From assembly GCA_046597055.1 (NCBI GenBank), contig JBKJLC010000094.1:1-62707 (forward strand): a stretch of DNA of 62,707 nt, written 5' to 3'. Source of the DNA: Kofleriaceae bacterium. GTDB lineage: Bacteria > Myxococcota_A > Polyangia > Haliangiales > Haliangiaceae. Each line of letters opens with the position of its first letter. Within the stretch, counting starts at the first letter, position 1. Positions 1-62,707 of the stretch are shown here, piece by piece. The position numbers and the translations under genes are program-made. Below the pieces are notes generated by a model that did no database searches, was not told where the DNA came from, and saw only the letters and a program-made list of their open reading frames with translations.

Positions 1-393
1 TACGATCCTGAAGTCCGCGTCGGAGGACTGCTCCATATCATGCTGCCGGATTCCCGGATCAATTCCGGCAAGGCCACCGCCCAGCCGGCGATGTTCGTCG
101 ATTCCGGCCTCCCCGCCCTTCTGGTCGCCGCCTGCAAGCTCGGAGCCGACAAGCGTCGCGTGCAGATCTGCGTCGCCGGCGGGGCGCAAATCATGGACAA
201 CAGCGGCCATTTCAACATCGGGAAGCGCAACTACGAGGCCTTCTCCAAAATGCTGAACGAACACGGCCTCCGGTGCCACGCCGAGCAGGTCGGCGGCATG
301 GTCAACCGCACCCTCTATCTCAACCTCGCCACCGGTGACGTCCGCCTGAAGATTTCAGGCCAGCCCCAGGAAATCTTCCTATGCAAGAGCTAG
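1..393 (+). CDS. cheD: Chemotaxis protein CheD (5'-truncated by window edge)
   Basis: Frame open from base 1: YDPEVRVGGLLHIMLP...FVDSG...AGGAQ...FNIGKRN...EQVGG..NRTLYL, the CheD motifs. Confidence 0.88.
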   Translation, partial: YDPEVRVGGLLHIMLPDSRINSGKATAQPAMFVDSGLPALLVAACKLGADKRRVQICVAGGAQIMDNSGHFNIGKRNYEAFSKMLNEHGLRCHAEQVGGMVNRTLYLNLATGDVRLKISGQPQEIFLCKS

Positions 394-1229
394 ACGAATT
401 CATCAACCAGATGAAGCAGCTGCCTCCTGCTCCCAAGGTCCTGCCCGAGCTGCTCGCGCTGCTCAACCGCCCCAACATCGACGCCAGCAAGGTCGTCAAG
501 CTCATCGCCTACGACCCTGGATTGTCCGTCGCAGTCCTGCAGGCCACCAACTCCGCCTTCTTCGCCACCGGTTCCCCCACGGCCGACATCCAGGAAGCGG
601 TCCAGCGCCTCGGCTTCTCCCTGGTTTTCCAGATCGTCTGCGCCGTCACCGGCGGCAAGTCGCTCGCCCCCGCCCAGCAGGGCTACGGCAACGACCGTGG
701 CGAACTTTGGAAACACTCCGTCACCGCCGCCGTCGCTGCGCAGCTCATCGCCTGCAAGAAGGGCGAAGACGAGAACACGGTCTTCACGGCCACACTGCTC
801 CACGACATCGGCAAAATCGTCCTCTCAGAAGCGCTCACCACGAAATACGACCGTGTCATCGAGGAAGTGGAGAAGAACCAGCGTTCTCTCCAGGAAGCGG
901 AGAAGAAGCTCCTCGGTGTGGAACACGCGGAGATCGGCGGGCGATTGCTCGCCCGGTGGAAGTTTCCCTCCAACGTCGTCGCGGCCGTCTGGTTCCACCA
1001 CAACCCGAAAGCCGCCGCCCCCTGCGAGAAGCTGGCCGCCTACGTCTATGTCGGCGACCTCGTCGCCCATTTCATGGGCCACGGCTTCGGCCACGCGGCC
1101 TTCGCCATGAAGGGCCGGTCCGAAGCTCTCGCCATCCTCGACCTGGAACCGGATGCAATCCCGCTCCTCATGATCGAGACCTATCAGAAGATGGAGACTG
1201 TCAACGCCCTGTTCGCCCTCGCGGCCTGA
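381..1229 (+). CDS. HDOD domain signal-transduction protein
   Basis: LPPAP, DPGL...NSAFF, EAVQRLG, WKHS, LLHDIGK, HAEIGG.LL.RWKFP, HHNP; overlaps the cheD end. Confidence 0.92.
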   Translation: MQELDEFINQMKQLPPAPKVLPELLALLNRPNIDASKVVKLIAYDPGLSVAVLQATNSAFFATGSPTADIQEAVQRLGFSLVFQIVCAVTGGKSLAPAQQGYGNDRGELWKHSVTAAVAAQLIACKKGEDENTVFTATLLHDIGKIVLSEALTTKYDRVIEEVEKNQRSLQEAEKKLLGVEHAEIGGRLLARWKFPSNVVAAVWFHHNPKAAAPCEKLAAYVYVGDLVAHFMGHGFGHAAFAMKGRSEALAILDLEPDAIPLLMIETYQKMETVNALFALAA

Positions 1230-1407
1230 AACCGTGAACCGTGGTCGGTTACAAGCTGTGCCACGCTTTCCGGCAAGGTTGCCTCCCCCCGATCCTAACT
1301 TTTGAACTCTGGATAACCGAACGAACGGGCGCTCTAAGAAGTGCCTCTCATTTTCTCGGCCTGCTTCCTGATGTCGGCCCTCTTCTCCGGCGTCAGCCGG
1401 ACAAGGT

Positions 1408-1671
1408 TCATTCGTGGACCTCCTTCGGCCGGACGCCGAGCAGCATGGCGAAGAGCTCCGTAACCATGAGGCTCTGGATTTGATGGGCGTAACCGTGCTC
1501 CAACATCTGCCAAATCACATGGCGCAGGCAGTTCAACTCCGTGACATGGACCACCCGAGAGAGGGCTGGATACTTTTCCTGCCCGCTCCACGTCTGCTCT
1601 ACGACGAAGGAAACATGTCCCGCCGACAACTCCTGGGCTGCAGAGGGTTTGTGGAGGCGGTCGAAAACCAC
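1408..1671 (-). CDS. Hypothetical protein or fragment, coupled by ATGA overlap to a 25-aa ORF (1334-1411)
   Basis: Protein-like composition; GGAGG RBS and ATGA stop/start overlap precede MNLVRLTPEKRADIRKQAEKMRGTS. Confidence 0.3.
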   Translation of the reverse strand: MVFDRLHKPSAAQELSAGHVSFVVEQTWSGQEKYPALSRVVHVTELNCLRHVIWQMLEHGYAHQIQSLMVTELFAMLLGVRPKEVHE

Positions 1672-1859
1672 GTCCGGTTCGAGGCCAGACTCGTCGCCTC
1701 CCCTTGCCCCTCATATGTCTGCGATATCGAGACAGCCTCAGATTACGGAGGAGGGGTTCGCGGCGCGGATCAACCTCGACCTCGTCAAACCATAACGATC
1801 CGGAAGAATTCATGGTCGGGCTTTACCCTATTACCAAGTCGTTCAACTCGACCCAATAT

Positions 1860-2054
1860 TTATTCAAGGACGAGCCGATTGTCTTCCTGACACCGGCGTT
1901 TACGAAGGGAGAAATAGATGCTGGTGGTGGGCAACTTGGGTGGCCTTTCTTGGCCAAACCAGTCGTGCTGTCGGAGATGCTGCCCCCTCTCAGGCATCAC
2001 CTGGGCGATGACGAGCCGCACGACAAACTCGGCCGGGAGGAATTTGCATTTTAG
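1860..2054 (+). pseudogene. C-terminal remnant of a response-regulator receiver domain
   Basis: LFKDEPIVFLT...GWPFLAKPVVLSEML matches the PIVFLT...KP second half of REC; the N-terminal half is absent. Confidence 0.5.
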
Positions 2055-2105
2055 CGAAGTTGACACGATGGAGAACTCACGATGTTTTTAAGGACGGAAA
2101 GAATT

Positions 2106-4925
2106 ATGGAGCAACCAACCAATCCCGAATCCGACCCCATCGCGGTGGAAATCGTCACCGAAGTCCAGCGCAAGGAGGTCCTGTTGAAAGCGGGGGCGTT
2201 GCAGAACGCGATCTTCAACAGCGCCAATTTCTCGAGCATCGCCACCGACGCGAAGGGCGTCATCCAGATCTTCAACGTCGGCGCCGAGCGGATGCTCGGC
2301 TACTCGGCGGCCGAGGTGACGAACAAGATCACGCCGGCCGACATCTCGGATCCGGATGAGTTGGTCGCGCGGGCGAAGGCGTTGAGTGCTGAGCTCGGGA
2401 CGTCGATCATGCCCGGCTTCGAGGCCCTGGTCTTCAAGGCTTCGCGCGGGATCGAGGACATCTACGAGCTGACGTACTTCCGCAAGGACGGGAGCCGCTT
2501 CCCGGCGGTGGTCTCGGTCACCGCGCTGCGTGACGCGCAGGATGTCATCATCGGCTACTTGCTGATCGGGACGGACAACACCGCGCGTAAGCTCGTGGAG
2601 GCGGAGCAGAAGAAGCTCGATCAACGCCTGCGCGACCAGCAGTTCTACACACGATCGCTGATCGAATCGAACATCGACGCGCTGATGACCACCGACCCGT
2701 CCGGGTTCATCACGGACGTCAACAAGGAGATGGAGGCGCTCACCGGCTGCACGCGCGACGAGCTGATCGGCTCTCCGTTCAAGAGCCACTTCACGGACTC
2801 CGACCGTGCCGAGGCTGGCATCAAGCTCGTGCTCAGCGAGAAGAAGGTCACCAACTACGAACTGACGGCGTGTGCTCGCGACGGCAAGCGGACGGTCGTG
2901 TCCTGCAACGCGACGACCTTCTACGATCGAGCGCGTACGCTGCAGGGCGTGTTCGCCGCGGCGCGTGACGTCACCGAGCGAAAGCGCGTGGAGGTCGAGC
3001 TCGAGCACGCGAAGGCGGCTGCCGAGAGCGCCAGTCGGACGAAGTCCGACTTCCTCGCGAGCATGAGTCACGAGATCAGGACGCCCATGAATGCCATCAT
3101 GGGCATCGCCGACCTGCTCGCGAAGACCCCGCTGTCACCGGAGCAAGACCGGTACGTGCAGGTCTTTCGCCGCGCGGGCGACAATCTGCTCGACCTCATC
3201 AACGATATCCTCGACCTGTCAAAGGTCGAGGCTTCGCAGCTCGAGCTGGAGCGAACCGGCTTCTCGATCACTGACTTGCTCGAGAAGGTGGTGGAGATGG
3301 TGGCGGCGCGCGCGCAAGAGAAGGGGCTCACCTTGTTGTGGGAGGTCACCGGCGACGTAGCTCCGACGCTGGTCGGTGACCCGACCCGCTTGCGTCAGGT
3401 GCTACTCAACCTGCTCGGCAACGCGATCAAGTTCACGACGGCCGGCGAAGTGTCGCTTCGGGTCACGCTCGACGGCAACTCGGTGGTGCCGACCGCGTTG
3501 CGGTTCACGATCACGGACAGCGGCATCGGCATTCCCTCCGAGAAGATTGGCAGCGTGTTCGACCGTTTCACGCAGGCCGACTCGTCCACGACGCGCCGGT
3601 TCGGCGGGTCAGGACTGGGGCTCACGATCTGCAAGCGCCTCGTGGAGCTCATGGGAGGACGCATCTGGGTGGAGAGCGTGCCGGGCGAGGGCAGTGTGTT
3701 CTCGTTCGTCGCGCCATTCGAGGTCTGGACCGCGACCAGCTCGGACCTGCTGGAGCCGGACCCCACGGTCGCCGACTCTGCGCTGACACCCCTGCGGATC
3801 CTCCTGGTCGAAGACAATCCCGACAATTGCATGATCGCGGTCGCATACATGGAGGGGACGCCCTACCGGATCGAGGTCGCCGACAATGGCGCGATCGCCT
3901 GTGACATGTTCGCCGCCGGCCAGTACGATCTCGTCTTGATGGATCGACAAATGCCGATCATGGATGGCTTGACGGCGACCCGGGCGATCCGCGCGTGGGA
4001 AGTCGCGCACGACCGATCACCGACGCCGATCATCGCGCTGACGGCGTCGGCCTTGAAGGGGGATCGCGAAACCTGTCTCGCGGCGGGCTGCACCTCGTTC
4101 CTGACCAAGCCGATCAGACAGGAGGTGCTGCTGCGGGCGATCAAGGAGCGCTTCCTGGTCGGGCTCTCCGCACCGATGGCAGATCCAACGCTGACGGAAC
4201 CAAGCCGGGCATCCGTGCATAGCAGCCTGAAGGCGCGCATTCCTGCATTCCTGCAGAACCGCCGGCACGACGTCGTCTCGATGCTAAAGGCGCTGACGCG
4301 CGGCGACTTCGAGACGGTCGGGCGGCTGGGGCACGGCATGAAGGGCGCAGGCGTCAGCTTCGGCTTTCCGCCGATCAGCGACATCGGCACGGGACTCGAG
4401 CGCGAGGCCGGCGTCCGGAACACCGATGCGGCGCGCCGCTGGGTGGACGAGCTGACCGCATTTCTGGATAGCATCGGCACGGGGCTCGAGTTCCTCGCGC
4501 GCACCGAGGGGGGCGGGGTCGCGACGGCGCTCGACGCCATCGCGCCGACGGCGGGCGGGCCACGTCGGATCGTGCTGGTCGAGGACCAGGACGATCTGCG
4601 CGCCCTGATGCGCGAGGTGATGGAGCTCAGCGGTCATCACGTCGTCGACGTGAACGACGGGCTCGAGGGGGTGGCGAGCATCCTCGCCGAGAAGCCCGAT
4701 ATCGCCATCATCGACCTCGGCCTGCCCTCCATCGATGGCTTCGAGGTTGCGCGGCGGGTTCGCGCGATGCTCGGCAACGCGGTCGTGCTCGTCGCGTTGA
4801 CCGGCCGCTCGAACGAAGGTGATCGCGCCGACGCGCTCTCCGCCGGTTTCGACGCGCATATTGTGAAGCCGGTCAACGCCGCGCTCATCGCGCGGATCCT
4901 CAAGACCGAGCGGCTCATCGCCTGA
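2106..4925 (+). CDS. Hybrid sensor histidine kinase (PAS-PAS-HisKA-HATPase-REC-Hpt-REC)
   Basis: FLASMSHEIRTP, NLLGNAIKFT, DSGIG, GSGLGL, LVLMDRQMP, GHGMKGAG, IIDLGLP. Confidence 0.95.
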   Translation: MEQPTNPESDPIAVEIVTEVQRKEVLLKAGALQNAIFNSANFSSIATDAKGVIQIFNVGAERMLGYSAAEVTNKITPADISDPDELVARAKALSAELGTSIMPGFEALVFKASRGIEDIYELTYFRKDGSRFPAVVSVTALRDAQDVIIGYLLIGTDNTARKLVEAEQKKLDQRLRDQQFYTRSLIESNIDALMTTDPSGFITDVNKEMEALTGCTRDELIGSPFKSHFTDSDRAEAGIKLVLSEKKVTNYELTACARDGKRTVVSCNATTFYDRARTLQGVFAAARDVTERKRVEVELEHAKAAAESASRTKSDFLASMSHEIRTPMNAIMGIADLLAKTPLSPEQDRYVQVFRRAGDNLLDLINDILDLSKVEASQLELERTGFSITDLLEKVVEMVAARAQEKGLTLLWEVTGDVAPTLVGDPTRLRQVLLNLLGNAIKFTTAGEVSLRVTLDGNSVVPTALRFTITDSGIGIPSEKIGSVFDRFTQADSSTTRRFGGSGLGLTICKRLVELMGGRIWVESVPGEGSVFSFVAPFEVWTATSSDLLEPDPTVADSALTPLRILLVEDNPDNCMIAVAYMEGTPYRIEVADNGAIACDMFAAGQYDLVLMDRQMPIMDGLTATRAIRAWEVAHDRSPTPIIALTASALKGDRETCLAAGCTSFLTKPIRQEVLLRAIKERFLVGLSAPMADPTLTEPSRASVHSSLKARIPAFLQNRRHDVVSMLKALTRGDFETVGRLGHGMKGAGVSFGFPPISDIGTGLEREAGVRNTDAARRWVDELTAFLDSIGTGLEFLARTEGGGVATALDAIAPTAGGPRRIVLVEDQDDLRALMREVMELSGHHVVDVNDGLEGVASILAEKPDIAIIDLGLPSIDGFEVARRVRAMLGNAVVLVALTGRSNEGDRADALSAGFDAHIVKPVNAALIARILKTERLIA

Positions 4926-4997
4926 CCAACGTTGGCGGAACAATCCATCCCTCCGACGGCCATTGTGCCGGGGCCGGCGGCCCTCTACAGCTGGAGC

Positions 4998-5345
4998 ATG
5001 AACATCGGTGAGCTGGACAAGAAGCTGAACGACGCGGTCCTGCAGGGCAAGGCGATGGAGGCGTTCGAGGAGCTGTACGCCGAGGAGGTCGTGATGCAGG
5101 AGAACACGGACGCCGAGTACCGCGGCAAGGCGTTCAACCGGCAGCGCGAGCTCGACTTCTTCGCCAGCGTCGAGGCGTGGCACGGCGGCGCCGTGCTCGC
5201 GTCGGCCGCCAGCGGCGACGTGTCGTTCTCCGAGTGGGAGATGGACGTGACGCTCAAGGGCGTCGGTCGCATCAAGATGACCCAGGTCGCCGTGCGCCGC
5301 TGGCAGGACGGCAAGATCGTCCACGAGCGCTTCTATCACAAGTGA
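4998..5345 (+). CDS. SnoaL-like / NTF2-family protein
   Basis: 115 aa; YAEEVVMQEN...RRWQDGKIVHERFY. Confidence 0.85.
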   Translation: MNIGELDKKLNDAVLQGKAMEAFEELYAEEVVMQENTDAEYRGKAFNRQRELDFFASVEAWHGGAVLASAASGDVSFSEWEMDVTLKGVGRIKMTQVAVRRWQDGKIVHERFYHK

Positions 5346-5433
5346 GCCGGCGCTCCTCCCACGCACTGCGTCACGCGCGCACGGAGCGGCCATCCCCCTG
5401 TCCGCCCGGCGCTGCCTGTAGTATCTCGCGGCC

Positions 5434-6816
<1,383 letters not shown>

Positions 6817-6850
6817 GCGTGGCCGGCGCCGCCAGGGCACGGCGGCGTCG

Positions 6851-7567
6851 CTACTGGATCTCGACGAGCCCGCTGAAGGTCGCGCCGGCATCGGCGACGA
6901 CCGCGCGCAGGTTGTCCTCGATGCAGGCGCGCAGCGGCAAGGCCGAGTCGGTCGAGACCCGAGGTGCCACGGTGGGGTCGTCGTCGGTCCACGCCATGCG
7001 AACGGTGACGCTGACGGTTCGCGCATCGCGATAGAAATCGCGGTGGAACTGGAAGAGCGTGCCGCCGATCAGGCACGACCGGACAGCGTCGACCAGCCGC
7101 CGGCCCTGGGTGTCGACCTGATCGGGCGGAAAGCCGCCATCGCCGCGAGCGCTGCGAAGGAGGAACCGGGGCGGTCGTGGCGTCGGTGCCAGGTCACGGG
7201 GGTCGTCGGGGTCGGCCCCGATCACGCCGCCGACCACGGCCCCGGCCACGCCGTCCGGATCCCCGTCGGGCACCGCGAGCAGCCCGAGCCCACCGGAGGC
7301 GTCATCATCATCATCGTCGTCCAGCATGACCGGCACGTCGGGCTCCATCGCGGCGGCCGCCACCCGTCGCTCCTCGGCCTCGCGGTGGAGCCGGCGGGCG
7401 CCGTCTGCGGCCGCGACCGCCCGGGTCATCACCTCGGTCAGCGCCGCGGTCAGCCCCGGCTCCGTCGCGGGGCCCGGCGGCGGCGCGGGTCGGTCGTCGC
7501 CGCGGCACGCGGCCGTGACCACGGCGAGCACGACCAGGGACACGCGGCTCACGACCCAACCTAGCAT
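6851..7567 (-). CDS. Hypothetical lipoprotein with poly-Asp tract
   Basis: MLGWVVSRVSLVVLAVVTAAC lipobox-like; TGATG overlap with the upstream gene; D7 run. Confidence 0.6.
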   Translation of the reverse strand: MLGWVVSRVSLVVLAVVTAACRGDDRPAPPPGPATEPGLTAALTEVMTRAVAAADGARRLHREAEERRVAAAAMEPDVPVMLDDDDDDDASGGLGLLAVPDGDPDGVAGAVVGGVIGADPDDPRDLAPTPRPPRFLLRSARGDGGFPPDQVDTQGRRLVDAVRSCLIGGTLFQFHRDFYRDARTVSVTVRMAWTDDDPTVAPRVSTDSALPLRACIEDNLRAVVADAGATFSGLVEIQ

Positions 7568-9045
7568 CAGCGCGCCAGCCGGGCTCCCCCGGCCACCGGC
7601 ACCGCGGCCAGCGCGTCGAGCCAGGCGTCGAGCAAGGCCTCGGCCACCGCCGGATCGGTGGCGCGACCGCTGCCGGTGACCGTCACGGTGGCGCCGTCGC
7701 GATCGGCGACCACGGTGAGCACGGTGGTCGCGCGTCCCGACTCGGCGGGGATCAGCAGCGCCGGCGACGACACCGCGATCAGCGGCGGCGGCTCCGGCGG
7801 GCGCAACAGCGACAGGCAGCCCGCGCCCGCCAGCACCTCGATCGGCTCGCGCAGCCAGCCGCCGCGGGTGCCGACCACCGAGCGTCGCTTGAAGCCGAGC
7901 GGCAGCGGCACCGCGCCCAGCGCGGCGACCAGCCGCGACATCAGCCCGTGGCCGGCGGCCTCGCGCGCGACCGCGGCGCGGGCCCGGGTCGCGAAGGTCG
8001 CGAGCGACTCGGGCACACCGTCCGAGAACCGGACATTCAGGACCGCGATCCGCACCCGCCGCGCGAACCGGGCGGCGTCGTCGGGAGCGCCGGGCGCGAC
8101 CGGCACCTGCAGGGTCGGCGACCGGGTCGCGGCCGGGTCGCCGCGGTCGTGGTGGAGCACGCGGCCGAGCGCCCAGGCCTGGGTGGTGAACGCCGGGAGC
8201 CGGCCGGGCACCCGGCGCCACGCCACCCCGAGCGGTCCGCCCGCCGCCGGTGGCAGCGGCGCGAGCGGCGGGCGCGGCGCATCCCCGAGCCGCACCGCGG
8301 CGGCCGCGGCCAGGCTCCGCGCGGCCGCGCGATCGATGCCGTGCGTGAGATCGGTCGCCAGCAGCGCGTGGCCCCAGCCGTCGACGACCATGTGGCAGGT
8401 CGACAGCACGCTGATGCCGCCGGCGCGGGCCAGGCCGAGCCAGGGACCGCCGCCGGCGTGCCAGGCCCGGCGGTGACCGTGGTGGGCGCGGGCCAGATCG
8501 TCATCGCCGAGCGCGATCACCGCCAGCGGCGGCCGGGGATCGCCGATCGGCCCGGCCCGGCCACTGTCGAGCAGCTCCGGGGTGCCAGCCACCGCCGCGG
8601 CCAGCCGTCGGGCCAGCGCGGCCTCGTGGCCGGGCCCGCGCGGATCGAGCTGCGCGACCAGGACCCGATCGGCGAGCGCGAAGCCGACTCGCCAGGGCGA
8701 GGCCACCGGCACCGCATGCGCGGCTCCGCGGCGGAGCGCGATCGCGACCGCCAGCGGCTGGTCGGGCAGGGTGCCGTCGCGCGCGATCACGGCGCGGACC
8801 ACCGCGTGGGCGGCCGCGATCGCCCAGCCGATGCGGCCGGCGGCGTCGTCGGGCGCGGCCGGACCCGGCACGCCCATCATCGTATCGGCCCGCGGCTCGG
8901 CGTCCGACGACAGGTACGCCGGCGCGCCGCGCCCGAGCCGCTCGGCCAGCGAGACCGCTCCGTACAGCGCCCACCACGGCGGCCGTCGGCGCCATCCGGC
9001 CGGCGCGACCTCGTCGATCAGGTGGCCCAGCTCGGCGCGGCTCAC
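7567..9045 (-). CDS. Hypothetical protein with HxxxDG (condensation/CoA-acyltransferase-like) motif
   Basis: STCHMVVDGWG motif; GTGA overlap with the methyltransferase stop. Confidence 0.6.
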   Translation of the reverse strand: MSRAELGHLIDEVAPAGWRRRPPWWALYGAVSLAERLGRGAPAYLSSDAEPRADTMMGVPGPAAPDDAAGRIGWAIAAAHAVVRAVIARDGTLPDQPLAVAIALRRGAAHAVPVASPWRVGFALADRVLVAQLDPRGPGHEAALARRLAAAVAGTPELLDSGRAGPIGDPRPPLAVIALGDDDLARAHHGHRRAWHAGGGPWLGLARAGGISVLSTCHMVVDGWGHALLATDLTHGIDRAAARSLAAAAAVRLGDAPRPPLAPLPPAAGGPLGVAWRRVPGRLPAFTTQAWALGRVLHHDRGDPAATRSPTLQVPVAPGAPDDAARFARRVRIAVLNVRFSDGVPESLATFATRARAAVAREAAGHGLMSRLVAALGAVPLPLGFKRRSVVGTRGGWLREPIEVLAGAGCLSLLRPPEPPPLIAVSSPALLIPAESGRATTVLTVVADRDGATVTVTGSGRATDPAVAEALLDAWLDALAAVPVAGGARLAR

Positions 9046-9701
9046 GACAGCCTCAGCAGGTAGACCGGCTGGATCGGGTCGTCGCTGCGGCGGACCTCGG
9101 TCCAGCCAGCGGCGCGCGCCGCGGCCGCGATGGCGCGGGCCGGCGGCGCGGTGGCGACCACCAGCGGACCGAACGCCACGCCGAGCATGCGCGAGCGCAC
9201 CGCGCGGGCGTGGGTGCGGACCCGCACCGCCGGCGCGTCGGGGTCGAGCTCGACCACCCACGCCACCCCGCCAGGCCGGATCACCCGGCGCATCTCGGCG
9301 AACGCACGCTGGCGGTCGGCGACGTGGCGGATCGCCGACACCGACACGATCGCGTCGGCGGCGCCGGTGCTGAACGGCAGCGCCTCGGCGGCGGCGCGGA
9401 CCCGGGCGCGGCGCGCGACCGGCACCCCGGCGTCGCCGAGCTCGAAGTCCGGGCTCGGCTCGACCTCGAGCACCGTCACCCCCGGAAACGCCAGGCGCAG
9501 CGCCCGACCGACCGTGCCGGGCCCGGCGCCGACGTCGATCACGGTGCGGGCACCGGCCAGATCGGCGTGCCAGAGCGCGCACAGCCGCTGGTCGAGATCG
9601 CCGAAGCCGGGCCGCTCGACCATGGCGTAGCGGCGCGCGCTGCCGCCGCGGAACGGCCGCCGGTACAGCCACGGATCCAGCCAGCGAGCAGCCCAGGACA
9701 C
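9042..9701 (-). CDS. Class I SAM-dependent methyltransferase
   Basis: VIDVGAGPG motif I, AEALPF, EMRRVIRPGG; GTG start 6 nt after TACTGT. Confidence 0.88.
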   Translation of the reverse strand: MSWAARWLDPWLYRRPFRGGSARRYAMVERPGFGDLDQRLCALWHADLAGARTVIDVGAGPGTVGRALRLAFPGVTVLEVEPSPDFELGDAGVPVARRARVRAAAEALPFSTGAADAIVSVSAIRHVADRQRAFAEMRRVIRPGGVAWVVELDPDAPAVRVRTHARAVRSRMLGVAFGPLVVATAPPARAIAAAARAAGWTEVRRSDDPIQPVYLLRLS

Positions 9702-9842
9702 GGCCAGACAGTAGCGCGTCTGAGGTCGCGGGCGCCGACCCACCCCGACCCGGCGTCGCCGATGTCGGCCCGCGCACGCCGCCCCGGAATCGGTGGCCGT
9801 CCCGCTCCCGGTCCAATGTTACGGTGCCCGCAGGGAGATCAC

Positions 9843-11804
9843 ATGCGCAGTCCTGGCTCGTTCGTGTTGGCACTGGTCCTGGTCGTGGGATGTGGAGAAG
9901 ACGGCACGGACGTGCCGCTTGCGTGCAACCCGATGGGCGGCCCGGCGTGCCTCCTGCCGTGGCCGTCGTCGGCGTTCCTCGAGCCCGACGCGACCTCGCG
10001 GACCGGGTACCGGCTCGCCCTCGACAACGCGGCGATGCCGGTCAACGCCGACGGCATCGTGCTCGACAGCGCGGTGTTCAACCGCTGGGACGGCTTCAGC
10101 CCGTCGGCGCACATCGTGGTCGCCTTCGAGACCGGCGTGAGCGGGGCCAACCTGCCGCCGCCCGACGCGCCCGAGCAGTCGCTGGCCGCCGACTCGCCGA
10201 TCGTGTTGCTCGACATGGACCGCATGGAGCGGGCGCCGTTCTTCGCCGAGATCGACCAGAACGTGGTCGAGCCCACGCAGCGGACCCTGATCATCCGCCC
10301 GCTGGTGCGGCTCAAGCCGGCCACGCGGTACGCGGTCGCGCTGCGCAAGTCGCTGCGCGCGCTCGATGGCGGCGAGCTGCCGTCGCCGCCCGCGTTCCTC
10401 GCCATGCGCGACGGCGGCAGCTCCGACCATCCGCGGCTGCAGAAGGCGGGCTACCCCGCGATCTTCGGCGCGCTTGCCACCGCGGGCGTCGCGCAGGCCG
10501 ATCTGGTCCTGGCCTGGGACTTCGTGACCGCGTCCGACGAGTTCTTGACCGCTGACCTCACCCACATGCGCGACGAGGCCGTGGTCGCGATCGGGACCGC
10601 CGGCGCCAACCTGACCTTCACCGCCAGCGAGCGCCCGGCGGACGCGCAGCTGGTGAGCAAGGGCTACCTCGGCACGTTCAAGTCGCCCGACTTTCTCACC
10701 AACGGCGAGCGCAACGACTCGGTGATGCGCCGCGACGTCGACGGCCGCCCGCTGATGACCGGGATGCGGGACGCCACGTTCGCGGCGATCATCCCGAGGT
10801 GCGCGGAGACCGCGACCGCGCCGCTGCCGGTGATCGTCTTCGGCCACGGCCTGTTCGGCTCGGCCAGCGACTACCTCGAGGACGGCTTCCTGCACCGGGT
10901 CGCCGACCAGTTCTGCTACGTGATCGTCGCCGGCGACTTCATCGGCCTGACCGAGCGCCAGCTCACCGTGGTGGCGCTGGCCGCCAACGATCTCAACAAG
11001 GCCGGGGGCATCGCCGAAAAGCTGGCCCAGAGCGTGATCGACTTCATCGCGCTCGAGCACCTGGTGCGCGGGCCGCTGCGCACGTCGCCGCAGTTCCGCC
11101 AGGGCGGGACCGCCGCCGGCATGGAGCTGATCGACGCGACCCAGGTCTTCTACCTGGGCGGCTCGCTCGGCGGGATCATGGGCAACACGTTCATGGCCTA
11201 CGATCCCAACATCCTGCGCGGCGCGCTCGGCGTGCCGGGTGGCGCGTGGACGATGTTGTTCGAGCGCTCGATCGCGTGGAGTCCGCTCCGGACCGCGGCC
11301 CAGGGCTCGTACACCAATCCGCTCGAGTATCAGTCGTTGATCCATTTCCTCGGCATGCGCATGGAGCCGTACGACCCGATCACCACCGCGGGCCGCGTGG
11401 TGCGCGATCCGCTGCCGGGGACTCCCGGCAAGCAGATCCTGGTCTACGAGGCGATCGGCGACTGCCTGGTATCGAACTACTCGACCGAGACGGTCGTGCG
11501 CACGATGGGCCTCGAGCTGGTGCTGCCGGCGGTCAAGTCGCCGTGGGGTATCACCGGCACCGCGGCCGAGCTGACCAGCGGGTTCTCGATCTACGACGAG
11601 CACCCGACGCCGCTGCCACCGACGGTGACCAACGCCCAGCCCGCCGAGGACAACGGCACTCACTCTGGCGTCAACCGGCGCCAGGCCGTGCTCGATCAGG
11701 TCAAGGACTTCGTCATCAACGGCCGGATCACCCAGACCTGCAAGATCGACGGCGTCGCGGTCCCCTGCGACTGCGCGACCACCGCCTGCGGCAACCGGAT
11801 CTAG
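9843..11804 (+). CDS. Secreted lipoprotein, alpha/beta-hydrolase-like
   Basis: LVVGC lipobox, GGAG RBS, VFGHGLFG, YLGGSLGG nucleophile elbow, C-terminal disulfide motif. Confidence 0.8.
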   Translation: MRSPGSFVLALVLVVGCGEDGTDVPLACNPMGGPACLLPWPSSAFLEPDATSRTGYRLALDNAAMPVNADGIVLDSAVFNRWDGFSPSAHIVVAFETGVSGANLPPPDAPEQSLAADSPIVLLDMDRMERAPFFAEIDQNVVEPTQRTLIIRPLVRLKPATRYAVALRKSLRALDGGELPSPPAFLAMRDGGSSDHPRLQKAGYPAIFGALATAGVAQADLVLAWDFVTASDEFLTADLTHMRDEAVVAIGTAGANLTFTASERPADAQLVSKGYLGTFKSPDFLTNGERNDSVMRRDVDGRPLMTGMRDATFAAIIPRCAETATAPLPVIVFGHGLFGSASDYLEDGFLHRVADQFCYVIVAGDFIGLTERQLTVVALAANDLNKAGGIAEKLAQSVIDFIALEHLVRGPLRTSPQFRQGGTAAGMELIDATQVFYLGGSLGGIMGNTFMAYDPNILRGALGVPGGAWTMLFERSIAWSPLRTAAQGSYTNPLEYQSLIHFLGMRMEPYDPITTAGRVVRDPLPGTPGKQILVYEAIGDCLVSNYSTETVVRTMGLELVLPAVKSPWGITGTAAELTSGFSIYDEHPTPLPPTVTNAQPAEDNGTHSGVNRRQAVLDQVKDFVINGRITQTCKIDGVAVPCDCATTACGNRI

Positions 11805-11829
11805 CGCTCGAGATCGATCACGGTCACGG

Positions 11830-12438
11830 CTACTTCGCGGCGCTCTCGGCGGCGCGCGCGGCGATCACCGACGGACGCGCGCCGACCCGCTCCTGGAACC
11901 CGGTCAGCGCCGGGAACGCGCCGAGGTCGACCTTCACGAAGCCGGCCCAGCTGGTGACGGTGAACAGGTACGCATCGGCGACCGTGAACTGCTCGCCGAA
12001 CAGGAACGGCCCGGTGGCCAGCGCCTGCTCGATCACCGCGTAGCGCTTGTGGAGATAGTCGATCTTCTCCTGGCGCACCTCGGGGGTGGTCTTCGGGTTG
12101 AAGAGCGGGCTGAAGGTCTTGTGCAGCTCGGAGTTGATGAAGCCGAGCATCTCCTGCTGGCGGTAGCGCGCCATCGTGGTGTTGGCGGCGGCCAGCCCCG
12201 AGCCGGGCTTGAGGTCGGCGAGATACTGGACGATCGCCGGGCCCTCGGTGAGGACCTCGCCGGTGTCGAGCTCGAGCGCGGGCACGTAGCCCTTGGGGTT
12301 GATGGCGAGGAAGTCGTCGCCGCTCTTGGTCTTCTTGGTGCCCATGTCGACCTTCTCGAGCGTGAGCGGGAGCCCGAGCTCGTGGGCGACGATGTGGGGA
12401 GAGAACGAGCAGGCGCCGGGAGAGAAGTAGAGCTTCAT
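11830..12438 (-). CDS. gstA: Glutathione S-transferase (beta class)
   Basis: MKLYFSPGACS, NPKGYVPAL, TEGPAIVQYLAD, SELHK, FTVADAYLF. Confidence 0.93.
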   Translation of the reverse strand: MKLYFSPGACSFSPHIVAHELGLPLTLEKVDMGTKKTKSGDDFLAINPKGYVPALELDTGEVLTEGPAIVQYLADLKPGSGLAAANTTMARYRQQEMLGFINSELHKTFSPLFNPKTTPEVRQEKIDYLHKRYAVIEQALATGPFLFGEQFTVADAYLFTVTSWAGFVKVDLGAFPALTGFQERVGARPSVIAARAAESAAK

Positions 12439-13517
12439 GAATCGTGACCTTTGGCTGGGAGATCGGTGACCAGCGCCGCCATCAGGGCAGGCGCGGTCCG
12501 GTGACGAAGGTTGGGAGCGATCTGGCCGCTCCACAAGGCGACCAGCTCGGTGTTGCCGGCGGCGCGGGCGGCCGGCGCCAGGTGCGACAGGAACCAGCTC
12601 TGGATCGGGAACGGCGGCAGCTCGGCGGCGAGCGCGGCCAGCTCCCGGGTCCAGCGGTTGGTGATGCCGCGGGCAAGCCGACCGGTGAAGGCGCGGGTCA
12701 GGGTGGTCGCCTCGGCGCGCGGGCTGAACAGGAGCTCGCGGTGGGCGGCGGTGGCCCCCGACTCCTCGCAGGCGAGGAACGCGGTGCCGAGCTGGGCAGC
12801 CTGGGCGCCCAGCGCCAGCGCCGCGCGGACGCCGCGACTGTCGGCGATGCCGCCGGCGGCGATCACCGGGGCCCGGACCCGGTCGGCGATCAACGGGGTC
12901 AGGGCCATGGTGCCGATCAGCGAGTCCTCGGCGCGGGCGAGGAACGACGGCCGGTGCCCGCCGGCGTCGGCGCCGGTGGCGACGATCAGATCGACCCGGG
13001 CCTCGTCGAGCGCGCGGGCTTCGGCGATCGAGGTGGCGGCGCCGACCGTGACGATCGCGCGGCGCCGGCACTCGGCCAGCACCGCCGGCGATGGCACGCC
13101 GAACACGAAGCTGAACACCGGCGGCGCGGCGGCGAGCAGCGCCTCGACCTGATCGTCGAAGCGCTGGCCATAGCGGGCCGGCATCGCGGGCCGGGCCACG
13201 CCGAGCTCGCGGAAGTAGGGCTCGAAGCGGGCGAACACGCGGTCGAACTCGGCCTCGGTGAGCGCGAGCCCGCCGGGATCGTGATCGGACACCCACAGGT
13301 TGAGCGCGAACGGCCGCGCGGTCAGCGCGCGCAGCTCGGCGGTGAGCGGGCCGAGCTGATCGGGCGCCAGGACGTGGGCCCCGTAAGAGCCGAGCCCGCC
13401 CAGGTTCGACACCGTCGCGGCCAGCGTCGCGGTCGACAACCCGCCGCCGAACGGGCCCTGGACGATCGGATGGGTGATGCCCAGGCGCTGGGTGGCCTCG
13501 GTAGCGGCGCCGGTCAT
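12435..13517 (-). CDS. Nitronate monooxygenase family protein
   Basis: HPIVQGPFGGG, AGGHR, IAAGGIAD, QLGTAFL, TRAFTGRLARG, LWSGQ. Confidence 0.9.
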   Translation of the reverse strand: MTGAATEATQRLGITHPIVQGPFGGGLSTATLAATVSNLGGLGSYGAHVLAPDQLGPLTAELRALTARPFALNLWVSDHDPGGLALTEAEFDRVFARFEPYFRELGVARPAMPARYGQRFDDQVEALLAAAPPVFSFVFGVPSPAVLAECRRRAIVTVGAATSIAEARALDEARVDLIVATGADAGGHRPSFLARAEDSLIGTMALTPLIADRVRAPVIAAGGIADSRGVRAALALGAQAAQLGTAFLACEESGATAAHRELLFSPRAEATTLTRAFTGRLARGITNRWTRELAALAAELPPFPIQSWFLSHLAPAARAAGNTELVALWSGQIAPNLRHRTAPALMAALVTDLPAKGHDS

Positions 13518-13555
13518 GGCCGCCACCCTAGCAGGCCAATTACTGATAGATACCT

Positions 13556-13599
13556 GGTAACCGGCAGATACTGTCGATCGTGGTATCCCTGTGGTTACC
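13556..13599. promoter_or_regulatory. Candidate operator (imperfect inverted repeat) in the divergent NMO/HxlR intergenic region
   Basis: GGTAACC-N4-GATAC (13556-13571) versus GTATC-N5-GGTTACC (13583-13599). Confidence 0.45.
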
Positions 13600-13616
13600 T
13601 GAAAGTGGAGGTCGCG

Positions 13617-13976
13617 ATGGCGCTACGGGTCCGCAAGAGCAAGGTGAGCGAGCCGCCGGGCGCGTGCCCGCTCACCACCTGCATGACGCTCCTGTCCGGC
13701 GCGTGGGCGCCCAACGTGATCTGGTACCTGAGCGGCGGGCCCCGTCGGTTCGGCGAGCTGCGCGCCGACATCCCGCGGGTGTCGGCGCGGGTGCTGAGCG
13801 CGCGCCTGCGCGAGCTGCAGGCCAGCGAGGTGATCACCCGCCGGGTGGTCGCGACCTCGCCGCCATCGGCCGAGTACGAGCTGACCGACCTCGGCCGTGA
13901 GCTGCTGCCCGCGCTCGAGGCGATCGCGCGGGTCGGCGCCAAGCTCAAGCGCCGGGCCGCCCGCCAGCGGGCCTAG
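13617..13976 (+). CDS. HxlR-family winged-helix transcriptional regulator
   Basis: CPL...GAW...GPRRFGEL...VLSARLREL...EYELTDLGREL; GGAGG RBS. Confidence 0.92.
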   Translation: MALRVRKSKVSEPPGACPLTTCMTLLSGAWAPNVIWYLSGGPRRFGELRADIPRVSARVLSARLRELQASEVITRRVVATSPPSAEYELTDLGRELLPALEAIARVGAKLKRRAARQRA

Positions 13977-14025
13977 CTGAACCATGGGCGCCGGTGCTAA
14001 CACGACCGGCGCCAGCGGGCAGGCG

Positions 14026-17000
14026 CTAGCCGCGCCGGCCCTGGCGGCGAGCTCGCCGGCGCCGCATCAGCACCAGCAGCGGCAGGCCGGCCAGCAAGAT
14101 CTGCCCGAGGCCCGCGCCGCTGTCGCCGGTGCGACAGCCGCAGCCACCGCCACCTTCGCCATCGGTCGGCGCGAGCTGGACGAACACGGAGACCGTGGCC
14201 GGCGGGCTGGCGACCGCATCGGCGTTCGTCACCACCAGCTGGAACGTCAGCACCGTATCGGCTGCTACGGCCGGCGCCGTGAACGTCGGCGTCGCCGTGG
14301 TCGCCTCGCGCAGCTCGACCGTCGGGCCCGCCGTCTGCGTCCACTGGTGAGTCAGCGCGCGCCCGTCGGGATCACGGCTGTTGCTGCCATCGAGCCTGAC
14401 GCTCTGGCCCGGCGCCGTGATGATCGCGACGCCGGCGTCCGCTGTCGGCAGGCGCAGCGCGCGCTGGACCGTGATGGTGACCGTCGCCGCCGCGCTGGCC
14501 AGCCCGGACGCGTCGGTCACGACCAGGCTGAACTCGAACGGCGTGGCGGTGGTCACCGCCGGTGCCACGAACGTCGGCGTCGCGCTGGTCGCGTCGCTCA
14601 GCGTGATGCCGGCGGGCGCGGTCCAGGCCCAGGCGAAGTGGGTCTCGGCATCGGGGTCGACGGCCGAGCCGCGCAGCGCCACCAGATCACCCGAGCGGAC
14701 CGTGGCCGCGCTGCCAGCGCTGGCCACCGGCGCACGGTTCACGTTGGTGACCGTGATCGCCACCGTCGCCGGCGCGCTGGCCGCACGCGACGCATCCTCG
14801 ACCACGAGCGTGAACGTGTACGTCGTGGGGCCGGTGACGTCGGGCGCGGTGAAGGTCGGCGCCGCGGCCGTGGTGCTGCTCAGGGTCACGCCCACCGGCG
14901 CCGTCCACAGGTAGGTGAGCGGTGCGTCGCCGTCCGGATCGGTGCCGGCTCCGGCCAGCGTGACCAGGGTGCGCTCGACCACCGTCTGCACCGGGCCGGC
15001 CGCCGCGACCGGTGGCCGGTTCGCGTTGCTCACACGGACGGTCATCGTCGCGGCGACGCTCGCGGCCAGGCCGTCGTCCACGATCAGCTGGAAGCCGAGG
15101 TCGGTGCCAGCCGCCGTGACCTCGGGCGTGGTGAAGGTCGGGCGCGCCGCGGTCGCCGACGACAGCGTCACCGGCGTGCCCGCCGTCTGGCTCCACTCGT
15201 AGGTGAGCGTGTCGTCGCTGTCGGGATCCGCGCTGGTGCTGCCATCGAGCGTCGCCAGCGTGCGCTCGGCCACCGCCTGGGCGGGGCCGGCCTGGGCGAC
15301 CGGCACGCGGTTGACGTTGGTGACGGTCACGGTGGCGGTCGACGCCACGCTCGTCGCGGCGCCGTCACTGGCCACGACCGCGAAGGTCAACACGGCGCCG
15401 GCGCGCGGCACCGCGGGTGCGGTGAAGGTCGGCTGGCGGGCGGTGGCGTCGCTCAAGGTGACCGGTGGACCACCGGTCTGCGTCCACGCGTAGGTGAGCG
15501 CACTGCCTTCGGGGTCGAGGCTGGCCGAGGCGTCGAGCGTCACGGTGACCGGGCCGAGCTCCGGGCTGGGCGTGAGCTCGGCGACGGTCTGGCTGACACC
15601 GGCGCTCGCCACCGGGGCCTGGTTCACGTCGCTCAGGGTGACCGTGATGGCCGACGCCGCGCTCGACGCCAGGCCGTCGTTGACCACGAGCCGGAACGTC
15701 AGGGCGGTGCTGGCGGCGACATCGGGGGCCGTGAACGTCGGCTGGCGCGCCGTGGTCGACGACAGGGTCACGACCGGCCCGGCCGTCTGCGACCACAGGT
15801 AGGTGATCGTGTCGTCGGCATCGGGGTCGGTGCTGCCGCCACCGTCGAGCGTGATGACGGTGCGCTCGGCGACGAGCTGGGCGGCACCCGCATTGGCCAC
15901 CGGCGGGCGATTGACGTTGGTGATGCTGATTCCGACGAACACCGGCGCGCTGGCGACGGTTCCGTCGAAGACGTTCAACTGGAAGACCAGCTGCGCCGGG
16001 CTGGCCGCGCGCGCCACCAGGGGCGCGGTGAACGTAGGCTGGCGGGCCGTGACGTCGCTCAGGGTGACCGGCGGACCGCTGGTCTGCCGCCACTGGAAGG
16101 TCATCGGATGGCCATCGGCGTCGAAGCTGGCCGAGCCATCGAGCGTGACCGTCACCGGCGCGAACGCCGGCGCCGGCGTGAGCTCGTCGACGGCGCGCGA
16201 CAGGCCGGCGTTGGCGACCGGCGCGTTGTTGCAGGTCGCCGGCTGTCCGATCATGAGGTCGAACGGCGGGGCCGACACGCCGGCCACCTGGATGTCATCG
16301 ACATCCCATCCCGGCGAGCTGGTGCCGGCGTCGGACGCGACCCGGAACCGCAGCTTCACCCGCCGGCCCGCGTAGGCCAGACCCAGATCGAGCGTCCGCG
16401 AGCTGTACGCCGGATAGTCCGTGCTCTGGTTGACGTAGGCCGCGCGTCCGCCGAGCGGATTGGCCGACGCGGTGCCGAGCGCGCCGTTGTAGCCGGCGGC
16501 GGCGCCGACGTCGGTCCAGGTGGCGCCACCGTCGCTGCTGAGCTCGATCACGCCGCCGTCGAACACCGGCGACTCGAACGAGTAGCGATGGCGGAAGCTG
16601 ACCACGAACGGCTGCTCCGGCAGGACGTACATGGCCGGCGAGACCAGGTCCGACGTCCCCGCCTGCGTCGCGCTCGCGCCCGACCAGCGATGGTTGTTGG
16701 GCGCCAGGGTCACGCGCTGCCAGATCTCCGTCACACCCATCGTGGCCGGGCTGTTGACCACCTGCCAGGCGGTGGCCGGCGTCTCGACGGTATCGAGGTA
16801 CGAGGCGTTCCCGACCACGTCGTAGTTGCCGAGGAGGGAGAGGGTCACCGGCGCCGGCGCGCCGCCGCCGAGGTCAGGGACCGTGATCGTGACGTCGAAC
16901 AGCGTGGCCACCGGAGCCAGACCATTCATCGCGATCGGGAGGCTGGCGGACACCGTCTGGAACTGCCCGGCGGCCGGCAGCGTGAGGGTCGCGCCGTCCG

Positions 17001-19743
17001 GGAAGGTGATGCCCGCCGTCGCGCTGCTCACGGTGACCGCGGTGGACGCGAGCGCGGCATTGCCGACGTTGCGGAACGAAACGGTCAGCGTGCCGATCTC
17101 GCCGTTGTCGAGGACGCCGTCGGCGTTGCAGACCGGCGCGACGTCATCGGTCACGATTGCGGTCGTGGGGACGATGGCGGCGCCGACGTTGAAGTCCTCG
17201 ACGACCGGCATGTTGGTGGCGCTGTTGCGGTCGGGCGCGACGGCGTAGACACCGGCGCCGCGCTTGGCAAAGGCGCGGGTGAACGCGGTGTAGTCGGTGA
17301 GATCGCTGGCGAGGGCGACGGCGAGGAAGGCGTCGCGCGCCTCGAGCAGCGTCGGGTTGGCCGGGGTCAGCTTGTAGCTGGCCACCAGGTAGTCGCGAAA
17401 GCGGTCACGGGCCTGGTCGAACGTCAGGCGGGCGCCGGCGCCCTGGGTATCGCGCAGGAGCGCGGCGTAGCACTCCCACAACATCGTGGCCCACACCTCG
17501 CCGGTGTTGTGCACCTGCGCGTTGGGCGCGGCGCCGCCGTTGATCGGTGGCCCCACCGGCAGCGGGTTGCCGTCGCCGATGTGCTTGAAGGTCAGGGGAT
17601 TCTTGGTCATATCCGTCGAGTACGGATAGCGGCGGATGCCGTAGTAATAGGGATTGCCGCGCGCGCTGGTGGCCCCGGAGTAGCCCGCCACCGCGTAGAC
17701 CCCGTTGAACGTCGCGTTCGTCGGCTCGAGGTCGTCGCCGCGCCGCACCATCATGAGCAGGGCGTGGGTGTCGGCCCAGCCTTCACCGAGGCCGCGCGCC
17801 ATGGTGCTACCCAGGCCGTTGGCATTGAAGACGAGGCGATTCGAGATGTAGTGGCCCCACTCGTGGGCCATGACCTGGCTGTCGAGGTCACCGTCGCGAA
17901 GCGTGGACGTGCGCGCCATGCCACCCACCACCGGCCCAGCGGCGATCGCGTCGCGCAGCGTGGTGCCATCGGCGAGGTTGACCGACATCGCCGGGATCGT
18001 CGGCGGCGGCGGCCCGGTGAGGGTCATGCCGGGCGCCACGGTCGGATTTGCCGAGGTGGCGACGTTGGCGATGATCACGCCGGCAGCGCCCGCGTTCTGC
18101 GCGAACTGCGCCTTCACGCTGAAGCCACAGGTGCCGCGATCGACGACCACGATCATCCCGGTAAAGGTCCCGGTCAGCGCCGCGCAGGCGTCGTTCGGGA
18201 CGGCGCGGACGAACGGGGTGCCGTCCGGAATGTTGTAGTTGGTGCTGCCCCAGGCCGAGGGCAGCCCGACGTTGGTGAACGTGGCCGCGGTCGGCGCGCT
18301 CATCGTCAGCCTGGCCGTGCCGAAATCCCACAGGAACATCTGCATGCGCGGCCGGGCGCCGTCCGCCGGTGTGCTCATGTTGGCGTTGTTCTTGCCACTG
18401 ACGTCCTGAGCCTCACCGCGGATCGGGTCGCCCTGTACGCCACCGCGGCCGTAGTTCGAGCTCTGGGCGTTGCCGGACCGCTCGTCGAACCCGGCCACGT
18501 AGTACCAGTCGTGCCAGAAGTTGATGTTGTAGAAGAGCTGGGTGATGGCGGCCTTCTGCTGGTCGACGCTGGACGCCGGGGCCTGGGTCAGATCGAAGAT
18601 CCGGTCGAACGTGTCGGCCGTGGTGATGTTGGCGCGGAAGTCCGAGCCCGGCGTGAAACCGTCCGGGTTGGTGATGTCGGCGTAGGCGTCGACGTTGTTG
18701 CCGAGCGTCTCGGTGGCGCCGACCGGCAGCCAGTCGTCGTGGACCCCGATCCCCGTCAGGCTCGACAGCGTCACCAGCGCGGACGGCACGAAGTCCGGGT
18801 TGTAGTTGTTGGGGGACGCGCCGGGCAGCGGTGTGGTGGCGTTGCCCTGGGGGCCGTCGAACGGGACCGGCAGCTCGCCGGGCGTCGAGTCGGCCCACAC
18901 GCGGTAGGTGACCGGGTGCGCGTGCGCGGTCAGATCGTTCTTGAAGAGGATCGTGCCGTCCGTGGCCGAGACGACATACCCGAAGTACTGGGGTGTTCCC
19001 GCCGCGTCGTGGCCGTGATCGACCTCCAGGTAGTAGGCATCCACGAGCTTGTGATCGTCGGTGCGAAACCAGGTCTTCTTCACGCGCACCGGACTGCTGG
19101 CCGCGCTGGTGGCGATCTCCTGATAGCCGCCCTCGCTCGGACGCGGTGCCGCCATGGCCGCCGTGTCGACGGCGGTGCCGCCCAGGTCGCCGATCGCGGC
19201 CGCCGCCGCGGCGGCCATCGACAGCGTGAACCCGCCGCGGCCGGCCGTGCCGGTGGCGGACTTCATCAGTGCGGGAGCATCGCCGGTCACGAAGCCGGTG
19301 AGCGCGATCGCCTCGTGCTTGCGATCCATCGCGACCGACACCACCTCGTTCCACACCTCGACGTCGCCGATGCGGCGAGCGAAGCGTGCGACGATCGGAC
19401 CGCGCCCGGTGTCGTGCAGATCGCGCAGCTCGAGGCTGTCGACCTCCTTCGGCGGCAGGCGATAAAGCGGCGCATAGGCGCGCAGATGGGTGCGCGCGGC
19501 GTCGGTGGCGCTGGCGCTCGCGAGGTTGGCGACCGTCCCCTTGCGCGAGGGATCGGCCCACACGAACGACGGCACGCCGGCCCGCTCGTCCGTCGACGCC
19601 ACGTGAGGCGACGGTGGCGGCGGCGTCGCCGCCGACGGCGGGGGCCCGTCGGGGACGGTCGGCTGATCCGACGAGCAGCTTGGTACTCCGAGCAGGAGCA
19701 CAGAAACTGCGATTGGAATCCCGCGCAGGGCCAGCCTGTCCAT
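14026..19743 (-). CDS. M36 (fungalysin) metallopeptidase with PA domain, 7 PKD/Ig-like repeats and MYXO-CTERM anchor
   Basis: GNNVDAY, NNANMSTPADG, VDRGTCGF, AHEWGHYISNRL, GEGWAD, HNTGEVW; repeated NxxPVAxAG; GGGGCGC-TM-RRRR tail. Confidence 0.93.
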   Translation of the reverse strand: MDRLALRGIPIAVSVLLLGVPSCSSDQPTVPDGPPPSAATPPPPSPHVASTDERAGVPSFVWADPSRKGTVANLASASATDAARTHLRAYAPLYRLPPKEVDSLELRDLHDTGRGPIVARFARRIGDVEVWNEVVSVAMDRKHEAIALTGFVTGDAPALMKSATGTAGRGGFTLSMAAAAAAAIGDLGGTAVDTAAMAAPRPSEGGYQEIATSAASSPVRVKKTWFRTDDHKLVDAYYLEVDHGHDAAGTPQYFGYVVSATDGTILFKNDLTAHAHPVTYRVWADSTPGELPVPFDGPQGNATTPLPGASPNNYNPDFVPSALVTLSSLTGIGVHDDWLPVGATETLGNNVDAYADITNPDGFTPGSDFRANITTADTFDRIFDLTQAPASSVDQQKAAITQLFYNINFWHDWYYVAGFDERSGNAQSSNYGRGGVQGDPIRGEAQDVSGKNNANMSTPADGARPRMQMFLWDFGTARLTMSAPTAATFTNVGLPSAWGSTNYNIPDGTPFVRAVPNDACAALTGTFTGMIVVVDRGTCGFSVKAQFAQNAGAAGVIIANVATSANPTVAPGMTLTGPPPPTIPAMSVNLADGTTLRDAIAAGPVVGGMARTSTLRDGDLDSQVMAHEWGHYISNRLVFNANGLGSTMARGLGEGWADTHALLMMVRRGDDLEPTNATFNGVYAVAGYSGATSARGNPYYYGIRRYPYSTDMTKNPLTFKHIGDGNPLPVGPPINGGAAPNAQVHNTGEVWATMLWECYAALLRDTQGAGARLTFDQARDRFRDYLVASYKLTPANPTLLEARDAFLAVALASDLTDYTAFTRAFAKRGAGVYAVAPDRNSATNMPVVEDFNVGAAIVPTTAIVTDDVAPVCNADGVLDNGEIGTLTVSFRNVGNAALASTAVTVSSATAGITFPDGATLTLPAAGQFQTVSASLPIAMNGLAPVATLFDVTITVPDLGGGAPAPVTLSLLGNYDVVGNASYLDTVETPATAWQVVNSPATMGVTEIWQRVTLAPNNHRWSGASATQAGTSDLVSPAMYVLPEQPFVVSFRHRYSFESPVFDGGVIELSSDGGATWTDVGAAAGYNGALGTASANPLGGRAAYVNQSTDYPAYSSRTLDLGLAYAGRRVKLRFRVASDAGTSSPGWDVDDIQVAGVSAPPFDLMIGQPATCNNAPVANAGLSRAVDELTPAPAFAPVTVTLDGSASFDADGHPMTFQWRQTSGPPVTLSDVTARQPTFTAPLVARAASPAQLVFQLNVFDGTVASAPVFVGISITNVNRPPVANAGAAQLVAERTVITLDGGGSTDPDADDTITYLWSQTAGPVVTLSSTTARQPTFTAPDVAASTALTFRLVVNDGLASSAASAITVTLSDVNQAPVASAGVSQTVAELTPSPELGPVTVTLDASASLDPEGSALTYAWTQTGGPPVTLSDATARQPTFTAPAVPRAGAVLTFAVVASDGAATSVASTATVTVTNVNRVPVAQAGPAQAVAERTLATLDGSTSADPDSDDTLTYEWSQTAGTPVTLSSATAARPTFTTPEVTAAGTDLGFQLIVDDGLAASVAATMTVRVSNANRPPVAAAGPVQTVVERTLVTLAGAGTDPDGDAPLTYLWTAPVGVTLSSTTAAAPTFTAPDVTGPTTYTFTLVVEDASRAASAPATVAITVTNVNRAPVASAGSAATVRSGDLVALRGSAVDPDAETHFAWAWTAPAGITLSDATSATPTFVAPAVTTATPFEFSLVVTDASGLASAAATVTITVQRALRLPTADAGVAIITAPGQSVRLDGSNSRDPDGRALTHQWTQTAGPTVELREATTATPTFTAPAVAADTVLTFQLVVTNADAVASPPATVSVFVQLAPTDGEGGGGCGCRTGDSGAGLGQILLAGLPLLVLMRRRRARRQGRRG

Positions 19744-19878
19744 TGGGCGCGCACGCTATCATGCGGTGCGCGCGATCCCACGAGGTCGGGGCCCGACGTT
19801 CGCGCGCGCAGCTGCTGCGCTGTCCAGCAGCCTCCGCCGTGAGCGCCATGCGCCGCGGCGGTTCGGGTGGACGCTGCT

Positions 19879-21300
19879 TCAGCCGCCCAGGCGCGCCATC
19901 AGCTGCCGCGCGGCGGGCGAGCCGGGATCGACGGCGAGCGCCTCGCGGAGGTGCCAGCGGGCCGACTCGTGATCGCGATCGGCGACGCACAGCAGGCCGA
20001 GCGCGAGCAGCGCCCGCGGCCACGGCCGCATGCCGAGGGTGGCGCGCTCGGCGATGGCGCGCTCGCGGCGCGCGACCTCGGCGGGCTCCTTGCCACCCGC
20101 GGTCTCGACCCGGTAGCGGGTCCAGGCCAGCCCGGCCTCGTAGTCGGGGTGACCGGGGTGATGGCGGGCCGCCATCGCCATCTCGGAGAACGCGCGGTGG
20201 ACGTCGCCGCCGGTCAGCGCCTGCTGGGCCCGGCCATAGGCGTCGGCCGCGGCCTGGGCCGAGGTGCCTTCGATCGCCCAGCTGGTTCGCAGCTCGGACC
20301 ACTTGCTGCGCAGCCAGTCGTTGTAGCGACCGCGGGCGGCGATGTCGGACAGCACCTTGCGGGCCCGCTCGATCTGATCCCACGCCGGCTGGGCCAGCGT
20401 GGTGACGTCGCCGAGATCCATGCGGGCGGTGCGGGCCGGCCCGTAGCGCCACTCGAGGATGCGGAAGGCGGTGTCGAGGTCGGGCTCCTCGGCGAGCGTG
20501 GTCACCTCGAGGACGTCGTAGAAGGTGGCGCGGGTGAGCCGCTCGGCGCGCACGCGGAGGTGCGCGCGCAGCTCGGTGAGCGCGCGGCGAGCTGGGGTCG
20601 CCAGGTCGGGCGGCTCGGCGGTCAGGGTCACCGCGCCGACCGAGGCCAGCACCCAGATCAGGCGGGCCGCGCCGTAGCTGTCGAGCGGACCTTGCCGCAC
20701 CACCGCCTGCACCGTGGTGGCGCCGGTCATGTGCGCGACGTGCTCGATCTCGGGGACGATCAGCGCGCGCGCCTCGCGCAGCTCGTCGATCCCCGCGGTG
20801 GCCCCGACGTAGTGCTGCGCGTACCAGCGCAGCGCCGCGCGGGCGAGCTCGACGTCGAGCCCGCGGGCGGCCGCGACGATCGCGGCCGGGCTCGCGGTCC
20901 GTGGCAGGCCGAGCGCGCGCCGGGCCAGCCCGGCGGTCAGCGCGACCGTGAAGCGCAGGCGGGCGGCATCGGCGAGCGCGCGGTCGAGCACCGCGGGCGC
21001 CGCGGTCGACGGCACCAAGGTGACCCGGGCCGCGGCCGCGCCGGTCGCGGCCTCGGCGTTCAGGGAAAGCGCGACCACGCCGGGCGCGGGGTCGAGCGCG
21101 CGCCACGCGGCGGCCAGCTCGCCGAGCGCGGCCGCGCCGCCGTCGCCATCGAGGATCACCGCGTCGGGGGGATCGCCGAGGTCGGCGGTGGGTCCGCGCG
21201 CAGCCGCCGGCAGCCAGCGCACCTCGTGCCCGAGGCCCTCGAGGGCCTCCTGCAGCGGGATGCCGAGCCCGACGTCGGCGAAGGCGAGCAGGACGCGAAT
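19879..21300 (-). CDS. Receiver-like / DnaJ-like / TPR multidomain protein (start codon atypical)
   Basis: (I/M)RVLL...GHEVRW...PDAVILD; TFYDVLEV...WRYGP...ARKVLSD..RGRY degenerate J domain; TPR-like C-terminus. Confidence 0.7.
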   Translation of the reverse strand: MRVLLAFADVGLGIPLQEALEGLGHEVRWLPAAARGPTADLGDPPDAVILDGDGGAAALGELAAAWRALDPAPGVVALSLNAEAATGAAAARVTLVPSTAAPAVLDRALADAARLRFTVALTAGLARRALGLPRTASPAAIVAAARGLDVELARAALRWYAQHYVGATAGIDELREARALIVPEIEHVAHMTGATTVQAVVRQGPLDSYGAARLIWVLASVGAVTLTAEPPDLATPARRALTELRAHLRVRAERLTRATFYDVLEVTTLAEEPDLDTAFRILEWRYGPARTARMDLGDVTTLAQPAWDQIERARKVLSDIAARGRYNDWLRSKWSELRTSWAIEGTSAQAAADAYGRAQQALTGGDVHRAFSEMAMAARHHPGHPDYEAGLAWTRYRVETAGGKEPAEVARRERAIAERATLGMRPWPRALLALGLLCVADRDHESARWHLREALAVDPGSPAARQLMARLGG

Positions 21301-21350
21301 GGCCGATCGTACCAGAGAAGAAAGTCGGCCCGCGTGGCCCGGGCGCCTGG

Positions 21351-22724
21351 TCAGGTGCCCGCGGAGATCGGAGCCCGGGCCGCCACCGGCAGCCGGCCGC
21401 CGGCGGCGCGCGCGCGGGCCGCGCCCTCGCGGCGCTCGCGGGCCAGGTGCCACAGGTACTCGTCGAAGTCGACCTGCATGGTGTGGCGAGCGCTGCGCAC
21501 GTAGCGGCGATGCAGCTCGAGCCGATCGTGGGCGATCGCGGCCTGCATCGCGTGGTCGTTGGGCAAGTGGTAGCGGCCGGTGGCGTAGGCGGCCAGCCAC
21601 TTGGCCTGGGCCTCCGCGATCGGCATGACCGCGCCCAGCGGCTGACACAGGCCGACGAAGAACAGATCGTCGAGGCCCGGCTTCCAGCAGCGGTGGAACA
21701 GCGGCAGATCGTTGTCGGGGGCGTCGGCGATCGCGGGGTCGAGGAACGGGAACCGGACCCGGTAGCCGGTGCACCACACGATCGCGTCGACGTCCTCGAC
21801 GGTGCCGTCGGTGAAGTGGACGCGGTGACCGTCGAGCGCGGCGATCGCGGGCTTGACCGCGAGGTCGCCGCGGCCGAGCCGCTGGGTCAGCTCGCTCGAC
21901 ACCGTCGGGTGCGCCTCGCCGAGGCGGTGATCGGGGCGGGGCAGGCCGAGCTTGGTCAGATCGCCGACCGCGATCCGATGGAACAGGCCGGCGACCGTGC
22001 GCTTGAGCTGCCACGGCGCCCAGGGCGGCAGCCGGATCGCCTCGTCGAGCGGCTTGCCGAACCAGTAGTGCGGCACGACGTGGGCGCCGCGGCGGACCGA
22101 CAGCCACACCCGCGCGGCGACGCCCTCGCGCGCGAGCTCGCACGCGATGTCCATCGCGCTGTTACCGAACCCGACCACGACCACCCGCTTGCCGCGCAGG
22201 TCGTGGGGCTCGGCGGCGTCGACGTAGTGGTGCGAGTGAAAGGCGATGCCGTCCCAGCGGCCGGGCGGGGCCGGATCGGGCCCGCGCGGATCCCAGTGGT
22301 GGCCGTTGGCGACCGCGAGCAGATCGAACCGCTCGCGGGTGCCGGCCTCGGTGGTGAGCTCCCAGCCGCCGCCGGGCCGGCGGTCGGCGCGGGCGATGCC
22401 GGTCTCGAAGCGGATCGACGAGCGCAGTCCGAAGTGGTCGACGTAGGCGTCGAAGTAGCGCGCGATCAGCGCGTGGTGTGGAAAGTCGGGGTAGTCGCGC
22501 GGCATCGGGTAGTCCGCGTACTGCATGCGATCGCGCGAGGTGTTGATGTGCAGCGAGCGATACGCCGACGACATCCCGTTCTTGTTGCGAAAGACCCAGT
22601 TACCGCCGACGCGGTCGCTCTTCTCGTAGACGACGAACGGCACGTCCGCGTCGCGCAGCGCCTTGGCGACCGGGATGCCGCTCGAGCCGGCGCCGATCAC
22701 CGCGACCCGCGGCGCGCGGGTCAC
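21351..22724 (-). CDS. Flavin-containing monooxygenase
   Basis: VAVIGAGSSG, GGNW, ANGHHW, FHSHHY, VVGFGNSAMD, CTGY. Confidence 0.92.
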   Translation of the reverse strand: MTRAPRVAVIGAGSSGIPVAKALRDADVPFVVYEKSDRVGGNWVFRNKNGMSSAYRSLHINTSRDRMQYADYPMPRDYPDFPHHALIARYFDAYVDHFGLRSSIRFETGIARADRRPGGGWELTTEAGTRERFDLLAVANGHHWDPRGPDPAPPGRWDGIAFHSHHYVDAAEPHDLRGKRVVVVGFGNSAMDIACELAREGVAARVWLSVRRGAHVVPHYWFGKPLDEAIRLPPWAPWQLKRTVAGLFHRIAVGDLTKLGLPRPDHRLGEAHPTVSSELTQRLGRGDLAVKPAIAALDGHRVHFTDGTVEDVDAIVWCTGYRVRFPFLDPAIADAPDNDLPLFHRCWKPGLDDLFFVGLCQPLGAVMPIAEAQAKWLAAYATGRYHLPNDHAMQAAIAHDRLELHRRYVRSARHTMQVDFDEYLWHLARERREGAARARAAGGRLPVAARAPISAGT

Positions 22725-23785
22725 GATCGGCCCCCGACCACCCCCTGCAGCCACGCGGCCAGGTCGTCGACCGCGGCGCGGGCGCCGTCGCAGGCCCCGA
22801 CCAGATCGATGAAGCCGTGGATGAGCGGCGCGTGGCGGCGGTACGAGACGTCGGTGGCGCCGGCGGCCAGGCGGTCGGCGTAGGCCTTGCCCTCGTCGCG
22901 CAGCGGATCGAAGCCGGCGGCCGCGATCAGCGTTGGCGGGGCGCCGGAGGCGTCGGCAACGAACAGCGGCGATGCGTCGCGGCGCGCGCTCGCGTCGGCG
23001 AGGTAGTGATCGCCGAACCACCGCATGAGCGGCAGCGTGAGGCCGTAGCCCTCGGCGAACAGCTGGCACGACGGCGACGCGAGGGTGAGATCGAGCAGCG
23101 GGTAGACCAGGAGCTGGGCGCGCGGGCGCGGCAGCGGCGACCGGCCGGGCGGCGCGGCGGCGGCCGCGGCGTGGGTGCGACGCTCGATCCAGGCGGCGAG
23201 GAAGCCGCCGAAGCTGTCGCCGCCGACCGCGACCCGGGCCGGGTCGGCGCCCCAGCGATGGGCGTTGGCGACCGCCCACGCCCACGCGGCGAGCGCGTCG
23301 TCGATCGAAGCCGGATGGGGATGCTCGGGCGCCAGTCGATACTCGACCGACGCCACCGCGCAGCGCGCGCGGTCGGCGAGGTCGCGGCAGAACGGCTCCG
23401 ACCCGGCCAGCGAGCCGATCACCCCGCCGCCGCCGTGGAACCAGAGCAGCAGCCCACCGTCGCGGCGCTCGGGAACGAAGATGCGGACCGGGATGGGACC
23501 GCCCGGCCCCGGCGCATGATCGTCGAACACGCGCGCCATCGGCGTCGGCGCCGCCTGGTACGGCTCGAACGCCGCCGATCCCGCGCGGCGGGCGCGGGCC
23601 GGGGTCATCGTCTCGAGGCGCGGGCCGACCAGGCGCTGCAGCCGGAGCCCGGCCTGCAGCTGCAGGTCGAGCTCCTGGCCGTCGATCTTCTCGGGGGCGC
23701 CGGCCAGCGCGCGCAGCATCGGCCTCGGCAGGGACGTGGCGGCACGGGCGGCGCGCCGGCGCAGGCGGACAGACAACGAGGACAT
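22721..23785 (-). CDS. Alpha/beta hydrolase (HSL-family esterase/lipase)
   Basis: HGGGG, YRLAPEHPHP, GDSFGG, DPLRDEG, HGF. Confidence 0.92.
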   Translation of the reverse strand: MSSLSVRLRRRAARAATSLPRPMLRALAGAPEKIDGQELDLQLQAGLRLQRLVGPRLETMTPARARRAGSAAFEPYQAAPTPMARVFDDHAPGPGGPIPVRIFVPERRDGGLLLWFHGGGGVIGSLAGSEPFCRDLADRARCAVASVEYRLAPEHPHPASIDDALAAWAWAVANAHRWGADPARVAVGGDSFGGFLAAWIERRTHAAAAAAPPGRSPLPRPRAQLLVYPLLDLTLASPSCQLFAEGYGLTLPLMRWFGDHYLADASARRDASPLFVADASGAPPTLIAAAGFDPLRDEGKAYADRLAAGATDVSYRRHAPLIHGFIDLVGACDGARAAVDDLAAWLQGVVGGRS

Positions 23786-23939
23786 CGCCGCGAGCTTACC
23801 CGCGCTTCGTGGGCGCCGCATCCCGGGCGCGGTCGCGCCGCGCGATGCCGGCGTGCGCATGCCGACCGGACGGCCGCTGAGCACCCGCGCTCGGACGACC
23901 TGCGCACGCTCGCGTCACACACGGCCGGGCTCGCCGAGG

Positions 23940-24398
23940 CTAGCGGCGCGGCGACGCCTTGCGGCGGCGGCCGGTGCGGGTGCGGTCGCGCTCGACCGCG
24001 GACACCCAGGTCCAGGCGCGGCCCGAGGCGGCGGCGTGCTCCGCCAGCACGCGCGCGCTCCACGTCATGTTGGTGCAGCTCATGCGGATCGAGGCGCGCT
24101 CCGCGTCGGGCTTGGCCGCGAGCCGCAGCGCGTACCAGGCCGCGCGATCGGCCGGGCCGTCGAGCGGGGTCGCCGCCGGGCAACATCGAATCCCGATCGA
24201 GCTGCCCGCCACGTCGTGCACGCGACATAGCCACGGGCGACCCGCCGGGCCCGAGGCCGGGAGCTCGACCGCCTGGACCTCCACCCGCATCGGTCGGGTC
24301 GGTCGCATCGCCCGCGCTCGCGGCGGGGGCACCTTCCGCGGCTGGGTCGGCCGGGTCGGGCGGGCCGGCCGCTCGTTCGGGGGCGTGGGAGGGGACAT
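23940..24398 (-). CDS. Hypothetical protein, weak PilZ-like pattern
   Basis: RxxxR...RVHDVAGSSIGIR loosely recalls PilZ; reading frame uncertain. Confidence 0.3.
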   Translation of the reverse strand: MSPPTPPNERPARPTRPTQPRKVPPPRARAMRPTRPMRVEVQAVELPASGPAGRPWLCRVHDVAGSSIGIRCCPAATPLDGPADRAAWYALRLAAKPDAERASIRMSCTNMTWSARVLAEHAAASGRAWTWVSAVERDRTRTGRRRKASPRR

Positions 24399-24585
24399 GA
24401 CGGGCTTCGGGTGCGCCAATGGAGCTACGGGAGTTCAATCGACCGGAACCGCGGCGCGGACAGTCCCGTTGGCCGGGAAACTCGCGCGGTCTCAGGTCGG
24501 CGTCCGTCCTACACCCCGGGCCGCCGGCGGGTCGCACCGGGCCTGGCGCGACCCTCGCCACGCGGTGCGGAAACGTGGGCGTCCG

Positions 24586-24804
24586 CTACCGGCGCTTCAG
24601 GCGGTCGGCCGGGATCAGCTCGGGCCGCGGCGAGCGCGCGACCGGATCGATGTCGGTCGAGCCGCACGCGAGGCACGCGCCGTTGAGGAGCACGTCGTGC
24701 TCGCAGTGGCCGCAGGCCAGGCAGACGCCCTCGTGGCGGGCGCGGTGCAGGCAGTCGCTGCGACCCGCGCCGGCGGTGACCGTGACGTCGGGCGGTGGCG
24801 CCAT
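24586..24804 (-). CDS. Small Cys/His-rich (zinc-binding) protein
   Basis: 72 aa with CLACGHCEH...CLACGS; starts 8 nt after the recD stop. Confidence 0.7.
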   Translation of the reverse strand: MAPPPDVTVTAGAGRSDCLHRARHEGVCLACGHCEHDVLLNGACLACGSTDIDPVARSPRPELIPADRLKRR

Positions 24805-24812
24805 GGCAGGGC

Positions 24813-26750
24813 CTAGCCGCGACGGGCCAGCGCGGCGCGCAGCCGACCGGCCAGGCCCGAGCTGCGGGTGGCCTTGCGACCGCCGGCGTCGCCGAGCAAC
24901 TTGCCGGGGCCGACCACGATCACGCTGTGCCGGGCCCTGGTGAGCGCGGTGTAGATCAGCTCGCGGGTGATGAGCGGGGTGTCGTCCTGCGGTAGCAGCA
25001 GCGCGATCTGATCGAGCTCGGAGCCCTGGCTCTTGTGCACGGTCAGCGCCCACGCCAGCTCGAGGCCGCCGCGCAGCGCGTCGATCGGGAACGGCACCAG
25101 CTCGCCGCCGCGGCGGAACACGGCCCGCCAGCGCTGCTCGCCGCCGTCGTCGCAGACCCGCGCGATCACGCCCTGATCGCCGTTGAACAGGCCGCGGTCG
25201 TAGTCGTTGCGGGTGTGGAGCACCGGCTCGCCGGGGATGAGGTCGGGGCTGCCGGTGGTGGTGACCTCGGCGAGCATGTGCGCGTGGCAGCGCGCGCTCC
25301 AGGCGTGGGCGCCGGCGTCGCCGCCGCGGGTGACGGTGAGCAGCCGCGAGGCCTCGTGGCGGGCGAGCAGGATCTCGAGCGCGTCGCCGTCGTCGCCGAC
25401 CCAGCGCCCGGCCTGCCGGCGGTACTCGCGCGCGGCCAGCTCGCCGACCGCGGCGCGGCGCAGCTCCCACCAGTGATCGACGAACCGCCCGGTCGCCGGC
25501 AGATCGGCCTCGAGGCGCTCGACCCCGACGCCGCTGACGTCGCGCGCTTGCAGCCGGGTGACCGCCAGGCGCTCGGCCCCGGTCGCGGCCAGCTTGCGCG
25601 CGTGCCCGCTCCACACCGCGTTGGCGGCGGCCAGCACCGCGCTGCCGCCGCGGGTGCCGGCGTCCATGCGGAAGCTGTGGGTCAGCCGCGCCGCCCACGG
25701 CGCGTCACCGGCGGCCTCGAGCAGATCGGCGAGCACCTGGCCGGCGTCGACCGACGGCAGCTGGTGCGGATCGCCGAGCAGGACCAGCCGGGTGTCGGGC
25801 AGGAGCGCGCGGCCGAGCCGCTCCATCAGGGCGAGGTCGATCATCGACGCCTCGTCGACGATCACGGCGCGCGCCGGCAGCGGGTTGGCGTCGCCGTGGC
25901 GGAAGCCACCGCCGGGCTGGAAGCCGAGCAGCCGGTGCAGCGTGGTCGCGCGCGGCGCCGCCGCCGCCAGCGCCGGCTCGGCCCCGCGCAGCGCGGCGGC
26001 CAGCGCTTCGCTCATCCGGTTCGCGGCCTTGCCGGTCGGCGCGGCCAGCGCGACGTCGTCGAGGGTGAGCCCGAGCCGCAGGAGGGCGCGCACCATCGCG
26101 GCCAGGGTCGCGGTCTTGCCGGTGCCGGGGCCGCCGGTGACCACCGACAGCGCGAACCGACAGGCGGCGGTCGCGGCGGCGGCCTGCTCGTCGCTGAGCG
26201 GGCCGCGGACCTCGGCGACCGCGGCGGCGGCGCTGGCCTCGGTGCACACCTCGAGCCCGGCCCGGGCCGACAGCTGGGTCGCCAGCCGATCCTCGAGCCA
26301 CCACAGCCGGTGCGGATAGACCGCGCCGTCGTCCTCGATCAGCGGGCGCGACTCCTCGCCATGCGGCGGCGCGCCGATCACGCCTTGCAGGCTGCCGACC
26401 TGGGTGCGGACCTGGGCCAGCACCCGGCGGGCATCGAGCTCCTTGTCGAGGTTCGACGCGACCAGCACCTGGGTGCACAGCGCGGCGCCCGGGCCTTTCG
26501 GATCGAGCGGCAGCCGGGTCGAGCCCTGCCGGGTCGCCAGCAGGAGCGCGAGCACGAACACGCCGAACGCGCGCCGGTCGCTGTCGGTCATCTGCGGGTT
26601 CCACGACACCAGCTCCTCGGCCAGGTACAGCCCCTGGTCGCCGAGGTCACACCGCGCGGCGCCGATGCCGAGCTGACGGAAGAACCGGTCGGCGTCGTCG
26701 CCGGCGAACTTGCGGCGCACCGCGCCCAGCGGGGACAGCGGGATGGTCAC
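24813..26750 (-). CDS. recD: Exodeoxyribonuclease V alpha subunit
   Basis: GGPGTGKT, APTGKAA, TLHRLLG, VDEASM, GDPHQLPSV, NGDQG, TVHKSQGSE, YTALTRAR. Confidence 0.95.
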   Translation of the reverse strand: MTIPLSPLGAVRRKFAGDDADRFFRQLGIGAARCDLGDQGLYLAEELVSWNPQMTDSDRRAFGVFVLALLLATRQGSTRLPLDPKGPGAALCTQVLVASNLDKELDARRVLAQVRTQVGSLQGVIGAPPHGEESRPLIEDDGAVYPHRLWWLEDRLATQLSARAGLEVCTEASAAAAVAEVRGPLSDEQAAAATAACRFALSVVTGGPGTGKTATLAAMVRALLRLGLTLDDVALAAPTGKAANRMSEALAAALRGAEPALAAAAPRATTLHRLLGFQPGGGFRHGDANPLPARAVIVDEASMIDLALMERLGRALLPDTRLVLLGDPHQLPSVDAGQVLADLLEAAGDAPWAARLTHSFRMDAGTRGGSAVLAAANAVWSGHARKLAATGAERLAVTRLQARDVSGVGVERLEADLPATGRFVDHWWELRRAAVGELAAREYRRQAGRWVGDDGDALEILLARHEASRLLTVTRGGDAGAHAWSARCHAHMLAEVTTTGSPDLIPGEPVLHTRNDYDRGLFNGDQGVIARVCDDGGEQRWRAVFRRGGELVPFPIDALRGGLELAWALTVHKSQGSELDQIALLLPQDDTPLITRELIYTALTRARHSVIVVGPGKLLGDAGGRKATRSSGLAGRLRAALARRG

Positions 26751-29700
26751 GCGAAGTCTCCTCGCGCGAGGTCGAGCTGGTACCCCGCGAGCTGCTCGGC
26801 GGTCGGCGCCAGGTGGATGATCTGCTGGGTGCGCAGGAACCAGTAGAGCAGGCCGCCGAACCGGGCCGCGTGGTCGGACGGGCTCTGCACCCGCAGCATG
26901 CGGGTGCACGCGATCGCGTACAGGCGGGCCTGCAGCGCGTAGTGCTCGTCGACGTGGCGCGACGCCGCCTCGCGGCCGAAGTCGATCACGTCGCTCTTGT
27001 AGTCGATGACGAACCAGCGCTCGTCGATGCCCGGCCACGCGACCAGCAGGTCGATGAAGCCCTTCACGTAGCCGCGGCCGCGCGGCTTGCCGGGCGCGTC
27101 CGGGATCGGGAACACGAATTCGACCTCGGGCGCGAGCCGGGTCGCCTGCCCGAGCGGTGGCAGCCGCAGCGCCCCGGCCTGGATGTCGGTGGTGAGGGTC
27201 CGGTGCAGCATCGCCGCGGCGCGGGGCCGGTGGCTCGGGTCGAGCCCGTGGCGACGCTCGGCGGCGGCGAACAGCGCGGTCACCGCCGGCTCGGCCAGCC
27301 AGGTGGTGGCGTCGGGCGCGGCCAGCGCGGCCGCGAAGTCGGCGTGCTCGAGCACCTCGTGCAGCAGCACGCCGGTGGCGGCACCGCCCGGCAGATCGCC
27401 GGGCGCCGGCGCGATCCGGCTGCGATCGTCGCCGGTCATCTCGGTGGCCTCGATCTCGCCGAGCCCGCGGCGGGCGGCGGCGGCGTGCTTCATCCGCGTG
27501 TACGACGTCACCACGAAGCCGACCCGCTCGATCGCGACCCGGGGCAGCTCGGGCGGCGGCGGCGGCAGGCGCACCGCGCGCAGGTCGAGCGGCCGACCGA
27601 CCGCGGTCGCCACTGGCCACGCGTCGATCGCCACCCCGGCCTGGTCGGCCCCACCGGGCGCACACAGCGCGTCGAGGTTGTCGTGGATCGTCGCGTAGGG
27701 CCCGTGCAGGCCGCTGCTCACCGACTTCACCGGCTTGACCTTGGCCTTGCTGGTCTTCGCGCACAGGAGCGGCAGGTAGACCCGGGCCCGGGCGCGGGTG
27801 AGCGCGACGTACGCGACCCGCTTGTGCTCGTCGCGCTGCTCGGCGGCGGCGAGCTCGGTGTGCGGATCGTCGCCGTTCTTCACCGCGATCCGGCGGTGGC
27901 CGTGCTCGTCGTGGAAGGTCAGCATCGGTTCGTTGCGCTTGGAGAACGCGACCAGCCCGGCGATGAAGACCACCCACGCCTCCAGGCCCTTGGCCCGGTG
28001 CGCGGTCATGACCTGCACCGCGGCGCGGTCGGTCTCCTGGCGCTGGGCGTCGGACTCGTCGGGGCGATCGAGGCCGGCCGACCGGATCCAGCCGCGCAGG
28101 CGGCTGACCAGCTCGGGCAGCTCGCACCGGCTGCGCTCGACCTCGGCGTGCAGGTGCTCGAACACGTGGGCGATGTTGGTGACGGTGCGCTCGCCGCGCC
28201 CGGTCGCCAGCGCGCGCTCGGCGACCCGGCTCTCGGCCAGGATGCAGGCGAACAGCCGCGGGTAGTCCATGCGGGCGGCCAGCCCGCGCCAGTCGTGCAG
28301 GCGCGCGGCCAGCACGTGATCGTCGGGGACGTCGAGCGCGCGGCCGAGGTCGTCGGGATCGACGTCGAAGAAGCCGGTCATCCACGCCCGCAGCCGCGCG
28401 GTGCGATCGCGCGGGTGGGCGATCGCGTCGAGCAGGTCGGCGACGTCGCGGGCCTCGCCGGTGGCGAACAGGTGCTCGGCCCGGGCCAGCGCGCACGGCA
28501 CGCCGCGCCGGCGGATCGCCTCGGCGATGTCGAGCGCGTCGTCGTTGGTGCGGGTCAGCACCAGGATGTCGCCGGCGCCGACCACGTGCGGTGGGTCGCT
28601 GCCGCGCACGCCGACGATGCGATGGGCCGGATCGCGGACCAGGCGCGCGATCTCGTCGGCGATCGCCTCGGCGACCGTGCTCTTGAAGACGCCCGAGCTC
28701 GGGAACTCGGTGAAGCGCAGCACCGCCAGCGGCGCCAGCGGCCGGCCGTCGGCCCAGGCCGCGGTGACCCGCCCGGTCGCGATGACCGGGTGCTGGTAGC
28801 CAATCTGGCCGGGGCCGCCCGGGAACAGCGGCCGCGGCCGGGTCAGGATCGTGTTGACCGTGTCGATCACGGCGGTGGTCGAGCGCTGACACACCGCCAG
28901 GTCGACCCGCGCGGCGCCGCGCGCGGTCAGCTCGCCGATGGCCTCGAGGTAGGTGTGCACGTCGCCGCCGCGGAACGAGTAGATCGCCTGCTTGGGGTCG
29001 CCGACCACGGTGAGCCCGGTGGTGAGCCCGGGCGCGGTCCCGCGCGCCGGCGCCCAGATGGTCCGGAAGATCCGCCACTGCAGCGGGTCGGTGTCCTGGA
29101 ACTCGTCGATCAGCGCGTAGGGATGGCGCTCGGCGATCCGGCGGGCCAGCGGCGCGCCCGCGGGGCCGGTCACCGCGGCCTCGGTCAGCCGCAAGAGATC
29201 CTGGAAGTCGAGCTGGCCGTCGCGGCGCTTGCAGTGATCGGCGCGGCGCACCACCTCGGCGCACACCCGCGGCACCAGCTGCTGGGCCGGGTTGGCGGCC
29301 GGCCCGGGCTCGGCGATCTCGGCGCCCGAGCGGTAGACCCGCAGCACCAGCTCGAACAGATCGTCGACGCTGCGATCGGTGTCGAGGTAGGCCTTCAGGA
29401 GCACGCGCTCGTCGGGATCGAGCGCGAACCGGTCGCGCAGGGCCGAGGTGAACGCCGCCCGCAGCGCGGCCTCGTCGGGGACCTGGATCTGATCGAAGCG
29501 GCGCCGGGCCGCGAACGACTCCTCGGCCAGCACTCGCTGGCAGAAGCCGTGGATCGTGCTGATCGGCGCGCCGTCGAAGCCGTCGAGCGCGGCGCGCAGC
29601 CGGGCCCGGGCGTCGTCGTCGATGACCCACACGTGGGCCGGATCGGCATCCGGCGGCGCCGGATCGGGCTGGCCGTGGACCAGCCGGGCCAGCAGCGCCC

Positions 29701-29908
29701 GCACCCGCGCGCGCAGCTCGGTGGTCGCCTTGTCGGTGAACGTGACCACCACGATCTGATCGATGGTGGCCCCCGCGTTCAGCACCAGATCGACCACGCG
29801 GCGCTCGAGGAACCAGGTCTTGCCGGTCCCGGCCGACGCCTCGACCACCATCAGCGGCGCGCGCGCGTCGCCCAGGATGTCGGGCCGATGCCAGCGGACG
29901 GTGGTCAC
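26747..29908 (-). CDS. recB: Exodeoxyribonuclease V beta subunit
   Basis: EASAGTGKT, STIHGFC, IDEFQDTD, GDPKQAIY, YVALTRAR, nuclease GFIDL...IDYKS. Confidence 0.95.
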   Translation of the reverse strand: MTTVRWHRPDILGDARAPLMVVEASAGTGKTWFLERRVVDLVLNAGATIDQIVVVTFTDKATTELRARVRALLARLVHGQPDPAPPDADPAHVWVIDDDARARLRAALDGFDGAPISTIHGFCQRVLAEESFAARRRFDQIQVPDEAALRAAFTSALRDRFALDPDERVLLKAYLDTDRSVDDLFELVLRVYRSGAEIAEPGPAANPAQQLVPRVCAEVVRRADHCKRRDGQLDFQDLLRLTEAAVTGPAGAPLARRIAERHPYALIDEFQDTDPLQWRIFRTIWAPARGTAPGLTTGLTVVGDPKQAIYSFRGGDVHTYLEAIGELTARGAARVDLAVCQRSTTAVIDTVNTILTRPRPLFPGGPGQIGYQHPVIATGRVTAAWADGRPLAPLAVLRFTEFPSSGVFKSTVAEAIADEIARLVRDPAHRIVGVRGSDPPHVVGAGDILVLTRTNDDALDIAEAIRRRGVPCALARAEHLFATGEARDVADLLDAIAHPRDRTARLRAWMTGFFDVDPDDLGRALDVPDDHVLAARLHDWRGLAARMDYPRLFACILAESRVAERALATGRGERTVTNIAHVFEHLHAEVERSRCELPELVSRLRGWIRSAGLDRPDESDAQRQETDRAAVQVMTAHRAKGLEAWVVFIAGLVAFSKRNEPMLTFHDEHGHRRIAVKNGDDPHTELAAAEQRDEHKRVAYVALTRARARVYLPLLCAKTSKAKVKPVKSVSSGLHGPYATIHDNLDALCAPGGADQAGVAIDAWPVATAVGRPLDLRAVRLPPPPPELPRVAIERVGFVVTSYTRMKHAAAARRGLGEIEATEMTGDDRSRIAPAPGDLPGGAATGVLLHEVLEHADFAAALAAPDATTWLAEPAVTALFAAAERRHGLDPSHRPRAAAMLHRTLTTDIQAGALRLPPLGQATRLAPEVEFVFPIPDAPGKPRGRGYVKGFIDLLVAWPGIDERWFVIDYKSDVIDFGREAASRHVDEHYALQARLYAIACTRMLRVQSPSDHAARFGGLLYWFLRTQQIIHLAPTAEQLAGYQLDLARGDFA

Positions 29909-32900
29909 GCCGACTCCTTGTGATAGCGCGACCACAGCGGGCCGATCCTGCGCATGCCAAGGCTGGCCGCATCCGGCGCGGCCTCGAGTTCGCGCTGCGG
30001 CATTGGCCCGTACCCGAACGAGCCGGGACGGCCGTCGGCGCTCTCCTGGACCCGGGGCGGCTTGCCCTCGAAGCTGTCGACCGACATGTCGAGCGACAGC
30101 AGGTAGTCGTGTCCGGCGCCGAGCAGATCGCCGACCAGCAGCGTCAGGTGGGCGCGGGCCGCCTCGGGCTCCCAGCGCTCGTGACGCGCCACCTCGACCA
30201 GGTGCTTGCCGCGGCCGCCGAGCAAGAGGTGCTTCATCCCGAACCGGAACCGGCCGGCCGCGGCGAGCACCAGATGGTCGAAGGCGGCGCGCAGCACGTG
30301 CCGCGGCGACAGGCTGCCGGGCGCCAGGACCAGCGAGCCAGCGTGCTCGCCCCACGGGCTGGTGGTGCCGACGATCTCGACCAGGCGCGGCCCCCCCGGG
30401 GTCGCGACCTCGAGCCGCACCGGCGGCAGCAGCTCGGCCTTCTCGCGCGGGGTCTTGCCGAGGCCGAACACGGTGAAGGTCTGGTCGCGACCGCCGTGAC
30501 GATCGAGCTCGGCTGCCCACGTGCGCACCAGCGCGTCGAGCCGGGGCCGGGTCGCCTCGGCGAACACGCCGACCGGCACCTTGCCGCCGAGCTGCAGGCG
30601 CTCCCAGGTGCGGACCAGCGCGTCGTCGAGCGGCTCGCCGGCCAGGTAGCGCGCGAACGCGGCGCGCACCACCGTGCTGCGCTCGAGCGGGCCCAGCGCC
30701 AGCGGCTCCTCGTCGCGGTCGGCCAGGCCCTCGTCGTCGTCGTCCTCCTCGAGGCGTAGCACCGCCTGGGCCCAGCCCTGCGGCGCCGACTCGAGGAACC
30801 GGCGCAGCGCGGTGATGCGCAGCACCAGCGGGGCGTCGTCGCTGGTCGGGCGCAGATCGCGGCCGAGCCCGACCCCGAGCGCGCTGGCGTACGAGCGCAG
30901 CGCGTCGTCGGACGACAGCGTGCGGCGCAGGTCGCGCGGGCTCGGCACCGCGGCGCCGGTGTCGGCCGCGGCTTCCTCGACCGCGGCCCGGATGCCAGCC
31001 GCGTGGCGCTCGCGGGTGGTGGTGGCGGCCGCCGACCGCGGCAGCGCGGCGTCGTAGTCGGGCGCGAACCGGTGGAGCGGATGGCGCTCGGTCATCGTCG
31101 CGAGCGCAGCCTCGGGCGACACGCCCAGGTACGGCGCCAGCATCTCGGCCAGCTCGTGCAGCACCGTCGACGGCATCCGCGCCTCGCCGCTCACCGGCTC
31201 GCGCGCCACGTACGACAGGTACAGCCGCTCGCGCGCCGCCAGCGCGGTCTCGAGGAAGCCATAGCGGTCGCGATCGCGGGCGCCGACGTCGTGCTTGCGC
31301 CGATCGCGCCGCAGGTCGAGCGCGGCCGGCCGGTCGCTGGCCGGGAAGTCGTCCTCGCCCAGCCCGACCGCGAAGATCACGCGGAACGGCAGCGGCCGGT
31401 GCGGCGTGAGCCGGGCGACGTGCACGCCGTGCGCGAGCGGCTCGCCGCGATCGCCGCGGACCCGGTCGAGCCGCCGGTGGGCGAGCTCGGCGAGCTCGCG
31501 GTAGTCGAGCTCGCGGCCGTCGAGGTCGAGCTCGGCCAGGTCGGCCAGGATCGCGCGGACCCGGCCCAGCTCGGCGACGCCGGTCGCGCCCCGGCCGCCG
31601 AGGTACGCCTCGCACAGCGCGTCGAGGATCTGCGCCCACGTCGCCAGCGGCTGGCGCTCGCGGCGCAGCCAGCGGGCGTCGGCGATCAACGAGCGCGCCA
31701 GCAGCGCGAAGGTCGCGGCCGAGGCCTGATCGTCGGAGCCGACCTCCTCCGGCAGGTAGGTGCGGTTGGCCAGCCGCGCGATGGTGTCGGCGTCCGACGT
31801 GCGCGAGGCCATGAACGCGCCGAGCGCCAGCCGGCGCAGGCCCTGCTCCCAGTGGAAGTGATCGGCGGCGGCGAGATAGGTACCGGCGTGGTCCTCGTGA
31901 TCGGCGCCGTGCACGATGCCGAGCGCGTCGGCCCAGCGGACCCAGTCGGCCGGGTCGACGTGAGGGTGTCGGGCCTGGACGGCCGGGTGGGTCATGAGGC
32001 CGAGCAGCTCGGGCCGACGAAAGCTGCCGAGCGGCAGCGCGAGCAGCAGCTGGGCCGCCTCCACCACGTGGCCGTGGCCGACCGCCGGCACGTCGACGAC
32101 GTGGTACGGCACCTCGAGGCCGCCGAACACCGCCGGCAGCTGCGCGAGGTACGGCTCGGTCGCGCCCGGCGGCAGCAGCACCGCGATGTCGCTGGCGGCC
32201 AGGGTCGGGTCGGCCGCGCATAGCCGGACGATCTCGCTGGCGACGATCTCGAGCTCGCGCGCCGGCGACGGACACGCCAGCACCTCGACCCCGCTGCGGG
32301 TCGCGCGGCGGGGGTCGGCGGCGTCGGGCGCGGCCCGGACCAGGGTGTCGAACGCCCACAGGTCGCGCGCGCTGGGCCGGACGCCCTCGGGCAGCGGATC
32401 GAGGAAGCGGTCGTCGATGTCGCCCTCGGACAGCTCGGCGAGGGTCGACAGATGATCGCGACCGGGCGAGCCCCAGCGCATGAGCGCCGGAGGATCCTCG
32501 GCCGCCTTGGCCTGCGGGCCACCCGCGCGGGGCGGCCGGCGCCGGGTCCGGGCGACGTCGCCCCAGTACTCGGCGCACGGCGACAGGGCCAGCACGATCA
32601 CGTCGCGCGCGGTCGCGAGGTACGCCAGCGCGTCGAGGTACGCCCGCGGCAAGAAGCCGAAACCGGCCACGATGATCGGCGGACCCGCCGGCGCGGCCAG
32701 GCCGGCGTGATGGCGCGCGACCGCCAGCCGCGGCGTCACCACCCAGCGCCGGCCCTCGGGCGTGGTGAGCCCGCGCAGGTGCCCGGTCACCGCCTGCCAC
32801 AGCCGGGCCTGCCAGGCGGCCAGCGCGGTGTCGCTGGTGCCGAGCTCGGCGGCGCCGCCGCGCTCCCACGCCTCCAGCCAGTCGGGGCGGGTCAGCGCGT

Positions 32901-33315
32901 ACTCCCAGAACCGATCGGCCAGCTGCGCGGCCAGCTGGACCCGGCGCGGCCCGCGGCCGTCGTCGCCATCCTCGTCGAGGAACGCGCGCGGCTCGGCCAT
33001 CACCGGCTCGGCCAGCAGCGCCGGGTCGGCCAGCACGCTCGCGCACACCGCTTCGAGCCGGCGCTTGTCGAGCGCCTGTAGCGTCGGACGGTCGGCGGTG
33101 AGCACCTCGCCCAGCAGCTCCTGCATGCGCACCGCGGTGTAGCCGGCCGCGACCCCGCCCCGGCGCGCGACCTCGTACTGCAACCAGCGCTCGACCACCC
33201 GGTTCTCGGTCACCAGGTACGGCGGCGCGAACGGATCGGCGGCGTCGGCGAGGAGCTCCGCCAGCCAGGCGGCCAGCTCCTCGAAGCGGTTGCTCTCGAC
33301 GACGCGCAAGGACAC
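29905..33315 (-). CDS. recC: Exodeoxyribonuclease V gamma subunit
   Basis: VVESNRFEELA, SPCAEYWGD, CPSPARELE, RPLPFRVI, ARERLYLSY, HPLHRF; first gene of the recC-recB-recD operon. Confidence 0.93.
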   Translation of the reverse strand: MSLRVVESNRFEELAAWLAELLADAADPFAPPYLVTENRVVERWLQYEVARRGGVAAGYTAVRMQELLGEVLTADRPTLQALDKRRLEAVCASVLADPALLAEPVMAEPRAFLDEDGDDGRGPRRVQLAAQLADRFWEYALTRPDWLEAWERGGAAELGTSDTALAAWQARLWQAVTGHLRGLTTPEGRRWVVTPRLAVARHHAGLAAPAGPPIIVAGFGFLPRAYLDALAYLATARDVIVLALSPCAEYWGDVARTRRRPPRAGGPQAKAAEDPPALMRWGSPGRDHLSTLAELSEGDIDDRFLDPLPEGVRPSARDLWAFDTLVRAAPDAADPRRATRSGVEVLACPSPARELEIVASEIVRLCAADPTLAASDIAVLLPPGATEPYLAQLPAVFGGLEVPYHVVDVPAVGHGHVVEAAQLLLALPLGSFRRPELLGLMTHPAVQARHPHVDPADWVRWADALGIVHGADHEDHAGTYLAAADHFHWEQGLRRLALGAFMASRTSDADTIARLANRTYLPEEVGSDDQASAATFALLARSLIADARWLRRERQPLATWAQILDALCEAYLGGRGATGVAELGRVRAILADLAELDLDGRELDYRELAELAHRRLDRVRGDRGEPLAHGVHVARLTPHRPLPFRVIFAVGLGEDDFPASDRPAALDLRRDRRKHDVGARDRDRYGFLETALAARERLYLSYVAREPVSGEARMPSTVLHELAEMLAPYLGVSPEAALATMTERHPLHRFAPDYDAALPRSAAATTTRERHAAGIRAAVEEAAADTGAAVPSPRDLRRTLSSDDALRSYASALGVGLGRDLRPTSDDAPLVLRITALRRFLESAPQGWAQAVLRLEEDDDDEGLADRDEEPLALGPLERSTVVRAAFARYLAGEPLDDALVRTWERLQLGGKVPVGVFAEATRPRLDALVRTWAAELDRHGGRDQTFTVFGLGKTPREKAELLPPVRLEVATPGGPRLVEIVGTTSPWGEHAGSLVLAPGSLSPRHVLRAAFDHLVLAAAGRFRFGMKHLLLGGRGKHLVEVARHERWEPEAARAHLTLLVGDLLGAGHDYLLSLDMSVDSFEGKPPRVQESADGRPGSFGYGPMPQRELEAAPDAASLGMRRIGPLWSRYHKESA

Positions 33316-33462
33316 GACCCGCGGACGTTACTCCATGGCTCCGACGCTACCGGGCGGATCTCGTCGTCGGACAATCGCTGGGGCCGCGTCGAAGCTCTCG
33401 GATCTCGTGGCGTTTCGCCCCGACGAGAGTCAGTGCGGCGATCCGCACGGCGCGCACGCTGG

Positions 33463-34041
33463 TCACCGGGCCCGATCGGTGGGACCGGCCGGCACCGTGC
33501 CACGCCCGCCCGAGACCACGCGCGCAGTGGGAAACGCGGCCGCGCGGGCGCGCTGCGATCGACGACAGACGTAGCCGACCCGGATCGCACCCGCCAGGAT
33601 GATGATGAGCGCGGCCTTGGGGATGGCGAAGCTGGCGAGCGACCTCGGATCGTTCATCGCGGAAAGCGCCTGCAGGCCGATGAACAGCAGCAGCGCGGCC
33701 ACCGGCGCGGCCAGCGGCGCGGTCCGGGCCCAGAAGAACAGCCCGACGTGCACCGCGGCCAGGCCGCCGTAGGTCACCAGGATCCGGGTCCGCTCGCCGG
33801 GCGGCGCCGGATCGTCGAGCAGGAACATGAGCGCCATGCTGACGAAGAGGTAGCAACCCGCGACCCCGAGCATCGCGAGCCGCGCCCGCAGCGTCTCCCG
33901 GGAATCGCCGGCGTGTCTCGGCAGCACGTCCTGATCGGCGCGGCACGCCGGGCAGTACCGCTCGATGACTGGCATCGGCGCCTTGCAGTTGCAGCAGCGC
34001 ATCTGCCCGGGCGCGGGCCTGGATGCAGCGGGACGTCCCAT
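33463..34041 (-). CDS. Zinc-ribbon membrane protein
   Basis: CCNC...YCPAC followed by about 4 hydrophobic helices. Confidence 0.65.
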   Translation of the reverse strand: MGRPAASRPAPGQMRCCNCKAPMPVIERYCPACRADQDVLPRHAGDSRETLRARLAMLGVAGCYLFVSMALMFLLDDPAPPGERTRILVTYGGLAAVHVGLFFWARTAPLAAPVAALLLFIGLQALSAMNDPRSLASFAIPKAALIIILAGAIRVGYVCRRSQRARAAAFPTARVVSGGRGTVPAGPTDRAR

Positions 34042-34099
34042 GGCGACCAAGTATCGCGGACGCCCCCACCGCCGCCAGGCAATTGCTGGCAGCGCCACC

Positions 34100-35197
34100 C
34101 TACTGGATGGTCGAGTCGACCACCGCGATCGGGGTGTCGTCGTGGGTCGAGATCTGCGGGTACTGCGTGTACCAGGTCCCGCCCAGGTTGCCCGTGATGA
34201 CCGAGCGGTCGATGCGGACGTCGCCGGTGTGGTTGTTGGTGACGAAGAAGATCGCGCTGCCGTGCTGGACCGCCTGGTTGTCGGCGATCGCGACCCCGCA
34301 CAGCGACAGCGTCATCTCGTTGCCGTCGTTGTAGACCGCGCCGCCGCTGCCGCCCCCGGCCGCGCCGCCCTGGGGCGGGTTGCCGCCGGCGCCGATCGCG
34401 CGGTTGTGCGAGAAGCGGCTGTTGAAGATCGACCACGACACGCCGATGCTGCTGAGTCCGCCGCCGTTCGAGCAGGTGTTGCCGAAGCCCGCGGCGCCAC
34501 CGAACGTGGAGTTGACGACGTAGATGGGCTTGTCCTCGGACTGATCGAAGGCGCGCACGCCGGCGCCGCCGACGTCGGGTCCGCTGTCGGCGCACACGTT
34601 GCCGAAGAAGCGGGTGTTGACCAGGCGGAGCCGGCCGCCGCGGGCCCAGATCGCGGCACCGCCGTCGTACTCGGTCTCGCTTCTCGAGTTGCCGTCGATG
34701 AAGGTGAGGTTCTGGACGGTCAGGCGCGGGTGATCCTGATCGTTGCAGTGGGCCGTGGTCCAGCCCTGCGCTTCGTCGCAGGTGTTCATGTAGAGGATGC
34801 GGGTGCGGCCGCCGCCGCTGAGCGTGACCTTGCCGCCGCCGTCGATCACGATCTCGGGGCCGGTGGCGTTGACGATCTTGGCCGGTCGGTCGAGCGTGAT
34901 CGTCACCGGGTCCGGGCCACACGCGAAGGTGATCACGCCGCCAGCTGCGACCGCGGCGATCACGGCGTCGCTCGTGCAACTGGCCGCGGTGCCGTCACCG
35001 ACCACGGTGCGCGGGCTCGAGACGTCGGCCAGGCCAGCCTCGGCCGGCACCGGGCAGGTCCCCGTCGGGTTGCCGGCGGCCGGCCCGTCGTCGGGGTCGG
35101 TGAGCGGGTTGGGCACGTCGACGCCGTCGTCACCGGCATCGCCGCCGCACGCCGACGTCAGGACGATCACGGCGAGCGAGACGAGCGTGCGGACCAT
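34100..35197 (-). CDS. Lipoprotein with right-handed beta-helix (pectin-lyase-like) repeats
   Basis: LTSAC lipobox, GGAGG RBS, VGDGTAASCT, repeated GGA(I/V)/FxxN motifs. Confidence 0.75.
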   Translation of the reverse strand: MVRTLVSLAVIVLTSACGGDAGDDGVDVPNPLTDPDDGPAAGNPTGTCPVPAEAGLADVSSPRTVVGDGTAASCTSDAVIAAVAAGGVITFACGPDPVTITLDRPAKIVNATGPEIVIDGGGKVTLSGGGRTRILYMNTCDEAQGWTTAHCNDQDHPRLTVQNLTFIDGNSRSETEYDGGAAIWARGGRLRLVNTRFFGNVCADSGPDVGGAGVRAFDQSEDKPIYVVNSTFGGAAGFGNTCSNGGGLSSIGVSWSIFNSRFSHNRAIGAGGNPPQGGAAGGGSGGAVYNDGNEMTLSLCGVAIADNQAVQHGSAIFFVTNNHTGDVRIDRSVITGNLGGTWYTQYPQISTHDDTPIAVVDSTIQ

Positions 35198-35425
35198 GCG
35201 AACCTCCACCGCTCGAGTCTAGTCCAGCGCCGGACGCGTCAGCCACGGGGTGCGTGTGCCGCGATGTGGGCCGGGGCCGCCACCACCGGTCACGGGTCAT
35301 GACTCCGACGGAGACGGTCGGTTGCCCCGGCGGCGGCAAACAACGCTGCGCTTTTGCGCGCGCCCGACAGCTCGGTGATCGCGTGGCCCGCAGGTCAGGA
35401 GCGGCGCCGGTGCTACCGTCCCGGC

Positions 35426-36178
35426 ATGCAAGGTTTCGCGCGCGGCCCGGACGACGTGATGCGCGGCTACCGGTTCCTGGCCGCACATCCGCGGCTGTGG
35501 GGCTGGGTGATCGCGCCGGCGGTGGTGACGCTGCTGCTGCTGGTCGCGGCGATCTGGGGCGTGGTCGCGGTCGCCGGCCCGGTGGTCGACTGGGTGACCG
35601 GCTGGATGCCCGACACCGTCGAGAGCTGGGCCAGCTGGCTGGTGTGGCTGCTGGTGGTGGTGGCGCTCGGGTTCGGGGCGGTGTTGATCTTCGTGTCGGT
35701 GGCCGGCGCGGTCGCGGGGCCGTTCAACGAGCTGCTGTCGGAGGCGGTCGAGCGGCAGCTGACCGGCGTGCGCGGTCCGCGTTTTTCGCCGATCGGCTTC
35801 GCGCGCGACGCCGGGGTCGGGGTGTTGCACGGCCTGCGGCGGCTGCTGGTGTTTCTGGCCGGCGCGGTGGTCCTGTTCGCCATCGCGCTCATCCCGGTGA
35901 TCGGGACCCTGGCCGCGGCGGCCATCGGCTTCTGGCTGGCGGCGCGGGGCGCGTCCTACGACTGTTACGACGCGGTGCTGGCGCGGCGCGGCCTCGGGTA
36001 CCATGACAAGCTCCGCTACCTCCGCCAGCACCGCGGCCGCACCTTCGGCCTCGGCGCCACCGTCGCCGGCCTGCTGCTGGTGCCGGGCATCAACCTGGTC
36101 GCGCTCGGCCTCGGCGCCACCGGCGCGACCCTCGCCGTCCGCGAGCTCGACGGCGACGGCAGCGCGCCACGGACCTGA
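35426..36178 (+). CDS. EI24 / CysZ-like membrane protein
   Basis: Multi-TM; VAGPFNELLSEAVE, LLLVPGINL. Confidence 0.82.
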   Translation: MQGFARGPDDVMRGYRFLAAHPRLWGWVIAPAVVTLLLLVAAIWGVVAVAGPVVDWVTGWMPDTVESWASWLVWLLVVVALGFGAVLIFVSVAGAVAGPFNELLSEAVERQLTGVRGPRFSPIGFARDAGVGVLHGLRRLLVFLAGAVVLFAIALIPVIGTLAAAAIGFWLAARGASYDCYDAVLARRGLGYHDKLRYLRQHRGRTFGLGATVAGLLLVPGINLVALGLGATGATLAVRELDGDGSAPRT

Positions 36179-36213
36179 GCGCGCAGTCGCTGATCGGGCC
36201 GAGGGTGACCGGG

Positions 36214-37782
36214 TCAGCGGCCGTTGGCGCCGGCGTCCACGGCCATCGGCGCGGGCGACCCGGTCGTGGTGGTCCCGGTGCCGGTCCCGGTGGCGGGCGC
36301 CGACGGGAGGCCGGCGTCGGAGCCGGCACCCGGCGCGGGGGGACCCGGTGTCGCGAGCATGGCACCGGTCGGCGGCCGCAGAGGCGGACCGGAGGCCGCG
36401 GCGACCCCGCGCAGCGCGAGCTGACCCTGCCGCGCCAGATCGACCGAGATCGCGAGGATCCGCGCCGCCTCGCCGGGCGCGTGGAAGCCCATGCTGTTCT
36501 CGGCCTCGATGAAGTCGACGTAGAACTGCGCCTGCCGCTGCAGCGCCCGCGCAGGCGCCAGGTCGGCGTCGGTGCGGCCGGCCGCGACCGCGGCCTGGAG
36601 GTCGCCGATCAGATCGAGCAGCGCGTCGAGCGCGCGGCCGCGCAGCTCGTGGGTCCGGTCCTGGATCGCGACCACCCGCGCGCGCAGCTCCTCTTCGGGG
36701 AACTTGTGGCACGGCTGGCAGGCACGGTTGATGTTCAGCACCGGGCTGCGGACGTGGTGGTCGCTGATCTTGGTCGCGCCGACCCGCTGGTACGGCATGT
36801 GGCAGTCCGCGCACGACACGCCCGACCGCGCGTGGATGCCCTGGTTCCACAGCTCGAACTCGGGATGCTGGGCCTTGAGCACGCGCGCGCCGGTCTGCTT
36901 GTGCGTGAAGTCGGCGTGATCGACCTCGCGGTAGTAGGCGTAGATCGCGTCGATGGTGAGGCCCTTGGCCCACGGATAGACCAGGCGCTTCTCGGGGCCC
37001 TGGAAGTAGTACTCGACGTGGCACTGCCCGCACACGAACGAGCGCAGCTCCTGGTGGGTCGCGTCGCGGTTGACGTCGTAGCCCGTCACGCCCTGCGACG
37101 CCTTCAGCGCACGCAGGCCCTCCATGAACGCGGGCCGGGTGACCCGCAGCGCCATGGTGCTGGGATCGTGGCAATCGAGGCACGCCACCGGGTGGGTGAC
37201 CTGCTTGCGCGCCTCGGCGTAGGGCATCGCGTTGATCTTCTCGAAGCCCGCGGTGAGGTCACCGCCGCCGAGCTGGCGGTAGACCGCGACCATCGACGCG
37301 TGGCAGTTGAGGCAGGTGCCCGGCTGCTTCACGACCCGCTGCCGCTCGGTGAAGGTCTGGTCGTCGAGCATGTAGCTGTGGCCGCGCTCCTCTCGGAAGT
37401 CGACCGCGAACGCGTAGCCATTCCACATCGCGACCAGGCGCGGGTCCTCTTCGAGCCGTGACTGCGCCACGATCGACCGCGGGTCGGCCGAGGTCGGCGT
37501 GCGCGGCGTCGCCTCGCTGCCGCCGTAGCGGGTCCGTACCTGGTCGACGGTGCGTCGGTAGCCGTCGTACTGCAGCGGGAAGTTCTTGCCCCAGATCGCA
37601 GGGTCGACCGTGTCCTCGGTCAGCTCGACGACGCGGAAGAACGGGTTGTGGGCCTCGCGCTTGCGCTCGGCGATGTTGAGCAAGAGCGCGGCCGCGGCGG
37701 CTGCCGCGAGCGCGCCGGCGACCACGACCAGCAGGAGCGTGCGGGGACGAACACGGGGGGAGGTCTCGGGTGAGTCGGTCAC
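36214..37782 (-). CDS. nrfA: Ammonia-forming cytochrome c nitrite reductase (pentaheme)
   Basis: WNGYAF..DFREERGH, 5 heme motifs CLNCH/CLDCH/CGQCH(VEYYF)/CADCH/CQPCH, KAQHPEFE, AENSMGFHAP. Confidence 0.95.
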   Translation of the reverse strand: MTDSPETSPRVRPRTLLLVVVAGALAAAAAAALLLNIAERKREAHNPFFRVVELTEDTVDPAIWGKNFPLQYDGYRRTVDQVRTRYGGSEATPRTPTSADPRSIVAQSRLEEDPRLVAMWNGYAFAVDFREERGHSYMLDDQTFTERQRVVKQPGTCLNCHASMVAVYRQLGGGDLTAGFEKINAMPYAEARKQVTHPVACLDCHDPSTMALRVTRPAFMEGLRALKASQGVTGYDVNRDATHQELRSFVCGQCHVEYYFQGPEKRLVYPWAKGLTIDAIYAYYREVDHADFTHKQTGARVLKAQHPEFELWNQGIHARSGVSCADCHMPYQRVGATKISDHHVRSPVLNINRACQPCHKFPEEELRARVVAIQDRTHELRGRALDALLDLIGDLQAAVAAGRTDADLAPARALQRQAQFYVDFIEAENSMGFHAPGEAARILAISVDLARQGQLALRGVAAASGPPLRPPTGAMLATPGPPAPGAGSDAGLPSAPATGTGTGTTTTGSPAPMAVDAGANGR

Positions 37783-37790
37783 GGTGACTC

Positions 37791-38243
37791 CTAATCGCGG
37801 GTCCGGTGCCCGACGCCGTCGTGGCAACGGATACAGGAGACGGCGCCGTCGTGGCCCATCGCGGCGACCATGTCGGCGTGACAACGCCGGCACTGCGCCT
37901 CGGTGACCGAGCGATTGCGCTTGGTGATCTGGATCGGCTCGTGGAACGAGCCAGTCGTGAAGGCATACGAGTGGTAGAAGCCATTGACGGCCTTCACCCA
38001 GTACTTCGACGGACCGCTGGGCGGTGCGTGGCAGTCGTTGCAGGTCGCAACGGCGTGGTGGCTCGACTTGCGCCAGGCGTCGAGGTGCTCGCGCATGACA
38101 TGGCAGTTCGCGCACGAGCGCGGGTCGTTCCCGAGATAGGAAGCGCCCTTCGCGTACGAGAACGTGAACAGGGCAAGGCCGATCGCCGCCCCGATCAGGG
38201 CGCTGGCGACGAAGGCGATGATCGTGTTTCGACGGCGCGACAT
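37791..38243 (-). CDS. nrfH: Cytochrome c nitrite reductase small subunit (tetraheme)
   Basis: N-terminal TM, SYLGNDP.SCANCHVM, CNDCH, CRRCH, CIRCH..VGH; directly upstream of nrfA. Confidence 0.94.
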   Translation of the reverse strand: MSRRRNTIIAFVASALIGAAIGLALFTFSYAKGASYLGNDPRSCANCHVMREHLDAWRKSSHHAVATCNDCHAPPSGPSKYWVKAVNGFYHSYAFTTGSFHEPIQITKRNRSVTEAQCRRCHADMVAAMGHDGAVSCIRCHDGVGHRTRD

Positions 38244-38401
38244 GGCGGGTGCTGGCCGAGCGCTGGCGACCACGAGGCCGGTGGCCGCGCGTCGCGGTCC
38301 GGGCTGCGGTCGAACCCAGGCGACGACGCGATCGCACCGGACCACGTTGGACAGGGCCGGTCAACGCGCCATTCGCGCACAGTTTGCGCGGCGGCGGCGC
38401 G

Positions 38402-39121
38402 GTCCTCGAGCTCCGGGTTGACGAGCGGCACGGGTCGCCAGCCACCCGCGCCATCCGAGACCTCGAGCGCGAATGCGTCGAACCAGCCCGCGTCGCCCAG
38501 GGTGAGGCCGCCGAGGACGACCGCCTCCGCATCAGCAGCGACCTCGCCGGTGCTCGCCCCGCGTTGCGACGTCGCGGTGGTCACCCGGCCGGTCCATCAT
38601 GTTGTCGAAGAAGCCTGTCGCGGACGCCGGACGATCGACCCGCAGCCACACACCGACCTGCGTGCCGGGTCGGCGCGGAGCTGCGCGGACAGGCGACCTT
38701 CTTCCCGCGCAGCGGTTCGGCGTTCATGCGCTGAGAGAACGAGCCCCAGCTGCCACTGCGTACCCAGCCCGTCCGGCTGGTATGTCGGCTCTGGTAGGTC
38801 TCGTCCTGGCCGCCATCGAAACCGGGCCCGAGGTGCTGCCATGCGACCGGCTCGAGACCGACGGTGCTCGCTGGATGGAGCGCGGCGATCAGGGGCGCAG
38901 GCTCGCTGACGCTCGCGATCCGGATCGTGGGCCCGAGCGGGCGGACCAGCTCGGTCAGTGCCGTCGCCAGCGCGTGCCCATCAGCCGCGCCGCGGACGTG
39001 CCGACCCCAGCGTCGCGTAGCGGTTCCAGTCGAGCTCGGCTGCCTCGTCGCCCGGGTGAATCCAGCGCACCACGCCGTCGAGCCGCGCGGAGGCGTGCAA
39101 GTCGACCAGCTCGCGCGCCTC
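38402..39121 (-). pseudogene. Frameshifted N-terminal relic of an S41-type peptidase with carbohydrate-binding-like insert
   Basis: Stitched frames give ARLDGVVRWIHPGDEAAELDWNRY / VAWQHLG..TYQSRH..QRMNAEPLRGKKV / RLSAQLRA / WLRVDRP..GFFDNMMDRP / GEVAADAEAVVLG..WFDAFALEV. Confidence 0.6.
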
Positions 39122-39179
39122 GGGGGCGGGCGTTGGTGGTGCTGGTGCCCGATGTCGGGGAGGTGTGCTCAGGCGACGC

Positions 39180-39905
39180 TCATGGCGCGGGCCCCGGCAC
39201 CTCGCGCGGATCGATCGGGCCGTGCCGTCGCCAGCCGACCCGGAGCAGCCAGCTCGCCGCCGGCACCACCGGTAGCGGCTCGGCGCCCAGGGCGGCTCCC
39301 AGCGGCACCGCGCCCGGGCGCCAGCCGTCGAAGCGGATGCCGCTCGAGTAGGGATCGACCTGGGCCCGGCGCTGGGCGACGCCGCCGACGTCTTCGCAGT
39401 GACGACGCCAGTTGTTGATGACGTAGCAGAGCGCGTGACGCGCCTGCCGCGGCGTGCGGATGACGGTCACGTGGTACCGCGACAGGAACACCTGGCCGCG
39501 GTGCGGTCGCGCCAGGCGTCGGTCGCGCGTGATCGCCTGATTGAGCCGGCGGGCGGCCGAGATCTCGAAGCCCTGCATGCCGCGGGCGAGCGCACGCTCG
39601 TCGTCGGCCTCGACCAGCAGGTGCACGTGGTTGTGCTGAATGCTGATGTGCACGATGCGGAAGGCGTGGCGCGGCAACGTCGTGACCATCGCGCCGCGGA
39701 GCGCCTGGTACGCACTGCGGCGGCGGAGCCGACCGACCTCGTGGCTCACCGGCAGGACGACGTGGACCGGCAGGGCGGACGTGATGGACGCGCGCTTGCG
39801 GACGCGCCGGTGCGGGCGTCGGCCCGGTGCCGGCTTGCGGCCCGCGCCGGGACGGCGACCGCCGTGGGTCCGGAACTCGAGCGTGGTCTGCCGCGGCGTC
39901 GCCAT
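39180..39905 (-). mobile_element. Y1 HUH tyrosine transposase (RAYT / IS200-like TnpA)
   Basis: HGGRRPGAGRK N-terminus, PVHVVL, SIQHNHVHLLVEA (HUH), VFLSRYH, CYVINNWRRH (catalytic Tyr), DPYSS. Confidence 0.85.
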
Positions 39906-39982
39906 CTTGATTGCACCGATAATATCATCGGGGCGCTGTGCGTCAAGAGATGTCCGTGCTTGCACACAACAATGTATTTCGC

Positions 39983-40003
39983 GCTCGACGCTCGACGCTC
40001 GAC
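39983..40003. repeat. Tandem repeat (GCTCGAC)x3
   Basis: gctcgacgctcgacgctcgac. Confidence 0.8.
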
Positions 40004-40087
40004 GTCGGAGCTCAGGACGTCGGTTCCGGGCGCCCGGGTGCGCCCGACCGGCGGTGGCCGAGGCCGGAGGCATGGCCCCCGCGGCTG

Positions 40088-40256
40088 GGCTGTGGACTTG
40101 ACGCGCCTGTGGAGAGCGCGCCTGACGAGGTGCGAGCAGCGAGCGGGCAGGGAGCGCGGGCGCGACTCCCCACAGGCGCTTGGAAAGCCGCGCCTTCGAG
40201 GCGTGGGTGGGCGGCTGGTGGCTCGGGGGGCGCGCCTTTGCACAAAGCCCACAGCC
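40088..40256. repeat. Branched palindromic element (three-stem structure)
   Basis: Outer stem GGCTGTGGACTT/AAGCCCACAGCC; inner stem 40103-40122/40159-40179; inner stem TGGAAAGCCGCGCC/GGCGCGCCTTTGCA. Confidence 0.75.
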
Positions 40257-40340
40257 GTGCCGACCCCAGACCCTGATCTAAAAAAACATTCCGGATCCGG
40301 AGCGATGCGGGGCGGATCCCAGCGCGGCATCCCAGCCATC

Positions 40341-40410
40341 GCAGCCGCAGCCGCTGCCGCTGCCGCTGCCGCTGCCGCTGCCGCTGCCGCTGCCGTTGCT
40401 GCTGCCGCTG
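40341..40410. repeat. Hexanucleotide microsatellite (GCTGCC)n
   Basis: 7 perfect GCTGCC copies at 40353-40394 plus degenerate flanking copies. Confidence 0.9.
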
Positions 40411-40412
40411 GC

Positions 40413-42032
40413 TCAGCGTCGGCCGCGGCGGCGCACGCGCGCCACGATCGCGGGCACCAGCCACCACGCGATCGCGCCGATCGCCACGATCCAGCCGAGC
40501 GGGCCGCCCCAGCCGCTGTAGAAGCTGGTGCGACGCGGGCCGACCGGCAGGTCGACGAGCAGGGTCGTGGGCTCGCCGCCCTCGACGACGGTGGTGCGCG
40601 CCAGGAAGTTGCCGTCGGGGTCGATCACCGATGACGGCCCGGTGTTGACCGCGCGCACCAGCGGCACGCCGATCTCGATCGCGCGGTAGCGCGCCAGCGC
40701 CTCGTGCTGGAGCGGCTCGTCGTTGCCGAACCAGCTGTCGTTGGTCAGGTTGACGACCAAGTCGGGCTGGAGCGCGGCCAGCTCGCGGCCGAAGCCGGGC
40801 ATCACGTCCTCCAGACAGACCAGGGCCGCGATCCGCAGCGGCGCGCCGTCGACCACCGCCTCGAGCAGCACCGCCCGGTCGCCGCCCGCGTAGGCGCCCG
40901 CGCCCTCGGGCATGAAGCGACGCGCCGACGGGAACCACTCGAGGACCGGGTTGTACTCGCTGCCGATCATCCGGTGCACCTTGTCGTGGCGTCCGGTGAA
41001 GCGACCATCGGCGGCGAGCATCAGCGCGCTGTTCCAGTGCGGCCCGGGCGACCCCGACGTGATCGCGCCGACCACGACCGGGATCGTGAAGCCGCGGCGC
41101 AGGCGCGCGCTCCGGTTCTCGTCGAGATCCTGGGCCAGGTCGCGCGGCAGATTGAACGGATACGCGGCCTCGCTCCACACCACCAGATCGGCGCCGCGCT
41201 GCTCGAGCTCGGCGGTCGCGCGCTGCAGGCCGCGCAGATGCTCGAGGCGCAGGCGCATCGAGTCGGGCGCGTCGTTGGCGCGGTTGGGCTGGACCACGCC
41301 GACCTGGATCGTGCGGGTCCTGCCGCCGGCGCCACGGAGGCTGGCCAGCGCGAGCAGCACGGCGTAGCCGGCGACCGCGGCCGCCGGGATCAGGCGGGAC
41401 CGGCCACGACGCTCCATGGCGTCGAGCACCGCGCCGGCGATCGCGAACACCAGGGCGGTGATCCCGGCCGGGCCCAGCGCCGCGGTCAGCGCGCGCACCG
41501 GGGCCACGTCGTGCAGCGCGATGCCACCGAGCGAGAACGGGAACGGCGTCCAGCCCAGCACCTCGACGACGAACGCGCCGAGCGCGCCGCACAGCGCGAG
41601 CGGCCACGGTCCCCGCGGATCGCCGCGGCGCTGGTCGCGCAGCCCGCGCACGAGGCGCGCGCCGAGCAAGAACACGACGCCGTGGACCACGCCCAGCACC
41701 AGCAGCCCGAACCAGGCGATCGGCGTCGACAGCCCCGCGAACCGGGTGAACAGATCGACCAGCCACGGGAAGCCGCCGAGCGTGAACACCAGCGCGGTCA
41801 GCGCGCCCCACAGCCCGGCCCGGCGTGCGGTCGGCGCCCGGTCGATCGCCCACAGCGTCGGCAGCGGCGCCAGCCATGCCAGTGGCCACACCCCGATCGG
41901 CGGCGACGCCAGGACCCACAGCAGGCCGCCGAGGATCGCGGCCGCGGCCCCGGCCAGCAGCCCCGGCCGACCGGGACGCCCCGGGAGATCGAGCCAGCTC
42001 GTGGGCGCTGGCGTCATCGCGGCCCTCGCCAT
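40413..42032 (-). CDS. lnt: Apolipoprotein N-acyltransferase
   Basis: Multi-TM N-terminus, VVQPN, VVWSEAA, HDK, VCLED, NLTNDSWF, RAIE..LVRAVNTGPS. Confidence 0.9.
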   Translation of the reverse strand: MARAAMTPAPTSWLDLPGRPGRPGLLAGAAAAILGGLLWVLASPPIGVWPLAWLAPLPTLWAIDRAPTARRAGLWGALTALVFTLGGFPWLVDLFTRFAGLSTPIAWFGLLVLGVVHGVVFLLGARLVRGLRDQRRGDPRGPWPLALCGALGAFVVEVLGWTPFPFSLGGIALHDVAPVRALTAALGPAGITALVFAIAGAVLDAMERRGRSRLIPAAAVAGYAVLLALASLRGAGGRTRTIQVGVVQPNRANDAPDSMRLRLEHLRGLQRATAELEQRGADLVVWSEAAYPFNLPRDLAQDLDENRSARLRRGFTIPVVVGAITSGSPGPHWNSALMLAADGRFTGRHDKVHRMIGSEYNPVLEWFPSARRFMPEGAGAYAGGDRAVLLEAVVDGAPLRIAALVCLEDVMPGFGRELAALQPDLVVNLTNDSWFGNDEPLQHEALARYRAIEIGVPLVRAVNTGPSSVIDPDGNFLARTTVVEGGEPTTLLVDLPVGPRRTSFYSGWGGPLGWIVAIGAIAWWLVPAIVARVRRRGRR

Positions 42033-43003
42033 CAGCCCCTCGTCGCGTCCGGGTCCGGCACGATCAGATCGAGCGCGCGCGGGACCACGCGGAAGGTCGC
42101 TGGCAGGATGCCCGGCGTCTCGCCGTCGACGTCGAGCTCGACGATCTGGTTGGGCGCGGCCGGCTCGGCGCGGACGACGGTCGCGCGGCGATGGCTCACC
42201 TTCGGCATCGTCAGGTGCGTGCCCGCGTAGACCCGGCGCCCACGCAGCAGGAAGTCGGTCAGCCCCAGATCACCCATCGCGACCACGTCGAAGAACCCGT
42301 CGTCGATCTCGGCATCGGGTGCGATGAACATGCCGCCGCCGAAGTAGCGGCCGTTGGCGATCGCGACCGTGTTGATCGTCAGGTCGATCGCATCGGCCGG
42401 CTTCTCGTCGAACGTCAGCCGGACCCGCTGGTTGTCGTACGCGAGCAGGGCCTGGGTGGTCGCGGCCAGGAACGACAGCGTGCCGCCCAGCCGCTTCTTC
42501 GAGCGGTTGACGTAGCGATCGGTCACACCCGACATCCCGAACGAGCCGATGTTGATGAACATGCGGACGACGGTGCCGCCGCCGTCGGTCGACCGGCGGG
42601 TCAGGTCGATGCGACCGACGTCGATCCGGTGCCGGCGGCCGGTCGCGAGCACGTCGACCGCGCGCGGGAAGTGCTTGGGGATGCGGGTGGTGCGGACGAA
42701 GTCGCCACCGGTGCCGAACGGCAGGATCGCGAGCGCGGCGGTCGGCGCGATCGCCACCCCGGCCTCGAAGAAGCCATTCATCACCTCGTTGATCGTGCCG
42801 TCGCCGCCGACCGCAGCGACCACCTCGGCGCCCCCGCGCAGGGCCTGGGCCGCGAGGCGGGTGGCGTCGCCGCGACCGCGGGTGTGGACGTCCTCGAACG
42901 GCAGCTTGCGCCGGATGACGTCGGCCAGCTCGGGCCAGCGCCGGCCGAGCTCGCCGCCCTGCGAGTTGGGATTCACGATGACGACGGTACGGGGAGACCC
43001 CAT
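42032..43003 (-). CDS. Diacylglycerol kinase family lipid kinase
   Basis: IVNPNS, GGDGTINEV, PFGTGGDF, NGRYFGGG, DVDGE. Confidence 0.93.
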   Translation of the reverse strand: MGSPRTVVIVNPNSQGGELGRRWPELADVIRRKLPFEDVHTRGRGDATRLAAQALRGGAEVVAAVGGDGTINEVMNGFFEAGVAIAPTAALAILPFGTGGDFVRTTRIPKHFPRAVDVLATGRRHRIDVGRIDLTRRSTDGGGTVVRMFINIGSFGMSGVTDRYVNRSKKRLGGTLSFLAATTQALLAYDNQRVRLTFDEKPADAIDLTINTVAIANGRYFGGGMFIAPDAEIDDGFFDVVAMGDLGLTDFLLRGRRVYAGTHLTMPKVSHRRATVVRAEPAAPNQIVELDVDGETPGILPATFRVVPRALDLIVPDPDATRG

Positions 43004-43038
43004 CGCGGCGCAGTATGGGGCCAAACCGCGGCGGCCCG

Positions 43039-43689
43039 CTACCGCCCGGCGAGCCAGCGATCGACCGTGGCCTCGTCGAGGTCGTCGCTGACCAGGGGCC
43101 CCGCGTGCAGGTCGCAGCCGAGCCGGTCGAGCGCCGCCACCTGGCCCTCGCGCGTGACCCCGCGGGCCACGGTCAGCCAGTCGTGGCGGTGGGCCAGCGC
43201 GAGCAGCTGGCGCAGCACGACCGCCGGCGGGCCGCGATCGACGGTCGCGACCGCAGCGGCGGGCAGCTCGACGACGTCGATCGGGGCGCCGGCGAGCAGG
43301 CCGGAGTCGGCGCCGCGCAGGTCGAGCTCGGCGATCGCGATCGCCACGCCCAGCTCGGCGATCGCGTCGAGCAGCGACGACTCGTGGCCGGCACCGAACC
43401 GCCCGATGCGGAGCACCAGCGACTCGGGGGCCAGGCCGTATCGGGCCAGGGCGTCGGCGAGATCGCTGGCCGACAGCCGCGACAGCTCGTGGGCCTCGAC
43501 GTCGATCGCGATGGCGGCGTCACGGGTCACCGGCCACGCGCGCCGCCATCCGGCCAGCGTCTCCAGCGCCGCGAGCGGCCCCCCCGCGGCCCGCGGCTCG
43601 ACCACGATCGAGTGTACCCGACCCGACCGCAGCTCGACGATCGGCCGAAAACGCCCCCGCGCTGGTGTCGCTGCCACCATTGCTCCCAC
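43039..43689 (-). CDS. Degenerate stand-alone EAL-domain protein
   Basis: FRPIVELRSG, PESLVLRI, PIDVVEL, TVARGVT.EGQ...LGCDLHAG; catalytic EAL and DDFG residues absent. Confidence 0.7.
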   Translation of the reverse strand: MGAMVAATPARGRFRPIVELRSGRVHSIVVEPRAAGGPLAALETLAGWRRAWPVTRDAAIAIDVEAHELSRLSASDLADALARYGLAPESLVLRIGRFGAGHESSLLDAIAELGVAIAIAELDLRGADSGLLAGAPIDVVELPAAAVATVDRGPPAVVLRQLLALAHRHDWLTVARGVTREGQVAALDRLGCDLHAGPLVSDDLDEATVDRWLAGR

Positions 43690-43766
43690 GGTAGCCCGCC
43701 GCTGTCGCAGGCATGGAGTATTCCTGGGGTAACGGTGGGGCTACCGCCGACCCAGGCATCATCCGC

Positions 43767-45263
43767 GTGGATCCCACCGAACTCGAACAGACGATCATCG
43801 CCAGCGCGGCGCTGACCGAGCAGCGCCGTCGTGACCCGGTCGACCGTCGAGCCCGCGGGCAGGTGTTCACGCCCGAGCCGCTCGCGCGCCTGGTCGCGGA
43901 GGCCGTGCTGGCGCCGCTGATCCAGGCAGACCCGGCCCGACCATTGCGCGTCCTGGATCCCGCCGCCGGCGACGGGCGCTTCCTCGCCGCGGTCGCCGCG
44001 GTCGCGGCCGCGCGCGCGCTCGCGGTCGAGTTGCACGGGTTCGAGCGCGATCCAGGCCTGGCCGCCGCCGCGCGCGCGCGGGTCCCGGGCGCGACGCTCC
44101 ACGTGGTCGAGGCGCTGTTCGAGGCGCCCGACCTCGGCCCGCTCGACGCGGTGATCGGCAACCCGCCCTACGTCCGCTCGATCCGGCTGCGCGAGGCCGA
44201 CCCCGCGCTGTGGGCGCGGCTGCGCGGCGCGTTCGCGGCGACCGCCCACGGCGAGTGGGATCTTTACGGCGCGTTCGTCGAGCGCGCGCTCGACTGGGTC
44301 CGGCCCGGGGGGCGGATCGGGCTGATCATCCCGTCGCGGTGGTTGACGGCGGCGTGGGCGACGCGGCTGCGCGGCAAGCTCGCCGGCGCGCGCGTCGTGC
44401 GCGAGGTGGTCGACTTCGGCGCGGCCCAGGTGTTCCCCGACGCGACCACCTACGCGTCCGTGATCGTGATGGAGCGGTCGGACGGCCCTTCATATATAGA
44501 GGTGCTGCGGCGCGGCGCCGCCGGCTGGGCGCGGTCCCGCATCGACGGGGTCGGCGCGGCGCCGTGGGTGACCGGCGCGACCGCCGACGGCGCGCTGTGC
44601 CTCGGCGAGGTGGCGCACATCGCGAAGGGCACCGGCACCAACGCCGATCCGGTCTTCGTGATCGAGGCCGCGATCGTCGAGGGCGCGCTGGTGCGCGGGA
44701 TCGCCGCCGGCGAGCCGGTCGTGATCGAGGCGGCCGCGACCCGCGCGTGCCTGCGCGGGCGCGACGTGCAGGACACCCCGCGCGACGACGTGCGCTGTCT
44801 GGTGCCGTATCGTGACGCCCGGCTGATCCCGTGGACCGAGCTCGTGCAGGCGTGGCCGCTGGCGGCGGCCCACCTCGAGCGCCACCGGCCGCGGCTCGAG
44901 GCGCGCGAGCGCGGGCGCTTCACCGGCGACCGGTTCCACGCCTTCGGGCGTCCGCAGAACCTCGGCTTCCACCTCGATCCGGCCGCGAAGGTCGTGGTGC
45001 CCGATGTCGCGCGCACGCCGCGGGCCCGGCTCGACGACACCGGCGCGCTGGTGCTCGACACCGCGTACGCGCTGCGGCCGCGGCTCGGCGCGCCGCCGCC
45101 GTGGGACGATCCGCGCGCGCTGCTCGCGCTGCTGCGCTCGCCGGCGGTGCTGGCCTGGCTGGAGCGCGCGGGCGTGCCGCTGCGCGGCGACTACCGGCGG
45201 CTGAAGACCGCCTACCTGGCGCCGATGCCGCTGCCGGGTACCATCCCGCCATGTCCGCCATGA
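43767..45263 (+). CDS. N6-adenine DNA methyltransferase (gamma / Eco57I-TaqI-like), no cognate endonuclease nearby
   Basis: GQVFTP, VLDPAAGDGRF, VIGNPPYV, DLYGAFVE, QVFPDATTY, C-terminal TRD-like region. Confidence 0.88.
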   Translation: MDPTELEQTIIASAALTEQRRRDPVDRRARGQVFTPEPLARLVAEAVLAPLIQADPARPLRVLDPAAGDGRFLAAVAAVAAARALAVELHGFERDPGLAAAARARVPGATLHVVEALFEAPDLGPLDAVIGNPPYVRSIRLREADPALWARLRGAFAATAHGEWDLYGAFVERALDWVRPGGRIGLIIPSRWLTAAWATRLRGKLAGARVVREVVDFGAAQVFPDATTYASVIVMERSDGPSYIEVLRRGAAGWARSRIDGVGAAPWVTGATADGALCLGEVAHIAKGTGTNADPVFVIEAAIVEGALVRGIAAGEPVVIEAAATRACLRGRDVQDTPRDDVRCLVPYRDARLIPWTELVQAWPLAAAHLERHRPRLEARERGRFTGDRFHAFGRPQNLGFHLDPAAKVVVPDVARTPRARLDDTGALVLDTAYALRPRLGAPPPWDDPRALLALLRSPAVLAWLERAGVPLRGDYRRLKTAYLAPMPLPGTIPPCPP

Positions 45264-45895
45264 CCGAGCTGGTCCTCCACGTCGGCAGCAAGCGCTTCTC
45301 GTCCTGGTCGCTGCGCCCGTACCTGGCCCTGTCCGCCGCCGGGGCGCCGTTCCGCACCGAGACGATCGCGCTCGATCAGCCCGACACCAAGTGGCAGATC
45401 CTCGCGATCAACCCGGCCGGCAAGGTGCCCGCGCTGCGGCACGGCGATCTGCTGGTGCACGACTCGCTGGCGATCTGCGAGTACGTGAACGAGCTGTTCC
45501 CCGAGGCCACGCTGTGGCCGGCCGACCGCGAGGACCGCGCGCGCGCTCGTGCGATCACCGCCGAGATGCACAGTGGCTTCACGGCGCTGCGCACCGCGAT
45601 GCCGATGGATCTGCGCGCGACCAAGCCCGGGGTCGGCCACACCCTGGAGGCGCTCGCCGACGTCGACCGCATCTGCCACATCTGGCGAACCCTGCGCGCG
45701 CACGCGCCGGGCGGCCCGTTCCTGTTCGGTCACTTCACGATCGCCGACGCGTTCTTCGCCCCGGTGACGACCCGGTTCACCACCTACCAGGTCGCGCTCG
45801 ACGACACCTGCCAGGCGTACGTGGCGACGGTCCAGGCCTTGCCTGGCTTCCAGGCCTGGCTGGCCGACGCGCGCGCGCCGACGGCGACGCCCTGA
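45251..45895 (+). CDS. Glutathione S-transferase family protein
   Basis: SSWSLRP, NPAGKVPAL, DSLAICEY, AEMHSGF, FTIADAFFAPV. Confidence 0.93.
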   Translation: MSAMTELVLHVGSKRFSSWSLRPYLALSAAGAPFRTETIALDQPDTKWQILAINPAGKVPALRHGDLLVHDSLAICEYVNELFPEATLWPADREDRARARAITAEMHSGFTALRTAMPMDLRATKPGVGHTLEALADVDRICHIWRTLRAHAPGGPFLFGHFTIADAFFAPVTTRFTTYQVALDDTCQAYVATVQALPGFQAWLADARAPTATP

Positions 45896-46132
45896 TCGCG
45901 CCGACGGCCCGGCGTCACGGCCCGTAGCAGTGCAGCGCGCGCGCGATCTCGCCCGGGCACGCCGCGGCGCTGCCTGGTACGGCGACCCGGCGGCCATGCC
46001 GCCCCGGCACCTGGAGGTGCCCCCCGAAGAACGGGCGTCATGGCGGCATGCTGGCACGGGCGCCGATACGGGAGTGCGGGTCGCGCGACCGGCCGGCGTG
46101 CCACGCCCTCACCCTGGCGGTATGATCGGCCG

Positions 46133-47713
<1,581 letters not shown>

Positions 47714-47746
47714 CCGCGCCGCGATCGGGCGCGGTCGGGCCGCCGA

Positions 47747-48517
47747 TCACAGGTGCAGACGCGCCGACGCGGTGATCCCGAGGCCACCGGCATCCTCGAT
47801 GATGTCGCCCCAGTTCAGCGAGCCGCCGAGGTCCATCGTGTTCGAGGGCGAGAAGAACGCACCCAGCGAGAGCGGGGTGCGGTCGGCGAAGATGAAGCCG
47901 GTGTCGGCGTCCTGGATCTCGATGGTCGCGATGTCCGTCTCGATGAACGCCCACAGGTTGCTCGAGGCCTGGAAGCCGAAGCCGACTGGCACGTGGAGGT
48001 ACATCGGCTGGAACTCGACCACCGGCAGCGGCGGCACATTGACCTCCTGCTTGTCGAGCCAGATGACGAGCTGATTGCCGCTCGAGTAGATCGCCATCTT
48101 GTCGTCGAGCTTGAGCTGGAAGCGCGCGCCCAGGCCGAGCGGCGTGAGGCCCTCGCTGAGAAAGCTGTAGCCAACCGAGGCCTGGGGCGCGAGTTGCAGG
48201 TTGCCGGAGTTGATCACGCCAAAGGCGATCTCGACCCCGAGATTGCCCTTGGCCTCGAAGTCCTTCAGGCTGAAGCCGTAGCTGGCGCCGACCTCGAGCG
48301 CGTCGCTCACGCCGTAGCGGGTCAGGACGCCGAGCCCGATCCTGGTCGGTTCGAACGCGAAGCCGAGATCGCCACCGACGGTGAGCTGGCTGGCCGGGTT
48401 GGTCCGCGGGCGGTCGATGATCTCCTGCGCGTGCGTGACCTCGGCCGACGCCACCATCGGTGCCGCCACCACCGCGACAGGAATCAATCCACAGAGGAGC
48501 AGGCTCTTGTTCTTCAT
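47747..48517 (-). CDS. Secreted / outer-membrane beta-barrel-like protein
   Basis: Signal peptide MKNK..VASA, GGAG RBS, alternating aromatic/Gly beta-strand pattern. Confidence 0.7.
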   Translation of the reverse strand: MKNKSLLLCGLIPVAVVAAPMVASAEVTHAQEIIDRPRTNPASQLTVGGDLGFAFEPTRIGLGVLTRYGVSDALEVGASYGFSLKDFEAKGNLGVEIAFGVINSGNLQLAPQASVGYSFLSEGLTPLGLGARFQLKLDDKMAIYSSGNQLVIWLDKQEVNVPPLPVVEFQPMYLHVPVGFGFQASSNLWAFIETDIATIEIQDADTGFIFADRTPLSLGAFFSPSNTMDLGGSLNWGDIIEDAGGLGITASARLHL

Positions 48518-48760
48518 CTCGATGTCTCCAGGTGTTCGCCGCGGAGGGCGGTGGTACGCGACCCCACGTGAGCTCCCCGAGCCCACGAGTCCCGCTTGTC
48601 ACGAACAGGATCCTGGGCTGGTAGCCGGTCCGCAACTTTTCGGACACACAACCTGGCCGGCGGGCGGCGTCGCGCACGCGAGCGCGCACGTCGCTACGCA
48701 CCCGCGCACGGATTGCGCATTCTGGAGGTGACCGCGACAGCCTGTGACTGCCTGCGACAG

Positions 48761-50377
48761 CTAGAACAAGAAGTCCGTCGACAGGAACGACGACAGCCGG
48801 CGGGTGACGATCTCGCCGACCAGCGCCTCGTTGCTGTCGGTCGCGGTCGAGGCGACCACGGTGCGGATCGAAAAGGCGCGCAGCGCGTCGCTCACCGACA
48901 GCGTGCCCTCGGCCGAGTCCTTGCGGCCGGTGAACGGGAACGTGTCGGGGCCGCGCCGGCACTGGGTGTTGAGGTTGATGCGACAGACCGAGTTCACCAG
49001 CGAGTCGATCAGCGTGGCCAGCTCGCGCGGGTCGCGGCCGAACAGCGAGATCTGCTGGCCGTAGGCCGAGGTCCGCATGAACTGATCGATCTCGTCGATG
49101 GAGCGGAACGTCGCCACCGGGACGATCGGGCCGAACTGCTCCTCCTGATAGAGCCGCGCGCCCGGAGCGACCGGGTACACCACCGCCGGCCGGAAGAAGG
49201 TCGCGTCGGTCTCGCCGCCGGTGATCACGCGGGCGCCGTGGGCGACCGCGTCGTCGAGCAGCTTGCGCAGGTGCGCTGGCTTGCCGGGCTCGGGCAAGGG
49301 CGTGAGCTTGACCCCGGCGTCCCACGGCATGCCGGCCGGCAGCTTGACGACCGCCGCGGCCAGGCGGGCCACCACGTCGTCGGCGATGTCGGCGTGCACG
49401 AAGACCAGCTTGATGGCGGTGCAGCGCTGCCCGTTGAACGACAGCGCGCCCGACACGCACTCGGCCACCGCGAGGTCGAGGTCGGCCGACGGCAGGATCA
49501 CCGCCGGGTTCTTGGCCTCGAGCCCGGTGATGCTGCGCAGGCGGTTGGGCCGGGGGTGCTGGCGCTTGAGGATGTTGCACACCCGCGAGCTGCCGATGAA
49601 CGCCAGGCAGTCGACGTCGCCGCTCTCCATGATCGGCCCGATCACGCTGGCGCCGTCGCCCTGGATGACGTTGACCGCGCCGGCCGGGAACGCGTCGCGG
49701 AACGCCGGCAAGAGCGGCAGGTGCACCAGCTGGCCGAAGCGCGGCAGCTTCGAGACGATCGTGTTGCCCATCAGCAGCGCGGGGATGAGCGTCGTGAAGG
49801 TCTCGTTGAGCGGGTAGTTGAACGGTCCCATGCACAGGACCACGCCGAGCGGCGAGCGCCGGATCTGGCCGACGAAGCCGCCGGTCACCGTGAAGCGCGC
49901 GGCGGTGCGGTCGAGCTCCTTGAGCGCCTCGACCGTGTCCTGGATGTACGAGATCGTGCGATCGACCTCGGCCTCGGCGTCGCCGCGGGTCTTGGCGATC
50001 TCCCACATCAGCAGGCGGACCAGGTCCTCGCGGACCGTCCGCATTCCGGACACGAAGGTGGTCATCCGCTCGATGCGCTCGCCGACCCGCATGGTCGGCC
50101 ACCGGCCGCGCCCGTGGTCCCAGGCCGCGCGCGCGGCGGCCAGCGCGTCGAGGGCGGCGGCCCGATCGAGCTGCGCGACCCGGCCCAGCACCACCGGCGT
50201 GGCGGTGGCGGCACCGCCGACGCGGGTACAGATCGGCGACACCACCTCGTTCGACGGACCGGCCCAGGTCCGGATCTCGCCGGCCACCAGGTACTGGCGA
50301 TCCCATCGAGCCCCGTCGATGCGCGCGCCCGCGGGGATCTCGTCGTCGGTCGGGTAGACGATGGTCATCGCCGCCAT
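48761..50377 (-). CDS. gapN: NADP-dependent non-phosphorylating glyceraldehyde-3-phosphate dehydrogenase (ALDH family)
   Basis: [49 protein letters not shown]. Confidence 0.82.
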
Positions 50378-50411
50378 GGTCGCACGCCCGGCCGCGGCCG
50401 GCGGGCGTCGG

Positions 50412-51551
50412 TCAGGGCTCGTCGGCGATGGTCGCCGGCGGCTCGACGTGGGTCTCGGTCAGGTTCGCCAGCGCGGTCGGCAGGTCGGCGACGTCGACGC
50501 CGGCCGGCGCGTTGCGCCGGAGCATGAACGCGCAGGTGCCGCACGAGGTGACCACGGTGCCACCGCCGCCGGCCGCGACCTCGGCCAGCCGTCGGCGCGC
50601 CATCGCGTCGGCGGTTGCCGGCATGGTCTTGGGCAGGAGCCCGCCGCCGCCGCAGCACTCGGTGTCCTGGTGCGACCAGCCAAACTCGCGCACGTTGCTG
50701 ACCTTGCCGAGCACCCGGCGCGGCGGCTCGAGCACGCCGGCGTAGCGCGCGAGGTAGCAGGGGTCGTGGTAGTAGACCGACTTGCGCGTGGTCGGCACCG
50801 GCAGCCGGTCGGCGTGCTGGGCCAGGAACTCGGCGAGCGACAGCACCTCGGTGCCGACCGAGACGCCCTCGCCCTCGTACTGCGCGCGCAGCGCGTAGAG
50901 GCAGGCCGAGCAGTTGACGACGACGGTGCGGAAGCGGCGCATCGCGCCGGCCACCTTGCCGGCGTGCCAGCGGAACAGATCAGTCAGGCCCGCGGCGAGC
51001 AGCGGGTAGCCGCAGCAGGCCAGGCCGGCGTCGACCATCCGCACCTGCTCGGCGCCGATGCGCGCGAAGATCGCAAAGGCGGCGGCGACGTCCGCGGCGC
51101 CCTTGTCGATCATGTCGCAGCCGGGCCAGAACCCGACCTGGCCGGTGGACGCGAAGCGGTCGTCGCCAAAGCGCTCCTTGGCGACCCGCGCCAGTCGCTC
51201 GTCGCGGGCGCGGAACCGCTCGCCGTAGCCGGCGAGCGCGGGGTGGCCGGCGCCGCGTTTCTGGGCCTCGGCGCGACCGGCCAGCAGCACGAGGCCGGGC
51301 TCGTTGGCGTGGTCGCAGTAGACCGTGCAGTGGCGGCAACCGGTGCACGCCCACAGCGGATCGGCCGACTCGGCGCGCCACGGCTCGAGGCCGGTGCGCA
51401 GCTTGTTGAGCCGGTCCATCTTCGCCTGCGGGATCAGCGTCTCGCGGCCCGAGGTCGTGGAGACCGGGCACGCGTGACGGCACATCTTCGGGCAGAAGGT
51501 GCAGTAGTCGAGCTGCTTGGCGACGTCGGCGGAGGTGAAGCGCTCGGACAA
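50412..51551 (-). CDS. Fe-S oxidoreductase with CCG domains (GlpC/HdrD-like)
   Basis: [27 protein letters not shown] twice, YHDPCYLAR. Confidence 0.9.
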
Positions 51552-51561
51552 GGCGCGGCCA

Positions 51562-52347
51562 CTATAGCGGGTGCTGAGGCGATGCGGGCGCGAACGGGCG
51601 CGGTGGTCGGAGGCGTTTCCACAAGAAGGCGACGTAGGCGGCTCGCAATCGGGCCGGATCGCGGGGCGCCGAGCCGGGCAGGGCGCTCAGCAGCTCGTCC
51701 GGCACCAGCGCCACCGCCGCCGCGAGGACCTCGCGGGTGAGCCGGGCCGCGAGCTGCTCGTCGAGCGCGTCGACCCGGGTCGCCCGCGTCGCCAGCGCGT
51801 GCGGCGGTCCGGCCCGGGCCACCCGCCGAGGCGAGGCTTCCGATACCGCGCCCCACGCGTACTGGAAGGTCAGCGCGGCGCCGTGATCGACCAGCCAGTC
51901 GGCGCCGCGCCAGCGCAAGATGTTGGGGTTGGCGACCGTGCGGTCGGCGTTGCCGACCAGGCCGTCGAGCCAGACGATGCGTGAGGCGACGTCGGGATCG
52001 ACCGACGCGGCGTCCTCGGGGGTCAGCTCGTGGGCGCCGTCGAGCCAGGCCAGGCCGAGGTTGAGCCCGACGCTGGCGTCGACCAGCTGCCCGAGCTCGT
52101 CGCCGCGGACGGTACCGGCGAAGTCGGCGTCGATCGTGATCAGCGCGCGCGCCGGCACCTGCAGGCCGAGCACGCCGGCCAGCTCGGCGACCACGATCTC
52201 GGCGATCAGCGGCCCGACGCCCTGGGCCGCGCCGCGCAGCTTCACGATCCAGCGGCCATGGTCGGTGTCGACCACGATCGGCGACGAGCTCCCGCGCCGG
52301 ATGGCCGCGACCATGCGGATCGCGCGGCGCACCTCCAGCGCGGCCAT
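51562..52347 (-). CDS. HipA-like kinase (HipA_2 type)
   Basis: [45 protein letters not shown]. Confidence 0.82.
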
Positions 52348-52349
52348 GG

Positions 52350-53408
52350 TCAGGCCGGTCGCCACGGCCGCGCCCGCGCCGGCCCGTACATCATCGGCTG
52401 CAGCTTGTCGGTGAAGAAGCTGTACGGGTGACCGAGGTCGATCCGCGACACCTCGTCGAGCCGGCTGCGCTGCTCGCCCGACAGCACGAGGTCGAGCGCG
52501 CCGAGGTTGGTGGCGAGCTGCTCGGCCGAGCGGGCGCCGATGATCGTCGAGGTGACCCCAGGTCGCCCGACCACCCAGGCCAGCGCGACCTGGGCCGCGG
52601 GCCGCTCGACCTCGGCGGCGATCGTGCGCACGACGTCGAGGATCTGGTAGTTGCGGCCGGTCATGCGGTCGAGCGCCGGGATGCCGCTGCCGCGGTGCTT
52701 GGCGAGCCGGCCCTCGCCGCCGCCGTCCTGCGGGTACTTGCCGGCGAGGAAGCCGCCGGCCAGCGGGCTCCACGGCGTGATCGCCATGCCGAGCTCCTGC
52801 GCGGCGGTGACCAGCTCGCGCTCGATGCCGCGCTCGACCAGCGAGTACTCGAGCTGCACCGCGATCACCGGCTCGAGCCCGCGCAGCTCGGCCAGGGTCT
52901 GGGCCCGCGCCGCGTACCACGCTGGCACGTCGGAGAACCCGACGTGGCGGACCAGCCCACCGCGGACCAGATCGTCGAGCGTGCGCATGACCTCGTCGAC
53001 CGGCGTCGCCATGTCCCACGCGTGCAGCCAGTACAGATCGATGTAGTCGGTGCCGAGCCGGCGCAGCGACGCCTCGACCGCGCGCCGCACGTGCTTGCGG
53101 CCGTTGCCACCGGCGTTGGGGTTGCCCTTCTCGGTGTTCATCGTGAACTTGGTCGCGAGCACGATCCGGTCGCGCAGCGAGCGCTCGGCGATCAGCTTGC
53201 CGACCAGCTCCTCGCTCTGGCCGCCGGTGTAGATGTCGGCGGTGTCGACGAAGTTGCCGCCGCCGTCGACGTAGCGCTCGAACATGGCGCGCGCCGCGGC
53301 CTCGTCGGCGCCCCAGCCCCACGCCATCCCGAACGTCATCGTACCCAGGCACATCGGGCTCACCCGGAGGCCGCTGCGGCCGAGCGTCACGTAGTCGGCG
53401 AGCTTCAT
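52350..53408 (-). CDS. Aldo/keto reductase
   Basis: LGRSGLRVS, DTADIY.GG.SE, ATKF, SLRRLGTDYIDLY, WSPLAGG. Confidence 0.95.
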   Translation of the reverse strand: MKLADYVTLGRSGLRVSPMCLGTMTFGMAWGWGADEAAARAMFERYVDGGGNFVDTADIYTGGQSEELVGKLIAERSLRDRIVLATKFTMNTEKGNPNAGGNGRKHVRRAVEASLRRLGTDYIDLYWLHAWDMATPVDEVMRTLDDLVRGGLVRHVGFSDVPAWYAARAQTLAELRGLEPVIAVQLEYSLVERGIERELVTAAQELGMAITPWSPLAGGFLAGKYPQDGGGEGRLAKHRGSGIPALDRMTGRNYQILDVVRTIAAEVERPAAQVALAWVVGRPGVTSTIIGARSAEQLATNLGALDLVLSGEQRSRLDEVSRIDLGHPYSFFTDKLQPMMYGPARARPWRPA

Positions 53409-53521
53409 GGCCGGAGCCTACCCGGATCGCCGCACGCGCGTTGCGGTCGGGCGCCCGCCTCGGGCTGACCCGGCTTTTGTGCTGGTCGGGGCCCTGGCCT
53501 TGGCCCTAAGGTCGACGGCCG

Positions 53522-54274
53522 ATGCGCGCCTCGCTTGCGGTGATCCTGGGCGGCCTGGTCTGCGGGCTCGGTTGCGGCGCGGCGGATCCGCCCCTGCCCG
53601 ACGGTGGCGCGGTCGACGATGCCCTGACCGTGGACGCCCGGCTCGACGCCAGCGCCGATGCCGCGGTCGGATTCGGCGCGCTGTCGGGCGACTGCGGCGG
53701 CATCACGCTCGCAGACCTCACCAGCACGACCTCGCGGCTGGTCCAGGTCTCGTTCGACTTCCCGCGCGAGTACACGGCCGCTGACCAGCCCCTGCTGACC
53801 AGCGGCGGCATGCGCCTGGCCACGACGCCCAACGCCGGTGGCAGCTCGGAGCTGTCGGAGCTGTTCGCCTTCGAGCACCTGGCGCGCTGCGAGGGCGCGA
53901 CCCTGCTCAAGACCGAGACCGAGATCGTCTACGACACGACGAGCAAGAAGACCGACATCCTGGTGCGCCTCGAGGGCCACAACATCGGCGTCAGCGTCGT
54001 GCGCATGTTTCAGTTCCCCCTCCCCACGCCCCTCTCGATGGAGGAGGCGACCCGGCGCCTGACCGGCAAGCTCCAGGACATCCCGCTGTCGACCGCGAGC
54101 GTGTCCGAGGGCGACCGCTGGACCAAGCAGTTCCTGCCGGTGCTGGCGTTCGATGCCGCCGCCGCGGCCACCGTGATCCGGGCCTACGACCTGCTCGGGG
54201 CCGACGTGAAGCGCGACACCGTCGTCGTGGTGATCACGACCGACGGCGCCGACGCCTTCATCTATAACGAGTAG
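53522..54274 (+). CDS. Lipoprotein with AAC4-like conserved domain
   Basis: GLGC lipobox; TPNAGGSS..SE.F..E.L.RC..A.LLKTETE..Y...KTD...GVSVVR...WTKQ. Confidence 0.75.
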   Translation: MRASLAVILGGLVCGLGCGAADPPLPDGGAVDDALTVDARLDASADAAVGFGALSGDCGGITLADLTSTTSRLVQVSFDFPREYTAADQPLLTSGGMRLATTPNAGGSSELSELFAFEHLARCEGATLLKTETEIVYDTTSKKTDILVRLEGHNIGVSVVRMFQFPLPTPLSMEEATRRLTGKLQDIPLSTASVSEGDRWTKQFLPVLAFDAAAAATVIRAYDLLGADVKRDTVVVVITTDGADAFIYNE

Positions 54275-54304
54275 CCCGGGCGACCGGCGCGCGGACGTGC
54301 CGGC

Positions 54305-56502
54305 TCAGCGCGAGAACAGCACGGCTGCCGGGTGGCAGCGTGGCGTCATCCCGCCCTGGATCGCGACCACGCGGTCGGTGGCCGCGTCGTAGTGAATGTT
54401 GGAGTTCGCGAACGGCTGCGGCTCGTGGACCAGGTAGCGCGAGGCGGCGCCGCGCGCCGGGGCGCCATCGCCGGCGACCATCGTCGCGACGGACCACGCC
54501 GGTGTCTCCGCGTACGGCAGCGACCAGAGTGGCGCGTCGGGTTTGTCGAGCCCCAACATCTCGACCGTGCGCTGGCGCGGATAGAACTGGAGGTAGCTGC
54601 GCAGGCCGGTGGCGAAGCTGGCCGGGACCGTCGGCGTCGCGCGGGCGAACCACACGGCGCCGAGCGGGGTCTCCTCGCCGAGGCGCAGGTCGAGGCTCGA
54701 CAGCTCGAACCAGTCACCGGCGACGCCGGTGCGCCGATGCGCCGCGGCCTCGGCGCGGCGGAGGCGCAGCCGGTAGGTGCCGCCCCGCCAGTCGTAGCTC
54801 TGGCGCAGGCTGACCTGCACGCCGCCGACGCCGTCCCAGGGCCCGTCGGCGTCGCCGTGCGGGGCGGTCCGGATCTCGCTGGTGTCGCCGGTCGTGTAGC
54901 GCACGAACCACACGCCGCGGCCAAACGTGCCATCCGCGTCGTAGACGTCGGTCTGGAGGGCAAAGGCGAACGGTTGTCCGTCGATGACACCGCGCAGGGG
55001 GACGATGTTCATGGCGATCGCGTGGGCCGGTGCCTCCTCGATCGTCACCGTCGCCTCGAGGGTCGTCGCCGGCGCGGCCAGCTGCCAGTAGACGAGCGTG
55101 CTGGTGCCGCCGGTCGGCGCGCCGGTGGTCGCGGGCGCCCGGCAGCACCGACCGTGCGCGCACACCGCGCCGGCGCCACAGCCGAGCGCGGTGCAGGCAT
55201 CCTGGTCGCTGACCGCGCCCACCCGCGGCGGCGCGAGCGAACCGGCACCCGCGCGCGGGCCGAGCCGACGAACCCCGGCGATCGTCAGCCCGACGCTGGC
55301 GGCGAGGCCGACCGCGAGGATGGCGAGTCGGCGGCCGCGCGCTGGCCGGCGCGAGCGCGCCGCGACCGCGCCGGTGTCGGTGATCGGCGCGACCTCGGCC
55401 ATGACGCTCCGGGCCGGCGGCAAGGTCGCCGGCGGGTCGGGCGCGACGCTGATGCCAAAGGCGGGCGACCCGGCCGGTCGCATCCGCTCGGTCGGCGCGT
55501 CGGGCAGCGCGCGCTCCGGCAGCGGGTCGAGGGTGGCGCCATCCATCACCAGCGCGAGCGGGTCGGGCACGACCAGGCCGGCGAGCGGCGCCCACCTTGC
55601 CTCGGCGCCCTCGGTCTCGCCGGCATCCGCGCTCTCCGCCATCGCGCGATCGAGCGCCTCGCGCATGGCCGCGGCGCTCGGCCAGCGGTCGACCGCCGCC
55701 AGCGCCAGCGCGCGATCGACGACGGCGGCGAGCGCGGCCGGTGCCTCGACCAGGTCGCGCAACCGTGGCGCCGGGCGGGTCGCGGTGTAGACCGCGATCT
55801 CCTGCGCGTTCTCGCCGTCGTGCACCGGGCGTCCGGTCAGGAAGGTGAACAGCAGCGCGCCCACTGCCCACAGGTCGGAGCGGGCGTCGAGGTCGGCGGT
55901 GCGTCCCATCGCCTGCTCGGGGCTCATGAACCCCGGGGTGCCGAGCACGGCGCCGGTGCGGGTCAGGCCGTCGTCCATGCCGGCGGACTCGCGCAGCCGC
56001 GCGATGCCAAAATCGAGCAGCTTCACCTCGGCGCTGCGGGTGACGAACACGTTGGTCGGCTTGATGTCGCGATGGATGACACCCTCGCGGTGCGCGGCCT
56101 CGAGCGCGTCGAGCACGCCGCGCGCGATGATCACCGCGTCGCGCAGGCCGAGCCGGCCGCCCCGCTGCGCGGCGAGCTCGCGGCAGGTCAGGCCGTCGAG
56201 CAGCTCCATCACCAGGAACACCGAGCCGTCCTCGGCGCGATCGTCGTCGACGATGCGGACCACGCCGGGGTGGCCGACCCGGTTGGCGACCAGCCCCTCG
56301 CGCACGAAGCGGCGGCGCACGTCCTCGCTGGTCGCGTAGGCGCGATGCAGCATCTTCACGGCGACCCGCCCGCCGTTGCGATGCACCGCGGCGTACACCG
56401 CGCCCATGCCGCCGATGCCGAGGATCGCGAGCAGCCGGTACTTCCGTGCGAGCACGCTGCCGACCCGGGCCTGCGCCTCGGCGGTGAGCTCGGCTTCGCC
56501 GA

Positions 56503-56506
<4 letters not shown>
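54305..56506 (-). CDS. Ser/Thr protein kinase with TM helix and extracytoplasmic beta-rich domain
   Basis: GIGGMGAV, VAVK, HRDIKPTN, DFG, GTPGFMSPEQ; TM segment; Cys-rich linker. Confidence 0.93.
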
Positions 56507-58092
<1,586 letters not shown>

Positions 58093-58383
58093 CGGCGGTT
58101 CCTTACCATCGACGCGGGCGTTTTCCCCAGCCGGAATCGCGACAACTGAACCGTCCACCGGTCCGGCGCCGGCCGGCCTCGGTCGCCGCGCAAGCCAGGC
58201 CTCGTTCGCGCGCCGGCGTGCCAGCGGCTGCCAGGATTCGCCGGCTCGCTCGCCGCGACGACTCCGCACGAACCCGGGTTGCCGACGCCGCACGAGCGGG
58301 AGCCGGGTCGACCGGGGCTGACCAGCGCGTCATCTTCCACGACGTGCGTCGGTGTGACAGTGGCAAGCGCGTCGAGCCGATGC

Positions 58384-58500
58384 TTATGTCAACTGTCCGC
58401 GAAGGTCGCGAACCCGCAGTGGTTTAAGGCCGACCGCGCATCGAACTGGTTCGGCCAATCGCGGCGGTCAGGGTCGCTGGATCGCGGTCTTCGCGCGTTG
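58384..58500 (+). repeat. Dispersed repeat copy A starting at a XerD-arm-like 11-mer
   Basis: TTATGTCAACTGTCCGCGAAGGTCGCGA...CGCGCATCGAACTGGTTCGGCCAATCGCGG; aligns with 61301-61414. Confidence 0.8.
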
Positions 58501-58745
58501 AGGTCGCCGATGATCGTGAACGGACTGCCGCCCGGCGCCGACGATTCCTCCGCGAGCTCGTACTTGCGCGCCTTCTTGATCACGTCGTCGCGGCCCTTCC
58601 CACTCCAGGTACTGCTGCTGGAACTGCTTGAGCCAGCTGGTGAGGCGGGTCGACGCGTTGGCCAGCATGATGCTCGCGCGGTCGTCGAAGTCGATGCCCG
58701 ATGCGAACGACGCCCACAGCTGGCGGTCCTGGTCGGCCGGGGAAC
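58468..58745 (-). pseudogene. Frameshifted fragment of an unknown protein
   Basis: DQDRQLWASFASGIDFDDRASIMLANASTRLTSWLKQFQQQYLEWEG / DVIKKARKYEL in adjacent frames. Confidence 0.35.
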
Positions 58746-58754
58746 GGCGCGACG

Positions 58755-58940
58755 GCCGTCACCGCGGTGGCGACCGTGTTCTGCTACTACCAGGGCTTCA
58801 TCGCCTCGAAGACGAGCACCGAGAGCGCGAACACGACGATGACCGGCCGCCAGAAGGCCAAGAAGCGCGGCGCCAACGTGGCCGTGTACCCGACCGTCGA
58901 TCTGCCCCAGATCGGCGCCGGCATGCGCATCGTGTTCTGA
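58755..58940 (+). pseudogene. Orphan C-terminal fragment of a myxobacterial-type secreted protein
   Basis: TM end, YYQGF, and terminal VYPTV...GAGMRIVF beta-strand; no start codon. Confidence 0.4.
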
Positions 58941-58946
58941 ACCACC

Positions 58947-59411
58947 TCAGCGCGGTAACGTGCCACGGGCCTCGAGTGCAGCGCTCAGCTGGAGCCACTG
59001 GGGGTAGCCGGCGAGCCACTTCGGGCGGGCGCGCGCCGCCTCGAAGGACCAGGCGGCGCGCTCATCCCAGCAGGCGATCACGACAGGGCGGTCGCCGAGT
59101 CGGACCTCGAGGGCGGGCAGCGTGCACGAGACGCTCTTGCTGCGGACAACGAGCCGACGCGCCCCGGCCCGCACCGCCGGCCAGGGCACGCGGACGTGCT
59201 CGGCACCTCGGTAGTCGGCGAGCGCGACCCCGTCTGTGCTCACGCGGAGCTCGAGTGACGGCGAGCGCGGGGTCAGGCCGAGCATGACCGTCCAGGTGAG
59301 CCCGGCGACGGCGATCGCGAGCATCCCCGCGACCATCCAGGCCTGGCGGTGCGGCTCGCGCAGCAGCCGGTCGCCGGCGCCGGTCGCGCCGAGCAGGATC
59401 GCGGCGGTCAC
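58947..59411 (-). CDS. Hypothetical membrane protein (possibly truncated)
   Basis: TM helix followed by a PH-like LRVSTDGV...VPWPAV pattern. Confidence 0.5.
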   Translation of the reverse strand: MTAAILLGATGAGDRLLREPHRQAWMVAGMLAIAVAGLTWTVMLGLTPRSPSLELRVSTDGVALADYRGAEHVRVPWPAVRAGARRLVVRSKSVSCTLPALEVRLGDRPVVIACWDERAAWSFEAARARPKWLAGYPQWLQLSAALEARGTLPR

Positions 59412-59613
59412 ACGACGAACAGCCGGGCGCTGACGAGGCCGCCCGGGGGGTCCACAACTGGCTTGGCGTAGCGCCGACAGGCGATCCAGGTCTCCGTCGA
59501 GGCGTCGCCGACCTCGAGCGGGCCCAGGATCATCCGGTCGCGCAGGCCGTGGCCATGCAGGCCGAGCCCGCAGCCCACTGGCTGGCTGGCCGCGTCGCAC
59601 CGCGGACACCGCC

Positions 59614-59725
59614 GCCTAACAATTCGTTCAAGCCGGCCCTACTTTGCTACACCGGCAACATGGCAGGTTTAGCTTGCCATGTTGCCGGCTCCGCTACGCA
59701 GGTCGGCTTAACTCAGGCGTTAGGC
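59614..59725 (+). mobile_element. Integron attC site 1 (112 bp)
   Basis: R'' GCCTAAC, AATTCGTTCAAGCCG ... CGGCTTAACTCAGGC, R' GTTAGGC; central palindrome CCGGCAACATGGCA/TGCCATGTTGCCGG. Confidence 0.92.
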
Positions 59726-59730
59726 CGCAT

Positions 59731-60111
59731 ATGAAGATGACACCAGTGCCTAGAGTAATTGTCAGGATCATCGGCCTTCTCTTCGCGTTAGAAGGGTTCA
59801 TCGGTCTGATCGCTCCGGAAGTATTCCGCGCACTAGTCGTCTGGCTTCAATCGCCGCCCAGCTGGCCTGGCTCAGTGGCCCTACGAGCTCTCATCGGTAT
59901 CCTGCTTTTAGGCCTGGCGTCTCCCGCCAAATCAGTTGCTGCAGTGAGGGCCATCGGGCTGCTCACACTCTTGGGTGCAGTGGTTGGCTTAGTCTTCACC
60001 AACTTGGGTGAGGCACCACATGGCTCGATCTGGCGGCTACCTTCCTTGGCTTTGCTTGCGGCGGGGCTTGTCGTTGTATGGGGCGCTGGCAAAGCTCGGG
60101 CCGCGGCCTAA
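59731..60111 (+). CDS. Integron gene-cassette ORF: 126-aa four-TM membrane protein
   Basis: ATG 6 nt after attC1; its TAA lies inside the attC2 R'' box; visibly lower GC than the host. Confidence 0.85.
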   Translation: MKMTPVPRVIVRIIGLLFALEGFIGLIAPEVFRALVVWLQSPPSWPGSVALRALIGILLLGLASPAKSVAAVRAIGLLTLLGAVVGLVFTNLGEAPHGSIWRLPSLALLAAGLVVVWGAGKARAAA

Positions 60112-60165
60112 CAATTCATTCAAGCCGATGCCGCTTCGCGGCACGGCTCAATTCAGGCGTTATGC
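60106..60165 (+). mobile_element. Integron attC site 2 (60 bp)
   Basis: GCCTAACAATTCATTCAAGCCGATGCCGCTTCGCGGCACGGCTCAATTCAGGCGTTATGC. Confidence 0.92.
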
Positions 60166-60506
60166 GCGGTCAAGGGCGAAATGTCGGCGAGGCAGAGTTC
60201 GTGCTTCGTACTTTGGGGGAGGGCGAAACTCAGCGGTCGATCAGGATTCGCCGGATGAACCCAACCGCGGCCGTGTCGCGAACGGAGGCCGCTTCCGTCC
60301 GGCTGCCGGACGATACTGTTCGTGATGGGAGCGACGATCTGGCGTCGGTAAGTGTTGGCATGAAATCACCTGGTGCGCCTCACGGACGCCTGTGGGGGAG
60401 ACTGCCCCGTGAACCGATAGCGTTGTCGTCGCGCGGTTTCGTAACCAACGCGACGAACGCCGATTCCCGTTGATGATTCGGTGCGCGCGTTCACACTTCG
60501 GAGACG

Positions 60507-60953
60507 GTGCCACAGAGCGAGCATGTACTTGGTAGCCGCAGGTCGGCCGTGCGCGAGCCAGCGTCGCGGAGACGGTGGGCGGTGCTTCTCGGTCTCGCCG
60601 CCGTTTACATCGTGGCCGGGAAGCTCGGGGTTCATTTAACTCTCGTGCACCCGAGCGCGACGGCAGTGTCGCCGCCTACGGGCATCGCGTTGGCGGCGTT
60701 CCTCATGCTCGGCCGGCGCGTCTGGCCGGCGGTGCTGGTCGGCGGGTTCGTGGTGAATTTCACGACCGCGGGCAACGCGTTCCCGTCTCTCGGCATCGCC
60801 GCGGGCAACACGCTCGAGGGGTTGATCGGGTCGTACCTCCTCGACCGATACGCCGCAGGACCTCGATCGCTCGAGCATCCGCGTGTTAGGGAGCGGGCCC
60901 GACGACGGGAACAAGGACAGGACGGAGCACGCTGCGTGATGGCGGTGGCCTGA
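60507..60953 (+). pseudogene. Truncated MASE1 sensor domain
   Basis: YIVAGKLG...PPTGIALAA...WPAV.VG...IAAGNTLE, which degenerates after about 60880. Confidence 0.75.
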
Positions 60954-61270
60954 GACGCCATCACGCGGGAAAGTTGGCCCTGGTTCGGATGGTCGAGGAC
61001 GATGGCGCCGCGTTCGCAAGGGCTGGGCAGGTCGCCCGCCGAAATAGGTGACGCCGAAGGTGCTGGAACACCGACGGCGTCGTGTCCCCGATTGCCCCGT
61101 GCGTGACGGCAACCAAGAACCCCTATCTCATCGTCCACCGCAGCGATTGACTCTCAATACTCTTCTTGGGCGCCGGATGGCGGTGACCATCGCTCCCGCC
61201 CGGACAGCTTGCGCTGGCGCGGACGATGTTTACCAAGCGACATGGCTATTTGTAATGATTACAAGTGGCT

Positions 61271-61414
61271 ACGTCGCATAATCGTGTTACGTAATCGTAT
61301 TCATGTCAACTGTATGCCAAGGTCGCGACCGGGCAGCTTCGAGGCGGTTCGCGCATCGATCTGGTTCGGCCAATCGCGGTGCCGCGACGTCTGCGATCGA
61401 GTCCTCCGATCTTG
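61271..61414 (+). repeat. Dispersed repeat copy B with a dif-like site at its 5' end
   Basis: ACGTCGCATAA-TCGTGTTACGTAA-TCGTAT-TCATGTCAACT followed by sequence homologous to copy A. Confidence 0.75.
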
Positions 61415-61624
61415 GGCGGCGCGCTCGGGCGCGTGGTGTACCGGCGAGTGAGGAACCGGACGGTTTCGATCGCGGCTCGACGGCTCGCCGAGCGCCTTGA
61501 CGGTGCGCGATGGCCAACTAATCGAGGCCGAGCTCTACTTCGGATGGCACATTGCACACGGGCGCCGGCGCATCTATCGGCCGACGTGACTGACCTAATC
61601 GTGGACACTTAGGAGCGACTAAAA

Positions 61625-62299
61625 ATGAGCGATATGGCAATGGACAGACTTTTAAAGGCTCAGGGATCGCGCTGGCCGCTGATCTGCGGAATCGTCGCCG
61701 CGCCATTGTTTTGTGGCGTCGTCGCAATTCAGGCTTATGCGAGAGAAGGATTCCATCTCGCAATTCATCCGCTCAGCCTGTTGAGTCTTGGCGACTTGGG
61801 CTGGATTCAAACCGCCACTTTCATAGCAACTGGCCTTTTGATTATCGCCTGCGCCTTCGGGATGCGGCGGTTGTTGTCTCATCGCTGGGGCGGAACGTGG
61901 GCGCCGCTGCTGGTTGCGCTCTATGGCCTGGGTCTCTTCGCGGCCGGCGTATTCCCCGCCGATCCGGGATTGGGCTTTCCGCCGGGGGCGGTGCAAGCCG
62001 ATGCCACGAGCTGGCACGCCACACTCCACGGCGCTGCGTTTTTCCTGGCTCACCTTTCGGTCATTCTCGCCTGCTTCGTCTTCGCGCGCCGTTTCCTTGC
62101 GCACGGGGACAAAGGCTGGGCGGCCTACAGCGTCGCAACCGGCATCGGCACGCCTGCCCTGATTGTTGCCGGGTTTTCAAACCCCGCCGTCATTGGCGCA
62201 TCGTTCTTTCTGACGGGAGTTGTCGCCATGGGATGGCTGGCGCTGGTCGCGGCTCGAATGCTCGCCCAGCGAACAGCCGGCAATTCGTCGCAAGGATAA
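61625..62299 (+). CDS. DUF998-family membrane protein
   Basis: AGGAG RBS; REGF...HPLSLLSLGDLGWIQ, AGVFPADP..GFP, HATLH. Confidence 0.85.
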   Translation: MSDMAMDRLLKAQGSRWPLICGIVAAPLFCGVVAIQAYAREGFHLAIHPLSLLSLGDLGWIQTATFIATGLLIIACAFGMRRLLSHRWGGTWAPLLVALYGLGLFAAGVFPADPGLGFPPGAVQADATSWHATLHGAAFFLAHLSVILACFVFARRFLAHGDKGWAAYSVATGIGTPALIVAGFSNPAVIGASFFLTGVVAMGWLALVAARMLAQRTAGNSSQG

Positions 62300-62707
62300 G
62301 CCCCCTGCATCGGACAGGCGAAAGCGCTTCACCTTTCGGCGCATAGAGGATGTCGTGACCCGAGAGAACAACTTGTCGATCTCGATTTCGCCTTCACGCC
62401 CGCAACCGACCTGCTGAAACAGCGTCGGGTTCGTCTTCCGATAAATCAAGATGTACCGACTGCTGTCGCTGGCTCGAGGCTGGCTAGAGACCTTGCAAGA
62501 GCTGCCGCAGCTGCCGCAGGTCTATCGTCGTCTGAGCGAAAGCGCGCTTGTCTACGCGGCCCCGAGCGTCGGTTGCGAAGGCATCATCGAACGTAACCGT
62601 TCACGCGGCGACAGCGGACCGCTGGTCAGTTCGCAGATGCGCGGGTAGCAGCGATGGCGCCGGAGTGCCATGAAGCGCAGCCGCACAGGCGTCCTTCAGG
62701 AACCCGT

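Follow-up and report, generated by a model that had tools for sequence, protein, structure and literature searches.

The closest described parallels to the locus examined here are the pdif sites and dif modules of Acinetobacter. According to the available parts of these accounts, a dif module is cargo lying between complete Xer sites in inverse orientation or, in CD fusion modules, in direct orientation (PMC13141974, PMC10132070). In this genus CD fusion modules have been described, as well as extra dif sites on the chromosome (PMC13141974, PMC10132070, PMC9455709, PMC12907356), and the literature found, represented in part, describes dif modules almost wholly from it. A second group, the IMEX, integrate at the chromosomal dif and carry replication or transfer genes of their own without an integrase of their own. 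In the portions of the papers available, the centre of the CTXphi attP1 measures 12 bp, and attP2 lies inverted at a distance of 90 bp (PMC4246890); in VGJphi, TLCphi, GGI and EludIMEX-1 the element ends have one arm that is degenerate or a spacer that does not match, and these elements either insert at dif or retain a good XerC arm, the centre then being 6-7 bp (PMC4246890, PMC5357621). As for myxobacteria, the literature searched, in which subscription journals were thinly covered, yielded no extra Xer sites, and the account found lists, in its available part, the chromosomal dif only. For Myxococcus and Anaeromyxobacter, the arms of published dif sites are similar to those of the family studied here, as far as that source could be seen (PMC2731167).

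The window, that is, the whole stretch analysed (62,707 bp), is contig C119 of an 8.38-Mb assembly of a Kofleriaceae bacterium (303 contigs, 94% complete, GC about 72%). It contains two homologous segments, A and B (Table 1), that open with Xer arms of the family type, occupy an ectopic position within an insert and enclose shredded cargo. We favour, with moderate confidence, the explanation that A and B are decayed pdif-like secondary XerC/XerD sites, each with about 70 bp of D-side flank, which acquired their head-to-tail arrangement through earlier Xer crossovers, were imported on foreign DNA and have since been broken. On the features tested, A and B work like a pdif-type site, yet they stand outside both IMEX and dif modules. 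They resemble the Acinetobacter systems, as the available parts describe them, in having host-type arms away from dif near accessory genes and IS (PMC13141974, PMC10132070, PMC9455709, PMC12907356), and they resemble a CD fusion module in that the two sites are in direct orientation. They differ in that there is neither a complete 11-6-11 site nor an inverted pair of complete sites, and also in the fragment cargo, the common 70-bp D-side flank and the myxobacterial host.

Table 1. Features of the window in and around copies A and B (positions in the window).
Feature	Position	Strand	Details
Copy A: XerD arm (58384-58394) and 70-bp D-side flank	58384-58464	+	D arm is the exact family consensus, 26.2 bits
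Expected XerC arm and spacer of A	58367-58383	+	No ungapped arm (-21 bits); weak gapped likeness, p 0.05-0.09
Protein-like frameshifted fragment, no detectable relatives	58465-58744	-	No match in protein searches with 58465-58760
3' end only (~195 bp) of a myxobacterial gene	58745-58940	+	Relatives are ~450-aa proteins; G065 and G030, 69-71% DNA identity
Fragment of another myxobacterial gene	58950-59400	-	39% over 124 aa to a frame of G023
Internal piece of a multicopy IS-like element	59468-59613	-	Stops one base short of the R'' box of attC
attC site 1, own cassette gene missing	59614-59725	+	Bottom-strand fold z -5.96
Cassette gene, 126-aa hydrophobic protein	59731-60111	+	No Pfam family; 7 relatives of 124-133 aa, 68-87% identity
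attC site 2	60106-60165	+	Bottom-strand fold z -3.74; 89% to an attC on C165
Fragment of a MASE1 sensor-domain gene, truncated by the IS piece	60507-60874	+	PF05231 positions 2-106 of 299
Left-end piece of the same multicopy IS-like element	60875-61142	+	Intact copies on C227, C267, C139 and C57
Imperfect 41-bp palindrome, perfect 15-bp core 61250-61264	61237-61277		Overlaps the outer end of the XerC arm of B
XerC arm of B, family type	61271-61281	+	20.5 bits; sole copy of the 11-mer in the genome
Centre of B, 19 bp against the normal 6	61282-61300	+	7-bp direct repeat 13 bp apart and 8-bp palindrome
Copy B: XerD arm (61301-61311, one change) and 68-bp D-side flank	61301-61379	+	D arm 18.7 bits
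Possible inverted degenerate second Xer site of B	61363-61390	-	C arm 8.7 bits, D arm -13 bits
DUF998 membrane-protein gene of low GC, carried by the same insert	61625-62299	+	Frame scan
End of the IS66 copy linking C119 to C139	62592-62707	-	Target duplication 7 of 8

By BLAST at word size 7, positions 58386-58464 and 61303-61379 are 81% identical over 79 columns (E ~1e-13); counted from the 11-mers onward, the copies share 65 identities with 14 mismatches and one 2-bp gap (65/79). An earlier note on this DNA had described two diverged direct repeats of about 110 bp whose similarity begins at these 11-mers. The homology, the orientation and the starting points at 58384 and 61301 are as described; the length is 79-81 bp, and under three scoring schemes similarity past it falls short of significance (p 0.20-0.31 downstream and 0.05-0.34 upstream). 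The BLASTN search of the host genome that the note had proposed, again at word size 7, returned exactly two copies in the 8.38-Mb assembly, A and B themselves. The sequence of C119 is also present in soil runs: in the Logan contig pieces listed, copy A is bridged in three of four runs (X1, X2 and X3) and copy B in one of the four (X1), all four runs being from one study that may include the source sample. Depth across A and B is like that of the flanks, with no differences listed. Since the listed pieces break at both IS pieces, it is this assembly that supplies the order of 59.5-61.1 kb.

No third copy was found by BLAST in 60 relatives, 137 family genomes, 146 genomes of the order and 400 of the phylum (overlapping sets, about 900 related genomes), or in viral, metagenome and GTDB collections scanned for exact matches, and both kinds of search miss distant relatives. 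The 137 family genomes also hold no homologue of positions 61140-62560, and tblastx against the host genome gave low-complexity noise only. At 46 metagenome and 38 GTDB loci the exact 18-mer match is due to chance: the upstream score is 28 or less, that of A with B being 60. Chance also accounts for the four loci from three viral scans (0, 0 and 4) and the two short matches each of B to plasmids and to phages. Six short matches were obtained order- and phylum-wide (E 4e-5 to 1e-3); the three inspected, in G132, G101 and G023, are GC-rich coding-like stretches. One marginal match lies in G517, 348 kb from its dif.

That the repeat is a small RNA, the tail of a protein-coding gene or an IS end beginning with TGT we regard as very improbable and largely refuted. 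IS-like ends of relatives (L235 and L092) do share the first 8 bases and have internal repeats, and A has an open frame when read on the minus strand. Against this, there is no inverted partner or transposase beside either copy, and the copies differ by a 2-bp gap. The overlapping frame has no Pfam or library match and no relative among 1.84 billion proteins, and protein searches with the fragment at 58465-58760 gave no match. On the gap and the missing matches the repeat is not codon-periodic; codon-periodic conservation in a coding family was what the earlier note would have counted against its model. Its suggestion of a small RNA in the conserved ~100 bp fares poorly, with no Rfam match and weak folds, covariation being weakly tested on two sequences only.

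The chromosomal dif lies elsewhere. A pattern search found a full dif site in 125 of the 137 family genomes and none in the reversed control, and sites of relatives give the genus consensus ACGTCGCAGAA TCGATC TTATGTCAACT. Scanning the host with a dif profile, as the earlier note had advised, placed the best site not at A or B but on contig C32 (1070-1097, minus strand) at 53.7 bits, the next best having 18 bits. The scores of the D arms of A and B and of the C arm of B are from a 50-site family profile, two sites of which come from unpublished genomes (G100 and G105); these are also counted in the tallies, and no claim depends on them alone. The site on C32 lies between the same genes as dif in 7/7 genus genomes examined, on both sides in six of them, and the dif neighbourhood of relatives maps to C32, C251, C46 and C39, never to C119; A and B are therefore ectopic. 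As full sites they score -16 bits (A) and 8.4 bits (B) against the 53.7 bits on C32, and neither has what marks a chromosomal dif, namely a complete, single and syntenic 11-6-11 site. Since the true dif is on C32 and syntenic with that of relatives, A and B are not attL/attR scars of Xer insertion at dif, and that claim of the earlier note falls, leaving a weaker single-insertion form that is weighed below. GC skew and KOPS counts gave no informative signal for the terminus on the short contigs. Reading of sequences assigned a xerD candidate at C125:20746 and a xerC candidate at C193:72922.

The D arm equals the family consensus derived from 36-50 relatives' sites, and the genome contains two exact and four one-mismatch copies of it, two of these six being A and B. 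The earlier note had called the two 11-mers XerD-like, and this is borne out: A has the exact XerD arm of the family dif, and B has it with one change and, in addition, a XerC arm. The three arm scores (26.2 and 18.7 bits for the D arms, 20.5 bits for the C arm of B) match the host-family consensus. When the local AT-rich DNA was shuffled with dinucleotides preserved, 1 of 20000 sequences reached a C arm as good as that of B, and among 54 D-like arms with at most two mismatches, a C arm occurs within 30 bp only at dif, at B and at one weak site. In 137 family genomes, D arms standing alone gave 16 matches and the control 27, which is no enrichment, so it is only as a homologue of B that A carries weight. 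The layout of B, with a C arm, a long centre and a D arm, is not recurrent either: 5 matches in 4 of 400 other genomes of the class, against 5 in the control. Within this centre the 8-bp palindrome can be read as a third arm (3.0 bits as a C arm), which makes three arms in a row; the 7-bp direct repeat 13 bp apart suggests that the centre may be a short duplication of an ordinary site. Judged by their sequences, neither A nor B should recombine today as a normal double-stranded site. For the idea that A and B copy the flank of the host's own dif the signs are mixed: the first 16 bases match at 11 of 16, the best of 37 sites (4/3000 random), whereas over 70 bases there is no match (1655/3000). 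The flank is unrelated to that of any relative. Taking the 3' end of the repeat as a direct C arm is unsupported (-4.7 bits).

The family XerD arm read backwards is also a perfect -35 hexamer, with TTGACA on the minus strand. A and B could on this account be a promoter/operator region unrelated to Xer, 80 bp of which were duplicated or picked up as a further fragment of a fragment-rich insert, which we consider quite unlikely. The 15-bp palindrome lying downstream of TTGACA, the cargo of 80-450-bp fragments, the chance rate of lone D arms and the control rate of the layout of B all agree with it. A promoter scan, however, found no sites, A lacks a -10-like hexamer, the homology starts at the arm, and a family-specific C arm beside B is very improbable by chance. 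The palindrome was likened to a 7-1-7 box of the Fur/Zur type; as a metal-regulator box it was rejected, the other near matches not being at metal-uptake genes by Pfam.

The long centre of B and its possible inverted second site recall instead the attP of CTXphi, with D arms facing inward (PMC4246890, PMC5357621; available parts). If B, an extended-centre site with an inverted site 51 bp on, were a folded single-stranded Xer substrate, A could be a more decayed junction of the same tandem array; we think this unlikely. The inverted C arm (8.7 bits) is in register with the best inverted D score, and their joint score was reached in 6 of 3000 shuffles, in a test chosen after the sequence had been seen. 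The A/B homology ends at 61379, the spacer/XerC-arm border of the inverted site, and any arm there occurred in 44 of 20000 shuffles, likewise post hoc. An inverted C arm of at least 8 bits at that position is found at 0/47 canonical and 0/19 extra sites, and the dif of G019 and that of G032 do have true inverted D-arm hairpins (z -13.3 and -3.4). On the other hand, the fold of B into one substrate is not significant (z -1.3 and -0.9), the inverted D arm is nearly unrecognisable, C-like arms scoring 8-14 bits are frequent (8 more in the 10.6 kb scanned), and A lacks both C arms. B further differs from CTX in dimensions (19-bp centre and 51-bp loop against 12 and 90), in not lying at dif and in having no phage or rolling-circle gene in its cargo.

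The 2.8 kb between A and B consist of gene fragments, two IS pieces and one complete attC cassette, the fragments measuring 80-450 bp. Both attC sites have R'' and R' boxes and a bottom-strand hairpin. The earlier note's statement that the cargo contains integron cassettes thus stands for the two attC sites and for one complete cassette, the rest being gene and IS fragments. The two IS pieces are mutually inverted compared with the intact copies, of which the one on C227 has an rve_3 integrase-core frame. A CALIN is a cluster of attC sites lacking an integron integrase, and the locus is similar in its two attC sites and one cassette and in that none of 10 IntI matches in the assembly (94% complete, 303 contigs) exceeds the TIGR02249 cut-off. 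It differs in having Xer-like repeats on either side and IS pieces that cut into it; evidence for joint action of the integron and Xer systems at the locus was not found. The note's broader description, a dif-module-like unit carrying attC cassettes, retains the match of the arms to the host family. The sites have the direct orientation, but A lacks a C arm and B has a 19-bp centre, and the same module was not seen in different contexts, there being no homologue in the 137 family genomes or the other searches.

Comparison with the genus shows that A and B lie in foreign surroundings. Genes at 24.8-51.5 kb are syntenic in four of five genus genomes tested, and in all four the homologue of C139:1250 stands immediately after this block; in G003 and G004 this homologue comes directly after the reductase gene that ends at 53.4 kb, while the G001 contig ends at that point and the stretches in G008 and G012 show other DNA. 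The end of C119 and the start of C139 lie within one IS66 (target duplication 7 of 8). From the empty sites of relatives together with this C119-IS66-C139 join, the region from 53.4 kb to C139:1250 is a strain-specific insert of about 12 kb. Its low-GC part runs from copy A to about C139:990; GC is 72-78% before A and 48-79%, mostly 55-70%, after. The earlier note had seen host-like gene content end at A, which is right for composition, but synteny already ends at 53.4 kb. The empty alleles it had asked for exist for the insert as a whole, which against G003 starts 5 kb left of A. No replication, phage, transfer or integrase gene was found in the insert among the frames scanned: it lacks an integrase as IMEX do, but also the genes that they carry. 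Nor does it lie at the chromosomal dif, C119 never being in a dif neighbourhood and continuing into C139. Common ground with VGJphi, TLCphi, GGI and EludIMEX-1 is a degenerate arm or a spacer that does not match, but here the D arm is the one kept.

At C139:860, about 130 bp before host-like DNA, lies a lone C arm (15.3 bits, the same 11-mer as in an extra site of G137), which could be the right end of the insert. This invites the weaker form of the insertion model, a single Xer insertion at a secondary chromosomal site, with A as attL (intact D arm, host C side) and either B or the C139:860 arm as attR. The complementary halves, a D without a C at A and a C without a D at C139:860, fit this model, yet we find it decidedly unlikely: 0.22 such arms are expected by chance in an insert of this size and GC, the spacers do not match, two copies of 70 bp of diverged flank stay unexplained, the insert begins well to the left of A, and dif is elsewhere.

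We return to the decayed pdif-like sites. In a donor element, a host-type XerCD pair would have joined segments at secondary sites, and such crossovers could have left a pair of related segments in head-to-tail order, both of which begin with a XerD arm followed by its flank. Foreign DNA would then have brought A and B into the strain-specific insert far from dif, where later IS insertions, deletions, capture of an attC cassette and drift may have produced the broken cargo and sites; A would have lost its XerC arm and the spacer of B grown by 13 bp, probably through a short duplication. The consensus D arm, the rarity of the C arm of B, the dif on C32 and the insert favour this explanation, as do the extra full sites of relatives and the flank sharing in G028 described below. 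It is weakened by the lack of a third copy of the flank in any search, the unenriched lone D arm and the control rate of the layout of B, the unlikeness of the flank to those of relatives, the insert without replication or integrase genes, the -35 hexamer in the reversed arm and the palindrome upstream of B, for which it does not account.

The locus is most likely a relic in one strain. In itself it matters little, and its value is that of a pointer to a family-wide lead. At least two full sites are present in 15 of the 137 family genomes, against none in the control; among the 15, the pairs of G159 and G032 are near-identical sites at contig ends and probably one locus each, and the sites of G023 were not read. 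A bolder view would have myxobacteria of this family shuffling genes in the manner of dif modules through their own XerCD, with B as a compound site (three arms and an inverted site) that acted as folded single-stranded DNA and moved an integron-cassette segment far from dif; we consider this quite unlikely. The intact extra sites of relatives, G028 above all, are better targets than A and B, and they would make Xer-driven gene shuffling in myxobacteria directly testable. Besides dif, G028 has eight sites with the spacer GCGCGG on plasmid-like contigs. One of them, L266, has in common with L265 and L269 only the 70-bp D-side flank (scores 68-76, against 29-33 on the C side; A and B score 91). 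This is the same pattern as in A and B, in unrelated sequences. Of the 21 pairs compared, L265/L269 closely match each other on either side, and the remaining 18 pairs have neither side in common. Neighbours of these sites include ParA, a CHC2 primase with DUF3987, a ParE-antitoxin and an integrase, and two of the sites, on C482 of G028, are inverted around 10 kb with their C arms inward, an arrangement that fits the definition of a C-type dif module in the available parts of its descriptions (PMC13141974, PMC10132070).

Among the relatives, genome G028 has eight extra full Xer sites (loci L252, L265-L269 and L271, on contigs C529, C299, C393, C482, C503, C578 and C27) sharing a single spacer that differs from the spacer of its dif on L270. 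These sites lie on plasmid-like contigs with genes for ParA, primase together with DUF3987, a ParE-antitoxin and an integrase, and two of them form an inverted pair flanking 10 kb; they are a candidate dif-module system in a myxobacterium. A class of extra sites was also found in genomes G087, G107, G096, G091, G143 and G102 (L253, L255, L257, L259, L261, L274, L276 and L277), where 30-40 bp are held in common on both sides of the site and the neighbouring genes encode contractile-injection, immunity, toxin-antitoxin and Schlafen proteins. The common flanks are possibly accessory sequences of a single mobile element family. Elsewhere, G137 has double sites in direct orientation, 65 bp apart, found twice; G079 has three dif-like repeats in tandem; and in G017 two extra sites (L278 and L279) adjoin MmeI and ArdC genes.

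At dif itself, an inverted XerD arm follows the site by 34-39 bp in G019 and G032, and the hairpin formed by dif and this arm has z-scores of -13.3 and -3.4, respectively. Both hairpins, which are surrounded by ordinary genes, are read as CTX-attP-like scars.

One of 400 genomes, G517, gave a marginal match (E 5.5e-5), 36 bp long, to the beginning of copy A, the first of the two repeat copies in the window. This match includes an XerD-like arm (9/11) and is intergenic, 348 kb away from dif of that genome. The XerD arm of copy A can pair with the sequence immediately upstream as a bulged hairpin; the z-score of a 135-nt fold, -0.6, showed no significance. For copy B, an AT-rich stretch of contig C261 in the genome of the window (G000) has an 8-bp palindrome and adjacent bases in common with the long centre of B; the gene downstream of this stretch belongs to the poly(A) polymerase family, and the stretch is perhaps an operator. 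One of the sequencing runs searched, X4, yielded a single 159-bp contig identical to the B flank (depth 11.8), and the neighbouring DNA was barely covered there; this weakly hints that the piece may occur in other contexts in that community.

Coordinates of the features
Feature	Genome	Location
dif with inverted XerD arm	G019	L241:1490-1585
dif with inverted XerD arm	G032	L243:1428-1530
Double sites	G137	L248:611-703; L249:10035-10127
Tandem dif-like repeats	G079	L229:1409-1585
Match to copy A start	G517	L319:1501-1536
AT-rich stretch	G000	C261:37955-37985
Copy A arm hairpin	G000	window 58351-58397
B flank in X4	G000	window 61316-61474
10-bp inverted repeat	G000	L316:859-981 (C139)
CheD, HDOD and hybrid kinase genes	G000	window 1-about 3300
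attC-like sites	G000	C165:421-477; C19:17116-17157
Strain-specific insert	G000	C32:1098-4650
Repeated element	G000	C32:1-280

On the continuing contig C139, where the low-GC insert has its right edge, there is a 10-bp inverted repeat with arms about 105 bp apart, the first of which overlaps a lone XerC-like arm. The CheD, HDOD and hybrid kinase genes at the start of the window have a GC content of 0.59-0.63, unlike the remaining contig; this stretch may be of foreign origin or a chimeric beginning of the contig, and contamination of the assembly is 7.6%. Two further solitary attC-like sites lie close to contig ends, and no IntI passed the cut-off in the assembly. On the contig with the chromosomal dif, C32, a 3.5-kb insert with orphan genes lies on the XerC side of dif, and the repeated element, which is found at the end of the contig, resembles part of a reverse transcriptase of a group II intron.
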